A stretch of DNA of 64,000 bases from Candidatus Marinacidobacterales bacterium (GCA_965219415.1 OZ244742.1:1216001-1280000), one strand, 5' to 3'; counted from the stretch's first letter, positions 1 through 64,000 are shown. Made by a program: numbers and translations. Notes: a model not told the origin generated them from the letters alone.

Positions 1-556
1 CTTGTCCCAAACGCTCCAGGAAGGAAGCGTAGCATCTTTGTAACTCCGGCTGCTTCGGATCGATGGTCACCACCTTCTCGTAGGCCTCGCGAGCCAACCG
101 CTGCGCCTCGGGCTCTCGACTCTTTCGGCGACGACGCTTGGTCGGCACGCGACGGGCATAGAGATCGCCGATGCCCATCGCGGCGTCGGCGTATCGGGGG
201 TTCAACGTGAGCGCGGTATTGAAAGCAGCCAGACTCTGCGCTTCCTCGGAACTCAAATCGGAAGTCGGATCGACAGTCGCGGCGCTGGCAGCGGCAAGGC
301 CGAGGTAGCAGCGCCCCACGTAGTAGAACGCGTCGGCGTTGCCGGGCTCGGTGAGGGTGACGGTTTGGAGTTGATCGGCGGCAGCTTGAAGCTGCCCAGA
401 TTCGTAGAGATCGATCGCGCCCTGAAACTCAGGCGATCTTTGATTGCCCGCATCTGCCCCGCCGCCCCCGAGGATCTGCTCGCGAAGCGCCTCGATCTGA
501 TCGCAGGCGGACACCAATCCCAGCACCAAAAGCCATGGAGCGACCATCCGTCGCAT
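1..556 (-). CDS. TPR-repeat lipoprotein (partial, runs off window)
   Basis: Manual translation from ATG at 556: MRRMVAPWLLVLGLVSAC (lipobox-like), then TPR-like helices (AIDLYESGQLQAAA, PGNADAFYYVGRCY); open to window edge. Confidence 0.7.
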   Translation of the reverse strand, partial: MRRMVAPWLLVLGLVSACDQIEALREQILGGGGADAGNQRSPEFQGAIDLYESGQLQAAADQLQTVTLTEPGNADAFYYVGRCYLGLAAASAATVDPTSDLSSEEAQSLAAFNTALTLNPRYADAAMGIGDLYARRVPTKRRRRKSREPEAQRLAREAYEKVVTIDPKQPELQRCYASFLERLGQ

Positions 557-640
557 ATGCTTCTACAGTAACCCCGATGCGACATAAAACGAAGCAAGCA
601 CATCGACTCGCACCGAGGCTAACCGACACTCCGGCAAGGA

Positions 641-1954
641 CTATGGCGATGAATGCCCCGTCTCCGACATGCGAATCCGCTCGAGACTTGCGATCGCCCG
701 ATTCACCCAATCCGCCACCCGCGGGTCGGGATCGGTGAGAAGTGGTCTTAGGTAAGGGATGGCGTCTGGATCGCCGACTTCTTCTAACGCCAACGCCATG
801 CCTCTTCTGACATCGGCAACGGGATCGGATAAGTAGGGAACGAGCTCCGTCAAGAAGGGGCTTCCGAGCTCCACCAAATAGCCGACCGATTGCTCGCGCA
901 GAAACTGATCCGCGAGGGACAAAGCGATCCGATCGATGAACTCCGGTCTACCCACTAGTACCAAGGCAAAACAGTAAGCGGACTGGACTGATGGCTCCGG
1001 CTCCCGCAGGAAATCCTTCGTCAGACTGCCGGCTAGATTCTCATTGCGAAGTCTGCCCATGCCCTCCACCGCCCAACGCCTTCGCAACGGATCGGAGCTC
1101 GTCATGTTCTGGAGAAAGACTGCGCGTGCCTCGGGTGCCCCCATCCGGGCCAACGCGGTGAGGGCGCGGTCGCCCATTTCCCGTCCCTGCTCCGCCTCGT
1201 AAATAGAGAGGAGCGGTGGCGCCGCCGGCTTGTACCCGATTTCGCCTAGCGCGTCGATGGCCTCGCCCTGCATCTTTCGCGAGGGCTCCATGAGTACAGT
1301 CACTAGTTGCGAGCCCGCCTCGTGGGTGCCGATGTGGGTCAGGGCCCTCAACGCCTCCAGGCGCACATCCTTCGAGGGATCCGCCAGAGCCATCCCTAAA
1401 TTGTCTACAGCTTCATCGATGCTCAGGAGACCGATTGCCCACGCCGCTTGCCGACGAATCGAAGACTCCTCGTCGCTAAGCCTCGCTTCCAGACCGAGCA
1501 CCACCCTCTCTTCCACGGGGATAACCGGCTCCGCGGGCGGACGCGGTGCCCGCTCACCAAAGGCCCCGAGAAAGCGCTCCATGGGGCGCCGGTCGTCGGG
1601 ATCCACGAAGACCTCGACGACGCCGAGGAGCGACTCCGTACGAACGCTCTTGTCCTCGTCGCGCAGCCCCAGCAAGAGACCGTCGAGCGTCATGGGGTTT
1701 CGATAGACGCGGAGCGACTTCGCCACTTCCCTGCGGACCTTCACTTCGGGGTCGCGCATCGCGTCGTTGAGTGGAGCGATCGCCTCCGGCCGGGCGGAAC
1801 GGCCGAGGGCCTTAGCCCCCTTCGCCCGCGTGCCAGTGTTGGGGCTCCGAAGGTTCGCGAGCTCGTCCTGGAAGCCGCCCTGGAGGGCGAGGGACTCGCT
1901 CGCTCCCACCGCGACGAAAACCATGAGGAGTAAAACCCGAAAAAGACGCGTCAT
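641..1954 (-). CDS. HEAT-repeat protein with signal peptide
   Basis: Repeated LxDxxxxVRxxAxxALG motifs; hydrophobic N-terminus. Confidence 0.85.
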   Translation of the reverse strand: MTRLFRVLLLMVFVAVGASESLALQGGFQDELANLRSPNTGTRAKGAKALGRSARPEAIAPLNDAMRDPEVKVRREVAKSLRVYRNPMTLDGLLLGLRDEDKSVRTESLLGVVEVFVDPDDRRPMERFLGAFGERAPRPPAEPVIPVEERVVLGLEARLSDEESSIRRQAAWAIGLLSIDEAVDNLGMALADPSKDVRLEALRALTHIGTHEAGSQLVTVLMEPSRKMQGEAIDALGEIGYKPAAPPLLSIYEAEQGREMGDRALTALARMGAPEARAVFLQNMTSSDPLRRRWAVEGMGRLRNENLAGSLTKDFLREPEPSVQSAYCFALVLVGRPEFIDRIALSLADQFLREQSVGYLVELGSPFLTELVPYLSDPVADVRRGMALALEEVGDPDAIPYLRPLLTDPDPRVADWVNRAIASLERIRMSETGHSSP

Positions 1955-2116
1955 CGCTCTAGTCTCCCTGGGGAAATTCAGCTTATTTTCAAGGAAATCA
2001 CAACGGGTGGTATGTTATCAGATCGGCCACCCCAGGATCTAGTGGTTTCGAACAAACAGGGACACGATGAAGAATGACGCGACGTGATGGGGATGGTAAG
2101 GAGGTGAGCTACTCGT

Positions 2117-3778
2117 CTATTCGGGGGAGCCGCCCTCGTCCTGAGCCGTTCCTCGAGCGACGTAGCCCTTCGGGTCTCGGAGGAGCTCGGCGGCATCGGG
2201 CAATGCCTCGATGGCTCTGCGGACCTGAGGGTCCTTCTTGACGTAGAGACGCTGGGCCACTTCCAGTCCCCAAATGGAAGAGAAGATCTCGCCTTCGATC
2301 GCGAGCCCTAAACGATCGCTGTGCTCCTCAAGCTCCTCCCTGGAGAACGGAATCTCTTCTTCCTCAAGGAACTTGAAGAAATCCTCGAGCAGCTCATCGT
2401 CCACCTCGAAGCCCTTGTCGATGAGACGGATATCCTCGGGGCGCTTCGTTCGGATTTCTTCAGGCTGCACGCCGGCCCCCTGGAGATCCGGGGTCCGGCC
2501 GTCCTTGGACGCGAAGTACGCCGAATAGGCCGAGATGGCCCGGTGACTCGCGAGAGCCAAGATGGGCTTGGGAGCCTGAGGGTAAGCAGCGTGGATGTCA
2601 GGGGCGATACCGCCGCCACTAAAGACTTCGCGTCCGGCATCGGTGTGCTTTAGCTCGCCCTTAGGTGGAGGCGGCTCTTGCCGACGTGCCGAAGAATAGT
2701 AGTCATCGAAGGAACCGGAGTAGTCGCGTTGAATACTGCGCCCACTGGGAGTGAAGTATTTGGCGGTGGTCAAGGCCAGGCCGTTGCCTTCGCTGATCCG
2801 GTAGATCGACTGTACCAAGCCCTTGCCAAATGTGTTCTCTCCGACGATGAGTCCTCGATCGTGATCTTGAATCGCTCCCGCAACGATCTCGGACGCCGAC
2901 GCGCTTCCCCGCGAGACCAGTACCACAACCGGCAAATCGTCATGGGGGCTCGGTCGGTTGGCAACATAGTCCTGGTCGGAACCGGGGGTGCGACCCCGCG
3001 TGTAGACGATGAGCGAGCCCTTCTTCAAAAACTTGTTGGACACAGAGACGGCTTGGTCGAGCAAACCGCCGGGATTGTCTCTGAGGTCCAAGACCAGCCC
3101 AGTGAGCTCTTGCTGCTTGAGGCGCTGCAGGCTCTCCTCGAGCTCCGAGTCCGTGGTCTCGGTGAAATCAGCGATGCGGAGGTAGCCGACTCCGTCGTCC
3201 AAGTTGAACGAGTAAGGGACGCTCCGAAGTCGGATCTCGTCCCGCACGATGGTGAAATCGAGAGGTCGGTCGTAGCCGGCGCGGGTGATGGAGATCGTCA
3301 CCTTGCTGCCTTTCGGCCCCCGGAGACGCTTGACCGCTTCGTCGAGCGCCATGCCGCGGGTCTCCTCACCCTCGATCTTAGAGATGATATCTTCGGCGCG
3401 GATACCGAGCCGGTACGCGGGAGTGCCTTCGAAAGGCGATACGACGGTTAGACTCCCGTCGATCATCTGAACCGAAATGCCAAGGCCGTGGTAGCTACCC
3501 TTTTGTCGCTCTTGAAGGCTAATGTAGTCACGTCGTTCTAGGAAGTTCGAGTGGGGATCCAGAGTCCGCAGCATGCCGCGGATGGAAGCGTGAACGAGCC
3601 GTGAAGCCTCTACCTCGGTGACGTATTCTTTCTCCACGATACGCAGTACGTCGGTGTACCGTCTCAGGTACTCTTGGTAGCGGTTGAAGCTATCCTGGGC
3701 TTGCTCTCCGAAGAGCCCACCCACGAGGGCGCCCGACACCACCAGGGTGAATATCATCGCCAGAGCGGGCCTTTTCAT
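2117..3778 (-). CDS. ctpA: S41 family C-terminal processing protease (PDZ)
   Basis: LDPHS, GLGI PDZ motif, DLRDNPGG, SASASEIVAGA, TFGKG motifs. Confidence 0.93.
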   Translation of the reverse strand: MKRPALAMIFTLVVSGALVGGLFGEQAQDSFNRYQEYLRRYTDVLRIVEKEYVTEVEASRLVHASIRGMLRTLDPHSNFLERRDYISLQERQKGSYHGLGISVQMIDGSLTVVSPFEGTPAYRLGIRAEDIISKIEGEETRGMALDEAVKRLRGPKGSKVTISITRAGYDRPLDFTIVRDEIRLRSVPYSFNLDDGVGYLRIADFTETTDSELEESLQRLKQQELTGLVLDLRDNPGGLLDQAVSVSNKFLKKGSLIVYTRGRTPGSDQDYVANRPSPHDDLPVVVLVSRGSASASEIVAGAIQDHDRGLIVGENTFGKGLVQSIYRISEGNGLALTTAKYFTPSGRSIQRDYSGSFDDYYSSARRQEPPPPKGELKHTDAGREVFSGGGIAPDIHAAYPQAPKPILALASHRAISAYSAYFASKDGRTPDLQGAGVQPEEIRTKRPEDIRLIDKGFEVDDELLEDFFKFLEEEEIPFSREELEEHSDRLGLAIEGEIFSSIWGLEVAQRLYVKKDPQVRRAIEALPDAAELLRDPKGYVARGTAQDEGGSPE

Positions 3779-4140
3779 TGTGTCACTTCTCTCTTACGAG
3801 GGCGCCACAGATCTCGCAACCGGATCAAGATCCGTGCCGACGGTCTTGTGGGTTCAAACCATCGTAGCAAAGGGACCCAGTCAAGTAAAGGCAAATACAG
3901 ACAGAAAAGGGGTTGTGGGGCTTGGTTTTTCGTCGGCCCACGATTTATAATGGCTCCCTGGCCCAATCAGGGGGCCACCCAAATTAGGCGGTTGCCGCGG
4001 TTGCTAATGACCCGACCTAGTCAGGGGGCGGTATTGGCACTCCCCCATTTTGGGGGGCGTCACTGCCGGTTTGTGGCAACGCCATGTTCAGGGTAGCCCC
4101 CTCTGCGCGGTGCCTCACCGGAGGGCTTTAGGAGAACAGC

Positions 4141-4425
4141 ATGTTCGGTCCGATCGGGATGCCCGAGCTCATCGTCATTTTCGTCATCGCCCTCATCGTG
4201 TTTGGCCCTCGCAAACTACCCGATCTCGGAAAGTCTCTCGGCAAGAGCCTCGCGGAGTTCAAGCGTGCCAGCAACGACCTCCGCAGTACGCTCGAAGAAG
4301 AGATCCGGATCGAGGAAACGACGCCGAAAACCGCCAAGCCAACTGCCGCGACGGCCAAGAAGGACGATTCCCCACGTTCCAACGAGGGGCCTTCGGAAGC
4401 TCCCAAGCCGGAGCAGCCGGATTAG
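4141..4425 (+). CDS. tatA: Twin-arginine translocase TatA/E subunit
   Basis: GMPELIVIFVIALIVFGPRKLPDLGKSLGKSLAEFK; adjacent tatC. Confidence 0.93.
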   Translation: MFGPIGMPELIVIFVIALIVFGPRKLPDLGKSLGKSLAEFKRASNDLRSTLEEEIRIEETTPKTAKPTAATAKKDDSPRSNEGPSEAPKPEQPD

Positions 4426-4476
4426 ATTCGGCCCAGCTAAGACTCAGTAACAAACCACGATAGGCAATAACTACCA

Positions 4477-5253
4477 ATGTCGGAGCCCCGGTCTTCGCCC
4501 GCCAAAATGACCTTCCTCGAGCACCTCGACGAGCTACGCCGGCGTATCCTTATCTCGCTCCTTGCGGTCGTCGTCGCGTTCGCCCTGTGCTTCACGTTTG
4601 CACAGCAGATATTCGACTTCCTAATGGGCCCCCTGCGCTCGGCCCTTCCCCCGGGCGGAAAGCTCATTGCTACCGCTGTACCCGAGATCTTTCTCCTCTA
4701 CCTGAAAATGTCCTTCTTCGCGGGGATCTTCCTCGCCTCGCCGGTGATTTTGAGCCAGGTGTGGTTATTCGTGGCTCCGGGCCTCTATCGTAACGAGAAG
4801 CGGTACGCGGTGCCTTTCATCTTCCTGGGCACGGGTTTCTTCCTGGGAGGAGCGTCCTTCGGACATTTTGTCGTCTTCCCCTTCGCCACCCAATTCCTCA
4901 CCACGTTCGGCGAAGGCATCGAACCCCTTCTCACGGTCTCGCGGGTGTTCTCCTTCTACAGCAGTTTCATCCTGGGGATGGCGGTGAGCTTCCAGATACC
5001 GACCGTAGTGTTTGTCTTGGCGAGGATGGGCCTGGTGACGCCGGGGTTCCTTTGGGCCAAATTCAAGTACGCCGTACTGCTCATTTTCGTGACCGCCGCC
5101 ATCATTACTCCCACTCCGGACGTGCCGACCCAATGCCTGCTAGCCTTGCCGATGATCGGGCTCTACATACTATCTATAGGTATTGCTTGGCTTTGTGGGC
5201 GAGAGAGAGAAAATCCAGAGGAGTCCGCAACGGATCTAACCCGGCCCGATTGA
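4477..5253 (+). CDS. tatC: Twin-arginine translocase TatC
   Basis: MTFLEHLDELRRR, APGLYxxEK, AAIITPTPD motifs. Confidence 0.96.
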   Translation: MSEPRSSPAKMTFLEHLDELRRRILISLLAVVVAFALCFTFAQQIFDFLMGPLRSALPPGGKLIATAVPEIFLLYLKMSFFAGIFLASPVILSQVWLFVAPGLYRNEKRYAVPFIFLGTGFFLGGASFGHFVVFPFATQFLTTFGEGIEPLLTVSRVFSFYSSFILGMAVSFQIPTVVFVLARMGLVTPGFLWAKFKYAVLLIFVTAAIITPTPDVPTQCLLALPMIGLYILSIGIAWLCGRERENPEESATDLTRPD

Positions 5254-5475
5254 CGCCCCGTTTGCGCGCCAATCGGCGTTTCCCTGTACCTCATTGACTC
5301 CCGCGACCGTTTGACTGTATATTTGCTCGGTTATTTGCTATGGCGTGCCCTCGTCAAAAATGGGTTTTCCGAGGGTGCTCCGCTGGCATTCAGTCCACGA
5401 GCGACACGAAACTAGTAGGGGGGCAGCGCCGAGCCACCCGACACCACCGGACGCAGACAAAAGGAGGTACCGCTG

Positions 5476-7089
5476 ATGAACCGCTCAGAGCGCACGCTAG
5501 CCATCGCCGTGGCGTTTCTCATCGGGACAGTGAGCTTGGCACCTGGCCAAGACGCAGATCAAGATGACGACAAGCAACAAGAAGGCGGGTATTATGAAAC
5601 CGTTCCCGCCCAGGCAACCCGTTGGGGTGATACCGGTTTTTTTGACGTCTTTTCCGCCTACACGCTACTCAAAGGCAAGGTTTCGGTAGCCGGCTTTCGC
5701 GACAATATCGATCGCAGCCCTTTTAGCTTGGATGTTTCGAATCTCGCCGGGACCGTCGCCTTTGGTGCCACCGACAAGCTCGAGATCTTCGGGCGCCTCG
5801 AGGTTCAAAAGCGGATACGCGCCGAAACCATCGGCGATGCATTAATCGCTGTCTTCCCACCCCCGCACTACAACGACGAGCCGCGAGTGGACGACAGGTG
5901 GTCCTCGGGCTTCGGGGATGTCTGGTTCGGTGGCAAGTACAACATCATGTCCGAGTACGACGACGCTAGCGTCGGTCTCGGCGTTCGCGGATTCGTCAAG
6001 ATCGCCAGCGCCGACAGCGATGCAGGGCTTGGGACGGGTAAGGCTTCGGGAGGCGCTCACGTCGTACTCTCCAAGAACCTCGGCGAGATGGTCGCGTCGT
6101 CCTATTACGCGGGCTTTCAGTTGAACGGCTCACCGCCGGACGGCGAGATCTTCGACATTGGAAACGCTTTTCAGTGGGGCGTCGGTATCAGCCTCCCCCG
6201 CGACAGCGCGATTCGTGGCACGGTCGAACTGACCGGTCAGTCGTTCACCGGCACCGACTTCGACCAAACCGATCCGGTCGACCTCCTGCTTGGCGTGACG
6301 TTCAAGGCCGCAGAGGGCATGTTCGTGACCGCTGGGTGGCGCACCAACCTCAACCTCGGCATCTCTGGTGAGACCGCTTCCGGATTCAACGTTGCGATCG
6401 GCTATCACCCTGGAACCCGGGGCCAATTCATTGCACCTCCGCCGCCGCCCGACAACAGGCCTCCGACGGTTCAAGTCACGGCCAATCCGCCCGAGGTCGA
6501 AGAAGGAAACGATTCGACCGTCACCGCGGACGGCGACGACCCGGATGGAGATCCGTTGACGTACAGCTGGCGCGCGCCAGATGGTCGCATCACTGGCAGT
6601 GGCCCACGGGTCACCTGGACCGCCCCCACCGGTACCGAGGGCAGCTTCCCGGTCACGGCAACGGTGGATGACGGCCGTGGTGGAACCGCCTCCGACACCG
6701 TGAACATCCGCGTGCATCGTAAGGTCGTGAAAGCGATCGAGTTCGAGGACGTACACTTCCTCTTCGACCAACACGATCTGACCGACGAGGCGAGAAAGAT
6801 TCTCGATCAGGTCGCCGCGCAGCTGAAGGACAACCCGAACCTCAAGATCGAGGTCGAAGGACACTGCTGCAGTATCGCGACCGAGGAGTACAACCTATCG
6901 CTGGGTGCTCGGAGAGCCGATACGGTGAAGACCTACCTAATGCGTGCCGGAATCAGCGAATCGCGACTCAGCACCATCAGTTACGGCGAGTCCCGGCCCG
7001 CCTATGACAACTCGCGCGAGGTGACTCGCCGGCTGAATCGGCGCGCCCACTTGCGAGTGTTGATCACCGCGCCGAACGACGACGAATAG
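5476..7089 (+). CDS. OmpA-family outer membrane protein (beta-barrel, PKD/Ig-like domain, OmpA C-terminal domain)
   Basis: Signal peptide; poly-Pro linker; DPDGDPLTYSW...VDDGRGG; YNLSLGARRA and ISYGESRP, NRR OmpA motifs. Confidence 0.88.
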   Translation: MNRSERTLAIAVAFLIGTVSLAPGQDADQDDDKQQEGGYYETVPAQATRWGDTGFFDVFSAYTLLKGKVSVAGFRDNIDRSPFSLDVSNLAGTVAFGATDKLEIFGRLEVQKRIRAETIGDALIAVFPPPHYNDEPRVDDRWSSGFGDVWFGGKYNIMSEYDDASVGLGVRGFVKIASADSDAGLGTGKASGGAHVVLSKNLGEMVASSYYAGFQLNGSPPDGEIFDIGNAFQWGVGISLPRDSAIRGTVELTGQSFTGTDFDQTDPVDLLLGVTFKAAEGMFVTAGWRTNLNLGISGETASGFNVAIGYHPGTRGQFIAPPPPPDNRPPTVQVTANPPEVEEGNDSTVTADGDDPDGDPLTYSWRAPDGRITGSGPRVTWTAPTGTEGSFPVTATVDDGRGGTASDTVNIRVHRKVVKAIEFEDVHFLFDQHDLTDEARKILDQVAAQLKDNPNLKIEVEGHCCSIATEEYNLSLGARRADTVKTYLMRAGISESRLSTISYGESRPAYDNSREVTRRLNRRAHLRVLITAPNDDE

Positions 7090-7105
7090 TAAGTCGTAGA
7101 AACCG

Positions 7106-7144
7106 AAAAGCCCGGGTTGGCCGATGGCCGCCCGGGCTTTTTTG
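7106..7144 (+). terminator. Intrinsic terminator, probably bidirectional
   Basis: AAAAGCCCGGG...CCCGGGCTTTTTT hairpin just after the OmpA stop, between convergent genes. Confidence 0.85.
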
Positions 7145-7152
7145 TGCCCTCG

Positions 7153-7213
7153 AGTAATCAGTCATCAGTCCCCGTCAAATGTACCGACCACTGCTTACTG
7201 ATGACTGATTACT
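7153..7213. repeat. Perfect 17-bp inverted repeat with 27-bp spacer
   Basis: AGTAATCAGTCATCAGT (7153-7169) / ACTGATGACTGATTACT (7197-7213). Confidence 0.85.
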
Positions 7214-7215
7214 AG

Positions 7216-7698
7216 TCAGGGGATCTCGAACTGCAACGTATCCCCGAGTTGAAGTTTCTCGTCTTTTGAGAAATTCGCAACGAGCTCGACAACGTACTTC
7301 GCCTTACGCATCGGCCCATAGCTCGGGCACGGATCTTCCTTACATGGAGGTACCACTCTCTCGACGTGTACGATCTTCTTTTCGGGGGATAACCAGATGA
7401 TATCGATAGGGAATCGGCAGTTCTTCATCCAGAAGGCATGGAAATCCGACTGCGGAAACACAAAGAGCATCCCCCGATCGGGGTCCAAGCTGTCTCGAAA
7501 CATCAACCCGCGCGCTCGCTGCTCCGCGGTGACGGCTAGCTCCGCCTGAACCTGACGACCGGCGGGAAAGCCGAGCGCGGTCTCCTCGAGCTTTTCTTGA
7601 GCAAGCAATCCGTGAAGACTCAGCAGGCTGGTCACCAATGCGACTGTCCCGAGACTGCCAAGACTGCCAAGACTGCCAAAACTGAACGACACGTTCAT
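7216..7698 (-). CDS. DUF192 family protein
   Basis: RARGLMFR, GMLFVF, FWMKN, PIDIIW, YVVEL motifs; start set at ATG 7698. Confidence 0.88.
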   Translation of the reverse strand: MNVSFSFGSLGSLGSLGTVALVTSLLSLHGLLAQEKLEETALGFPAGRQVQAELAVTAEQRARGLMFRDSLDPDRGMLFVFPQSDFHAFWMKNCRFPIDIIWLSPEKKIVHVERVVPPCKEDPCPSYGPMRKAKYVVELVANFSKDEKLQLGDTLQFEIP

Positions 7699-7708
7699 GT
7701 CTACCACT

Positions 7709-8467
7709 CTATGTCGAATCACCGACCAATGGAACGAAACGTACCGAGGCAATCCGCTCGACTCGAACGCCATCGGCCTCCTTGGTATGCACTTCGAGCT
7801 CCTGGCTCGAGATACCGACCGGGATGACGAGCCGCCCCCCTTCGCCGAGCTGTTCGATGAGCTTGGGCGGCACTCGAGGGGGCGCGGCCGTTACGAGAAT
7901 ACCATCATAGGGGGCGTGTTCTACCCAACCGCGATTGCCGTCGCCGACGCGGATACGAACATTGCGGTAACCGAGCTCGGTCACAATCGCCCCCGCCCGG
8001 TCGGCTAGATTGGGCAGGAATTCTATCGAATACACCTCCTCCGCAAGCTCTGCCAGGATCGCAGTCTGATAGCCAGAGCCAGTGCCCACTTCTAAAACGG
8101 TCTCTCCTCCCTCGAGCCGCAATGCCTCGGTCATTAGAGCAACGATGTACGGCTGGGAGATGGTCTGGCCTTGGCCGACCGGAAGAGGGTGATCGCCATA
8201 GGCGGTGGAACGTTGCGATTCGTTGACGAAACGATGGCGCTCGACCTTGCGCACGGCGGCCAAGACGCGAGGGTCTCGAACGCCTCGGCGAACCACCTGG
8301 TGCAGAACCATGCGTTCCCGCTCGGCCTCGAAGCTCGGGTCCTCGGGCGGGCCCCCGTTCCCTTTGAATAGCGCTAGACCCAGACCGAACGCCCCGTAGG
8401 CCCAGCCCGACAGCAGCGCTAATAGGCCTTGGCAAAATAGACGCGACGCGCTCCCTCCTTGTTGCAC
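7709..8467 (-). CDS. pcm: Protein-L-isoaspartate O-methyltransferase (true start probably downstream of 8418)
   Basis: GQTISQPYIVA, VLEVGTGSGYQTA, APYDGILVTAA, VRFVPL. Confidence 0.93.
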   Translation of the reverse strand: MQQGGSASRLFCQGLLALLSGWAYGAFGLGLALFKGNGGPPEDPSFEAERERMVLHQVVRRGVRDPRVLAAVRKVERHRFVNESQRSTAYGDHPLPVGQGQTISQPYIVALMTEALRLEGGETVLEVGTGSGYQTAILAELAEEVYSIEFLPNLADRAGAIVTELGYRNVRIRVGDGNRGWVEHAPYDGILVTAAPPRVPPKLIEQLGEGGRLVIPVGISSQELEVHTKEADGVRVERIASVRFVPLVGDST

Positions 8468-9873
8468 ACCGTGCAGTTTGCATCCGGGCTACTGTCGACC
8501 GGAATCGCTCGAATGGTTGCGGTAGTGTCCGCTTTGACCTGGTCCTCACACTCGGTGCTTCCGCACCACGGCGCAATAATGAAACCGCGGCGATCGTTCA
8601 TAACGTTCTTGAACTCCTCATAGTCAGATACTTCCGTCGTGTGATCGACCAAAAACTCTTTGGCCTTATTGAAGAGATCTCTTTGGATCTGTTCGAGAAG
8701 AGTCGGCACCTCTTCAGTGATGGAGCTCCACAAAATGGGGGCCTTGGTTCGATTGTCGCGGCGAGCGGAGAACACCTGAGATTTTTTGATGTCCTTCGGT
8801 CCGATCTCCAACCGGAGCGGTACGCCTCGCATCTCCCACTCCGCGTACTTCCAGCCCGGTGTGTACTCCTCACGATCGTCGAGCTTCACACGGACGCCCG
8901 CGGCGGAAAGCTTATCGGTGATCTCACGTGCTTGAGGCAAAATCGTCTCTTTCCAGTCGCCCACCGGGATCGGAATCACCACCGCCTGAATCGGAGCCAC
9001 CCGCGGCGGCAAAATGAGGCCGGAGTCGTCGCCATGCACCATGATCAACGCGCCAATCAAGCGTGTGGTCACGCCCCACGAGGTCTGGTGTGGATGTTTG
9101 AGCTTTTGATCCTTGTCCTCGAACTGAATGCCGAAGGCACGAGCGAAGTGCTGTCCGAGATTGTGTGAGGTGCCAGCTTGGAGGGCACGGCCGTCGGACA
9201 TCAAGGCCTCCAACGTATAGGTACGGAGCGCCCCTGCGAATTTCTCCTGCTCGGACTTCACACCGGTGATCACCGGAATGGCGAGCTCGTTTTCCACGAG
9301 ATCGGTGTAGATCCCGAGCGCCAAGAGTGTCTCCTCTTCCGCTTCTTCGGCCGTGGCGTGGACGGTGTGCCCTTCTTGCCACAAAAACTCCACGGTGCGC
9401 AGGAAAGGGCGAGTTACCTTTTCCCACCTCACGACGTTAGCCCATTGATTGATGAGAATGGGCAGGTCTCTCCAAGAGTGCACCCACTTGGCGTACATGC
9501 TCCCAATGATGGCCTCCGACGTGGGTCGAACCGCGAGCGGCTCCTCGAGCTCTTCTTCTCCCCCGTGGGTAACCCAGGCCACTTGCGGGGCAAAACCTTC
9601 CACATGCTCGGCTTCCTTCTCCAGCAGGCTCTTTGGGATGAAGAGCGGAAAATACGCGTTCTGGTGGCCGCTCTCCTTGAGGCGCCGATCCAAAGCGTCG
9701 CGGGTGAGCTCCCAAACAGCGTAGCCGTAAGGTGGGATCACGATGCAACCTCTCACCATTGAGTAGTCGGCCATCTCGGCCTTACGGATGACATCCAGGT
9801 ACCAACGAGAAAAGTCCTCCGATTTGGGTGTGATCTCTTTGACGAAAACTTGCTTGTCGGGTTTGTCGGGCAT
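8419..9873 (-). CDS. proS: Proline--tRNA ligase (archaeal/eukaryote-like type)
   Basis: AVRPTSE, FLWQEGHT, GTSHNLGQ, C-terminal FAKAY. Confidence 0.96.
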   Translation of the reverse strand: MPDKPDKQVFVKEITPKSEDFSRWYLDVIRKAEMADYSMVRGCIVIPPYGYAVWELTRDALDRRLKESGHQNAYFPLFIPKSLLEKEAEHVEGFAPQVAWVTHGGEEELEEPLAVRPTSEAIIGSMYAKWVHSWRDLPILINQWANVVRWEKVTRPFLRTVEFLWQEGHTVHATAEEAEEETLLALGIYTDLVENELAIPVITGVKSEQEKFAGALRTYTLEALMSDGRALQAGTSHNLGQHFARAFGIQFEDKDQKLKHPHQTSWGVTTRLIGALIMVHGDDSGLILPPRVAPIQAVVIPIPVGDWKETILPQAREITDKLSAAGVRVKLDDREEYTPGWKYAEWEMRGVPLRLEIGPKDIKKSQVFSARRDNRTKAPILWSSITEEVPTLLEQIQRDLFNKAKEFLVDHTTEVSDYEEFKNVMNDRRGFIIAPWCGSTECEDQVKADTTATIRAIPVDSSPDANCTVCNKEGARRVYFAKAY

Positions 9874-10088
9874 GCTTCCATCTTTCTCTGACTATCTCCA
9901 GTACTCGGATTCGAATTTGCGCCGCTCGCCGGAAAGTGTAGCACAACTGGAAGATCGGAACGTTAGAACTGAGATCGAGGGAGGTTTTGTTTCACGGATC
10001 TCGTCTAGAGCTGTGAGGGGTGAGTCCGCTGCCCCGGGGCGATCCCGGGACGCTCGGGCTTGCCCGGCTCTCAACGAAGGAGGTTCTA

Positions 10089-10610
10089 ATGAAGATGGTG
10101 TTCCTCATTTTGTTGCTCTGCCTGATACCCGTACTTTTGATGGCCTACGACCTCAATGAGGTCGCGAGAAAGGAAAGGGCGCGGCGACAGGAATTGGCTA
10201 TTTCGCGACGCGATGTGCAGATCCGGACCTTCAAGGATTCCGAACTCGAGGTCTACCATCGACTGCGAGGCGACTCCAAAAAGTCACCCCCGGAGTCAAG
10301 ATGGAAACGATCCAATCGACGCCCGCTAGCGCCGTCCCGGGATCTCGTCAAGGAACGGGCCCATTGGCAAAATGAAAAAACCAAACACGAACGGGAGCGG
10401 GCTCGCCTGAACGCCAGCATACGGCGGCTCGAGTGGCGCTTGGCGGAGCGCAAGGCGAAGAAGCGGCCGGGGGAGCGTCTCCGGAAGGACCCCACCGAGG
10501 AGGTACTCGAGGATTCGCTTCTGTCACTCCGCGAACAGCGAACGCGGTTCATCGACTCGTTTCACGAGAGGGCCCGCAAGGCGGGCGCGCTTCCCGGCTG
10601 GCTGAGATAG
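10089..10610 (+). CDS. Secreted coiled-coil hypothetical protein
   Basis: Signal peptide, LNEVARKERARR, C-terminal ARKAGALPGWLR; resembles 21499-22035. Confidence 0.65.
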   Translation: MKMVFLILLLCLIPVLLMAYDLNEVARKERARRQELAISRRDVQIRTFKDSELEVYHRLRGDSKKSPPESRWKRSNRRPLAPSRDLVKERAHWQNEKTKHERERARLNASIRRLEWRLAERKAKKRPGERLRKDPTEEVLEDSLLSLREQRTRFIDSFHERARKAGALPGWLR

Positions 10611-10691
10611 TCATCGGGTGTCTCCGCCATCACGCTGGCGCCGGTGCGTGCACTGGTCAGGGGGAGTCCGTTCCAGTATGATTTTTCTGCA

Positions 10692-11801
10692 ATGACAAAT
10701 CGAGCCGTGCGAAGACTCCAACGATCGGAAGACCCCTATCCGGTTCTCCTGGGCGACGGGCTACTAAACCAAGTGGGACCGAGGCTCCGGGCACTGTGGG
10801 GTCGGAGGCGGATCGTCGTGATCACCCATCGTAAGATCGATCGGCTCTATGGCGGTCGCCTCCGCTCGACGATGGCGAAGTCCGGGCTAGATAGCCACTT
10901 TCTGTTCATTCCCGAAGGGGAACGCTTCAAGAATCTCGACACCGTGCAGAGGCTCTACGACGGGCTCATCCACCATGGCATCGGGCGCGAAGACGGCCTG
11001 GTGGCGCTGGGCGGCGGAGTCGTCGGGGACACCGCCGGTTTCGTGGCGTCCACGTTTCTTCGCGGCGTTGCGTATGCGCAAGTGCCGACGACGTTGCTCG
11101 CCCAGATCGATAGCGCATTGGGCGCGAAGGTCGGAGTCAATCTTCCGCGGGGCAAAAACTTGGTGGGAGCGTTCTATCGACCAGCCGCGGTCTGGATCGA
11201 CCCGTCGGTCTTGGTCACGCTTCCCCGGCGCGAGTTTCGCTCGGGGTTATTCGAAATGCTCAAGTACGGCTTCATTGGTTCGGCCTCGCTCTTTCGCGAC
11301 ATGGAGAGCTCTCCCTCTACTTTCAAATCCCGAAGTCCAGCACTCGCGCGAGGCATCGCGACATCGGCTCGCATGAAGCTTCGCGTGGTCGGTCAGGACG
11401 AACGGGAGTCGGGCCTGCGGCGAATTCTGAATTTCGGACACACCGTTGGCCATGGACTCGAGGCGGCCGGAGAGTACCGCCGGTTGAGTCACGGCGAAGC
11501 GGTCGGCTGGGGCATGATCGCGGCCTGCCGATTGTCGCGCCGACGCGAGCTGATCGGGCTTTCACTCTGCGAGAGAATGGAAGCGGCGGTACGTGGGCTG
11601 GCTCCGCTCCCGAACGTGGGCACACTCCGGTTGGACCGAGCGCTTCGCGCCATCGATCATGACAAGAAGATCGGTCCCCGGGGAATCCGATTCGTTCTTC
11701 CCACCGCGCTCGGCAAAGTCACGGTCGTCGAGAGTGTTCCGCGAGACGATATCCGCTGGGCCCTTGAAGGCCTGGGAGTGGGCCGCCGAAACCATGCCTG
11801 A
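10692..11801 (+). CDS. aroB: 3-dehydroquinate synthase
   Basis: GGGVVGD, VPTTLLAQIDS, GKNLVGAFY, LNFGHTVGH, HGEAV. Confidence 0.95.
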   Translation: MTNRAVRRLQRSEDPYPVLLGDGLLNQVGPRLRALWGRRRIVVITHRKIDRLYGGRLRSTMAKSGLDSHFLFIPEGERFKNLDTVQRLYDGLIHHGIGREDGLVALGGGVVGDTAGFVASTFLRGVAYAQVPTTLLAQIDSALGAKVGVNLPRGKNLVGAFYRPAAVWIDPSVLVTLPRREFRSGLFEMLKYGFIGSASLFRDMESSPSTFKSRSPALARGIATSARMKLRVVGQDERESGLRRILNFGHTVGHGLEAAGEYRRLSHGEAVGWGMIAACRLSRRRELIGLSLCERMEAAVRGLAPLPNVGTLRLDRALRAIDHDKKIGPRGIRFVLPTALGKVTVVESVPRDDIRWALEGLGVGRRNHA

Positions 11802-12483
11802 AGCCTCCGCCGTTCGCCGCATGTTCGCGGGGGTCGCGCCGCGCTACGATCTGCTGAATCACGTACTCAGCCTCGGCATCGACCGGCGGTGGCGACGAGA
11901 CGTCGTCGCCGGCCTCAACCTGAAACCATCCGATCGTGTGCTCGACCTATGTTGTGGGACCGGAGACCTTGCGCTAGAACTAGCTCCGCGCGCGCGATGC
12001 TTGGCCTGCGACTTCACCTGGGAGATGTTGACCCGAGCCAAGGCGAAGTCCGCTCGGGCCGGTAACGCCGGACAGGCACTCCGGCTCGCGGCGGCGGACG
12101 CCCTCAGCCTGCCCTTTCCCGCCGATCAGTTTGACGCGGCGACCATCGGTTTCGGCGTAAGGAACCTGGAGGATTTGGCAGCCGGTTTGCGTGAATTCCG
12201 GCGCGTGCTTCGCCCGAATGGCTCGCTCGCTATCCTGGAGTTCTCACAACCGACTCATCCCCTCCTTCGCTTCCCGTACCAGGCCTACCTTCACGGATTG
12301 CTGCCCCTCATCGGTCGGGCGGTGAGCACACGGAAAGAGGCGTATCGTTACCTGGCGGAATCCATCGCCGGTTTTCCGAATCCGGAAACCTTGAGCGATA
12401 TCCTGGCTGCGGAAGGTTTTCGAAGCGTCAAATACCGACGGCTTACGGGAGGCATCGTCGCAGTACACACCGCGACGGCCTGA
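11794..12483 (+). CDS. ubiE: UbiE/MenG C-methyltransferase
   Basis: MFAGVAPRYDLLNHVLSLG, LDLCCGTGD, FGVRN, AYRYLAESI; ATG 11794 overlaps the aroB end. Confidence 0.9.
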   Translation: MPEASAVRRMFAGVAPRYDLLNHVLSLGIDRRWRRDVVAGLNLKPSDRVLDLCCGTGDLALELAPRARCLACDFTWEMLTRAKAKSARAGNAGQALRLAAADALSLPFPADQFDAATIGFGVRNLEDLAAGLREFRRVLRPNGSLAILEFSQPTHPLLRFPYQAYLHGLLPLIGRAVSTRKEAYRYLAESIAGFPNPETLSDILAAEGFRSVKYRRLTGGIVAVHTATA

Positions 12484-12486
12484 GGG

Positions 12487-13407
12487 TTAGCGCTTCATCA
12501 AAAGGTGAAGGATTGCCTTTTGAATGTGAAGGCGGTTCTCGGCCTGATCGAACACGATGCTCTGCGGCCCGTCCAGAACCTCCGCGGAGACCTCTTCCTC
12601 ACGATGGGCGGGCAAACAGTGCATGAACACGGCGTCTGGCTTGGCCCTCGCCATGAGTGAGGCATTTACTTGATAGGGCTGGAAGATGCCCTTTCTTTGC
12701 TCTGCCTCCGCTTCTTGTCCCATCGACGCCCAGACGTCCGTATAGACGACGTCGGCTCCCTCTGCCGCGATCCCCGGATCCTCGGTGAGCGTTACTTGCG
12801 CTCCCACTTTCTGGGCTTCTCGCTGCACGCTCTTCATGATGATCGACTTCGGCTCGTAAGCCTTGGGCGTAGCTACCGCCATGTGCATTCCAACCTTGGT
12901 GGCGCCGCAGAGTAGCGAATGACACATATTGTTTCCATCCCCGACATAGGCGATCTTGCGCCCCTTGAGCGTTTGTTTCTGTTCCAACAACGTGAAGTAG
13001 TCGGCCAACGCCTGGCACGGGTGCAAGAGATCGGAGAGCCCGTTGATCACCGGGACCGTCGCGTCACGGGCTAGCTCGACGATATCCTGATGGGCGTGAG
13101 TACGAGCCATGATGCCGTTCACGTAGCGAGAAAGAACACGTGCCGTGTCACCGACCGTCTCTCCACGTCCAAGCTGCAAATCGCCGCCGCTCAAGGGAAG
13201 GCCGATGCCCCCGAGTTGGTACATCCCCACTTCAAAGGAGACTCGAGTGCGGGTCGAGGGCTTTTGGAAGATCATGGCCAGTGTCTTACCCGCCAGCGCA
13301 TCACGGTACCCATCCGGCGACCGCTTCATGTCCGCCGCCAGTTTGAACAGCCCCGCGATATCCGGGGCGGTCAGGTCTCGAATCGAGGTGAGGTGGCGTA
13401 GACTCAT
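12487..13407 (-). CDS. argF: Ornithine carbamoyltransferase
   Basis: STRTR, HPCQALAD, SMG, HCLP, QAENRLH. Confidence 0.96.
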   Translation of the reverse strand: MSLRHLTSIRDLTAPDIAGLFKLAADMKRSPDGYRDALAGKTLAMIFQKPSTRTRVSFEVGMYQLGGIGLPLSGGDLQLGRGETVGDTARVLSRYVNGIMARTHAHQDIVELARDATVPVINGLSDLLHPCQALADYFTLLEQKQTLKGRKIAYVGDGNNMCHSLLCGATKVGMHMAVATPKAYEPKSIIMKSVQREAQKVGAQVTLTEDPGIAAEGADVVYTDVWASMGQEAEAEQRKGIFQPYQVNASLMARAKPDAVFMHCLPAHREEEVSAEVLDGPQSIVFDQAENRLHIQKAILHLLMKR

Positions 13408-13409
13408 CG

Positions 13410-14732
13410 TTAGAGTGAAGATAGCGCGTCTTCGAGGTTGGGCTCGCCGATCTCTCGAAGCTCGTAGCGAACCCTGAGAGCAGGTTTATCCAGCTTCACC
13501 AAGTGCCGCAGATCCACCGGAGTCGCGAAGAGGACAATCTCGGCCTCCGAGGCGTCGATGGTCGCCTCCAGATCCTGGATCTGCTTCGCTCCATAGCCCA
13601 TCGCCGGCAGGGCCTCGCCCAGATGGGGGTATTTCTCGAAGGTATCGCGGAGTGTGCCGACGGCGTGCGGCCGTGGATCCACCAGCTCCGAAGCGCCCAA
13701 GCGACGGGCGGCTAGCGCAGCGGCCCCGAACGCCATCCCGCCATGCGTGATGGTGGGTCCATCTTCAATCGCCAACACTTTCTTTCCTCGAATCGTCTCT
13801 TCCTCGTCGACGGAGAGCGGCGACGACGCCTCGACCACCATCGCCTTCGGGTTGCTTGCGGCGATGTTTTGTCGCAGCGTTCGAATCCCCTCTTGGCTGG
13901 CGGAGTCCATCTTGTTGATAACTATAACCTGAGCTCTCAGTAAATTGGCCTCTCCGGGATGATACCTCAGCTCGTGCCCGGCACGATGTGGGTCGGCCAC
14001 GACGATCTCGACCGTGGGCCGGTAGAAGGGCAGGTCGTTGTTTCCCCCATCCCAGAGTAAGACGTCACACTCGGCCTCGGCTCGCCTCAAGATATCTTCG
14101 TAGTCGACCCCCGCGTATACGACAGCGCCTTCGGCCAAATGAGGCTCGTACTCCTCCCGTTCCTCGATCGTGCAATCGTGGTGGTCCAGATCTTCGAACG
14201 AAGCAAATCTCTGCAAGCGTTGTTTGACCAGGTCGCCGTACGGCATAGGGTGACGCACCACCACCACCCGCCGACCCTTCTCCACGAGAATACGGCGCAC
14301 TCTTCTAGTGGTTTGACTCTTGCCCGCGCCGGTGCGAACCGCGCAGATCGAGACCACCGGCACCTTCGCGTCGAGCATCGTGCTCCGGGCTCCTAAGAGC
14401 TTGAAGTCCGCATCCGCCGCGATGGTCGTTGAGGCTCGGTGCATGACGTGCTCGTGACTCACATCGCTGTAGGAAAATACCACCTGGTCGACGCTCAACT
14501 TGGGAATGAGTTGGGCAAGGTCGTCTTCGGAGTGAATCGAAATTCCTTGCGGGTACAGAGATCCGGCTAGCTCGGGAGGATAGCGACGGCCTTCGATGTT
14601 CGGAATCTGAGTGGCGGTAAATGCGACGACCTCATATCGGGGGTCGCTCCGATAACGAACGTTGAAATTATGGAAATCGCGTCCGGCGGCCCCCATAATG
14701 AGCACCCGGGTCTTTTTCGTTCCGCTCCCCAT
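13410..14732 (-). CDS. COG2403 P-loop NTPase (cyclic 2,3-diphosphoglycerate synthase-like; probable arginine synthetase ArcE)
   Basis: GAAGRDFHNFN, AVRTGAGKSQT, RHPMPYG, TIEEREEYEPH, WDGGNND, EDGPTITHG; stop 2 nt before the OTC start. Confidence 0.8.
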   Translation of the reverse strand: MGSGTKKTRVLIMGAAGRDFHNFNVRYRSDPRYEVVAFTATQIPNIEGRRYPPELAGSLYPQGISIHSEDDLAQLIPKLSVDQVVFSYSDVSHEHVMHRASTTIAADADFKLLGARSTMLDAKVPVVSICAVRTGAGKSQTTRRVRRILVEKGRRVVVVRHPMPYGDLVKQRLQRFASFEDLDHHDCTIEEREEYEPHLAEGAVVYAGVDYEDILRRAEAECDVLLWDGGNNDLPFYRPTVEIVVADPHRAGHELRYHPGEANLLRAQVIVINKMDSASQEGIRTLRQNIAASNPKAMVVEASSPLSVDEEETIRGKKVLAIEDGPTITHGGMAFGAAALAARRLGASELVDPRPHAVGTLRDTFEKYPHLGEALPAMGYGAKQIQDLEATIDASEAEIVLFATPVDLRHLVKLDKPALRVRYELREIGEPNLEDALSSL

Positions 14733-14931
14733 CCGCTCACTTCTTCCTTCCCGTCGGCTATGGCGAGTTTCCAAACAGCGATCGCGACCAAGCGATAGCT
14801 CTAAGCTTTTGATCGATCGTCCCGGCGAGATATAAGACAGCCGCTTCTGCTTGTCAAGGCCAGGGCGGTGGTCAGCGTTCTTCGGTTCCGCGGCGGAGGC
14901 CACCGTCGAAGAAAAGCGCGACGGTCAGATG

Positions 14932-15849
14932 TCAGGCGGCCCGAGAGAGAATTGGAATCAGCCCATCCGCCAGCGAGAAACTCGAGCTCGCGGAGCGGAA
15001 CCAACGAAGCTAGATGGTGCAGGACCTCCAGCACCTCTTGTGTTTCCTTGGCGAGATAGTAAGGGACGATCGCCCTCGAAAGAAGCTCCGCCGCCAAGAG
15101 CGACGGGCGGCCTTCATGAACACGGTGACGGTCCCCCTTCTTAAGGAGGAATACCCCCGCTAAAGGATAGGAAGAGGACGACACCACGTCACCCCTCCCC
15201 CGGCCAGGGTGTGCCGTAGGCCCGAAAAGACTCACCCTCACGGCGCAGCGCGATACGCTCATCGCTCAGTAGCTCCAATCCCTCGGCCGCCAACAATCGA
15301 GAGAGGGTAGTCTTGCCATCTCCGGAGTGCCCGGCGAATACGAACGCTTTGCCATCGATGACCGCGCCGCTGGCGTGTAGAAGCAGGCCGTTGGTGTGCG
15401 CCAGGGGGGCCAAGAACAGGAGCTGATCCAACGGGATGAGGCAGCTGAAAACCAGAACGCCCGGCCGGCTCGCTGCTCCACAGTTGACCCCAGTGCGTTT
15501 CATCGAAGACGAGCTGGTAATGCTGAAAACCTGGGTCCGCGGTCGCGTGGACCAACTGGCCACGGTAAGGATGGTAGCACTCGTAGATGGTCCGGCCTTC
15601 TTCTTTCCGTACAAGCCAGTTGAGTCCTGACTCGTAAGCCAGGGCAGCGCTGGTCCGGGGAATCGAGGCCTGCGAATCGGCGGCGATCGTGATCACCGGG
15701 GAGTCGGCGCTGGCGAAGGATCCAAACGGGCCGGGAAGCTCGAGCGGGGCCTTCATGCCCGCCCCCACCGTGATCTCGGCCGCGATCCCGGCAATCGAGA
15801 AACGGCGGTGACCGCCGGGTGGAATCGATAGGTTAGACAGCTTGGGCAA
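14932..15849 (-). pseudogene. HPr-kinase-like P-loop protein with three apparent +1 frameshifts
   Basis: LLHASG...FAGHSGDGKTTLS, LSDERI, YGTPW; removing one base at 15433-35, 15192-95 and 14978-80 gives one ~304-aa ORF. Confidence 0.75.
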
Positions 15850-15919
15850 TATATTGAGGGTTCTCAGCGTGATACCGTGACGCCGTTACAGCACGACTTC
15901 CGTCGCCCTTTGGAACGGA

Positions 15920-16099
15920 CTAGCTACCAATATCGAAGCAGGAATTGATGTTGCACGCCCTCGGCACCGATGCTCCGACCTTCATGTCACTCATCGTCTT
16001 GCATCCAGCGGCTAGACTCTCCTCGGGCTTGAGTTCGACGCGTCGGAGCTCCGGCTTGGAATAGGCTTTTCTCTGGTTGCCGTCCTGGTTCTGGTTCAT
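15920..16099 (-). CDS. Putative RiPP precursor peptide, 59 aa, 3 Cys
   Basis: MNQNQDGNQRKAYSKPELRRVELKPEESLAAGCKTMSDMKVGASVPRACNINSCFDIGS; ATG overlaps the rSAM stop (TAATG); YxxPxL leader. Confidence 0.85.
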   Translation of the reverse strand: MNQNQDGNQRKAYSKPELRRVELKPEESLAAGCKTMSDMKVGASVPRACNINSCFDIGS

Positions 16100-17259
16100 T
16101 ACCTACACCCTCCAGTCGACTGAAGCACGGGAAGCAAGACCTCACTCCCCGCTGGTTTCAAACTTCGCGTGTACTGATCGACCGGCCCATCCCAGTAGCC
16201 AAGTTTTTCGGCGCGCCGGTGGCCGACCCCGCAGCTATACTCCACGCGGGCTTCCGTATTTCCCTTTTCCATCTCCGACCAGGCAGGGCACTTGCCGCAG
16301 AGCGAGATCAGATTGCACGAATTACATTGATGATCGGCGCCCCGTATCTGCCGGTAGATGGGTGGAAACATCTCGTCCCAGATCTACCGGAAAGACCTCT
16401 CCTTCAAACTGAACTCTTTGTCGTTTCCGCGAAGCAAAATGCACATGGACATCTTCCCGTATGGGTCGATGTGAAACGTCTGACTGCCGGCACCGCAGGA
16501 GAACAAGCGACTGGAACGGAACTCCCTACGCCCCTCGTTGTAATACTGCTGGTACTCTTCCGCTCGCGACGGAATGGAAAACTCGAGGTCCACCGCTTCC
16601 TGCGGGCTGAGGCGAACGTTGCACGGTGTGAGGGAGCTGTCGAGGTTCGGATTGATCTGAGTGTCCCACTTGAAGAAAACGCCCCGACTCTCGGCGAACT
16701 GAAACATGTCCATGAACTCGTGCTGGTTGGTCTTCAACACGATGGTCTTGAGCTGCAACGGCAGGTCGCGTTCGAGGAGTAGATCCACACCGCGATAGCA
16801 TTTCTCTCTGGCACCCGGAATGCCCGTCACTTTGTCGTAGGTTTCCTCGCTGTAACCGTAGAGAGTTATCTCGATGTTGCTGGGAGGCATGTCGGCGAGT
16901 CGGTCGACGATCTTCTCGGTGAGCATGGTTCCGTTGGTGAAGAGAGTCAGCAAGAAACCCTTCCGAATCGCGTGCTCGTAGATTTCGAAGAAATCGGGAC
17001 GCATGAAGATCTCTCCCCCGGTCAGCAGAAGCCAGAGGGTTCCCGCATCGGCAATCTGATCGAGAACGTCTTTCATCTCCTCGGTGTTGAGGATCTCGGA
17101 CGGCCAGTCCCCGTCTCGGTAGCAGTGGAGGCACCTGAGGTTGCAACGTAGATCCAGTTCCAGCGACCCGGTGATGGGGACGCGATTCTGAAGCCACTTG
17201 CCGACAACATCTTTTCCGAACTGCTCCACGGGGAGGTCCGGAATCTGCGTGCATGCCAT
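16099..17259 (-). CDS. Radical SAM/SPASM peptide maturase with one in-frame TAG at 16384-16386
   Basis: CNLRCLHC (CxxxCxxC), TGGE, TNG; SPASM cysteines in CGAG, MCI, CNSCNLISLCGKC, YSC; both ORF halves share one frame. Confidence 0.88.
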
Positions 17260-17309
17260 GTGACGGTCTCCTTATTGTGTGGGACAGAATTCAGCCCACG
17301 GCCAAAGGA

Positions 17310-17324
17310 GCAATCTCCGTGCCA
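17310..17324 (-). promoter_or_regulatory. Sigma54 -24/-12 promoter of the rSAM operon
   Basis: TGGCAC-GGAGA-TTGC on the minus strand, ~50 bp upstream of the rSAM ATG. Confidence 0.8.
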
Positions 17325-17459
17325 CGGACCTTCCATGACGCGTGTCCCTAACAGACTTTAAATCATCCAATTAGAGCCGCTTGCTTGGGTATGCCGTTCT
17401 CCAGTGTAGAGAAATCCCCCCATGCCGAGGGCACAGAGCTCCAATTTTTGGGCGAGGGG

Positions 17460-18599
17460 TCAGTTGGCCTGTCGTTCGGCAAGTGCTGCCCTGGCGCGCT
17501 CCACCAGCTCGGCGACGCGGGCCGCTGATGGGTCATTCGGAGCGAGCTTCACGAATGCATCGTACTCTCGAAGGGAATCCTCGATGCGATCCAGGTTCTC
17601 GTACGCTATCGCGAGATTGAGCCTGACGTTGGGTTGCTTGGGCTCCAGAGCCGACGACGCCTCGAGTGGAGACACCGCGTCGGCGAAACGCTGCTCGTGC
17701 ACGAATGCGGCGCCGAGCCCCGCGTGCCCGCGTGGGTCGCTCGGGTTGTCCGTCGCGATGCGCTCAAACACTTCCACCGCTTCGTCCGATCGGCTGGCGT
17801 CAATCAGAGCGGTACCCAATTCCAAGTTGGGTTCCTGGCTGGTTGGAGCCAGTTCGGCCGCGCGTTCGAGCTCGACGATCGCCAAGTCCACCTCACCATT
17901 TCGTCGGTGGATGCGGGCCAAGTCTACTCGCGCCTGCGCGTCGAAGGGTTTGTTCTCAACGAACCAATTCTGGAGCTCACCCGCTTCGGTGAGCTCATCG
18001 GTGTCCACCAGGAGACTTATCAAAGCCTTACGCGTTAGCTCGTCATTGGGCTTGACGCCGATGGCATCGCGAAGACTCGCCTTGGCTCCGCCGATGTCGC
18101 CTAACTTTTGCTTGCACAGCCCAACGAAAAGGTGACCGGTGTGATGGGAAGGCGAAGTGTGGAGCAAGTCCTCGAAGTAACCCAGCGCTTCTTCGTAGTT
18201 GCCGGCACGAAACGCTCCCTTGCCCTTGCGGGTCGCTTCCGCTGCCTCGCCAAACGCTTCCGGCTCGGCTCCCGATTCGGCGGACGCGACCAACGCGTTG
18301 TCTACCAAAGCGTCGTCTGCCAAAGCGTCGTCTACCAGAGCGTCATCCACGGAAAGCGCGTCGCTGGTGTTCGGGTCGGCGGAGGTCCCGCTGGCGAGCC
18401 ATCGGAAGCTCACTACGAGGACACCGAGGACCGCTACCATGACGATGGCTAACTTGACGGCGGCGGGGAGCCCCGCAACACCGCTTCCCCCACCGGCCTT
18501 CCTTTTAGCGCCGGTGACCCGGGGTAGTGGTTCACCACAGCGAACGCAGTCTTCGTACTTGGGTCGATTCCTGACTCCGCAGACCCGACAGATTTTCAT
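17460..18599 (-). CDS. Zinc-ribbon, TM, TPR protein (paralog A)
   Basis: CRVC...CVRC, one TM helix, multiple TPRs; ATG overlaps the pilW-like stop. Confidence 0.8.
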   Translation of the reverse strand: MKICRVCGVRNRPKYEDCVRCGEPLPRVTGAKRKAGGGSGVAGLPAAVKLAIVMVAVLGVLVVSFRWLASGTSADPNTSDALSVDDALVDDALADDALVDNALVASAESGAEPEAFGEAAEATRKGKGAFRAGNYEEALGYFEDLLHTSPSHHTGHLFVGLCKQKLGDIGGAKASLRDAIGVKPNDELTRKALISLLVDTDELTEAGELQNWFVENKPFDAQARVDLARIHRRNGEVDLAIVELERAAELAPTSQEPNLELGTALIDASRSDEAVEVFERIATDNPSDPRGHAGLGAAFVHEQRFADAVSPLEASSALEPKQPNVRLNLAIAYENLDRIEDSLREYDAFVKLAPNDPSAARVAELVERARAALAERQAN

Positions 18600-19705
18600 T
18601 AATTGTACACAGGTCCGGTTACCGAACCAGCGGTTCGAAAGGCAAGCCCGGATGCGATATTCCGCGGGTTGACGTTCGAGGAGAACGTCTTGCGGATGAA
18701 GTTCCCATCCGCGGCGGTCGCGCCTTCTGTGGACCCTTGGAGGTTCTGAGACAACGAGCGAGCCGAAACGGTGACGCGAACGCCGTTGACCATCTCGGCG
18801 GCGGTGATGTCCACGGTGACGGTAGGTTGTGGGTCGGGAGGATCATCCTGCTCGTTCGCCACGTCCGTCCCGCCGACCAGGTAGACCACCTGAAAGTCCT
18901 CGAGGTACGCCACCGGACTCCCCTGGGCGGCGAAATTCACCTCCCGCATCAAGCGGTTGGGAGGGGGACCGGATTCCACCATGCTGGGATCAGGTTCAGC
19001 GTAGTATCGGACAACCGAAATCGCAGTTACCATCGTAGGCTGGAACCCCACGGGCACCGCCACCACGTCTCGGGACTGGTACTCGGCAAGGACCGGCCCT
19101 CCTTCGTTACCGGCTGGGGGATCGGGCTCTACCGTGATATCCATCTGGCCAAGTCCGTCCGGTTGCGCGTCCCGCACGTAGCCCATGATCCAGTAACCGC
19201 TAAGAGGTAAATTGTCGTAGAGCACAACCAGATCGCCTATCTCGAGGTCGGACCAGTCGCCCGCCGTCTTGAAGGCGCAACTGGTCAAGTCTCCACCGAA
19301 AGAGGTCGGATCTACTTCGGTAGGCTCCTCCGTTTGGAACGATCCGCCGAGTGAGCCCATGATCACGATCTCATCTGGATCCGCGCCACCGTCTCCTACG
19401 TTCACATCCATAGCCGTCGTGCTAAAAGCGGGAAACTCGGGGGGAAGGCCTGCGCCGGCTTGAATTGCGTCCTTCGTCACGATATCCAGGGCGGCCCGTG
19501 CGCTCTGCTGCATATCCGCTATCTCGGGCTCCCTTTGGAAGGTAGATTGGCCACGACTCAATAGGCCGAAGACCGCGCTCATGACGATCAGCGTGATCAT
19601 CATCGAGACCATCACTTCGATGAGCGTGAATCCCGACGCCGGAGATGCGTTCCCGATCGCCCGGGCCAAAATCTTTTTTTGATGTAGCTTGCTAAACATG
19701 ACCAT
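18599..19705 (-). CDS. Minor pilin, PilW-like
   Basis: GFTLIEVMVSM prepilin motif, MQQSARAALD; start placed downstream of the sigma54-like site. Confidence 0.82.
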   Translation of the reverse strand: MVMFSKLHQKKILARAIGNASPASGFTLIEVMVSMMITLIVMSAVFGLLSRGQSTFQREPEIADMQQSARAALDIVTKDAIQAGAGLPPEFPAFSTTAMDVNVGDGGADPDEIVIMGSLGGSFQTEEPTEVDPTSFGGDLTSCAFKTAGDWSDLEIGDLVVLYDNLPLSGYWIMGYVRDAQPDGLGQMDITVEPDPPAGNEGGPVLAEYQSRDVVAVPVGFQPTMVTAISVVRYYAEPDPSMVESGPPPNRLMREVNFAAQGSPVAYLEDFQVVYLVGGTDVANEQDDPPDPQPTVTVDITAAEMVNGVRVTVSARSLSQNLQGSTEGATAADGNFIRKTFSSNVNPRNIASGLAFRTAGSVTGPVYN

Positions 19706-19827
19706 CACCCCTTCAGCAAATCCCGGCGTCCCCCGGAATGACGTCCGATCGCCATTTTGGGAAGGTACACCAAGGCGGCGAGATTCACGAAGACCGTATG
19801 GGGCTCCGGTCTCCCTCGCCAATGAAT

Positions 19828-19842
19828 GCAATTGCAAAGCCA
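19828..19842 (-). promoter_or_regulatory. Sigma54-like promoter
   Basis: TGGCTT-TGCAA-TTGC with correct GG-N10-GC spacing upstream of the pilW-like gene. Confidence 0.55.
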
Positions 19843-20027
19843 ACGTTTCCTTCATCCTTCGAGTCGGCGCCCTCTCGGTTCGCCTCTTTGGAGTCAACAA
19901 TTTGTCCCTATTCTGGGCTATTTCACCCGCAGATTTCCGTGAGAAGACCTGTAGCCACGATCCCCTCCGGACGGGGGGATTTCCCCCTCCCCGAACATAA
20001 AAGTCGACATTTTTCGCGGCGGGCCCA

Positions 20028-21479
20028 CTACTGGTCTCCCGTCAGCTCGTACTCGCGCATCTTCGTCAGCAGGGTCCTGCCGCTGACTTGAAGCTTCTCG
20101 GCCGCGTCGGATCGATTGCCGCCCGCGTCTTCGAGGACCCGCCTGATCTTCTCTTTCTCCGCGCAAGCGGCGGCCCGCCGACCGACCTCGCCCAAAGTGC
20201 CGGAAAGATCCAAATCGCTCGGAGGAGGCGGCAGCTTCTCGCTCCGGCCGAAGCCGAGGAGATCCGGCGTGAGCTCTTGGCCGTCGCACAAGATCACCGC
20301 CCGTTCCAGACAATTAGCCAGCTCGCGCACGTTCCCCGGCCAGTCGTGCGAAAGGAGTCGCTCCTTGGTCGCTTCCGGAATGCCCATCGCCGGTTTCCCC
20401 AACTCGCGACAAAATCGCTCCACGTAGTGCTGAGCGAGGAGGGGGATATCGCCACGGCGACTTCGAAGCGGCGGGATGGAGATAGGAAACACTGAGATCC
20501 GAAAGAAGAGATCATCGCGAAAGAGCTTTTCCTCGACCGCCTTTTGCAGATCGCGATTCGTTGCCGAAATGATTCGTACGTCCACCGTGAGCGTGGCCGT
20601 ACCTCCGACGCGTTCGAACGATCGCTCTTGAAGCACGCGAAGTAGCTTCGACTGAAGAGACAGCGGAAGCTCACCGATCTCGTCGAGCAGCACTGTCCCG
20701 TGGTTAGCCATTTCGAGCTTGCCCATCTTGCGACCAGTGGCGCCGGTAAAGGCGCCCTTTTCGTGACCGAACAGCTCGTTCTCCAACAGGTGCTCGGGAA
20801 TGGCGGCACAGTTGATAGCTAGAAAAGGGCCGTCCCGGCGTGGACTCAGATGATGAAGCGCCCGAGCGAAGAGCTCCTTGCCGGTACCGCTTTCTCCCAG
20901 GAGCAAGACGCTCGTATCGGTCGGTGCCGCACGTTGCAGCGCAAGACTAACCTCTTTGAGCGCCGGCCCCTCCCCGACAATTCGCGGAAACCCGTAGCGG
21001 GACGCGTACTCTTCTTTGAGAATAAGATTCTCGATAAGCAGCCGACGCTGGTCGATGGCTCGCTCCATCAAAACCAAGAGATGATCGGTATCTACCGGCT
21101 TCGAGAGGAAATCGAACGCCCCCTCCTTCATCGCGGTGACCGCATCTTCGATCGTGCCGTAGGCGGTCATGACGATCACCGGGAGATTGGTGTCGGCCTC
21201 GCGGGCGGCGCGCAGCACATCCATGCCGCTGCCTCTTGGCAGCCGCAGATCGGTGAGAACGACCGAGACGCGGGAGGAACTGAGGCACCCTCGTGCTTCC
21301 ACGGCGTCACCCGCTTCTTCGACGCTGTAGCCTTTCGACTCGAGTGTGCGCCGCAACATCGTGCGGAGCGAGATTCGGTCCTCGACCACGAGCACGTCGG
21401 CCCCACGCGGCGAAGCATCCGCCGGTGCTCGTTGGGCGCTGCCATCGGGACGTGCCCGCTGGGCCGAAGTGGTGCTCAC
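20028..21479 (-). CDS. NtrC-family sigma54-dependent response regulator
   Basis: Receiver domain, GESGTGKE, GAFTGA, WPGNVREL, C-terminal HTH. Confidence 0.94.
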   Translation of the reverse strand: MSTTSAQRARPDGSAQRAPADASPRGADVLVVEDRISLRTMLRRTLESKGYSVEEAGDAVEARGCLSSSRVSVVLTDLRLPRGSGMDVLRAAREADTNLPVIVMTAYGTIEDAVTAMKEGAFDFLSKPVDTDHLLVLMERAIDQRRLLIENLILKEEYASRYGFPRIVGEGPALKEVSLALQRAAPTDTSVLLLGESGTGKELFARALHHLSPRRDGPFLAINCAAIPEHLLENELFGHEKGAFTGATGRKMGKLEMANHGTVLLDEIGELPLSLQSKLLRVLQERSFERVGGTATLTVDVRIISATNRDLQKAVEEKLFRDDLFFRISVFPISIPPLRSRRGDIPLLAQHYVERFCRELGKPAMGIPEATKERLLSHDWPGNVRELANCLERAVILCDGQELTPDLLGFGRSEKLPPPPSDLDLSGTLGEVGRRAAACAEKEKIRRVLEDAGGNRSDAAEKLQVSGRTLLTKMREYELTGDQ

Positions 21480-21498
21480 CGTCGTTTCCTTGCCAGAG

Positions 21499-22035
21499 CT
21501 AGCGAACCCAGCCTGCTGGCACTCCTGCGCGGCGCGCTTCGTCTTGGATTTGGGCGAGCTCGGAGCGGGCGCCGGCGAGCTGGCTCTCGATCTCCTGTCT
21601 GCCGGAGAGGTTCCGTTGTCCCACCGGATTGACGTCGGTCCGCATGCCCCCGCCCCAATCGTTCTCCGGATTCTGCAGCTTCGACTCGAGGTCTGCTATC
21701 TTCTTCTTCGACTGCGCAACGCGATTCTGCCAGTACTCACGGGTCTTCGTTTCGTCGGCCTCAGACTGGTCTTCGTCACCCGCGCCGCCGGCATCCTCGG
21801 CAACACTGCCCTCGGCGGGCGCAGACTCTGGGAGCGGCGACGACCGTCCCCTGCCCAAGTCCCGCTCCGAGATGACCTTCGAACTTCCCTCAACCCCTGT
21901 CCGGCGTTTCTTCTCCTTGTCGGCTACTTCGACCAAGGATTGCGCATAGGCCGCTCCGGACAACACGCCAACAGACAGGGCCAGAGAAAAGAACCACCGA
22001 AGCCAAGAACTGCCTATCTGTCCTGTTTTATTCAT
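21499..22035 (-). CDS. Secreted coiled-coil hypothetical protein
   Basis: Signal peptide AYA-QSLVEVADKEKKRR; C-terminal ARRAGVPAGWVR. Confidence 0.7.
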   Translation of the reverse strand: MNKTGQIGSSWLRWFFSLALSVGVLSGAAYAQSLVEVADKEKKRRTGVEGSSKVISERDLGRGRSSPLPESAPAEGSVAEDAGGAGDEDQSEADETKTREYWQNRVAQSKKKIADLESKLQNPENDWGGGMRTDVNPVGQRNLSGRQEIESQLAGARSELAQIQDEARRAGVPAGWVR

Positions 22036-22071
22036 GGATTCCTCCCTGTACAATCGTACTCCCCGATAAAT

Positions 22072-23157
22072 TTACGAGCTCCCGCCCGACTTCTTTTGCG
22101 CCTGCCGCTCGGCTAGTGCTGACTTCGCACGCGTGAGCAACTTCTCGATCTTCGGAGCCAACGGGTCGTTGGGCGACAGCCGGACGAAGGCTTCGTACTC
22201 GGATAGGGACTCGGATATCTTGTCCAGGTTCTCGTACGCCTGAGCGAGGGCGAGGCGGAACCCGCCATTCTCCTCATCGAGACGCACCGCCTCCTGGAGA
22301 GGCTCCAGTGACTTGGAAAAGTTTCCAGCGGCGAGCTCGGTAACTCCCAGGGCGTGATGCGCCACCGCGGACTCGGGATTCGTCTCCGCCGCATTACGGA
22401 AGGCCACCGCCGCCTCTTCGACCCGGCCCGCGGTTTTCAAGCTCTCACCCAGCTCCAAGCGCGCAGACAGATTCTCCGGAGACTGCGCGAGTACTTCTTG
22501 CATCCCCAAGATGGCCTCCTCCGTTTTCCCTTCGGCTCGCATCGTCCTCGCCAGCTCGACCCTGGCAGTTTGGTCGGTCGGATTCAACTCGAGATACTGT
22601 TGGAGCACCTGTTCCGCCTGGGCGTCTTGCCCAGACCCCCGCAACATGGCCACCAAATAACGCTGAAAGCTCGGGCTCCCCGGAACGAGCTCGAAAGCAG
22701 CCTGCATGGCCTCGGTAGCTGCCTCGGGATCGCCCAAGTTGTGGTAAGCGAGCCCCAGGTACATGTGACCGAAGGGGTTATCCGGGGCTTCGTCGACGAA
22801 CCGCCCTAGGTGATCGACCGCTGCCGCATAATCTCCATTGCGAAACGCTTGCAGGCCCTCTCGCGTCGAGAGCTTTGCGAGGCCGGCGTCAAATGGGCGG
22901 CCCTCAGGAGGAGCCACGCTTGTTACGGCCGCGCTACCCCCTGCTGCCTCACGAGTCGTCGCGGGAGCCGGTCGGGGACTCATCCTCTGCCAGATGACGA
23001 AAATCGCCGCGCCTGCAAGCACGACGACCAGCAAAGGAACGAGGAATCGGAGCGGTGAGGGTTGGAAGTCATGGGCAAACTCCAACGGCTCGGAACAACG
23101 GACGCAGTACTCGAAATCGTCCTTGTTCTTGGCTCCACAATACGGGCAACGTATCAT
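22072..23157 (-). CDS. Zinc-ribbon, TM, TPR protein (paralog B)
   Basis: CPYC...CVRC, TM helix, TPRs; C-terminus clearly similar to 17460-18599. Confidence 0.8.
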   Translation of the reverse strand: MIRCPYCGAKNKDDFEYCVRCSEPLEFAHDFQPSPLRFLVPLLVVVLAGAAIFVIWQRMSPRPAPATTREAAGGSAAVTSVAPPEGRPFDAGLAKLSTREGLQAFRNGDYAAAVDHLGRFVDEAPDNPFGHMYLGLAYHNLGDPEAATEAMQAAFELVPGSPSFQRYLVAMLRGSGQDAQAEQVLQQYLELNPTDQTARVELARTMRAEGKTEEAILGMQEVLAQSPENLSARLELGESLKTAGRVEEAAVAFRNAAETNPESAVAHHALGVTELAAGNFSKSLEPLQEAVRLDEENGGFRLALAQAYENLDKISESLSEYEAFVRLSPNDPLAPKIEKLLTRAKSALAERQAQKKSGGSS

Positions 23158-23457
23158 CAGCCTTCTCCCGGGCCCGAGGGCATCAGGTTGTGTTCAAGTA
23201 CTTTCGGGCGATTTAGATGCCTCCATGCTATCCCATTTAGGGCCGGGTGCTCAACCTCCGTCTCCTGCCGACCGGTCGGGTCTATCTTTGACTTCAGTGA
23301 CTTCAGTGACTTCATTCGTTTCGGTCTTGAGTTTCGAGGAATCGAATCCGAGCCAATGCAAACAAGGCTGCCGGGCTTTCCAACCCGACAGCCTTAAGAA
23401 TTATCAGTGTCAATGGGGTCCCTGGACCCTGAAACCGTACCTACCGGGCTCGCGCCT

Positions 23458-24312
23458 CTATTGAACGTTGGCCGTAGTATTTGAGGCCTGCGCAGCATCA
23501 GAGCCCTGGATCGCATCGGTATCCGAGCCTTTGGTCACGTCCGCATACCGATCTCCCGAAGCCCCGCTGGACGGAATCCGAACTGTCATCTCGAGCCGCC
23601 TCAGGGAACCCGGCTGACCGGCTTGCGCACCCTGCCAGTTGGGGGCCGTCCCTTCGGCCGTGAGAATGACCCGATCGTGGGCGACTCCCTCAGCGATGGC
23701 GCCGTCGTAGCCGTAGTCCTGGTCGCCGGCCAGCGGCCTGCGTACCCACAACGTCACCGTCCCCTCGATGTCGATGTTACCGTCCTCATCGATGTCGCCG
23801 CGGATTCCATTGCCCGGATCCCGAAAGTCGAACTGGATGGGATCCGTCGAAACCGGGTCACGAAGCACCCGACCGATGTAGATCCTCACGTTCACGTCCC
23901 GATCGATGAAGTACTGATAGTCTCGACAGCCCGCGACGGACGCATCTCCGCAGTCGACGCCTGCCTCGATTGGCGGGGCGTTCATCAGTATCGGTCCGCC
24001 CGGTCCGCGCGGAGGAGGCAGCGCGTTGACAAAATCCCCGTCGAGGACCGCGTAGGAGGCGAGGACGTTCTTCCCGTACTCAAGGGCCGCATCCGCATTG
24101 AAAAACGCCATCTCCCCATAGCGATAGTTGACGCTGATGTCGGTCTCGGTCGTGGTCGTCAGCATCAACGCCAATCCGAGGACGGAGAGAACGAACAGGA
24201 CCAGAATGGAGATCACGAAGGCGGAGCCACGTTCTCCAGATCTGACCTGCGTCTTAGCGCTTGCTCCTGAAGCTGCGTTTTTTAGAGTTGGTCTATGCAT
24301 CTTCTTCTCCAA
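23458..24312 (-). CDS. Minor pilin, PilX-like
   Basis: ERGSAFVISILVLFVLSVLG (no E+5), AFFNADAALE. Confidence 0.8.
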   Translation of the reverse strand: MEKKMHRPTLKNAASGASAKTQVRSGERGSAFVISILVLFVLSVLGLALMLTTTTETDISVNYRYGEMAFFNADAALEYGKNVLASYAVLDGDFVNALPPPRGPGGPILMNAPPIEAGVDCGDASVAGCRDYQYFIDRDVNVRIYIGRVLRDPVSTDPIQFDFRDPGNGIRGDIDEDGNIDIEGTVTLWVRRPLAGDQDYGYDGAIAEGVAHDRVILTAEGTAPNWQGAQAGQPGSLRRLEMTVRIPSSGASGDRYADVTKGSDTDAIQGSDAAQASNTTANVQ

Positions 24313-24331
24313 ACGCTGGTGCTCTCAAGTC

Positions 24332-24865
24332 TCATCCCACGTTGGCGGTACGGAAAGTCACCAAACGTGCGTCGCCGACTCCCAGATAGATGCCGGACTC
24401 GCTGGAGGGTAGGCAACGAACGGCAATCCGCAGCATGGCGAGAGGCATGTCGGGATCGTTGGGGTCGATGATTCGCGTGATCTGCCAACGCACAACGAAG
24501 AGCGCCTGGTTTGCCGCGCCCACCGGCTGGCCGTCCCCGTTATAGAACTGGAAGAAGCCCGCATCGTTGGTGTCGAGATCGCCACCCGACGCGAGCGCCG
24601 CGTTCATGCTGGCGATGCTCGGGTTGGCCGGGTTGGTGTAGAAAGGCGCCGCCTTGAGCAACTCGAGCTGCTGTTTTGCCAATGCCGCGGAGGCGGTCAT
24701 CCGGCCGGCCAGGGCGTTGGCATTCGTCGCCACGACCATCATCTGCGCGAGGGAGAGAAGGCCAACCGTGAGGATCACGATCGCGATCATGACCTCGATG
24801 AGGGAGACGCCTCCTCGGCTCTTGTCGCTCTTCTGAGTTTTTCTTGTCTCGTTCTTTTTGATCAT
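24332..24865 (-). CDS. Minor pilin, PilV-like
   Basis: GVSLIEVMIAIVILTVGLLSLA. Confidence 0.82.
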   Translation of the reverse strand: MIKKNETRKTQKSDKSRGGVSLIEVMIAIVILTVGLLSLAQMMVVATNANALAGRMTASAALAKQQLELLKAAPFYTNPANPSIASMNAALASGGDLDTNDAGFFQFYNGDGQPVGAANQALFVVRWQITRIIDPNDPDMPLAMLRIAVRCLPSSESGIYLGVGDARLVTFRTANVG

Positions 24866-25494
24866 GGTACCTCTACTCGTACGCGCCCGTTTCGGCTAAC
24901 TCGGATGTCCCGAACGAAGTCGAAACGAGGATACCGGATGGTCATCACCCAATCGAGCCCATCCTGCCTGATGAGTGCGTTACCGGAGGCGCCTGCGGTC
25001 ACCGCTTCGACCGCACCGTTGGAACGAAACAGCAAGGCGTTCCACGTCCCGCCCGTCTCATCGAACACGATATCTTGCGGCAAGTTGACGATGTTGCCGT
25101 GGGGCGGCGATACGTTGTCACCCACTGCAGGCGCGACACCGTAGTTACGGTCGTTGGGATCGAAAACCGCGCTAGCGCCGGGCCCCGGATAGACGCCGCC
25201 GTATGCGCCCATCGTTACGGGATCTTGGTCTAGGGTTGTGAATTGGAACTGCCCTGGTGCCGGGTAATCGAAGTTGAGGATCAGACCGTTGCGCGAGTTC
25301 CGCTTGACGGCTTGTGACCGCGACTGCTGCATCAGCGATGCGACGCCTTGCGCCGCGGCGGTCATCTGGTAGTGGCGGATATAGTTGAGACCGTACGGGA
25401 TCGCCGTGGCAGCGAGAATGGCTCCGACCGCCATGACCACCAGGAGCTCCACGAGTGAGAAACCGCGCGATGCTTCCTTTCTGAATATCAACAC
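24862..25494 (-). CDS. Minor pilin, FimT/FimU-like
   Basis: GFSLVELLVV, SRSQAVKRN, LFRSNG, VSRNGRV; GTG start after GGAGGA RBS. Confidence 0.82.
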   Translation of the reverse strand: MLIFRKEASRGFSLVELLVVMAVGAILAATAIPYGLNYIRHYQMTAAAQGVASLMQQSRSQAVKRNSRNGLILNFDYPAPGQFQFTTLDQDPVTMGAYGGVYPGPGASAVFDPNDRNYGVAPAVGDNVSPPHGNIVNLPQDIVFDETGGTWNALLFRSNGAVEAVTAGASGNALIRQDGLDWVMTIRYPRFDFVRDIRVSRNGRVRVEVP

Positions 25495-26150
25495 GTCCTC
25501 CTCCTTACTCCGATTGAAGGGGTTGTGCGGAGAAAACACACCGCCCCGGATCGGCGCAAGACTCGGGCCAGGGTAGGCGGGTCTCAACCAACCCCATAAC
25601 CGCATATCCTGGAACGAGTTGCGCATGGCCTACACCAACTTCGCTCACTGAATGCGTTACCTTTGGTAACAGGGCTGAAATCGTGACACCCGATGCTACC
25701 TTTTGTGTGCCACTATTTGTAACCGCTAGATCCAGCACGGCGAAACGTCCTCAAGGGCGCGATGCACTACGCCCTAGTTCGGTTGGGAAATTGTACGAAG
25801 TACATTCTTCCTTCAGCGCAAAGGCCGATCCAATTGGCGGATCGTTGGAGACATACCTTCAACCAACTAAAAATATTGAGCTTGTCGTCTGGACGGAACC
25901 TCACTCCCTTGAATTTGAAGGATGGGCGTGTCACCGTTCGTAACAAAATCGGGACCGGGGGCCGCATGTCGCGCGTCCGCTCTGAATACGGAGACAAAAC
26001 GGCAGACGGGTCAAGGACCTCCGCGTACGGGAAAAAGGGCTCGATGTGTTGACAGTGTTCAACCTGCATGGGATCATGGCGAACACCAATTCCCAGAGCT
26101 CATAACAAGATCCGTTTTTCGCTCGAGAGCGAAACTCCCCTTTCACAAAT

Positions 26151-28334
26151 ATGAAGGTCGTAACCGAAAACAACGCTGCCAACTCGAGAGCAGATAGCTC
26201 TCCGCCCGCTTCAGCGCGTTGGGCGTGGCAACGATGGGCCTTTTTCGCAGCGTTGCTGCCGCTGGTTCTTGCGTCTTATGGGCTCAGCTCGCTTCTCACT
26301 CTTCCGCTGCTAGCGATCGTCTTCGTGCTAGGGCTTGGCCTCATGGCTCGGGCTCCGGATTGGCCCAGCCGTTTACTGGCTCTCGACCTCTCCATCATAC
26401 TCGCTACCGGCGTCTTGGGCGTTTACTCGATTAGCGTGGGAGAGCCAACCGGCCTGAACTTCGGTTTGGTTCTCGCAATACTTCTCGTCCTCGGCACATT
26501 TGCGTTTACCATTTACCTGGAAAAGGAGAACCCGAAGAGGGCGCCCTCGCAACGGCCGCGCCTTCGCTGGCACCATGCCCTATCCTTCGCGGTCCTGACG
26601 CTAGGAATAACCCTCGCCATTTCCAGCTGGGCATTCGGCCTCTCCGCCAACGTGACACCGTACACATGGCTGGCCTCGAGTTTCAGTTTCTGGCCGGTGC
26701 TCGTTTTTTCCTTGGCCTGTGTCATGACTGGACGACTCGGTTGGATCTTCGCATTGGTGTCCCTGGCAATTTTGGAGATCGCAACTATCTGGTACGTGGC
26801 CTCGACCGAAGTCGTTGTTTACCAGGATCACCCACTGCTTTGGGAAGAGCTCCGAAGCCGGCTCCGCGATCCGGGAAGCTGGGACATCCTCGTGGAGGGC
26901 CTCTTCTCCGTGCCGACGCTCGTGCTTACGCTGGCCATCTTCGGAGGATTCCCGATCCTCACGCACACCCTTGGGAAGCTGAATCGAGGAAGCTCCCTTC
27001 TCACGTTCGTACGGGTGCTCGCGATCGTCTTGGTGAGTGGCTCCCTTTTCGTCCAACAACGAGAAGTAGTCAACCCGAGCCGGGCCGAGCGTTACCTCGT
27101 GAACTCGTCGGCGCCGTGGGCAGCCGTCCACGATCGAACGCGCAAGCCACGCACCATTGACTGGGAGCAGGCCGCCCAATCGAGAACCCGTTTGGAATCA
27201 CCGATCTGGGAGACCGGGCCGGCCGCACCGTTGGACTCTCTTGCCGGCCGCTATCAGGGGCGTTCGATTGTTTTCCTGCTCATGGAGTCACAAGCTTCCA
27301 CACACATTGCCGGGCTCGGCGAGGGTGCATTCGCTCACCAGCCGAGCGCACCCCATTTTTCGCGAATGATGAGCGAGGGGCTTGTCTTTACCAACTACTT
27401 CGCGGCCGGCTTCGATACCCGTTCCGCTCTGTGGACTGTTGTCACGGGGTTGCAGTTGCCGATGGGCCAACCGGCAGGAGTGCAAAGGGCCCCCGAGGCG
27501 GCACGCGTGGGACGTATGCCCGACTTCAAGGCGCTCGGCTACCGATGCGACTGGCTGTACGCGGGCTCCCCACGTTTCGACAACTGGGACCTACTCATGA
27601 CCGGAGCGGGCGTGCGTTGGTGGATCGACGCGTCCGAAACGCACGATGTTTCCCGCGACTATTGGTCCTCCTGGGGAATGCCTGACCACGCACTCTACCG
27701 CATCGCGGGCGACCGATACCTAAGCTCTGTGGAAGAGGACGAGCCGACGTTCATCGGTGTCCTCACCATCAGCAACCATACACCGTATAACTTCCCGGAG
27801 ACCGTCAACGGTCAACGTCTCGCGATGGACCACGTCGGCGGGACCACGTATGCCGATCACGCCATGAACGGGCTGGTCACCACGCTTAGAGCCGATAACC
27901 GTCCGATCGTCTTCGTGACCTCCGACACGAGTTATATCGAGAACCTTCGGCAAGTAGAGCCCTGGGGAATCCTGGCGCTCGAGGGATTACGCATACCCGG
28001 CCTATTGTTGTTGCCCGACGACTTCCTTGCCGGTCAACGTTTCGAAGGGATCTTCTCTCACGAAGACATTCTGGACTTGCTCTACATGATGGTCGCGCCG
28101 GAGAACGAGACGCAAGGTGGGAAATTCCTGAGCCATCGTAGGACGGTCGGCTTCGCGAACTCCTATCAAGGACTCACCCGAAACACCTACGTTGCTTCCC
28201 CGGATCGGTGGTTCGAGATCGTGAGCGATTGGGGCGTGAGTAAGACCGAGCAACCACCCGAGCGGGAGCGAGTAGAAAAAGCGTTCGAACAGTTTCGAAG
28301 AACCAATGCTCTACTGTGGCCGGCGCCACCGTAA
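26151..28334 (+). CDS. LTA synthase (LtaS/MdoB)-like membrane phosphotransferase, alkaline phosphatase superfamily
   Basis: Multi-TM N-terminus; LLMES, GFDTRSA, WGMPD, TISNHTPY. Confidence 0.75.
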   Translation: MKVVTENNAANSRADSSPPASARWAWQRWAFFAALLPLVLASYGLSSLLTLPLLAIVFVLGLGLMARAPDWPSRLLALDLSIILATGVLGVYSISVGEPTGLNFGLVLAILLVLGTFAFTIYLEKENPKRAPSQRPRLRWHHALSFAVLTLGITLAISSWAFGLSANVTPYTWLASSFSFWPVLVFSLACVMTGRLGWIFALVSLAILEIATIWYVASTEVVVYQDHPLLWEELRSRLRDPGSWDILVEGLFSVPTLVLTLAIFGGFPILTHTLGKLNRGSSLLTFVRVLAIVLVSGSLFVQQREVVNPSRAERYLVNSSAPWAAVHDRTRKPRTIDWEQAAQSRTRLESPIWETGPAAPLDSLAGRYQGRSIVFLLMESQASTHIAGLGEGAFAHQPSAPHFSRMMSEGLVFTNYFAAGFDTRSALWTVVTGLQLPMGQPAGVQRAPEAARVGRMPDFKALGYRCDWLYAGSPRFDNWDLLMTGAGVRWWIDASETHDVSRDYWSSWGMPDHALYRIAGDRYLSSVEEDEPTFIGVLTISNHTPYNFPETVNGQRLAMDHVGGTTYADHAMNGLVTTLRADNRPIVFVTSDTSYIENLRQVEPWGILALEGLRIPGLLLLPDDFLAGQRFEGIFSHEDILDLLYMMVAPENETQGGKFLSHRRTVGFANSYQGLTRNTYVASPDRWFEIVSDWGVSKTEQPPERERVEKAFEQFRRTNALLWPAPP

Positions 28335-28344
28335 TGAACTGCGT

Positions 28345-30403
28345 CTATTGATTGATGTAGCCCAGGCTCTTCAGAATCTCCCGGTCGTGCGCGTCGACTG
28401 GCTCGTCCGAGCCGCCCCCTTGCTTCCCGCGGATTTCGGCGAGGGCTCGCCTTTCCTCGTTGGGAATGAGCGCCGCCAGCTGCTTGCGTAGGGTCGTGAG
28501 AGTTTCCCTCTGACTCTCATCGGTTACCAAATCGCGCGCCTCCTCCGGATCCGCAATGACATCGTATAGTTCGAAGCGTGGTCCATCCAGTTCCGGAGTG
28601 AGAATCAGTTTGAAACGACCGTCGCGGACCGCTCTCAGCTTTCCGACCACACCGTGGTAGGGGCGCAGGGCGTTGGCTTCCATCATCTTGACGTCCGACT
28701 CTAGAAAGGCCCCGCGGGATCGGTCCTCGCGCCCCCCCCAAAATCCAGCCAAGGTTCGCCCGTCCATCTCGCTAGGGTTCCGAATTCGGGCCAGTCCGAG
28801 AAGCGTAGGCGCCACGTCGATGGAACGAACCTGATGGGATACGGTCAAGCCCTCGGGGAGTTTCTTCGGCCAGCTCAAGATCAGGGGAATCCGCACCGAG
28901 CTCTCGTAGAGGAACGCTCCATGGTGGAAGTAGTAGTTGTGCTCCCCGAGCGAGTGACCGTGATCGGCGGTGAACATGACGATGGTGTCATCCCGGAAAC
29001 CGGCTCGTTCCAGTTCTTCGAGTAGCCGACCTACCTCCCCCATGGTGTCGTCGATCTCACCCCGGTAGAGTCTCCGCGCTCCTTCGTTTTCTTCCTCGGT
29101 GAGGGGGTTGTCGAACGTTAGTTCTCCTTGTGTGATCCCAGAAAGTGCGGGGAAGTTCACTTTGCTGGTTGCACCGGACGGAGAGTCGTAGCGCTTCTCC
29201 AGTTCGGGAGGAGGCAGATAGGGCCAATGCGGTTCGAAGTAGTGCGCGTAAAGGAAGAACGGCTGCTGCCGTATGCTGTGCAAGTAGCGCGAGGCGGAGT
29301 CGGTCACCGCGCGCGCCTGCGCCTGATAGACCTTAGGGGTTTTCGCGGAAGGCGTCTCGATTCGCTTTACCGTCACGCGGTCGGCGAGCACGAACCAGCT
29401 AACGTAGCGAAGGCCGCCGCCGTACTTTTCACCGAGCTCGTAGGTCGAATAGTAGCGCTCGAATCCTTGGCCAAAACCGCGTTCCTTGGACAACCAGGGA
29501 TTGTTCACGAAGGCGGCAGTACGGTATCCGGCCTCTTTGAACAATCTCACCACGCTCGGCTGGTTCTCCTTGAGCTCATCGTGAAGGGTACGCAGTCCGT
29601 GATGGATTGGATAGCGACCGGTGAAGAACGAAGCGACCGACTGTGGGGTCTTCGGTATGACCGTTACCGCATCCTCGAACAGGACTCCCTCGGCGGCGAG
29701 GTTCTCAATCGCGGGCGTCTGGGCGAAGCTACCGAAAGGGCTGACGTGATCGCGACGGGTGGTGTCGATCAAAATCCACAAAACGTTCGGCTTATCGGAG
29801 GAGCCCGTTCCGGTGAAGGCTCCCCAAATCGCGATCGAGACCACGCATCCCAAGGTCCCCACCGCCACCGCGCGTGGCCAGCGAAAGAAGACCAGGGAGA
29901 CCATCAACGCCAGCGCCGCGCTCGTGGCGTAGAGCCAAGCCTGCTCGCCAAGCGGATACGCGAAGTCCGGCACTCTCCCCCACAACGAGAATGTCGATGG
30001 GATAAAGAGGGCGAAGCCAACGAGGACCATGCGAAACGAACCGCTCAACCGTGTCCAAATGGATCGCGGTACCAGCCACATCGCAAGCAAAGTCGCGAGC
30101 AGCAGCTCAAAGGGCCCAGTTTCTCCAAGCAGCATCCAGCGCGCGAGGAGGGCGACCAGGGCCCACACGGTAAAGACGCCTCGGAAAAGCGGGAAGGGCT
30201 CGCGGAAAACGCGAACGAAGATCACTCCGAGCAACATCCAGACCCCGATGTGCAGTCCAGCAACCCAGGCCACGGTGCCCAAAGCTTCGAGGACGTTGGT
30301 CGAGGTCCACTCGCCCATCAGCACATCCCAAACGGGCGATGTGAATGCCCTCGAACAAGCCGACGACGACCGCGGCTTTGAAAAGCGGTAACAAGCTCTT
30401 CAT
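28345..30403 (-). CDS. Membrane-anchored sulfatase-like hydrolase/transferase (probable frameshift near 30326)
   Basis: PNVLWILIDTTRRD, PKTPQSVASFFTG, EPHWPY, TADHG, HHG; the N-terminus MKSLLPLFKAAVVVG is in another frame. Confidence 0.8.
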
Positions 30404-30483
30404 TAGTCTTTCCGATTGCTTGAAAGGGAGTGGGTTAAGTTGGATCTCATGTTAGCACGATCGGTGAGACTTCGCCCGTGGGG

Positions 30484-30606
30484 GCGTCAATCACCGGCGG
30501 TGCCTATCTGTAACCACGTCAGACGCGTCTGCACAACATACCTCGCGTCAATCGGCGCGGTGCCCAACTGTGACTGCGTCAGACGCCCCTCACAACATGC
30601 CTCGCG
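30484..30606. repeat. Imperfect ~60-bp tandem duplication
   Basis: GCGTCAATC...GCGGTGCC...CGTCAGACGC...CACAACATRCCTC occurs twice. Confidence 0.75.
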
Positions 30607-33069
30607 TTATGCAGATCCAGGATCTACGGAATCTCGGTTACGTTTTGAAATCCGACTGCGGCGCCAAGAAATCAAAAACGCCGTAATCACACCGAATACC
30701 GCCGCTAGAGAAATAATAGCCCCACGAACGAGAGACTGCGGCCGATACACCAAACGCACGCGGTGATCTCCCGCTGAGACTCTTACCGCCCGGAACAATC
30801 CGTTCCCTCTCACTAGCGGTGCGTTCTGCCCGTCGACTTGCGCCACCCATCCGGGGTCGAACGAGTCCCAAATCACGAGGTAGCCCCCGTCGGCCGGTAA
30901 ATAGGTTTGGATTTCCATGTCGTCCGAGGACTCGCCTAGGATAACGGCGCCGATCGGTTGAGGTGAAGTGGCGGCGCCCGCCGGCGGCGGCGGATCGCGG
31001 AAGAGCAGTACTTCCTTCCCCGGGTCGAACGATTCGGAAAACAATTGTTCGAAGTGTTTATCCACGTCAGGTTCGACACGCGCCCCTCGGGATATCGCGA
31101 CGCGCGGCCGAGAATCGGTTCGTTCGTAGAGCGCGAGGGGCGGGTAGCCGGCAAGACGAACGATGGCGCGCGCCGATTCGTTCGGTGGTTCGTTGGTCAA
31201 GAAATATCGCGTTCCTGTCCGACCAAGGAGCCGGGTCCGTTCCCCACGCGATGCTCCGGCGAAGCGCACAATAAAATGGGTGTAGTCATAGGGCCAAAGC
31301 GCGGTGAGATCCAGGGACACCCCTTCGCGAAATCCCCACGCGGACGGGAACGAAGCGAACATCGTTTGGTACGCGGCCATCAAGGCTTCTTCACTGACGC
31401 CCGCGTGCCTAGCTTCTTGCTGGCGCGGGACATTGTCGAGGTCTCTCATCCCGGTCCACCAGGTGATGCGACCCCCGACGTACACCCGATCCCCCGGATA
31501 CTCCCGTGCCGACGACACCCAGGGTGGTTCGCTCAGAAGCTCTGCGTTCAGCGTCGGGTTGACGACGGTATTCACCATCAACGGATCGACGAAACACACC
31601 GCGACAGTAGAACGGAACGATAGCGCCAGTTGGAAATCCCGATAAGAACCGAGATGACCGTACCAACGACAAAGAGCCGAAGCGCCGCGCGCCCGACCCC
31701 GGCCAGTAGAACCGGGGCCGCCACCTCCGGGTTCGCCACACGTAGCGTCCCGGCAATCTCGCTCGCGAGGCGAAGCGCTACTTCCTCCAAACCGTTAACG
31801 AGAAGGATCACAATGCCGCTGAACAGCACGAAGACGAGCGCCGGGAGCGCACGCCGTGCGGAGACACGGTTCTGCTCTTGAAGGTAGTCCCACCCCAAAC
31901 CGGCCAAAGCGGCAGTCGCCAGAACCGCGGGAAGGAAGTACTTCGCCGGGTAACGCACCGCCTCGAGAGGTGGCAAGAGCGCCTGAAGAGCCGGATACAA
32001 CGGCGTGTACCGCCCCAGGGCCATGATCGTCGCGACGAACCCGAGAAGCACCCAGAAACGACACCAACGGTCTCGACGACTTGCGCAGAATCCGAGGATC
32101 GCGAGCGCGACCGCACCCAAGCCGAAGTACATCGACGTGAAGAGCGGTGGGTACCCGCCGTTCAAGGCGCGGAGCCAAAGGTTGGGTTGGCCCGCCGGGG
32201 GAAAGCGTTCTCCGAAGACGGGCCACGCTATGGTCTCAGTAAGTGCCAATGGATGAAGAGCAAGGAGCTCACCGAGTTCCTGTTGCGCACGAGCCGAACG
32301 GCTGGTGGCTTCGAAGAGCGGCAACAGCTGCACCGCAACCAACAGGCCGCCCAAGCCAACCGCGACGAGAGCCAAGCCGAGGCGTTTGCTTAGACGGGGT
32401 CGCTCTCGGCCTCCCGCCGCAAATACCACGTAGGCGAGGGCGACCGCGCCGGTCACCGCGGCAGTCAGTGGTTCTCCGGCCAGGATCTGAATCCCTTGGA
32501 GCACGCTCCAAGCTGCAAACCGCACGCCACGAGGGCGCTCGTGCGAGAGCATCCGCGGCCCAGAGAATCCAAGGCACTAGGGCGAGCGACCAGGAGAGGT
32601 TGAGCGAGCTTGCGGTGGAAACAACGGGACCGGCTAGTGAGAAAATACTCGCCGCGAAGGACGCCCCCACCAACGAAAGGTGGCGCCGAAAAAAGAAAAA
32701 CGCACCCGACCCGGCCAAGACGATCGGCAGCAGAACCAAGAAGTTGAACCCGAGCACCGGGGGCAGGAGCAAGCGGATTGGGAGCGTCGGGAAGAACAGA
32801 ATCTGACGCACCGGATCCGCAATCGCCGATTGTCCGAACGCTACATACGGGTCCCACAGTGGTAGCTCACCGGAAAGGAGAGACCCGCGCAGCCACAAAT
32901 GCTCGGGCCAGTAGAAGAACGAGAGAGCCCGATCGAAAAAGAGGCGCGAGGTGCTCAGTCCCTGGCTCATCACCAACAGGGCACCAAGCGTCGGCGGTAG
33001 AGCCCAAACCCATTCGCGGCAAGAGCTAGTCTTGATCATACGGGAAAAACTGTAGGGGAGAGGAAACAC
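30607..33069 (-). pseudogene. YfhO-like GT-C glycosyltransferase, split in three frames
   Basis: GELPLWDPYVAFG, AVQLLP, RYPAKY, DPGWVAQVDG...NGLFRAV...YRP; frame breaks near 32.53 and 31.6 kb. Confidence 0.78.
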
Positions 33070-33577
33070 ATGATTGTACCGCCCGGTTGGAGAGTGCGCA
33101 ACCGTTCAGGAGAACGACTTGGCCGCGAGAACGGTGACTAAATCCGCAAGCTACAGCATCGGGGCGTTCGACACGTCGCGTGCGAAATCTCACACTTGAG
33201 GCGCGCTCTACCGCAACACACGCATGTCCCTACCCTCCATCTTTTCGGGAAGGCGTAGGCCAGGAGATATCTCCAGCCCCGAGTACTTGAGGCGCGCACT
33301 CAACACCGACTTCTCATTCCTCTTCTGGTTGAAGGAGAACGGCTACGAAACAGTCGCCTATACGCCGGACATGTACGAGTTCGACCTAGAGCTCTTCGAT
33401 CACGTGACCTTCCACAAGCAGAACCCGGGTGCCGAGGCTCTGGTCGAAATGAACATGGCCACTTTCCAAAGGTTGTGGGTATGGAGCAATTCCCCACGAT
33501 TGTTGACGAGGATGCTCTTGGGCACCAAGTGGTTCATCGAGTTCGGCGGAGAGAATTTGCGGTTGGTTAAGAACAGA

Positions 33578-34961
33578 GGGTTTACGCGGATTCGTGTGGG
33601 TAAGTTCTGACGGGAAAACAGTGTAACTCATTGTGTGGAAAAGGTATCGAGTACTTCATCAGGTGCTGAAAAGTGGTCCATTTTTAGGATAGGCTAACCG
33701 AGTGAAAAATTCCCAGTCGATCCGCTCGCTGTTCGCGCTGCCAGGTTTCGTGGTTGGTGCCGGATTGAAGGGTCTATTCGGTGACCGATACGCCCGTGTC
33801 ATCCAGCTCAAGAGGCGAAAAAAACAGCTGTGTGCTCTTACTGTGGGCAACGGTGCCGGGGGCGCTATGACAAGCAAGTGTGCCGGGTCCGCGACCTGTC
33901 GTTGGCAGGCTGGCGGATCTATCTGGAATACGAGCGTTGGCGCGTCAACTGTTCTGGGTGCGGCGGTGTGCATGTAGAACACCTAGACTGGCTGGCGAAC
34001 AACTCGCGCTACACCCAGCGTTTTGCGACGCATGTGGGCAAGCTGCGCCGGGATATGCCGAACAAGGCGGTGGCCGAGATGGAACGTCTGCACCACGGTA
34101 CGGTGAAGGCTCTGGATACGCTCTACATGCAAGAGCAGGTCGACCGGGCGGGGCTACCGGCGCCTCGGGCCATCGGTGTCGATGAGATCTCCATCCGCAA
34201 GGGACATAACTATCGCGTCATTGTCAGCGACCTGGAGCGGGCGCGTCCCATCTGGGTGGGCGGTGAGGGTCGCAAAGAAACCGACATCGATTTGTTCTTC
34301 AAGGCGCTGGGCGGAAAGAAAAGCGCCCGTATCAAGCTGGCCGCCATGGATATGTGGAAGCCCTTCCGGAACTCGGTGATTCACAACGCGCCTAATGCGC
34401 GGATCATCTTCGACAAGTTTCATATCATGCGTCATCTGTCAAAGGCCCTCGATGAGGTCCGGCGCGGTGAGTACAAACGCCTCAGCGGCAAGGACCGGTC
34501 GTACATCAAGGGGCAGCGTTACACTTTGCTTTCCCGGCGGGAGAACCTGAGCCTAGACGGTCGCCGCGCACTCAAAAAGTTGCTCCAGGCCAACCGGCGC
34601 CTGAACACCGCCTATATTTTGAAGGAGATCTTCGGGCAACTCTGGGATTACCGCACCGAACGCGGCGCTCGCGCCTTTTTCACTCGTTGGAAAGACAGCC
34701 TCAAATGGCAACGCCTGCATCCGTACCAGAAGTTCGCCGGTATGATTGAGTCCCATTGGGATGGTATCGCCTCCTACTGTCATCCGGAGAACAAAGTCAG
34801 TCTCGGCCTAGTTGAAGGGGTCAACAACAAAATCCGTGTTCTGCAACGACGCGCCTACGGCTATCGCGACGAGGAATATCTCAAGCTGAAGATCGTGGCG
34901 GCTTTCCTTCCGCCATTACCCAGAAATGCAGTTTTCAACCCACACGAATCCGCGTAGACCC
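33578..34961 (+). mobile_element. ISL3-family insertion sequence, 1384 bp
   Basis: 24-bp inverted repeats GGGTYTACGCGGATTCGTGTGGGT (23/24 match); 8-bp target duplication AGAACAGA at 33570-77 and 34962-69. Confidence 0.95.
33702..34957 (+). CDS. ISL3 transposase requiring a -1 frameshift at A7 (33818-33824)
   Basis: Zinc finger CSYC...CSGC, IGVDE, MDMW, FDKFH, EGVNNKIR..QRRAYGYR. Confidence 0.9.
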
Positions 34962-35490
34962 AGAACAGAAACTTCCTACCCTTTTCGGTTCCGATAACAT
35001 CCTATCTGAGTTTCTTGAACGTCCTGAAGCAAGAGGCCGAGCTCCCTGCCACAGGCCGTTATACGTTGATCCACGCCGTGCTCCCGCACACTCCGGAAGT
35101 GCTCGCCGCCGACTGCTCGTACGATGTGAGGGGCAGCGAGACGACGCAAGTGGAGCAAGCCGGCTGTACGACGAAGCTATTGGTGGACTTCGTAGAGCGA
35201 CTGAAGGAACTGGGACGATTCGACAACTCGCTGGTTATCGCTCACGCCGATCACGGGGTGTACGCGCCAGAGAGCAGTGCCGAGAACCCGGCGGAGAGGG
35301 TCTCGATGCGCGCACTGCTCCTGATCAAACCGATCGGCGGTCGCGGCGAACTAGCTGTCTCAGATGTGAAGAGCACCGTCATCGACATCGCACCTACTCT
35401 CTTACGCGCGCTCGCGGTCGAGAACCAGCTCCAAATGGAGGGCAAACCGTTGTTGGACGCGATGCCCGGCAACCGACTCGTAACGATGGA

Positions 35491-36235
35491 TTGACTCCGT
35501 TGGGACTTCGAAGGGGGCTCTCACCGTTTGCCCTGCTCGTGGTCTTGGCTCTCAACGGGTGCCAATCCGGTCCGCGAGATCGAGGAAAACCCAAAGACCC
35601 GGCCGGAGCTACTTCCCCGAAGCGCCCGGTCATCGGCGTCGGGTTGATTCTCGACACCGACCCGGGAGTCACCTACAAAGCTTACCAGCCCTTGATGGAT
35701 CATCTAACCTCCCACGCGCCGTTCTCATTTCAGATCCGGCTAGGAAGGACCTCGGAAGATCTGCTGAGATCGCTGGAAGAAAGAATGGCCGAGCTCGCTC
35801 CACTCGGGACGATCAGCTATCTCGAAGCTCACAAGCAGTTCGGAGCGGTGCCTCTGGTGAAGCCGCTGAATCGAAGCGGTGAGCCGCTGTCCCGAAGCGT
35901 CTTGATCACGCGAGAAGACAGCAATCTACGTTCCCTCGGCCAGCTAAAGGGCGGCTCGCTCGTTCTCGGATCGCACCACTCAACATTCGGCAACCTCATC
36001 CCTCGCCACGAGCTGATGCGTGCGGGCATCGATCCCGATGACCTAGCGAGCATCGAGCACGTGGACAGCGACGACGAGGTCGTGGCCGCCGTTTTGGAGG
36101 GCCGATTCGATGCCGGCGCGGTAGCGGATCTGGTAGCCCACGCCGCCGAAGGGGTTCGGGGGTTCGGATTTTTCATACCTCCGAGCCCTTTCCTAGCGCT
36201 CCGCTGGTGATCCGCGACGACCTCCGGGCAGTAGC
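35491..36235 (+). pseudogene. PhnD/SsuA-like substrate-binding lipoprotein copy A (3' frameshift and truncation)
   Basis: Lipobox LNGC; YQPLMDHL, STFGNLIP, VLEGRFDAGAV. Confidence 0.75.
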
Positions 36236-36309
36236 ATGAGCTCGAAGAGCGGTGCCGCGAAGGCAATGCGAATGCTCCTCGCATTCATGTCTTTGGTCCC
36301 GACTCCACT

Positions 36310-37297
36310 TACCATATCGTTCTCGATGGTTTCCAAACGGATGTTTTCGAGCTCGTTCGTTCCAGCGAGACAGAAAAGGCGTTGCGCGGCTTTACCTACT
36401 TCCCCAACAACACCGCCATCTACCACCTGACGGCGACCTCCCTTGCCTCGACCTTTGGCAGTTCACGCTACGACTATCGGAGAACTCGATCCGAGTACCT
36501 CTATGAAGCTCTGAACGGAAAGGACTCTCTCATCCAGCGGTTGAAGGACCGCGGCTACACCGCGGAGGTGTACATCCCAGCACGTCAAGAAACGCGGTTC
36601 AAGATTCCGGACTACGTGTTTAGCCACGCCGACTATGCCCGCGCCGACCTGTTGGTGATGAACACTTCATCGTTCGCTAGGCTGTGGCTATACAGCCAAG
36701 TTCCCCGAGCCTTGAGAATGCGCTTCTCCTCCGCCGCTCTCGATCCAGTCGACTTGAAGCGTCTGGAAGAAGGCCGGTTCCTCCCTTACTCCGGCCGTAT
36801 CGGCCCTGGGCTTCAGTAAATTGATGAAGGAGGAAGAAAGACTGCCGGCTTCGGGTCGGTACAGCTTTACTCACTTGCTCATGCCGCACCCACCGTACGT
36901 GCTGCGGCCCGACTGTTCCTATGAGCCATCGGGAGCGAAGACGGACATGTTGGCCCAAACGCAGTGCACTATGGAGCTACTCTTTGATTTCCTAGGCGTC
37001 CTACAAACGCTAGGGCGCTTCGAGGACAGCCTGATCTTGGTACACGGTGATCACGGAGGACACTACCGGATGAGAGACGGGAAGTTGATCGACTACCGCT
37101 CCCGGTCCTTGAGATCGCTGTTGCTGGTCAAACCTGTCGGGCGGGGCCAGGAGGACCGGTTCGAGGTGTCGCCACGGAAGTCGTCGCTGCTCGATATCGC
37201 ACCGACCATCTTGGACTGTGTCGGTATCGACGTCTCCCGAGAGTTTGACGCTTTCGAGGGAAACTCCCTCAGCGACGCGGTACCTTGCTCCGACTGA
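36310..37297 (+). pseudogene. AP-superfamily gene copy B (lacks TM N-terminus; frameshift near 36795)
   Basis: YHIVLDGFQTD, TATSLASTF, MPHPPY, HGDHG. Confidence 0.78.
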
Positions 37298-37862
37298 GAA
37301 TCGAGGGAGAATTAGTATTAACCAATTTAAACACAAAAGGTTAGATGCCGTCGCCTCTCCCTTGACACTGGCAAACCCGCATGGCATCCTAACTGATACC
37401 AACTGACATCGGCGCTTTCGGCTTCGCCGTCTAACGCAATCTTGAGTCCCGATTCTCCACGACCCTTTTCCCAAACGGCCGGGCGAGTACCGGAAGGCTA
37501 TTATTAACCTTGATGACGTATCTGCGCTCCTCCCTGATCCTGTTGCTCGCCCCGGCGATGCTCGTCCTTCCCGTTACGGGCTGCCATCAAGGGAGCGGAA
37601 ACAGAGAGGAGGCGCCGCCGGCAGAGCCGGAGCAGAATATCTCGTCGCTCGATGGCGACCGCTCATCATGTTGTCCTTCATGGAGCCGATAGACAGCGTC
37701 CTTTCGACGAAAGCGCATCAGCCTCTCGTGGACTATCTCACCGCACAAACCCCTTTTCGCTATCGGGCCATTTTCAGCAGCGAGTCCGAGAGGAACGTCG
37801 GCTTCCTCGAGGAACGACTGGTCGAAATTTCACACCTGAGAGTCGTAAGTTACCTGGAGGCA

Positions 37863-39300
37863 GAGTCAAGCCCATTCTTAGTTGAAACTCTCCACGGCTC
37901 ACGTTTAAGCGACCTTCTTCTTCGATACGGTTGATGTCTTCGCCTCGATCTTCAGTTCCCGCTTGAGAGCTTCGCGAAGCTTGGGAAGATGGCGGTAGCC
38001 ACCACCACCTTCCTCAAGCGCGGTTCGATGTCTACGAGCGCCGTTGCCAACCAGCGCTGGCGTTGGCTCGAGTTCTTCCAGTGGTCGACCTTCGCGCAGC
38101 GTTCCTCGACGAGAGCATTGACGGACTCAAGGCAGTTCGTCGTCTTGAACGAACGGCCCAGCACCGCGTGCACGCCGAGTCGATGCAACGTCAGCGTCTC
38201 CTCGAGGCCTTCCTCCAGGCTGCCAGCTGCGGATTGGTTCCGCTCTTCTAACTCACCGTGGAGTTGCTCGAGCGCAGTGAGGGCCTCTTCGTACTCCGGC
38301 CTGTTGTAGGCCCACTGGAGCCGCTTGCGCCATGACGCCTGCTCGCCCTTGGACAGGTAGCTCACTACGTTTTCACGTTTGTTGCCACTGGCAGCGTTGT
38401 ATCAGGGCCCGCTTACGGAATGCCTTCTTGACTGCCGCTTGGAGACCCTTGCCGCCGTCGATGATCACCAGCAGACCCTGGGAGATATCGAGTCCCCGCT
38501 CGAGCAGTGAACGCAGGAACGGCGTCAACACCTGCGCGTTCTCCGTGTCCGTCTCCACGAAGCCCAAGAAGCGTTTTTCCCCGCAAAGCGTGATGCCCAG
38601 AGCCACGACCATCGTTGCCTCGGCGAATGTCTTCCCATCCAGAAACAGCGCCACCACATCCTCGCCGGTCAGATCCCGTTCCTGCATCTCCCGCAGCTTC
38701 GCAGCGCTCGCTTGCACGAACCCTCGGGACACCGTTGAGCTCGACAGCCCGATGGCGCCCGGAATCGCTTCCGCTGCCGCCTCGTAGTTGCGACAAGAGA
38801 TTCCGTAGAGAACTCGTTTCAGCAGAAGATCATTCACCTCACCGCCGTGGCTCACCGCCTCGTAGCAGCGAAGCGGAATCTCTCCTCCCTCGATGCTCCG
38901 AACCCGTGGCACACGGATCGGTACCCGCTGGCCGCCAAGCCCTACCGTGCCCGGGTTGCTTCCGGGACGGCGACCGCGCTCCAGCTCGTCCTTGCGAGAG
39001 TATCGCTCTCCCGCCAACGCCTTCACTTCGTCGTCGAGCAACTCGTGAACGTGCATTAGACCAAGGGGGACCAACCAACGGATCATCTCTACCTTGGCGT
39101 CCAGCACGAGTTCCCCGTAATCCTCGTGCCTCACCATCTCGACCTCACCCAAACGACGCGACTTCTTGCGTTTCTTGACCGAACGTAGCAGACTTCCCAT
39201 CTCGGCTCCTTTCTTCGCGGCTTGATTTTGTTTTGTCCAACGCCATCAAACCACGGGGTTTGGAGCCGTTTCAATTCCCAACTAAGATTGGCACACTTTC
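37863..39300 (-). mobile_element. IS256-family insertion sequence, 1438 bp
   Basis: 8-bp target duplication TGGAGGCA (37855-62, 39301-08); imperfect IRs sharing CCAWTCTTAGTTG. Confidence 0.92.
37905..39200 (-). pseudogene. IS256 transposase with two frameshifts
   Basis: LFLDG, IIDGGKGL, QRCQW, TTNCLESVN; frame breaks near 38380 and 38000. Confidence 0.88.
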
Positions 39301-39870
39301 TGGAGGCACGCGACCAGTTCGGAGCGGTGCCGATAGTAAAACCTCTGAACCGCGACGGTGAACCGATCTCGCGGAGCGTCTTGATCACGCGAGAGGACAC
39401 CGATATCGATACACTCACGGATCTGAGAGGACGGTCTTTGGCACTGGGATCGTTTCATTCCACGTTGAGCAACCTCGTACCGCGCTACGAGCTCATCCAA
39501 GCGGGAGTCGATCCTAAAGATCTCGAATCCATGGAGCGTCTGGCCAACGACGATGAGGTGGCGAAAGCCGTTTTGGCCGGTCGGTTCGACGCCGGGGCGG
39601 TGGAGGACATCGTCGCCGAGCGTTACAGCCAGAAAGGGCTTAGAGCTTTCCACGTTTCCGGTCCGATTCCGAAAGGCCCGCTGGCCATTCGCGACGACCT
39701 TCCTCGGCGAGTCGAATCGGCGATTCGCGACGCTCTCCTGAAGTTGAACCCCAAAGGGGCAGAAAGCCGACAGGATTGGGCCGAGGAGATCCGATACGGT
39801 TTCCAACCCGCGGTGGACTCCGACTACGAACCCATTCGAAAAATTCTGAACACCGCACCTACCGGATGTC

Positions 39871-41864
39871 GTGAATCATGTCACGGAAGCTCTTGAAGTG
39901 AGGTTAGAAGGGAGCGCTTTGCGTCACTCTATCACCCTTGCCCTATCCCTCCTGCCCACTCCCCTGCTGGTATTTGTCTCATCCTCGAGCGCCATTTACC
40001 TGAAGAATCAAAGTCTATTGCAGTACCAGTACCAAGTGCTGACTCCGTTCGCCAAGTTTGCCTTCGTGACCCTGTTGGTTGGGATCGCGCTGGCGGTCTT
40101 GTCCAAGTACCGTCGCCTTTTTCAATATGGTTTGTGGGTCTACTACTTGGCCGGCCCCGTTTTCCTACTCTTCGGTTTCTTCCGGCCTCTCCAGGCAGAG
40201 TTGCCGGGCCTGGACGTGCTCTACCAAACGATGGCGGGGCTTGCTTTCTGGCCGGCTCTACTCGTCGTCGCGACCATCGTCCTGACAAGGCGGTTGAGAA
40301 CTCAGTCGCGGGCCACCATGACGAGGGCCTTCGCGGTATTCGGTCTCGCTTTGTTCGTCTATGAAGCGGGCGGCTTGCTCTATCACGTGTCCTCCTCCGT
40401 GCCCGGCCCCCCGCTAATGTCCTCGAGGGTCGGCAACGGGCAGGCAAGGGAAACTCTTTACCCAACGTGTACCACCTCATCTTCGATGCGTATCAGACCG
40501 ATCTGTTCGACCACACCTTGTCCCCTAGAGCGAAGGAATCGTTAGGAGGATTCTCCTACTTTCCCAGCACGACAGCCATATCCGCATACACGCCCATCTC
40601 CCTGGCCTCGATCTTCTCCGGCCGACAGTATTTCTATGACCAAGCCCGCGGCGACTACATCACTCAGGCGTTCAGCTCCGAGAAATCGCTTCTCTATTGG
40701 CTCAAGTCGCACAAGTACGAGATCGTGGGGTACGGGACGAACACCTGGCGCCGTCGTGATCACTTCTTCGATCGGATGGTCACCCATGGAGACGCGGCGC
40801 GGGACGACCTCCTGGCACTCAATACCGAAGCCTTTCGGGACCTCTGGCTCTTCAGTAACATTCCCGTCCCTTTGAAGCCCGCCGTCATGCGGACCACCTT
40901 GTTCGCTCAGCTCGACGAAAAGGACCTGAAGCTACTGGAAAACGGGAGATTGTTACCGTACTCGGCACCGGTGACGTCTTACATCGGCTTCAGGAAGATG
41001 ATGGCCGACGAAGAGAGCCTCTCGCCCACCGGGCGATACACCCTCGTGCACGTCGTGATTCCTCATCATCCTCACAAGTTGGGCGCGGATTGCACCTACA
41101 CCCTGGGTTCGACGAGAACCGGGGTCATCGAGCAATCCGAATGCGCGCTCAAGATGGTCTTGGAGTTCATCGATCATCTCGAGAATCTGGGCCGCTTCGA
41201 CGATTCTTTGATACTCATCCACGGCGACCACGGCGGTCCGTATCGCACCAAGAACGGCGAATTGGCAACCGAGGCCCGGTCCCGTTCCTTGAGCACCGTC
41301 TTGCTCATCAAACCGATGGGGCAGGCGAGGACCGGTAGGCTCCAAGTCTTGGACTCGGAATTGAGCCTCATGGACGTTCCCTCCGTTGTGATTGGTTCAG
41401 TCGCCGAAGCGGCGTTAAGCGAGCCGCGAACAGTCCCTTGGGACTTGAACCAAAGATTCGTCCCTCTCGTTGAAGGTGAGCTCTTCGAATCGGCGCAACT
41501 GATTTTGAAACGGCAAGGATTCTCGCTCGGCGAGGTGAAAGAGATCGCTAACGAGAGCTACCCGGCGGGTACCGTCATCTCGCAGGATCCTCCCGCCTAC
41601 CAAGAAGGCCCGAACCCCGAAGCCATCAAGATCGTCCTCTCCACTGGCCATCCGGGCGGTGCGGATATCATGCCCGACTTCGTGGGCCGCGACATCACCG
41701 AAGTGAGCGATTGGCTGAAACAAAAAAGTCTCCCCGCTTCGAGCATCCGCCACGTCGTCCATGCGTGAGCTCCCGAAGGAATGGTGGTGAGGCAGACCCC
41801 TCGTGCCGGGGCGGAAACCAAAGGCAGTGGTAAGATTGCGTTCTACGTGAGTAAGGGCAGATAG
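39871..41864 (+). pseudogene. AP-superfamily gene copy C: multi-TM, sulfatase-like domain, two PASTA domains
   Basis: YHLIFDAYQTD, IPHHPH, HGDHG; PASTA motifs GTVISQDP, MPDFVG, GMVVRQTP; frameshift near 40460 and in-frame TGA at 41766. Confidence 0.8.
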
Positions 41865-41899
41865 AGAGCCCTGAGCCCGAGCGGAGCGCGAACGCAGCC

Positions 41900-42070
41900 C
41901 TGAGCGAGCGCGGAGTCGCCTGCCGACGAAGCGCTTCCCGTTGGGGGTGGGGCCCCAACGGATTGAATGCAGTGAGTCGCGGAGCGAGCAGCGAGTGGGG
42001 GGAGCCTTCAGCCGTCGCGCAGGCACCGGTTGCCGAAGCGACGAGCACGGGGTGGGGCTCCGTGCGACTG
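41900..42070. repeat. REP-like pair of hairpins sharing a TGGGG loop
   Basis: CCGTTGGGG-GTGGGG-CCCCAACGG (41938-61) and GCACGGGG-TGGGG-CTCCGTGC (42045-65). Confidence 0.6.
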
Positions 42071-42115
42071 AGAGATTGCGTCCCCACGAGCGCTAATGGA
42101 TGCCCTGGCGGGCGG

Positions 42116-43990
42116 CTACACCCACTCTTGTTCAGTCGCCGTGGTCACATCGGGCTGCGCAGGAACGTTCAAAATAAACGTCGTGCCGTCCCCGGGTGAG
42201 GATTTCACGTCCACCTCGCCGTTGTGGCACACCGCAATCTTCTGCACGATCGAAAGCCCGAGGCCGGTACCCTCTGACTTCGTAGTGAAGAAGGGTGAAA
42301 AGATGCGAGGAAGATCCTCTTCTTGAATGCCAGGACCGTTGTCCGACACACGTACGAAGGCCACCCCGTTACGACCTCCGGCTTCCAGCCGGACCTCACC
42401 CGCTTCGCCACGCTCATTTCCTGACGCCGCCTCGATGGCGTTGAGCACAAGGTTGGAGACCGCCTTTCTGAGGAGCATCTCATCGGCCTCCACCGTTAGT
42501 TGTACTTTCGCAGCGTTGGCCTGTGGCTCGAGGTCGCGGGACAGATCTCGGGCCATTTCCGCCATATCGAAAGGCACCGCACGCAGGGTTTCCGGCCGTG
42601 CGAATTGGAGAAACTCCGTCACCACTCGATTGAGCGACGAACACTCCTCGACCAACGCGTCAACGACCGTATTGTCTTCCTCAGAAGACACCGATTGCCC
42701 CAGGAGCTTGGCGTTACCAAGCATAGTGGCCAGACTGTTGCGAAACTCATGGGCGATTCCGGCCGCCATCTCGCCGAGACGCGCCAAATTCTCCTTGATG
42801 AAGAGTCTCTGACGAAGCTCGATGACTTCGGTTAAGTCGGCGAAAAGACAGAGCGCACCTCGTACTTTTCCTTCCGTCGACGGAAGTGATAGCACGCTCG
42901 TCCCTAGATGGATCGACTCGCCGGACTGGCGTCGGTAGTCCACACGCCGTCGAAGCGACTGCGATCCCTCGGCGAGCGCTCGAGCCATCCATTCGGCAAG
43001 TACCTCAGAGCCAGGAAAGGCTTCCTGAAAACACTTTCCTTGAAGCGACTGCGCGTCCACACCGAAGATTCTCTCCGCCGCCGGATTCACCACGGTGACT
43101 CGACCAGTATCGTCGAGGCTGACAAGACCGGTGGTCATACTACGGATAATGTCGGTGGCCAGGGCCTCGGTCTCATCCGCCCGTGCCTTCTCCATTCGAT
43201 GCATCTCGGCGAGCTGCTTCTCCTTTTCTTTCAGCTTCGCTACGACATCTTGGAAGGTGGAGAGAAGAAACTGGCCTTCGTCCGCGGAAGCTGAAGTGGA
43301 CGTTAGATCTCCCGCTACCGAGCGGGCTTCCGCTAGGAGCCGGCGGTGAGGGGCCAGGAGACCATTGAGAAAAAGCACCAGAGTCAGTAGGACCAGGCTG
43401 AGTGCCGAGACCTGGTAGACGAGCGTGGAGCGGAAACCCCGATTCGCTTCCGCCAGCGACGACGCGGAAAACTGTAGGCGGAGCACCCCTCGTTCGGTCC
43501 CGTCCGGATACTTTAGGGCGAGGTAGCCGAATGCGGTAGCACTCTCCGGCTGGTAAGCGGGGGAGACCTCGGTCATGCTCCACCCGCGATCGACGAGCTG
43601 ATACTTCCCCACCCGATCCAATCGATCGAAATCGAGCACATCTGAGAGTCGACAGTCGGACGAGCCGGCGAGGATCCTTCCGTTCCAATCCAAGAGACAA
43701 GCAGAGCCAGCGCCGTGTTTTTCCGCTAGCTCTTGGAGAAGCTTGGACAGGGCTGCCGATACCCGGAATCGATCGGCACCGGCGGAGTTCCCGGTTGTTG
43801 CCAGCAGGCCCGCCAGACGGGAGGCCATGAGCTCCGCCTTCGACCGAGCGGCCTCATCGAAGGCAGTGGTGAGAATTTTGCGCGACGTGTGCGAGAAGTG
43901 CAGACTCTGACTGTTGACGATGACCAGGACGATGATCAGGAACGCCAGAAACAGCCGGACCCGATTCTCGTGAGAAACAAAGTCAGCCAC
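42116..43990 (-). CDS. PAS-domain sensor histidine kinase
   Basis: Two TMs, PAS, AHEFRNSL, NLVLNA, DNGPG, FFTTK, GTGLGL. Confidence 0.92.
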   Translation of the reverse strand: MADFVSHENRVRLFLAFLIIVLVIVNSQSLHFSHTSRKILTTAFDEAARSKAELMASRLAGLLATTGNSAGADRFRVSAALSKLLQELAEKHGAGSACLLDWNGRILAGSSDCRLSDVLDFDRLDRVGKYQLVDRGWSMTEVSPAYQPESATAFGYLALKYPDGTERGVLRLQFSASSLAEANRGFRSTLVYQVSALSLVLLTLVLFLNGLLAPHRRLLAEARSVAGDLTSTSASADEGQFLLSTFQDVVAKLKEKEKQLAEMHRMEKARADETEALATDIIRSMTTGLVSLDDTGRVTVVNPAAERIFGVDAQSLQGKCFQEAFPGSEVLAEWMARALAEGSQSLRRRVDYRRQSGESIHLGTSVLSLPSTEGKVRGALCLFADLTEVIELRQRLFIKENLARLGEMAAGIAHEFRNSLATMLGNAKLLGQSVSSEEDNTVVDALVEECSSLNRVVTEFLQFARPETLRAVPFDMAEMARDLSRDLEPQANAAKVQLTVEADEMLLRKAVSNLVLNAIEAASGNERGEAGEVRLEAGGRNGVAFVRVSDNGPGIQEEDLPRIFSPFFTTKSEGTGLGLSIVQKIAVCHNGEVDVKSSPGDGTTFILNVPAQPDVTTATEQEWV

Positions 43991-44003
43991 AACTAAGTGT
44001 GCG

Positions 44004-44810
44004 CTAAAAGAGGTTGAAGTACCAATCGATCAGCGGGGGCCCGGCGAACAGCGTGCCCACCGCGGCCACGCCGAGAAAAGTCCCGAAGGGAAGTGCGGTC
44101 TTGAGGTCCTTTCCGCGTGTGACCATGAGCGCTACGCCGACCAGAGATCCCAAGAGCGAGCCGAAGAAGATGGTGAGCAGAACACCTTTCCAACCGACGA
44201 AGGCCCCCACCATGGCCATCATCTTCACGTCCCCCATTCCAAGCCCTTCGACCTTTCTTACCTTGAAATAGACCTCGGCCACGACATAGAGTAGGCCGGC
44301 TCCCAGCGCCGCTCCTGTCAAGGCCTGGGTTACGTTGATGGGCTCACGAATTGATGCCAAAAGGAGACCGACAAGAGCTCCGGGTATGGTTATGACGTTG
44401 GGGAGTATTCGATGATCGTAATCGATGAATACCAGGGCGACCATCGCCGCAACGAATGCGAACTCGACTCCGTACTCGACTCCGAAGCCGTGGCGTAGGT
44501 ACGCGATCAGAGAGGCGGCAGCCACCAACAGCTCTACTAAGGGGTAGCGGATCGAGATCGGAGCTTTGCAATGTCGACACCGACCCCAGAGCAACAGATA
44601 GCTCAGGACCGGAATGTTGTCATAGGGCGCGATCGGTTTCTTGCACTTGGGGCACGCCGAGGGCGGAAAAACAACCGACTCATCCCGAGGCAAACGGTGA
44701 ATGAGCACGTTGACGAAGCTGCCCCAAATGAGCCCGAAGAGAGTGATCAATAAAGGTCCCAACCAAGGGAGGTCCCTGAAGGTCGAGATGTTCGCGATGA
44801 GCAGGCTCAC
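44004..44810 (-). CDS. pilD: Prepilin peptidase
   Basis: GSFVNVLIHRLP, CPKC/CRHC, YDNIP, GMGDVK, PFGTFL. Confidence 0.95.
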   Translation of the reverse strand: MSLLIANISTFRDLPWLGPLLITLFGLIWGSFVNVLIHRLPRDESVVFPPSACPKCKKPIAPYDNIPVLSYLLLWGRCRHCKAPISIRYPLVELLVAAASLIAYLRHGFGVEYGVEFAFVAAMVALVFIDYDHRILPNVITIPGALVGLLLASIREPINVTQALTGAALGAGLLYVVAEVYFKVRKVEGLGMGDVKMMAMVGAFVGWKGVLLTIFFGSLLGSLVGVALMVTRGKDLKTALPFGTFLGVAAVGTLFAGPPLIDWYFNLF

Positions 44811-44849
44811 CTTGAACCCGATCGTCTTCCCAATGGCGGAGGTGTTCAG

Positions 44850-45767
44850 CTACCGATCCGGCAGTGCAGAGAGGAAAGAGTCTTCGGAGACTTCCGCCTT
44901 CTCGTCGCGGGGGTTCAAAACGTACGGCACACCGATGGGGTCCACAGGCACTCGCCGCAAGTAGCGGGCTTCGACCAGCGCCCGCCAGCTTTCCGGAAAT
45001 TGTCCAAACTGTTCTTTGTATTTTCGGGCAAGCTTCGTTAAGACCTCTATCTGATCCAGTGCGTCGAGCTGCTGCAGATGGATCTCGGCGTTGGCCTGCA
45101 TTTGGCTGTTCTCTGCGGTCTCGTAGAGTATTTTCCACAATTCCCGCGCCGTTTCGCGCTCTCCACCGCGTGCCAACGTCCGTCCGGCCGTGGCCACCAT
45201 CCAATAGGGTGCACCCGGAAGCTCGCTGCCCTCGAGAAAGATCTCGGCGGCGGTCTTGTAGTCTTTGAGAACCCAGAAATAAATGAAGCCCTTGTCCAAG
45301 TAAAAGCGCCAATAGTCGGGGTTGTTCTCGATTCCCTTGTCGATCAGGTTCAGGCCTTTGAGCGGCACACCCGCTCCCGTCGGCCAGGGCTCGGACAGCA
45401 AGGTCGCGCCGTAGGTGTAGGCGACATTCAGATGCGGGTCGAGAGTGGTGGTAATGTCGAGCAGCGGCTCGAGCAACTCGAATCTCTTATCCTGAGAATA
45501 AAGGCGCTGCCCGCCAAAGTACTGAACGGCCCGGAGCCAGTATAGGTCGGCGGCCACGCTCTCGAAGCCCAAAAGCACCTTCTTGAGAGTCTCTCCGTCC
45601 TCGACATAGAGGATTTCCTCGGTGGCGCGGTACTCGCCGAACCCGTCGTCGATGGCGACCTGGAGAAGCCAGACCGCGACAAAGAGCTGGGAGAGAACCG
45701 CGAGAAGGAGGAAGCCTTGGGATCGCCCGAGGGGGCTCGACGGCGCCTTATCTGTCACCTCGGTCAC
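44850..45767 (-). CDS. Pilus-associated TPR-like membrane protein (PilG/XapA-like)
   Basis: ADLYWLRAVQYFG, TTLDP, PVDPIG; follows the pilin ABC genes. Confidence 0.65.
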   Translation of the reverse strand: MTEVTDKAPSSPLGRSQGFLLLAVLSQLFVAVWLLQVAIDDGFGEYRATEEILYVEDGETLKKVLLGFESVAADLYWLRAVQYFGGQRLYSQDKRFELLEPLLDITTTLDPHLNVAYTYGATLLSEPWPTGAGVPLKGLNLIDKGIENNPDYWRFYLDKGFIYFWVLKDYKTAAEIFLEGSELPGAPYWMVATAGRTLARGGERETARELWKILYETAENSQMQANAEIHLQQLDALDQIEVLTKLARKYKEQFGQFPESWRALVEARYLRRVPVDPIGVPYVLNPRDEKAEVSEDSFLSALPDR

Positions 45768-45970
45768 GAGCTCATCTCGTCCCCGGCCTTCGCCAAGGCC
45801 ACGAGGTCCTCCACTTGTTGGTCGGTGAGCCCACCCATGACGTTCTCTTCGACCGTACCGCCGGGAGCGACCACGATACCGCGGTGCCTTCCGCTCTGCC
45901 GGATGTAGAGCTCGATCCCCCCTACCGCAAGGAGGAAGAGCGCTACTGCCAGCCAGCGCTTTCCCTTCAC
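45764..45970 (-). CDS. Small membrane protein
   Basis: 68 aa, one N-terminal TM; stop overlaps the next start. Confidence 0.5.
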   Translation of the reverse strand: MKGKRWLAVALFLLAVGGIELYIRQSGRHRGIVVAPGGTVEENVMGGLTDQQVEDLVALAKAGDEMSS

Positions 45971-45983
45971 GTAGAACCGACTC

Positions 45984-46751
45984 CTACTTGAGATTCCGGC
46001 GATTGAACACCACCGCCGCTATAATGAGCAAAATCGCGATGTAAATCACGCCATACGCGGTCGAGTAACCGAGCATCGTCAACGGAACCGCATCGCCTGC
46101 GACGACCCGAGACTTGACGTCGAAGTTTCGGAGGTTTGGCACCACGTAATAAACGACCTGGGTCAATTGCGGCAAAAATCCCGACTCGACAACCGTATCG
46201 AGATGCTTGAGCTCGGTCGAGAAATGCCCCACCACGTAAAAGAATCCGGTAAAGACCGCGCTCAGAATAGACGAAGTGAACGTACTAAACAGAAGGGCCA
46301 GAGCTGTGATAAGCGCCATCTCGAAGTAGAGGAGGTAGATGGCCTTCAACAGCGCCGGTTCGAAGCTGCGGGTCATGGCGAACAAAAGCGCATAGAGCCC
46401 GGCCGTCATGATCGCCACGTTCACCGCGAGCGTTAGGCAGAGTCCGAAATATTTCCCCAGAATGAAATGAACCCGAGAGATCGGTTTCGGTAACAGCGAG
46501 TAGAGGGTGCGTTTGTCCATCTCCTTCGAGACCAGGCCGATCCCGATAAAAATGGCGATCACCGAACCAAAGACGGCGATCGCTGCGAGCCCCAGATCCT
46601 TGATGATCTTGACTTCCTGGTAGACGGAGATCTGTCCCAACACGTAGGAGCAGGCGATCATGATGAGCGCGAAGAGGATCAGGTTGTAGAGCACCTTATC
46701 GCGGACCGTTTCCCGGTAGGTGTTCAGCGAGATGAAGGCGATCTTACTCAT
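45984..46751 (-). CDS. ABC transporter permease (PilI-like)
   Basis: ETVRDKVLY, EMDKRTLY..PKPISR..FILGK. Confidence 0.85.
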   Translation of the reverse strand: MSKIAFISLNTYRETVRDKVLYNLILFALIMIACSYVLGQISVYQEVKIIKDLGLAAIAVFGSVIAIFIGIGLVSKEMDKRTLYSLLPKPISRVHFILGKYFGLCLTLAVNVAIMTAGLYALLFAMTRSFEPALLKAIYLLYFEMALITALALLFSTFTSSILSAVFTGFFYVVGHFSTELKHLDTVVESGFLPQLTQVVYYVVPNLRNFDVKSRVVAGDAVPLTMLGYSTAYGVIYIAILLIIAAVVFNRRNLK

Positions 46752-47692
46752 GGTCTCTCGACTCCGGTGGCGGCCACTTCACGGACGAAATACTCCTCGA
46801 GTGTCTGACGAACAGGTTGCACCGAAACGAGACGCGCTCCGTTCGACTGCACCATGCTCAGAACCTTATCCAGAACCTCCTCGCCTCCCAGTTCCAACTT
46901 GATGCTCTCACCTAACCGGTGCAGGCGAGACGCGATGGCGCCGAGCTCTTGCTCCAATCCGTTGGAGACATTCCCCAAAACGACTTCTATCGTCAGCGAC
47001 AGGTCAAGGATTTCCGAGAGCTTGCCTTCCCTGACCTTCTTCCCGTGGTTCAAGATCGCGACCCGGTCGCACAAGGCCTCGACGTCGGGGAGGATGTGCG
47101 AGCAGAAGAGAACGGTAACCCCTTCGTTCTTGAGCTCTCGAACGAGCACTGTCATGTCGCGCCGCCCCATGGGGTCGAGGCCCGACATAGGCTCGTCCAG
47201 GAAAACGATACGCGGCCGGTTGAGCAGAGCCTGTGCCACACCGAGTCGTTGCGTCATCCCCTTGGAGTACTCGCGAAGTTGAGAATCTCCCGCCGCTGTC
47301 AGACCCACTCGTTGAAGCAAGTCGTTCGTTCTGCGGAGGCGCTCGCCGCGCCCGAGGCCAAAGAGTTGCCCGAAGTAGTTCAGCAACTCCCGACCGGTCA
47401 AATAGTCGTAAAAATAGGGCTGCTCGGGGAGATAACCGATCTGTGCCTTCATGGTGAGATCATGGAGAGGCTTGCCGAGAATCTTGGCCCGCCCCTCGGT
47501 CGAGAATACCAGCCCCATCAGAAGCTTGAGCGTGGTGGTCTTCCCGGCACCATTGGGACCGATCAAACCGAAGATCTCGCCTTGGTCTATGCTGAGGGAG
47601 AGATTGTCGAGGGCCCGCTTCGTCTTTCGGGAGAACGGGCCCACGGGATAGTCCTTCGTCAAACCATCGATTTCGACATCGGTCATGCGCAC
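46748..47692 (-). CDS. ABC transporter ATP-binding protein (PilH-like)
   Basis: GPNGAGKTT, YSKGM, LDEPMSGLDP. Confidence 0.92.
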   Translation of the reverse strand: MRMTDVEIDGLTKDYPVGPFSRKTKRALDNLSLSIDQGEIFGLIGPNGAGKTTTLKLLMGLVFSTEGRAKILGKPLHDLTMKAQIGYLPEQPYFYDYLTGRELLNYFGQLFGLGRGERLRRTNDLLQRVGLTAAGDSQLREYSKGMTQRLGVAQALLNRPRIVFLDEPMSGLDPMGRRDMTVLVRELKNEGVTVLFCSHILPDVEALCDRVAILNHGKKVREGKLSEILDLSLTIEVVLGNVSNGLEQELGAIASRLHRLGESIKLELGGEEVLDKVLSMVQSNGARLVSVQPVRQTLEEYFVREVAATGVERP

Positions 47693-47814
47693 TTCCTCGA
47701 AAACTGTCAGAACTTGTAGGTTTCTACGTTGTTTCTGAAACTGCTTCGCGCCGAGCCTTCGCGGGAGCGAAAGCTAGCGTCTTCGTAGAGAGGCGGACTC
47801 CTTCTTAGCGACGT

Positions 47815-48361
47815 CTAATCCAGAGTGAACGTTCCCGAGGGAATCGGACAAGCAATGGGGTTCCCTGCCTGGTCAAAGTAAATCGCGCCTGCCGGCGTGC
47901 CCGAGTAGGCCCGCACGCCGGTCAGCCCCATGTTGATTGGTACGGAATGGTAGCAGAAATCGAATAATGATCCGGGATCGCATCTCGCCGTATCCTGTCC
48001 CGCGGCTGGATTCGTCAAATAGTCCCTGGTGCACCCCCTCTTACTGTATGGCGTCGTTCGACCTGTATGGCGTCGTTCGACCGAGGTCCCGCCCCAAGAA
48101 CGCAGGCGCGGCCGTTGGATATCCCGGGATGCAGACCGAGTCGTCGGTCATGCAGACCAAAGACGCAGCGAACAGGCCGCAATTGCTCGAAGCATAAGTG
48201 ACCGCAGCGGAAATGACGGTTCGGGTATCCCCAATGACCCGGGCTTCGTTAGCCGCGACGCGGGCGCGAAGAAGGCTGGGGATGGCGATTGCGGCGATGA
48301 TACCGATGATGGCTACGACGATAAGAAGTTCGATGAGTGTGAATCCGTTTCTCTCTTTCAT
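47815..48361 (-). pseudogene. Second type IV pilin, frameshifted by a 19-bp tandem duplication
   Basis: GFTLIELLIVVAIIG; CTGTATGGCGTCGTTCGAC twice at 48044-48081; removal gives 175 aa colinear with pilin 1. Confidence 0.88.
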
Positions 48362-48459
48362 CGTGGCCCCCTCATCCATCCGCCAGAAGAAGTTGGAGGA
48401 AAGGGTGGCTAACACAGCCACCCTTTCCTCTCGGGGCTGCTACTCGCTGCTACTCGCTG

Positions 48460-49005
48460 CTACTCGAGGAAGAGCGAGCTGCTGTCAGCCGGGCAAGCCA
48501 CCTGAGCACCATCCGGCGTGATATAGATGGCTCCCGTCGCGGAACCCATGAAACCCCGCACACCAGTGAGCCCCATGTTGGTCGGAGTCGAGTGGTAGCA
48601 GTAGTCCGTCTCGCTACTGCCGTCGCAGCGCAGGCTGTCAAACCCGCTCGGGGACGTTCCAACAGCTTGCCATTCCCGGTCGTAACCAGACTTCTGGTAG
48701 GTCGAGTTCCTTCCGAGGTCGCCACCCACGAACTCAGGCGCTGCCGTCGGATAGTTCGGAATTCCCACACCGGCGCAGTCTCCGCCGTTCCGGCACAGGT
48801 TGATCAGGTCAGAGAAGAACCCGCAGTTGGCAGAAGCGTAGGTCTGCTCTGCCGAGATGACCGACCGGGTGTCCCCGATGGCCTGCGCTTCGTTCGCGGA
48901 GACGCGAGCACGAAGCAAACTGGGAATGGCGATGGCGGCAATAATGCCGATAATCGCCACGACGATCAACAGCTCGATCAGCGTGAATCCCTTCCGATTT
49001 CTCAT
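48460..49005 (-). CDS. pilA: Type IV major pilin
   Basis: KG|FTLIELLIVVAIIGIIAAIAIP; six Cys; own sigma54 promoter. Confidence 0.9.
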   Translation of the reverse strand: MRNRKGFTLIELLIVVAIIGIIAAIAIPSLLRARVSANEAQAIGDTRSVISAEQTYASANCGFFSDLINLCRNGGDCAGVGIPNYPTAAPEFVGGDLGRNSTYQKSGYDREWQAVGTSPSGFDSLRCDGSSETDYCYHSTPTNMGLTGVRGFMGSATGAIYITPDGAQVACPADSSSLFLE

Positions 49006-49143
49006 TTGTAGCTCCTTTTCCCTTGCTTACCCCATCCAAGGGGTCGATTGTGTTTGTGCCTGCCCTTCTTGTGTCGTTTCCGGCTTTGATGCTCAGTTGT
49101 GAATCGACTTACCCGGGGCGAGGCAAGTTCGCTGGGAACTATA

Positions 49144-49158
49144 GCAACCCATGTGCCA
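49144..49158 (-). promoter_or_regulatory. Sigma54 promoter of the pilin gene
   Basis: TGGCAC-ATGGG-TTGC, consensus match. Confidence 0.85.
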
Positions 49159-49387
49159 GGAGGTCCGCCAACCAAGCCTCGACGATAAATCCCTCTAACC
49201 TATTTTTTTGAGTAACTTGAGCCGCCTGCCCTGTCCACGTCACGGTCAGTCGGATAGGAAGACGATAGCGGACTTGCCATTTTTTGTCAACGCGCGAATG
49301 GCAAAAATTAGAAGGGGTGAGAGCCCCGCAGGCCCGTATTCGCAAGGGAAGAAAAAGCGAAACAGGCTATCCGGAGGCGCAGAGAAC

Positions 49388-49834
49388 CTACGCGGTTTCC
49401 TGGCGCCGCTCGAGCAGCGCGGCTCGCAGCACCACCAGGCCGGCCAACAACAACACGACATCTTGCGCAACCGTCATCGCCCCGATACTCCTTCCTTCTC
49501 CGGAAGTGCTGAAGCAACCGCAATCGAGGTTCACGCCACGATAGAGGTTCACGGAAATCGCGGCGATGAAAAGCACGAGAAGCGCGCTCAGGAGAAGCGA
49601 GCTCTCCCTTTTGAAGACACCAATGATGAGTGCGAGCCCTGCGAACAGCTCCATCCACGGCAGACTCATCGCGAATAGGTTTGAAGCCACCACCGGCAAC
49701 ATCTGGTAGTTGTATACTTGTTTGGCGAAAGCGGCGGGGTGTTGGATCTTATCGATGCTGGCGTAAATGAACACCGCGCCCAGTACCAGCCGGCACGCCA
49801 GCACCAACCAGCGATTGTCAAGTAGCTTCTTCAT
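49388..49834 (-). CDS. MauE/DoxX family membrane protein
   Basis: RLVLGAVFIYASIDK, LPWMEL, DCGCF. Confidence 0.88.
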   Translation of the reverse strand: MKKLLDNRWLVLACRLVLGAVFIYASIDKIQHPAAFAKQVYNYQMLPVVASNLFAMSLPWMELFAGLALIIGVFKRESSLLLSALLVLFIAAISVNLYRGVNLDCGCFSTSGEGRSIGAMTVAQDVVLLLAGLVVLRAALLERRQETA

Positions 49835-50322
49835 TCGTTGTTCTCCACCTCAGAAGGCAGCCCGTCTTCGCTCCACTCCGGCCACCCGCCTTCGTAAACA
49901 TAAACGCGTCGGTACCCTTTCTCGGTCAGCTTTTCCGCCAGCGCGGTGCTTTCTTCACATCCAAACCCACTGCAATAACAGACGATCTCTTCGTCAGGAG
50001 AGGGCAAGCGATCCTTGACTCGAGCGAAAGCCGCATCGAACTCCATGACGGGTAACGAAATGGCACCCGCGATGTGTCCTTCGTAAAGATAGAAGTCCTC
50101 CGCTCTCGCATCCACGAAGATGACGCCTTGATCCCACTTCTTCTTGGCTTGCGGGGTGTCTAGAAACCAAGACGCGCCCAGCTCACTTACCGCTTGCAGA
50201 GGATGCTGACCGATACCGATCCCCTCGGGAGAGATACGATTATGGATGAGACCAACCGCGGTCGCGCAGGCAACGATTACCCCCGCTCCCAGAATCGTCT
50301 TTCCCCAAAACGACACGTTCAC
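49831..50322 (-). CDS. Membrane-anchored rhodanese-like protein
   Basis: FVDAR, GHIAGA, YCSGFGC, YEGGWPEW. Confidence 0.88.
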   Translation of the reverse strand: MNVSFWGKTILGAGVIVACATAVGLIHNRISPEGIGIGQHPLQAVSELGASWFLDTPQAKKKWDQGVIFVDARAEDFYLYEGHIAGAISLPVMEFDAAFARVKDRLPSPDEEIVCYCSGFGCEESTALAEKLTEKGYRRVYVYEGGWPEWSEDGLPSEVENNE

Positions 50323-51700
50323 CTCAGATCGTATTTCTGAAGAAGATAGCGAAAGGAGCGAAGATTCATGTGTAGGAACTTGGCGGCTCGGGTTTGCACT
50401 CCCCCCGCCCGCTCCAGGGCGAGCGATAGCAGACGCCGTTCAATACCTCCGATGTGGTCATGGAAATCCAGCCCGTCCTCTGGGAGCTCGACGAGTCCCT
50501 CTCCGTCGGCCGCCGCGATCGCCGCGGTGCTGCCTTCCTGAATCTTCTCCGGCAGCCTCTCCGGCAGAATGACCTGCGAAGGCTCGAGCGCCACCGCACG
50601 CTCGATGACGTTCTCGAGCTCTCGCACGTTACCTGGCCAGTCGCATCGGGTCATGAGCTCCATGGCTTCATCGGAGATCTTCGCAATGCGTTTGTTCATA
50701 TCCTTATTGGCCTTCGTCAAAAAATGTTCCGCCAACATTGGGATGTCGTCTCGGCCGTTCTCGGAGCGGGACCATGTGAAGGGGATGACGTTCAGGCGGT
50801 AAAAGAGATCTTCACGGAAGGTCTTTTCCCCCACCATTCTCTCGAGGTCCTTGTTGCTGGCGGCGATGATCCGAACGTCAACCTCGATCTCCTCAGTAGA
50901 GCCGATACGGCGGATTCTCTTGTCCTGCAGGACTCGCAGCAGCTTCACTTGCATCGCTGGGCTCATCTCGCCGATCTCATCGAGAAAGATGCTCCCGGTA
51001 TGAGCCACTTCGAACAGGCCCTTGTGGTTGGCATGCGCGCCGGTAAAGGACCCCCTGAGATGACCGAATAGCTCACTCTCCAGCAGGGTCTCGGGTACCG
51101 CCCCGCAGTTGACGGAAACGAAAGGATCCGACTCCCGCGTGCTGTTCCCGTGGATGGCACGGGCGGCGAGCTCCTTCCCGGTGCCGCTCTCCCCGGTAAT
51201 GAGGATGGTGCTGTTGGTAGGAGCTACGGACTTGATCAAATCGAAGAGCTTGATCATCTTGGAGCTCCGCCCGAGCATCGCACCGAGGCCGTGCTTCTTG
51301 CGAAGCGTCCGCTTGAGGCTTACGACTTCCTCGGTCAGTTGCTGCTTTTCGAGTGCGTTTCTGATGGTGACTTTGAGCTCGTCGATCTTGAAGGGTTTCG
51401 CAATGTAGTCGTAGGCGCCCAGGCGCAACGCTTCCACCGCAGTTTCAGCGGACGAATAGGCGGTGATCATGATTACTGGGGTTCCCGGCGCGGATTGCTT
51501 CACTGCTCACAGGACGTCGACACCACTCATGTCGGGCATTTTGATGTCGGAAATGACCAGATCATAGGCAGCCTTCGAGAATGCCTCCACCGCCTTTTGC
51601 CCCGACTCCGCCATCGTTACCCGATAGCCCCCTTGCGAAGAGTTATCTCCAGAAGCTGGCGCATGGAAGTCTCGTCGTCGACCACCAGAATGCGGTTCAA
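50319..51700 (-). pseudogene. pilR: PilR-like sigma54 response regulator, disrupted
   Basis: TTG start NRILVVDDE; frameshift near 51630; in-frame TGA at 51507; GESGTGKE, GSFTGA. Confidence 0.85.
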
Positions 51701-52945
51701 CCGATTGTCCTCCTGCCCAGCGGAAAGTGTACGGAGACCTCCGTACCCCGTGGCTCGAGACTGTCCACACGGATGACTCCGTTGTAATCCTTCACGATTC
51801 TATAGACGATGGCCAGACCTAGTCCGCTCCCCCGCTCGAACTTTCCGGAGAAGGGTCGGAATACCTGATGCACGTCACCCTGGCTCAGGCCAACGCCTTG
51901 GTCACGAAAAGCCATGACCACTTCCCCCGAGCCGTTGCGCTCGAGCTCTACCTCCAAGCGACCTCCCTCCGGCATCGCTTGAATGGCGTTGCGGGCTAAA
52001 TTCCAAGTTATCTGTTTCATGTGATTGGCATCGGCGAAGAGCTTCACCTCCGACTCGGGTAGCTTCAAGGCGATCTCGTGCTCCGGCTGAACTTCCGCGC
52101 TGTTTTCGAGCAGAGCAACCGTTTCCCCCACGACCTCCCGAAGGTCGATGTTGCGGGGCTCGAACTTCGGGGGCCTTGCGTAGACCAGGAACTCGTTCAA
52201 AATGGACGAGAGGCGCTCCGATTCCCTCACAATGATGTCCATCAATCGAGAATCGAGAATTTTCTCCCGCCAGGCCCAGCTCTTCCTCGAGGACCTGAAC
52301 GGAACCGCTGATGGACGCCAACGGGTTGCGGATCTCGTGAGCCATCCCCGCCGCCATCTCTCCCATCGTGGCGAGGTTTTCCTTTAGGCGGACCTCATTC
52401 TCCAACCGTTTGATCTCGGTGAGGTCCTGAAACGTAAAAAGGAATCCGCTCCTGCTCTCCCCCTTATAGAGGAGGTGGGAGACGCTCAACCCCAGGTAGA
52501 TCTCATCGCCATGCCCGTTCAGATAGGCCCCCTCCATCCGACAGTAGCGACGCACTTCCAACATCGAGTCGATGCGTTCGATGAAGCCTTCGTCTTCCCC
52601 GAGGAGCTCACCGGCCTTTTGACCCATCGCTTGCGCCGCCTTCACCTTGAGAATCGCCTGCGCGGCGTCGTTGAAGAAGTTGATGCGTCCTTCGGTATCG
52701 GTGGTCATCAAGCCCGAAGAGAGTGAGTCGATGACCGTTTGGTTGAAAGCTTGAAGGTCGGCGAGATGATCGGACGCCACCTCGAGCTCGCGGCCCGTCT
52801 CGCGGAGACTCTCGGAAAGATAGCTGGTGAGAAACCCTACGGTGAAGAAGAGAAACGTGTTCAGAAAGATCGTGAAGTGCACGGCCTTCGTTGGAAAGGA
52901 CGGCTGGCCTTCCAGGGAACGCCAGTCGTCGCGAAGAAATAGGAT
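51697..52945 (-). pseudogene. pilS: PilS-like sensor kinase, 5'-truncated and frameshifted
   Basis: AHEIRNPL, NLARNA, GSGLGL; 7-bp duplication at 52244-52257; only the last TM helix remains. Confidence 0.85.
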
Positions 52946-52949
52946 TAAC

Positions 52950-54149
52950 TCACAGCTGGTTGATCAAATGGAAGATAGGCAGGTACATCGAGATAACGAT
53001 TCCACCCACGACCGTACCCAGGAAGAGGATCAGGATCGGCTCCATCAGCGTCATCAAGTTAGCCACCGACTGATCCACTTCGTCTTCGTAGAAATCTGCG
53101 ATCTTCGAGAGCATAGTATCCAAGGCACCGGTTTGCTCGCCGACCGAGATCATTTGAACCACCATGGACGGAAAAACATCGGTCGCCTTGAGCGGCTGGG
53201 CGAGCGTCTGACCACCCTCGACGCTCTTCCGAGTGGTCATGATCGCGTCTTCGACGATGGCGTTACCCGCCGTCCGCGCAGTAATCTCCAGTCCGTCCAG
53301 GATGGGCACACCACTAGACATCAACGTGGCAAGCGTCCGGCAAAAACGGGCCACCGAAATTTTCCTGAGGATCAACCCCAGAACAGGCGCTTTCAACAGC
53401 AAACCATCGAGCACTCGCCTGCCCTTGTGGGTCGCATGGTAACGACGGATGCCGACTACCGTCCCGATTGAGCCCAAGACGAGAAACGGCAGGAGCCGAA
53501 CGAACCAGTTGGACATGGCGATGACGATTCGCGTGGGCAGAGGCAACTGCGCCCCGAGCCCGGCAAACAGAGCCGCGAAAGTCGGAATCACTTTCCAGAG
53601 AATGACACCCACCACCAAACCGGCGATGCTGACCACCGTCGCCGGATAGATCATCGCCGACTTCACTTGGGACTTCAGCTTGACATTTTTTTCTATATAG
53701 ATGGCCAGGCGTTTGAGAATCGTGTCCAAGATACCGCCAGCCTCGCCGGCGGCGATCATATTGGTATACAGATCATCAAATGCCTGAGGATGCTTTTTCA
53801 TAGCATCGGCTAGGGACGAACCGCCTTCCACGTCCTGACGCACGGCCAGAAGCACTTTCTGGAAGCTGGCATTGTCCTGCTGGGTCCCCAGGATCTCCAA
53901 GCACTGCACCAATGGGAGTCCGGCATCGATCATCACCGAGAACTGACGGGTGAAGATGGCAATGTCCTTGGACTTGATGCCGCCCCCCAACTTGGGAAGC
54001 GCCAACTCCTTGCCCTTCTCCTTGATGCTAGTGACCAGGACCTGCTCACGACGGAGCATGGCAATCACCGCGTCCTTGGAATCGGCGACCCTTTCTCCGC
54101 TGGTGGCCACGCCGCGACGCGTCTTGCCTTTCCAAACGTACGCCGGCAT
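52950..54149 (-). CDS. pilC: Type IV pilus platform protein
   Basis: FTRQFSVMIDAGLPL, GEAGGILD, AMIYP, MYLPIF. Confidence 0.96.
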   Translation of the reverse strand: MPAYVWKGKTRRGVATSGERVADSKDAVIAMLRREQVLVTSIKEKGKELALPKLGGGIKSKDIAIFTRQFSVMIDAGLPLVQCLEILGTQQDNASFQKVLLAVRQDVEGGSSLADAMKKHPQAFDDLYTNMIAAGEAGGILDTILKRLAIYIEKNVKLKSQVKSAMIYPATVVSIAGLVVGVILWKVIPTFAALFAGLGAQLPLPTRIVIAMSNWFVRLLPFLVLGSIGTVVGIRRYHATHKGRRVLDGLLLKAPVLGLILRKISVARFCRTLATLMSSGVPILDGLEITARTAGNAIVEDAIMTTRKSVEGGQTLAQPLKATDVFPSMVVQMISVGEQTGALDTMLSKIADFYEDEVDQSVANLMTLMEPILILFLGTVVGGIVISMYLPIFHLINQL

Positions 54150-54238
54150 CCTGTGCCTCCTTTACTCCTTCAAACCAATTAAACGGTTTTGGATGGCCTC
54201 TTACACTTGGCAACCTGACGTCCGGGGCCATCTGTTCT

Positions 54239-55366
54239 CTACCGACCGCCCCCGGCGCGGTTGCCCGCCATCTGCGGTCGGTGGCCACCGGAAATTCCGG
54301 CGCCCCGATTGATCATATCCTGGAGCTCATCCGGGATGGATGACATCGAGAGGGCCAATTGCAGCGTGATCTGCTTCTGAGCGTAGAGCGTTGACAAGCA
54401 TTGATTGAACGTCTGCATCCCGTGTTTTTCCTGGCCGGTCTGCATCGACGAATAAATCTGATGGATCTTGTCCTCACGAATCAGATTCCGGACTGCCGAA
54501 TTCGGAATCAGAATCTCCATCGCCAATACGCGGCCGGTTCCGCTCGCACGGGGTAGCAAGGTCTGACACATGATCCCCTCGAGCACGAACGAGAGTTGGG
54601 CTCGAATCTGGGGTTGCTGGTGCGCCGGGAAGACGTCGACGATACGGTTGATGGTTTGAGCGGCGGAGTTGGTATGCAGGGTAGCGAACGTCAAGTGGCC
54701 GGTCTCAGCGATGCGAAGCGCCGATTCTATGGTCTCGAGATCACGCATCTCTCCGATGAGCACCACGTCGGGATCCTCACGAAGCACGGATCGCAGCGCA
54801 TTGGGGAAACTGAGGGTGTCGGCATGGAGCTCACGCTGATTCACGATGCACTTCTGGTGGTTGTGCAAGTACTCGATGGGGTCTTCGATGGTGATGATGT
54901 GCTCGGCTCTTTCCTTGTTGACCTTGTCCAGCATGGCGGCAAGCGTCGTCGACTTGCCGCTCCCCGTCGGGCCGGTCACCAGCACCAACCCTCTCGGCTT
55001 GTCGCAGATCTGTGACACCACGGTCGGGAGTCCCAACTGCTTGAATCCGAGGATTTCGTAGGGAATCGTCCGATAAACGGCCGCCACCGATCCCCGTTGC
55101 ATGAACACGTTGGCGCGGAACCGTGCCAGATTCTTGATGCCGAACGAGAAATCCAGCTCGAGGTTCTCTTCAAAACGATGCTTTTGGTTGTCGGTGAGCA
55201 CACTGTAAGCGATCTGTTTCGTTTCCACCGAAGTGAGGGGAGGCATGTCGAGCGGACGAAGCTTGCCGTCCACCCGCACCTGAGGCGCCGAGTTATTGGT
55301 CACGTGTAGATCGGACCCGCCCATCTCGAGCATCGTCTTCAGCAACTGATGAAGGCTAACCGCCAT
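54239..55366 (-). CDS. pilT: Pilus retraction ATPase
   Basis: GPTGSGKSTT, EDPIE, LREDPD, AETGH, AVRNLIRE, GMQTF. Confidence 0.97.
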   Translation of the reverse strand: MAVSLHQLLKTMLEMGGSDLHVTNNSAPQVRVDGKLRPLDMPPLTSVETKQIAYSVLTDNQKHRFEENLELDFSFGIKNLARFRANVFMQRGSVAAVYRTIPYEILGFKQLGLPTVVSQICDKPRGLVLVTGPTGSGKSTTLAAMLDKVNKERAEHIITIEDPIEYLHNHQKCIVNQRELHADTLSFPNALRSVLREDPDVVLIGEMRDLETIESALRIAETGHLTFATLHTNSAAQTINRIVDVFPAHQQPQIRAQLSFVLEGIMCQTLLPRASGTGRVLAMEILIPNSAVRNLIREDKIHQIYSSMQTGQEKHGMQTFNQCLSTLYAQKQITLQLALSMSSIPDELQDMINRGAGISGGHRPQMAGNRAGGGR

Positions 55367-55493
55367 ATCTTGACCTCACTGATATTCTTTCTGGAATCCC
55401 TGTCAAGTCATGTCAAGTTTGTCACGTTAACTTGCCGCCCAAGAGTTTACCGGCGAGCATCCAAAGTGGTCCGCCCCCAGATCCTCCAAGGAA

Positions 55494-57209
55494 TTATTTT
55501 ACGGTCTCGCGAACGACCTCGTCGATGGTCGTCATGCCGTCCGCGATCTTCTGGAGTCCGCTCCGCCTGAGGGTGAGCATACCTTCCTCGACCGCTTGCT
55601 TCTTGATCTCCATCGACGAGGCACCCTCCAAGACCATCTGACGAATCTCGTCGGTGCACTCGAGGACTTCGTAGAGGCCTAGGCGCCCTTTGTATCCGGT
55701 GTTGTTGCAGGTCGTGCACCCCTTACCCTTGAAGATCGTAAGGTTCTTCGCCTCATCGGGCTCGAATCCGACATCGATGAGCGCCTGAGGAGGCACTTCC
55801 ATCGGCCCCCGGCACTCCTTGCAGATCTTTCGCACCAACCGTTGAGCACAAATCAGGTGGACCGACGTCGCCACCAGGAAAGGCTCGATGCCCATGTTCA
55901 TGAGTCGATTGATCGTTGAAGGAGCGTCATTAGTGTGCAACGTGGATAGAACCAAGTGGCCGGTCAAGGCGGCCTTGACCGCGATCTCGGCCGTTTCGAA
56001 GTCTCGAATCTCTCCGACCAAAACGATGTTGGGATCCTGACGGAGGAAAGAGCGCAGGGCGGCCGCGAAGTTCAAGCCGATCGACTCCTTCATCTGCACC
56101 TGGTTGATGCCTACCAAGTTGAACTCCACCGGATCTTCGGCGGTCATGATGTTAGTTTCGGGTGTGTTGAGCCGGCTGATCTCGGAATAGAGCGTATTCG
56201 TCTTGCCGCTGCCGGTCGGCCCCGTCACCAGTACCATCCCCCACGGCTTGAGGATGGCCTCTTCGAAATGCTTCAACGAAGCAACCTCGAAACCCAGCTT
56301 GGTCATGTCGAGCATGAGGTTTTCTTTGTCGAGCAATCGAAGCACAACCTTCTCGCCAAAGAGGGTGGGCAGAGTCGAAACGCGGTAATCGAGCTCTCGC
56401 ATCTTGCCGTTGCTGTTCATTCGGATCTTGATCCGGCCATCTTGAGGGAGACGCTTCTCCGAGATGTCGAGCTTGGCCATAATCTTGAGACGCGAAGTGA
56501 TCGCGTCGCGAAGCTTCATCGGCGGGTTCATTACAACGTAGAGAACACCGTCGATGCGGAAGCGCACGCGAAACTCCCGCTCATACGGCTCGATGTGGAT
56601 ATCGCTCGCTCCCCGACGCAGCGCGTCGGTGAGGATCAAGTTGCATAGCTTGACGACCGGAGCTTCTTCGCTGGAGCGTTCCAGCTCTTCGAGGTCGATG
56701 TCCGAGGTCTCCTCGAGGACCTCGACGTCGCCGGCGTCGGTCTCGGCCAGCTCGCTCATGACTTCCCTGAGCTGCAAGGAATGCGCGGAGCCATAGTACT
56801 TGTCGATGGAATCCATGATGGCGGTTTCTGACGCCACGACCGGCTCGACGTTGTAGCCAGTCATGAATTTGATGTCGTCCATCGCGAAAACGTTCGTCGG
56901 ATCCACCATGGCGATGGTCAAGTTGGCGCCTGCTCTCGAAAGCGGAATGATCTGATACTTCTGGGCGGTCTCGGCGGGCACGAGCTTGATGACGGAAGGG
57001 TCGCTCTCGAATCGCGCGAGATTGATGGCCGGAACGCCGTACTGACGAGACAGCAAGCCGGTGATCTCCTCGTCCTTGACGAAGCCTAACTTGACGAGGT
57101 TGTACCCTAGCTTGCCACCGTGTTGTTTTTGATAGGTTAGGGCTTCTTGAAGTTGCTGGGGTGAAATCAGGTTTTCCTTAACCAGCAACTCGCCGAGCTT
57201 AATTGGCAT
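55494..57209 (-). CDS. pilB: Pilus assembly ATPase
   Basis: MshEN-like KLGELL, ASDIHIEP, RLPQDG, GPTGSGKT, LRQDP, Zn-binding cysteines. Confidence 0.97.
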   Translation of the reverse strand: MPIKLGELLVKENLISPQQLQEALTYQKQHGGKLGYNLVKLGFVKDEEITGLLSRQYGVPAINLARFESDPSVIKLVPAETAQKYQIIPLSRAGANLTIAMVDPTNVFAMDDIKFMTGYNVEPVVASETAIMDSIDKYYGSAHSLQLREVMSELAETDAGDVEVLEETSDIDLEELERSSEEAPVVKLCNLILTDALRRGASDIHIEPYEREFRVRFRIDGVLYVVMNPPMKLRDAITSRLKIMAKLDISEKRLPQDGRIKIRMNSNGKMRELDYRVSTLPTLFGEKVVLRLLDKENLMLDMTKLGFEVASLKHFEEAILKPWGMVLVTGPTGSGKTNTLYSEISRLNTPETNIMTAEDPVEFNLVGINQVQMKESIGLNFAAALRSFLRQDPNIVLVGEIRDFETAEIAVKAALTGHLVLSTLHTNDAPSTINRLMNMGIEPFLVATSVHLICAQRLVRKICKECRGPMEVPPQALIDVGFEPDEAKNLTIFKGKGCTTCNNTGYKGRLGLYEVLECTDEIRQMVLEGASSMEIKKQAVEEGMLTLRRSGLQKIADGMTTIDEVVRETVK

Positions 57210-57423
57210 CCACTACTCCGCTCGAACTCGATCTGGCCGGAGGCCTTAAGTTTCTCTGTTCACTATGGATTACCGGAATAGCGTGTTCAAATACTTTAAC
57301 CTCCGGGTCGAGAATTGTCAAGGGAGAACCCATATCGGGGGGCCGGGAAGCCAGTAATGGCGGGGCTTACCGCGTGTCTGGGGGTCCGGACCCGCTTCAG
57401 AATAGCACAGTTCCCGACACCTC

Positions 57424-58488
57424 TCAGCGGCTGAGACTGACCCCTAGCCAAAGGGCTCCTTGCCGCCTTTTCGTGCTCGTCATCACACCGAGATCAACGA
57501 TCACCATGGCAATTCGAACGCCAACCCCGAGAGAAACGCCCGGTCGTGTCATTGAACCGGCGGCGAGCTCAGTCCTCAAACCACCACGCACCGCCACCCG
57601 CCGACTTCCCCAAGCCTTTTCGACACCGACCGAAAGCTCGCGCCAGTGCTGAGTGCTCCCTGCCGGAGAAGATACCGGAGGAGACCACGGAGAATCCCGC
57701 GAAGTCAGATCGGCGTCGACCGCGACAAGAAAGTCGGACTCCAACATGAACGCCACGCCGGCGCGCGCATGTGTGGGCAGAACGATCTCATTGTCGCTTT
57801 CGGTGTGAAACGTGGGCTCGGTAAGGTTTCGTGCCATGAGACCGAGCCGGAGCCAGTCGTTCGGTTGGTAGAGAAGACCAAGGTCTAGACCAAACTCGTT
57901 TTCGATCCGGCCCTCGCCGGCGACAGCTCGATCTACTAGATCGCCAACATTGCGGTTGGCGGTTGGAACAAAGCTAGCCGGCTCACCCTGCTCGAACGCC
58001 GTACCGCGGATCAACCTGGCATTGACACCCACCGTCAACTCATCCAAAGGCAGCGATTGTACGAGCGAGACCGCAACATCCAACGTCTCGAGTCCTCGCG
58101 AATGGAGTACGTCGTCCTCTAGGAAGGAGGAGGTTTCCGTTAAACCCGTTACAGCAACACCCAACATGGTGAAGCTAGTCGAAGAGCCTATCCCATCGCC
58201 GGCATCCAGAACCGAATTGTCGCCGGGAAGCCCCTGCCGAACACCGTTCACCAGTTCGTTGCGATCTTGAAAAGAAGTGCCGGCATAGAACCCGGCTCGA
58301 ATGAGGTTTCCATATACGATTCCGGCCGGATTCCAATGAAAGGCCGTTGAATCGTCGGCCACCGCCGTGAAGGCACCGGCGAGGCCAGTTGCTCGTGCCC
58401 CCAAAAACGGTGCTGACGTGTCAGCACTGGTGCTGCGCGCCATGACCAAGAGGCAAACAATCAACAGGGTCGCCGAGGCTCGCAACAT
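57424..58488 (-). CDS. TraF_2/FadL-like outer-membrane beta-barrel
   Basis: GARATGLAGAFTAVADDSTAFHWNPAG; amphipathic beta-strands. Confidence 0.7.
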   Translation of the reverse strand: MLRASATLLIVCLLVMARSTSADTSAPFLGARATGLAGAFTAVADDSTAFHWNPAGIVYGNLIRAGFYAGTSFQDRNELVNGVRQGLPGDNSVLDAGDGIGSSTSFTMLGVAVTGLTETSSFLEDDVLHSRGLETLDVAVSLVQSLPLDELTVGVNARLIRGTAFEQGEPASFVPTANRNVGDLVDRAVAGEGRIENEFGLDLGLLYQPNDWLRLGLMARNLTEPTFHTESDNEIVLPTHARAGVAFMLESDFLVAVDADLTSRDSPWSPPVSSPAGSTQHWRELSVGVEKAWGSRRVAVRGGLRTELAAGSMTRPGVSLGVGVRIAMVIVDLGVMTSTKRRQGALWLGVSLSR

Positions 58489-58625
58489 CCGACCACTATA
58501 ACTCCCGAGGGGAAACCGTTGCCAATGGTGACGATGTCAAAAACGAAATCGTTGTTGACACCGAAGATCCGGCGAGGATATGATTGCGAGTGCGCTACAA
58601 AGTCACCACAACATTTTCTGGTTGA

Positions 58626-59444
58626 ATGCGGACAATAGCGGTCATACCTGCCCGCTTCCACTCTGAGCGTCTCCCCGGAAAGCCTCTCGCCGATCTCGGC
58701 GGCCGCCCTTTGGTGGAACACGTATACCGGCGTTCCTCGGAGGCACGTCTGATCGATCGAGTGCTCGTTGCTACCGATGATTCCAGGATTCGAGACGCGG
58801 TGACTTCCTTCGGCGGCGAATGCGTCCTTACCTCCCCCAACCATCCGAGCGGAACGGACCGGGTGGCGGAAGCGGTGGCCGATATCGAAGTCGATTTGGT
58901 GGTCAACATTCAAGGGGACGAGCCCTTCCTCGAAGCGCAAGACATCGATCTAGTCGTGGGCGCGTGCCAACCGAGCGAAACGGGCCCAGTGATTGCAACG
59001 CTCGCCAGTCCGATCGCAACCCCAGAAGAGTTCAGCGATCCCAACACCGTCAAGGTGGTGGTCGACCGACGCGGCTTTGCTCTTTATTTTTCTCGCGCGC
59101 CGATCCCGTTCGTGGCGACGACACAAATGAGCGGCGATACACGGCGCCCCCGTTTCGACCAAGGTGAAGACGCCGGGCTCGGCTCGTGCTTCAAGCACGT
59201 CGGCCTATATGTGTACCCGAAACCGGTTTTGCAAGAGCTCACCCGCTTCGAACCGAGCCCATTGGAGCGCATCGAGAGGCTCGAGCAGCTCCGCGCTTTG
59301 GAAAACGGCATTCCTATTCGGGTCGAGATTACCGAGAGCGTGAGTGTCGGCATCGATACGCCGGCCGATCTCAAGCGAGCGAGAGAGTTGCTTAGGAAAT
59401 TGTGTAGTCAGTCCGGAGACACCGCTCGCCGGTCTCTCCAATAA
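58626..59444 (+). CDS. kdsB: CMP-KDO synthetase
   Basis: IPARFHSERLPGKPL, SGTDR, NIQGDEP, LEQLRALE. Confidence 0.96.
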   Translation: MRTIAVIPARFHSERLPGKPLADLGGRPLVEHVYRRSSEARLIDRVLVATDDSRIRDAVTSFGGECVLTSPNHPSGTDRVAEAVADIEVDLVVNIQGDEPFLEAQDIDLVVGACQPSETGPVIATLASPIATPEEFSDPNTVKVVVDRRGFALYFSRAPIPFVATTQMSGDTRRPRFDQGEDAGLGSCFKHVGLYVYPKPVLQELTRFEPSPLERIERLEQLRALENGIPIRVEITESVSVGIDTPADLKRARELLRKLCSQSGDTARRSLQ

Positions 59445-61187
<1,743 letters not shown>

Positions 61188-61255
61188 CGCCGGGGGCCAC
61201 CGGGACAGGTCAGTTTCGGCCTCAGTCAGCCCGTTCAAGGCCAGTTCAGGTTAAG

Positions 61256-62116
61256 ATGGGCCCGAGATCCATGCCAACAGACGATCGAACCCGCGCTGTG
61301 CGTGTCGCTGACACCACCTTTGGGGCCGGCCATCCGTTCGTCCTCATCGCGGGCCCCTGTGTCATCGAAGACGACCGCCATCCGTTCTACATGGCCGAGC
61401 AACTCAAGTCCATCGCTCGCGAGGCGGAGGTTCCCTTCATCTTCAAGGCTTCGTTCGACAAGGCGAACCGAACCGCGGTGGATTCCTTTCGTGGTCCGGG
61501 CCTCGAGGACGGCCTCGCTGTACTCGGTGAGATCCGTCATAAACTCGAGCTTCCCGTGACGACCGACGTTCACGAACCCGAGCAAGCCGAGGCAGTCGCA
61601 GAGGTCGTGGACCTCTTGCAGATCCCTGCATTTCTCTGCCGCCAGACCGACCTCATCACGGCCTCGGCTCGAACCGGTAAGCCGATCAACATCAAGAAGG
61701 GGCAGTTCCTGGCCCCCTGGGATATGGCTCACACCGCCGACAAGGCTCGTGCCACCGGGAACGAGGACGTTCTTCTGACCGAACGCGGAACTAGTTTTGG
61801 GTACAACAATCTCGTGGTCGATGTGCGCGGCTTCTCTGTCATGCGCGAGACCGGATGCCCGGTCGTGTTCGACGTGACCCACAGCCTGCAGCTACCCGGG
61901 GGGGCAGGCAAAACGTCCGGAGGGCAGTCTCGCTTCATCGCCGAGCTCGCCTCTGCGGGCGTCGCCGCTGGGGTAGACGGCATTTTCATGGAGGTACACG
62001 ACCGCCCGGATCAAGCTCGCTCGGATGGACCCAATAGTTGCCCACTCGATAAATTGGCGTCAGTCCTGAAACGCCTCAAAACCATCGAACGGGCGGTCCG
62101 AGAGGGTGGGTCATGA
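61256..62116 (+). CDS. kdsA: KDO-8-phosphate synthase
   Basis: AGPCVIE, DKANRT, PAFLCRQT, KKGQF. Confidence 0.96.
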   Translation: MGPRSMPTDDRTRAVRVADTTFGAGHPFVLIAGPCVIEDDRHPFYMAEQLKSIAREAEVPFIFKASFDKANRTAVDSFRGPGLEDGLAVLGEIRHKLELPVTTDVHEPEQAEAVAEVVDLLQIPAFLCRQTDLITASARTGKPINIKKGQFLAPWDMAHTADKARATGNEDVLLTERGTSFGYNNLVVDVRGFSVMRETGCPVVFDVTHSLQLPGGAGKTSGGQSRFIAELASAGVAAGVDGIFMEVHDRPDQARSDGPNSCPLDKLASVLKRLKTIERAVREGGS

Positions 62117-63072
62117 GCCTGGAGCTTGCACGCAGGGTTCTGACCATTGAGGCCCGCGCGATCGAGAAACTCATCGAGAGACTGGACGAGAATTTCGCCC
62201 GTGCGGTAGAGCTGGTGTCCAATTGTCAGGGTCGGGTCGTGGTGACCGGCATGGGAAAGTCCGGAATCATTTGCCGCAAAATCGCGGCAACCCTGAACAG
62301 CACCGGAACGCCGTCGGTGTTCCTTCATCCCGCCGAAGCACTCCACGGTGACCTCGGAATGGTGGTCAAAGACGATGCTGTCGTCGCCGTCTCCAACAGT
62401 GGCGAGACCGAAGAGCTGGTGCAGCTACTCGAGACTCTCAAGCGTCTCCGCGTGCCCCTGCTCTCACTCCTTGGTCGCACACGCTCGACATTGGGTAATG
62501 CCTCCGACGTGGTTCTGGATGTCTCGGTAGATGAAGAGGCCTGCCCAATGGGCCTGGCACCTACCGCTAGCACCACTGCCCTCCTCGCCTTGGGCGACGC
62601 CTTGGCGATGGCAGTGTTGGAAAAGAAAGGGTTCACTACCGAAGACTTCGCGGTGCTCCACCCGCGTGGTCAGTTGGGGTTCAAGCTCCGAAGAGTCGAA
62701 AACCTGATGCACACCGGAGAGGAGCTCCCAAAGGTGAAGACGGATGCGCTGATGCGCGACGTGATATACGAGATGTCTCGCAAGGGGCTCGGTGTCACCA
62801 GCGTGGTCGACGACAATCAGAAACTCGTCGGCGTCATATCCGACGGTGACTTGCGTCGCCAACTCGGCAAAGATGCGGAACTCTTGGGCCGGAAGGCCGG
62901 TGAGTGCATGACTCACGATCCAGCAACGATCGACCGTAAGGAGCTCGCCACGAGCGCCCTCGCCCTCATGGAGGACCGCAAGATCACGTCCCTCCTCGTC
63001 CCTGATGGGGTTGGCGGTATCGCGGGCATTATTCACCTCCACGATTTGTGGAGACTCGGCCAATATTTTTGA
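62113..63072 (+). CDS. kdsD: Arabinose-5-phosphate isomerase (KpsF/GutQ)
   Basis: GMGKSG, HGDLG, APTAST, HPRGQLG, CBS pair. Confidence 0.95.
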   Translation: MSLELARRVLTIEARAIEKLIERLDENFARAVELVSNCQGRVVVTGMGKSGIICRKIAATLNSTGTPSVFLHPAEALHGDLGMVVKDDAVVAVSNSGETEELVQLLETLKRLRVPLLSLLGRTRSTLGNASDVVLDVSVDEEACPMGLAPTASTTALLALGDALAMAVLEKKGFTTEDFAVLHPRGQLGFKLRRVENLMHTGEELPKVKTDALMRDVIYEMSRKGLGVTSVVDDNQKLVGVISDGDLRRQLGKDAELLGRKAGECMTHDPATIDRKELATSALALMEDRKITSLLVPDGVGGIAGIIHLHDLWRLGQYF

Positions 63073-63231
63073 AGAGTACTGGTGGGCTGACGCGCGTGAG
63101 GGCCGCCAAACTAGGTTATTGCTGAAGCCCGACGTGGCCAGGCGGCGGGACCTAGCCGAAGCCGTGGGCGCTAGAGGAGCCTGCCACGGCGTAGGCGGGA
63201 GCGAGCGAAGAGCGAGCACTAGGTTAAGACT

Positions 63232-63756
63232 GTGGACAATATCTTTAGAGAAAAAGCGAAGAAGATCCAAATGCTCCTCCTCGACGTAGACGGGGTCCTC
63301 ACCGACGGCACGTTCGAGCGACACGGCAGCGAAGAGGTGAAGCGCTTCCATTCCCGTGACGGCATCGGACTCGTGCTGGCCCGAAAGGCAGGGTTAAAGG
63401 TCGGGCTCATCTCTGGCCGCAAGTCTACGGCGGTGACCCACCGGGCCAAGGAGCTGAAGTTGGACTTCGTCCGCCTGGGCGCCGGTGATAAGCTAGCCGC
63501 TCTTCAGGAAGCACTCGGTCAGGAAGGACTGTCACAGGAAAAGGTCGCGTTCATGGGTGACGACCTTCCTGATCTGCCAGTCTTGAGTCGAGTTGGACTC
63601 TCCGCGACGGTCGCGGACGCCCATCCCGAGGTCAGAGCGCGCGTCGACCTCGTGACTCGGGCGAGAGGAGGTTCCGGCGCGGTGCGAGAGCTCGTCGATC
63701 AAATCCTGACCGCCAAGGGAATGCTCGAAAACCTAGTCCAAGAATATTTGAGGTAG
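63232..63756 (+). CDS. kdsC: KDO-8-phosphate phosphatase
   Basis: DVDGVLTDG, GDDLPD, GGSGAVRE. Confidence 0.94.
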   Translation: MDNIFREKAKKIQMLLLDVDGVLTDGTFERHGSEEVKRFHSRDGIGLVLARKAGLKVGLISGRKSTAVTHRAKELKLDFVRLGAGDKLAALQEALGQEGLSQEKVAFMGDDLPDLPVLSRVGLSATVADAHPEVRARVDLVTRARGGSGAVRELVDQILTAKGMLENLVQEYLR

Positions 63757-63758
63757 CC

Positions 63759-64000
63759 GTGCATACTTTTACCATGTTGTTCTATTTGATACTTGGCTCT
63801 GCCCTGACGATATTCTTCATCTCCAACTTCGACCAACGGGTCATCGTCTACTTCGGTTGGCCGCCGTACCTGGGATTCCAGACGGTCGACATTCCTCTGG
63901 CGTTGGCGCTCTTGGGCGCCATGCTTGCGGGCTTTGTCATCGCGGCGTTTCTTGCCATCACCGATCAGTTTCGACTTCGAACCCGCTTGAGACAGTTGCG
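63759..64000 (+). CDS. LapA-like membrane protein (partial)
   Basis: Two TMs, FFISN...IPLALALLGAMLAG, followed by a basic coiled coil; LPS gene context. Confidence 0.6.
   Translation, partial: MHTFTMLFYLILGSALTIFFISNFDQRVIVYFGWPPYLGFQTVDIPLALALLGAMLAGFVIAAFLAITDQFRLRTRLRQL

What the first reader, a model, noticed from the sequence alone, without database searches (positions are those of the whole stretch)
15920..16099. Unlisted 59-aa precursor with YxxPxL leader and C-x15-C-x4-C core ending in Ser
Just below the ORF-track size cutoff. Sequence MNQNQDGNQRKAYSKPELRRVELKPEESLAAG-CKTMSDMKVGASVPRACNINSCFDIGS. Its ATG overlaps the rSAM stop (TAATG). YSKPEL resembles the RRE-binding YxxPxL of lasso leaders, but the core lacks a lasso layout and no cyclase is present. 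PEESLAAG-CK looks like a leader/core junction (inference).
Basis: partly seen in the sequence, partly recalled or inferred. Interest (0 to 1): 0.85.

Follow-up and report, generated by a model that had tools for sequence, protein, structure and literature searches.

The report
Conserved precursor peptide of undescribed RiPP family
The 59-residue ORF is a real, conserved precursor peptide of a large, unnamed family that always sits between a radical-SAM enzyme gene and a peptide-kinase-like gene, although in this genome the enzyme genes around it are broken.

Summary
Observation confirmed. The ORF lies on the minus strand at 15920-16099, and its ATG overlaps the TAA of the upstream rSAM/SPASM gene.

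The peptide is conserved. It lies between the orthologous rSAM and an HprK-like kinase in 12 of 12 loci of the same order (Acidobacteriota, Vicinamibacteria). dN/dS against the nearest relative is 0.09.

A profile of these peptides finds 1146 clusters of 50-80 aa peptides. Their signature is YxxPxL...EE...CK-x(10-18)-C-x(4-6)-C-x3-GS at the C-terminus. None has a Pfam or NCBIfam model, and every source name seen is "hypothetical".

Across the phylum the cassette is usually PqqD, rSAM/SPASM, peptide, HprK-like kinase and a signal-peptidase-I-like protease. The window's order lacks PqqD in the cassette but keeps an unlinked PqqD ortholog.

The kinase has the catalytic motif of lasso-peptide kinases with the same spacing, and those kinases phosphorylate Ser of the precursor.

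Best reading: a lasso-type leader/RRE/kinase logic joined to rSAM/SPASM chemistry on three invariant Cys, probably thioethers, plus phosphorylation of the C-terminal Ser.

In this genome the pathway is decaying:
- The rSAM carries a CAG-to-TAG change, seen in 4 runs of 4 studies.
- The kinase has three +1 insertions that are absent in one run.
- The unlinked PqqD is cut short next to a transposase gene.

The chemistry is inferred, not shown.

The parts
15920..16099 (-). Precursor peptide gene, 59 aa plus a TAG stop. The putative leader is residues 1-32 (16099-16004) and holds Y13-S-K-P16-E-L18 and P25-E-E-S-L. The putative core is residues 33-59 (16003-15923): C33-K34 ... C49 ... C54 ... G58-S59.
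   Evidence: ORF and translation. (12 of 12 orthologous loci, alignment A1). (dN/dS 0.09). (family signature).
16108..16113 (-). GGAGGG Shine-Dalgarno-like hexamer, 8 nt upstream of the peptide's ATG.
   Evidence: Read directly.
16099..17259 (-). Radical SAM/SPASM gene. It has CxxxCxxC at residues 39-46 and a 7-Cys SPASM motif, and is interrupted by an in-frame TAG.
   Evidence: Radical_SAM 79 bits; SPASM tail. (the intact G001 ortholog passes Pfam SPASM). (alignment of 9 orthologs, positions of the Cys).
16384..16386 (-). In-frame TAG (Gln292 to stop; CAG in G001), lying between SPASM Cys2 and Cys3.
   Evidence: Unchanged in all 4 runs laid, from 4 studies.
14932..15849 (-). HprK-like peptide kinase gene. 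It starts at TTG and has the P-loop GHSGDGKTT. In the window it is read in three frames because of three single-base insertions near 15433, 15192 and 14978.
   Evidence: weak HprK_rel_A/B and ScmC hits. (alignment with G001). (run X6 lacks exactly these three bases). (motif, model, fold).
17417..17438 (-). Terminator-like hairpin between the upstream zinc-ribbon/TPR gene (stop at 17460) and the rSAM start. It suggests that rSAM, peptide and kinase form their own transcription unit.
   Evidence: This is a consensus scan only: 5 sites found against 2.5 expected in the region.

Best explanation
The ORF is the precursor (A) gene of an undescribed family of ribosomally made, post-translationally modified peptides.

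The N-terminal ~32 residues are a leader. Its invariant Y-x-x-P-x-L and L-x-P/A-E-E stretch is the handle for a PqqD-type recognition element (RRE). That element is encoded inside the cassette in most lineages and at an unlinked locus in the window's order.

The C-terminal ~27 residues are the core. Two steps are inferred:
- The rSAM/SPASM enzyme acts on the three invariant Cys. Sulfur-to-carbon thioether crosslinks, as in sacti- or ranthipeptides, are the most likely product.
- The HprK-like kinase phosphorylates a hydroxyl of the linear precursor. The invariant C-terminal Ser59 is the most likely site, as in phosphorylated lasso peptides.

In most lineages a signal-peptidase-I-like protease encoded after the kinase would remove the leader near the small residues before C33-K34 (inferred).

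In the sequenced genome the pathway is probably no longer working. The rSAM has a nonsense codon, the kinase is frameshifted in this haplotype, and the unlinked PqqD is cut short beside an IS256-like transposase gene. The peptide gene itself is still intact.
For: Real gene:
- 12 of 12 orthologous loci keep it.
- dN/dS is 0.09 against G001.
- It has an SD hexamer and a start that overlaps the rSAM stop.

Large family:
- A profile of A1 finds 1146 clusters at E<=1e-3, 31 of them at <=1e-10.
- 39 of 401 Acidobacteriota genomes have a match.
- 264 near hits are unnamed or called hypothetical, none with a Pfam domain.
- No NCBIfam or Pfam model fits the peptide.

Linkage:
- An rSAM homolog lies beside the peptide in 29 of 29 phylum loci, and the kinase in 27 of 29.
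- In 15 wider loci the counts are rSAM 15, kinase 14, PqqD 13 and S24/S26 peptidase 12.

Signature among the 150 best representatives:
- YxxPx[LIVMF] in 149 and CK in 149.
- Exactly 3 core Cys in 142 of 149.
- C-terminal Ser in 140 and Thr in 6.
- Exactly 5 residues after the last Cys in 124 of 142.

Kinase:
- A3 has invariant H166, G181, G184, G186, K187, [ST]188 and D204, followed by D/E. The spacing is the same as H148-G163-G166-G168-K169-S170-D186-D187 of lasso kinases (PMC10368454, section 23).
- The AF2 model has pLDDT 92.8. Its fold matches ATP-PEPCK and HprK/P.
- HPr-kinase homologs in lasso clusters phosphorylate the C-terminal Ser of the linear precursor (PMC8498205, passages). The RRE BsfB1 boosts such a kinase.

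rSAM:
- It has Radical_SAM plus a 7-Cys SPASM motif.
- The nearest solved sequences are PqqE, BlsE and SkfB.

Unlinked PqqD:
- It scores 68.7 bits against the cassette-type PqqD profile.
- Orthologs are in 16 of 40 relatives. 12 of those also hold the cassette, 2 hold the cassette only, 4 hold PqqD only, and family f3 has 0 of 16 for both.

Decay.
Against: - No modified product, transcript or protein has been seen. No RNA run was listed.
- The kind of rSAM chemistry is inferred only from the invariant Cys and the enzyme class. The rSAM is below the cut-off of every curated maturase family, and its best NCBIfam scores are to heme-related AhbD/NirJ.
- The kinase target is not shown. One characterised lasso kinase (BsfK) phosphorylates Ser3 of the core rather than a C-terminal Ser, and T35 is also nearly invariant in the order.
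- The window's order has no PqqD, protease or exporter in the cassette. The link to the unlinked PqqD rests on co-occurrence among related genomes, which are not independent.
- The motif frequencies come from the best hits to a profile that contains those motifs, so they are partly by construction.
- Neighbour genes were called crudely from ORFs.
- The local rSAM and kinase are broken, so nothing may be made in this organism.
Confidence: 0.7

Rival explanations
1. It is a lasso peptide precursor whose cyclase and leader peptidase are encoded elsewhere.
For: - It has a YxxPxL leader motif.
- Its partner PqqD proteins match the lasso PqqD chaperone models, below cut-off.
- An HprK-like kinase and a C-terminal Ser are present, as in paeninodin-type clusters.
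- If the core began at G32, the window peptide would have Asp at position 7.
Against: - No recurrent Asn-synthase-like or transglutaminase-like gene was found among the neighbours of 15 wide loci.
- The whole genome has a single Asn_synthase hit, at C1:784398-785546, about 430 kb from the window. It has no Transglut_core3 hit over the cut-off.
- An acidic residue at core position 7-9 is not conserved in A1.
- There is no Thr at -2.
- Instead, an rSAM/SPASM gene is invariably adjacent (29 of 29).
Confidence: 0.03
2. It is the precursor of a peptide-derived cofactor or of a cell-surface or exopolysaccharide-linked peptide, rather than a secreted antibiotic. The rSAM would build a crosslinked head group. 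The C-terminal phospho-Ser would then be a handle for further transfer, for example glycosylation by a nucleotidyltransferase.
For: - The window's order has a minimal 3-gene cassette with no exporter or immunity gene, set among housekeeping genes in conserved synteny with OTCase and a pilin-like gene.
- In the distant loci, NTP_transf_5 is present in 3-4 of 15, once fused to the S24 peptidase. A Wza-like exporter is present in 4 of 15, Bac_transf in one locus, and a PorU-like C25 peptidase in 6 of 15.
- A lasso-cluster nucleotidyltransferase adds hexoses to a phospho-Ser (PMC8498205, passages).
- The rSAM has distant likeness to PqqE and MftC.
Against: - The accessory genes are in a minority of loci and may be mere neighbours.
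- The core between the Cys is highly variable, which is more typical of diversifying natural products than of a cofactor.
- No redox enzyme partner recurs.
Confidence: 0.15
3. In this genome the ORF is only a leftover of a dead gene cluster and makes nothing of function. The family is real, but the local copy is a relic.
For: - The TAG in the rSAM cuts off 5 of the 7 SPASM Cys. It is present in all 4 runs laid, from 4 studies.
- The peptide's own stop codon is TAG, so TAG is read as stop here.
- There are three +1 insertions in the kinase in the window and in runs X1 and X2.
- The unlinked PqqD is 79 aa against 99 aa in G001, ending next to a Mutator-family transposase gene.
- G022 has an independent TAG plus the loss of a conserved Cys in its rSAM.
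Against: - The peptide ORF is intact and shows no excess of non-synonymous change, although this measure covers the whole divergence from G001.
- Run X6 carries an intact kinase.
- An ATG four codons after the TAG could allow a split rSAM plus SPASM pair. This is untested.
- The library types of the runs are not on record, so a platform-specific indel error shared by X1 and X2 cannot be ruled out.
Confidence: 0.65
4. It is an unmodified small Cys-rich protein, for example a metal binder or regulator, that merely lies between two enzyme genes.
For: - It has three invariant Cys and a conserved Lys.
- There is no direct evidence of modification.
Against: - It has a strictly conserved position between an rSAM/SPASM and a kinase over 41 loci.
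- It has a leader-like conserved N-terminal half with the RRE motif and a PqqD partner.
- The start and stop codons overlap, which suggests translational coupling to the rSAM.
Confidence: 0.04

Closest known systems
Phosphorylated lasso peptide systems (paeninodin PadeA/K, ThcoK, SyanK, pseudomycoidin PsmK/N, BsfA/B1/K)
   Same: - The leader has YxxPxL.
- There is a PqqD-type RRE.
- There is an HprK-like kinase with the motif H-x14-G-x2-G-x-G-K-[ST]-x15-D-[DE].
- The precursor ends in Ser.
- Some loci have an NTP_transf_5 nucleotidyltransferase.
   Different: - There is no lasso cyclase or B2 peptidase.
- There is no conserved macrolactam acceptor.
- Instead there is an rSAM/SPASM enzyme and three invariant Cys.
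- The kinase scores only about 35 bits on HprK_rel_A/B against a cut-off of 200.
Sactipeptides and ranthipeptides (rSAM/SPASM thioether maturases such as AlbA, SkfB, StsB, PapB, CteB)
   Same: - The rSAM has a 7-Cys SPASM domain.
- It lies next to a short precursor with conserved Cys.
- Sequence hits include SkfB (1e-9), StsB and AlbA.
   Different: - The rSAM is below every curated cut-off, for example StsB 92 bits against 625 and PapB 45 against 340.
- It has no N-terminal RRE fused to it: CxxxCxxC starts at residue 39.
- The cassette has a dedicated kinase and a C-terminal Ser, and a lasso-like leader.
NCBIfam/TIGRFAMs in-silico systems that hold PqqD and rSAM/SPASM members (SynChlorMet cassette ScmC/D/E/F; GeoRSP), and the HprK-related kinase A/B families
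   Same: The SynChlorMet models cover an HprK-like protein (ScmC), a PqqD (ScmD) and rSAM/SPASM enzymes (ScmE/F). The GeoRSP models cover a PqqD and an rSAM/SPASM. All of these, and HprK_rel_A/B, appear as weak hits to the cassette proteins.
   Different: - All scores are far below the cut-offs: ScmC 21 against 125, ScmE 60 against 400, GeoRSP rSAM 56 against 400, ScmD about 31 against 100.
- As far as I recall (no call), those systems have no experimentally defined product.
- Searches for the system names in the paper library found none.
PQQ and mycofactocin pathways (PqqA/D/E, MftA/B/C)
   Same: - A small precursor, a PqqD-type chaperone and an rSAM/SPASM form the core logic.
- PqqE is the best solved-structure sequence hit (2e-13).
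- MftC scores 98 bits.
   Different: - The scores are below cut-off: PqqE 80 against 381, MftC 98 against 265.
- The core motif is different, Cys-based with no Glu/Tyr or Val-Tyr end.
- A kinase is present.
- The core is highly variable.

Membership tests
RiPP precursor peptide (generic) | Short ORF encoded next to its modifying enzymes, kept together across genomes | tested here: met
   12 of 12 loci in the order. In the phylum, rSAM in 29 of 29 loci and kinase in 27 of 29.
RiPP precursor peptide (generic) | Conserved leader with a recognition motif, plus a core that varies except at modified residues | tested here: met
   A1 and A2. The invariant columns are Y, P, L, EE in the leader and CK, C, C, GS in the core. 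The stretches between the Cys are variable.
RiPP precursor peptide (generic) | Post-translationally modified product detected | not testable with these tools
   No mass spectrometry. No RNA run was listed.
Lasso peptide | Leader motif YxxPxL bound by a PqqD-like B1/RRE | tested here: met
   The motif is in 149 of 150 representatives. PqqD is in 13 of 15 distant cassettes. Binding itself was not shown.
Lasso peptide | Lasso cyclase (Asn-synthase homolog) and B2 transglutaminase-like peptidase in the cluster | tested here: not met
   No such recurrent neighbour. One distant Asn_synthase hit and no Transglut_core3 hit over the cut-off in the whole genome.
Lasso peptide | Core with Gly/Ala/Ser/Cys at position 1 and a conserved Asp/Glu at positions 7-9; Thr at -2 of the leader | tested here: not met
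   In A1 the acidic residue is not conserved and there is no Thr at -2.
Sacti-/ranthipeptide | rSAM maturase with a SPASM domain holding two auxiliary-cluster Cys motifs | tested here: met
   The motif is C-x13-G-x4-C ... CX2CX5CX2C ... C in 9 orthologs. Pfam SPASM scores 24.3 against a cut-off of 21.5 in G001. In the window the motif is cut by the TAG.
Sacti-/ranthipeptide | Membership of the maturase in a curated thioether-maturase family (AlbA, StsB, PapB, ScmE/F and others) | tested here: not met
   All are below cut-off.
Sacti-/ranthipeptide | Cys sulfur to carbon thioether bridges in the product | not testable with these tools
   Only the three invariant Cys are seen.
Lasso-type HprK-like peptide kinases | Catalytic motif H-x14-G-x2-G-x-G-K-S-x15-D-D | tested here: met
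   A3 has invariant H166, G181, G184, G186, K187 and D204, with S/T at 188 and D/E at 205. The reference motif is from PMC10368454, section 23.
Lasso-type HprK-like peptide kinases | HprK/PEPCK P-loop fold | tested here: met
   The model has pLDDT 92.8. Foldseek finds ATP-PEPCK at E 2e-6 and HprK/P at 7e-5 to 5e-4. A profile search against PDB finds HprK at 5e-4.
Lasso-type HprK-like peptide kinases | Substrate with a Ser/Thr hydroxyl at the C-terminus | tested here: met
   Of 150 representatives, 140 end in Ser and 6 in Thr. All 119 near relatives end in GS. Phosphorylation itself was not shown.
NCBIfam HprK_rel_A / HprK_rel_B / ScmC | Score over the curated cut-off | tested here: not met
   36, 32 and 21 bits against cut-offs of 200, 200 and 125.

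The most novel reading that the evidence does not exclude
This is a new RiPP class found in about a tenth of sampled Acidobacteriota genomes, with over a thousand sequence clusters in metagenomes. In it a lasso-type leader, RRE and HprK-like kinase have been recombined with an rSAM/SPASM crosslinking enzyme in place of the lasso cyclase. The product would be a thioether-bridged peptide with a phosphorylated C-terminal Ser. In some lineages that phosphate is a handle for glycosylation or for attachment to exported polysaccharide, given the NTP_transf_5, Wza-like, sugar-transferase and PorU-like neighbours.
Probability: 0.3. Interest if true: 0.85.

Novelty: new variant of a known kind. Interest (0 to 1): 0.68.

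Why it matters
If the reading holds, there are four consequences.

- **A large unnamed precursor family gains a testable definition.** The family has no Pfam or NCBIfam model, and every source name seen is "hypothetical". The definition is YxxPxL leader, CK...C...C...GS-COOH core, and rSAM/SPASM plus HprK-like kinase partners.
- **RiPP modules recombine.** It would show that the lasso-type recognition and kinase module works with radical-SAM chemistry.
- **Peptide C-terminal phosphorylation extends beyond lasso peptides.**
- **Acidobacteriota gain a defined natural-product target.** The phylum is hard to culture and its natural products are largely unknown.

The local copy also offers a natural case of pathway decay. 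The rSAM, the kinase and an unlinked PqqD are all damaged, which is itself a hint that the unlinked PqqD belongs to the pathway.

Tried and rejected
- **Complex prediction.** The unlinked PqqD (A4) was folded with the peptide (A1). The outcome was 'no answer': score 0.45 against a control at 0.35. It is not evidence either way.
- **Expression.** No RNA holder was listed, so nothing can be said on expression.
- **Curated families for the peptide.** NCBIfam and Pfam gave none. Of 73 family members scanned, only scattered single chance hits at E>=0.03 appeared.
- **ESM Atlas.** Only unnamed Acidobacteriota clusters came up.
- **Literature.** Six searches found no paper that joins an HPr-kinase homolog with an rSAM RiPP. 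All three papers with both 'HPr kinase' and 'PqqD' are on lasso peptides. The SynChlorMet/GeoRSP search was swamped by the unrelated acronym SCMC and held none of the system names. PMC10288494 has no mention of kinase, HPr, Acidobacteria or phospho. Subscription journals and supplements were not searchable.
- **TAG as a sense codon.** Rejected. The peptide's own stop is TAG, and G001 has CAG at the rSAM site.
- **A second copy of the peptide in the genome.** None was found with this query.
- **The region around the unlinked PqqD.** No rSAM, kinase or peptide lies within about 8 kb, and its conserved upstream neighbours have no Pfam family.

Full report
**Observation**

The ORF exists as quoted but lies on the minus strand, from 16099 to 15920. 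It starts at ATG, encodes 59 codons and ends at TAG. Its ATG shares one base with the TAA of the upstream frame, giving TAATG. A GGAGGG hexamer sits 8 nt upstream. The Cys pattern C33-x15-C49-x4-C54 and the C-terminal Ser are as described.

The upstream frame is a radical SAM/SPASM enzyme (Pfam Radical_SAM 79 bits; SPASM tail).

The next gene downstream, at 15849-14932, is a distant HprK-like P-loop kinase. In the window it is spread over three reading frames.

**Is it a gene?**

The genome is 8.05 Mb in 3 contigs. The record titles of its relatives name Acidobacteriota, Vicinamibacteria and 'Candidatus Marinacidobacterales' MAGs.

Of 40 relatives searched, 14 hold an rSAM ortholog at 62-93% identity. 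One of these, G007, is an unpublished genome.
- In the first 11 loci fetched, the peptide was found in 9. The two misses (G006, G038) end at a contig edge just after the rSAM.
- In wider stretches of 11 relatives plus the window, 12 of 12 have the small ORF between the rSAM and the kinase.

Alignment A1 has K11, Y13, P16, L23, E26, E27, L29, C33, K34, C54, G58 and S59 invariant. Against the nearest relative there are 14.5 synonymous and 6.5 non-synonymous differences, dN/dS 0.09. Over all pairs, mean pN is 0.33 against pS 0.73.

**Breadth of the family**

- A profile of A1 against 1.84 billion cluster representatives gave 1146 proteins at E<=1e-3 and 31 at <=1e-10. The 150 listed are 49-113 aa, mostly 50-80.
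- A word-based search gave 264 hits, unnamed or called 'hypothetical protein', none with a Pfam domain.
- One member is labelled as from a Pseudomonadota MAG.
- A broader alignment (A2, 73 sequences) matched 39 of 401 Acidobacteriota genomes, or 38 of 370 high-quality ones.

Among the 150 best representatives:
- 149 have YxxPx[LIVMF] and 149 have CK.
- 142 of 149 have exactly three Cys from CK onward.
- 140 end in Ser and 6 in Thr.
- 124 of 142 have exactly five residues after the last Cys.

These frequencies are partly by construction, because the sequences were picked by a profile that holds these motifs. No NCBIfam or Pfam model matches the peptide. The ESM Atlas shows only unnamed Acidobacteriota clusters.

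**Gene neighbourhood**

In 29 loci from across the phylum (1.5 kb either side), an rSAM homolog lies upstream in 29 and the kinase downstream in 27. One of the two misses is a contig end.

In 15 wider loci the counts are:
- rSAM in 15, kinase in 14.
- A roughly 100-aa PqqD-family protein in 13.
- A roughly 140-aa S24/S26 peptidase in 12. Its best NCBIfam match is signal peptidase I: 52.5 bits against a cut-off of 51.85 in one locus, below cut-off in the other.
- A PorU-like C25 peptidase in 6, a Wza-like exporter in 4, and NTP_transf_5 in 3-4, once fused to the S24 peptidase.

In the window's order, none of the 12 loci has a PqqD or an S24 peptidase in the stretch examined. There the cassette is just rSAM, peptide and kinase. 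It lies between a pilin-like or TPR gene and ornithine carbamoyltransferase. A terminator-like hairpin precedes the rSAM.

**The missing RRE**

The genome has three PqqD-domain hits, all on another contig. Two belong to other HprK-like/PqqD systems.

The third, at C3:1815693-1815929, scores 68.7 bits against a profile of the cassette-type PqqDs. It has orthologs of 97-99 aa in 16 of 40 relatives. Comparing:
- 12 relatives hold both the cassette and this PqqD.
- 2 hold only the cassette (G007, unpublished and 83% complete; G020).
- 4 hold only the PqqD.
- The sister family f3 has 0 of 16 for both.

Related genomes are not independent, so this is suggestive only.

In the window's genome this PqqD stops after 79 residues, where G001 has 99. 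It ends directly beside a Mutator-family (IS256-like) transposase gene on the other strand.

**The kinase**

Intact orthologs are about 300-312 aa. Alignment A3 (16 sequences) has H166, G181, S183, G184, G186, K187, T189, S203, D204, R206 and GTPW invariant. The spacing is H, +15 G, +18 G, +20 G, +21 K, +22 S/T, +38 D, +39 D/E. This is the spacing reported for lasso peptide kinases, H148-G163-G166-G168-K169-S170-D186-D187 (PMC10368454, section 23 read).

The AlphaFold model has pLDDT 92.8 and pTM 0.90. It matches ATP-dependent PEPCK (E 2e-6) and HprK/P structures (7e-5 to 5e-4). A sequence profile finds HprK in the PDB at 5e-4. NCBIfam HprK_rel_A/B and ScmC score far below their cut-offs.

Published work on lasso clusters shows:
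- HPr-kinase homologs phosphorylate the side-chain hydroxyl of the C-terminal Ser of the linear precursor (PMC8498205, passages).
- An RRE greatly speeds such a kinase on a YxxPxL-bearing precursor (PMC10368454). That particular kinase targets Ser3 of the core, and it accepts Thr but not Tyr.

**The rSAM**

CxxxCxxC starts at residue 39, so there is no fused N-terminal RRE. The orthologs carry a full 7-Cys SPASM motif, C-x13-G-x4-C ... CX2CX5CX2C ... C. All curated maturase families score below cut-off: AhbD 123 against 500, MftC 98 against 265, StsB 92 against 625, PqqE 80 against 381. The nearest solved sequences are PqqE, BlsE and SkfB.

**State of the local copy**

Against G001 the window has CAG changed to TAG at codon 292, between SPASM Cys2 and Cys3. 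It also has three single-base insertions in short homopolymers of the kinase, near 15433, 15192 and 14978.

Contigs of four public runs from four studies were laid on 14800-17300:
- X1 and X2 are identical to the window. Either may be its source.
- X6 spans the whole stretch with a few substitutions and lacks exactly those three bases, so its kinase is intact.
- X12 does not cover those three sites.
- No run shows a change at 16384-16386. X6, and record 8 of X12, cover that place.

The TAG is thus a real, shared allele. The peptide's own stop codon is TAG, so TAG is a stop here. The frameshifts are a haplotype, or a platform artefact shared by two studies, since library types are not on record.

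G022 has an independent Gln-to-TAG change and a Cys-to-Arg change in its rSAM. With the truncated PqqD, three parts of the presumed pathway are damaged in this genome while the peptide ORF is whole.

**Mechanism proposed**

Shown:
- A conserved small gene.
- Strict linkage to an rSAM/SPASM and an HprK-like kinase.
- A PqqD partner in most lineages.
- A kinase motif and fold of the lasso-kinase type.
- An invariant Cys triad and a C-terminal Ser/Thr.

Inferred:
- The PqqD binds the YxxPxL leader.
- The rSAM/SPASM makes thioether bridges from the three Cys.
- The kinase phosphorylates Ser59.
- A signal-peptidase-I-like enzyme cuts near A-A-G|C-K, where -3 and -1 are small residues.
- In some lineages a nucleotidyltransferase decorates the phosphate.

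In the window's genome the pathway is probably inactive.

**Comparison with known systems**

It works like a cross between phosphorylated lasso systems (leader, RRE, kinase, C-terminal Ser) and sacti-/ranthipeptide systems (rSAM/SPASM and Cys).
- It is not a lasso system. It has no cyclase or B2, and no conserved acceptor.
- It is not a member of any curated rSAM maturase, PqqD or HprK-related family.

Its architecture recalls the in-silico SynChlorMet models (HprK-like ScmC, PqqD, rSAM/SPASM) and the GeoRSP models (PqqD, rSAM/SPASM), and the kinase recalls the HprK-related kinase A/B families. That those systems have no defined product is my recollection, not a call. Six searches of the paper library found no description of this cassette. 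Subscription journals and supplements were not covered.

**Limits**

- Neighbour genes were called from raw ORFs.
- The phylum loci were mostly 3 kb.
- Counts across kin overstate independence.
- There is no expression or product evidence.
- The one complex prediction gave no verdict.

Noticed in passing
G000 contig C3:3659201-3662401 (L081/L084): A second, different cassette in the same genome. It consists of an S24/S26-like peptidase ORF, an HprK-like kinase (356-aa open frame), a PqqD-domain ORF, and an rSAM 25% identical to the window's. The SPASM part of that rSAM lies in another frame.
   Followed up: partly
G000 contig C3:385615-388806 (L082): An HprK-like protein (323-aa frame) lies next to a PqqD-domain protein. 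The C-terminal tail of that protein is very Cys-rich (about 10 Cys in 50 residues). A 402-aa ORF that may be a nucleotidyltransferase follows. This could be a precursor fused to its own recognition domain.
   Followed up: no
G000 contig C3:1815693-1817300 (L080/L083): A Mutator-family (IS256-like) transposase gene of 437 aa lies directly against the truncated end of the unlinked PqqD gene.
   Followed up: partly
window 13410-14903 (-): A 497-aa ORF with a P-loop-like region and no Pfam family lies between the kinase and ornithine carbamoyltransferase. It is present only in the window and, in three pieces, in G001. Other relatives have the kinase directly followed by OTCase.
   Followed up: no
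window 17460-18599 (-) and 22072-23157 (-): Two paralogous zinc-ribbon plus TPR proteins (30% identity) flank a pilin-like gene (18599-19900, prepilin N-methylation motif) and a sigma-54-type response regulator (20028-21479). This block is syntenic across the order.
   Followed up: no
L014 (G001), L017 (G014), L023 (G010), L024 (G012): Several relatives, many assembled into very few contigs, show housekeeping genes split into pieces: OTCase in G014 and G012, and the pilin-like gene and the 497-aa ORF in G001. Assembly indel errors are therefore common in this set, and single frameshifts there should not be read as decay.
   Followed up: no
L067, L071, L075, L076 and others, upstream of PqqD: Giant proteins (1200-1700 aa) with a PorU-like C25 peptidase region precede the cassette in 6 of 15 distant loci. 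One (L076) also has a subtilisin-like region.
   Followed up: partly
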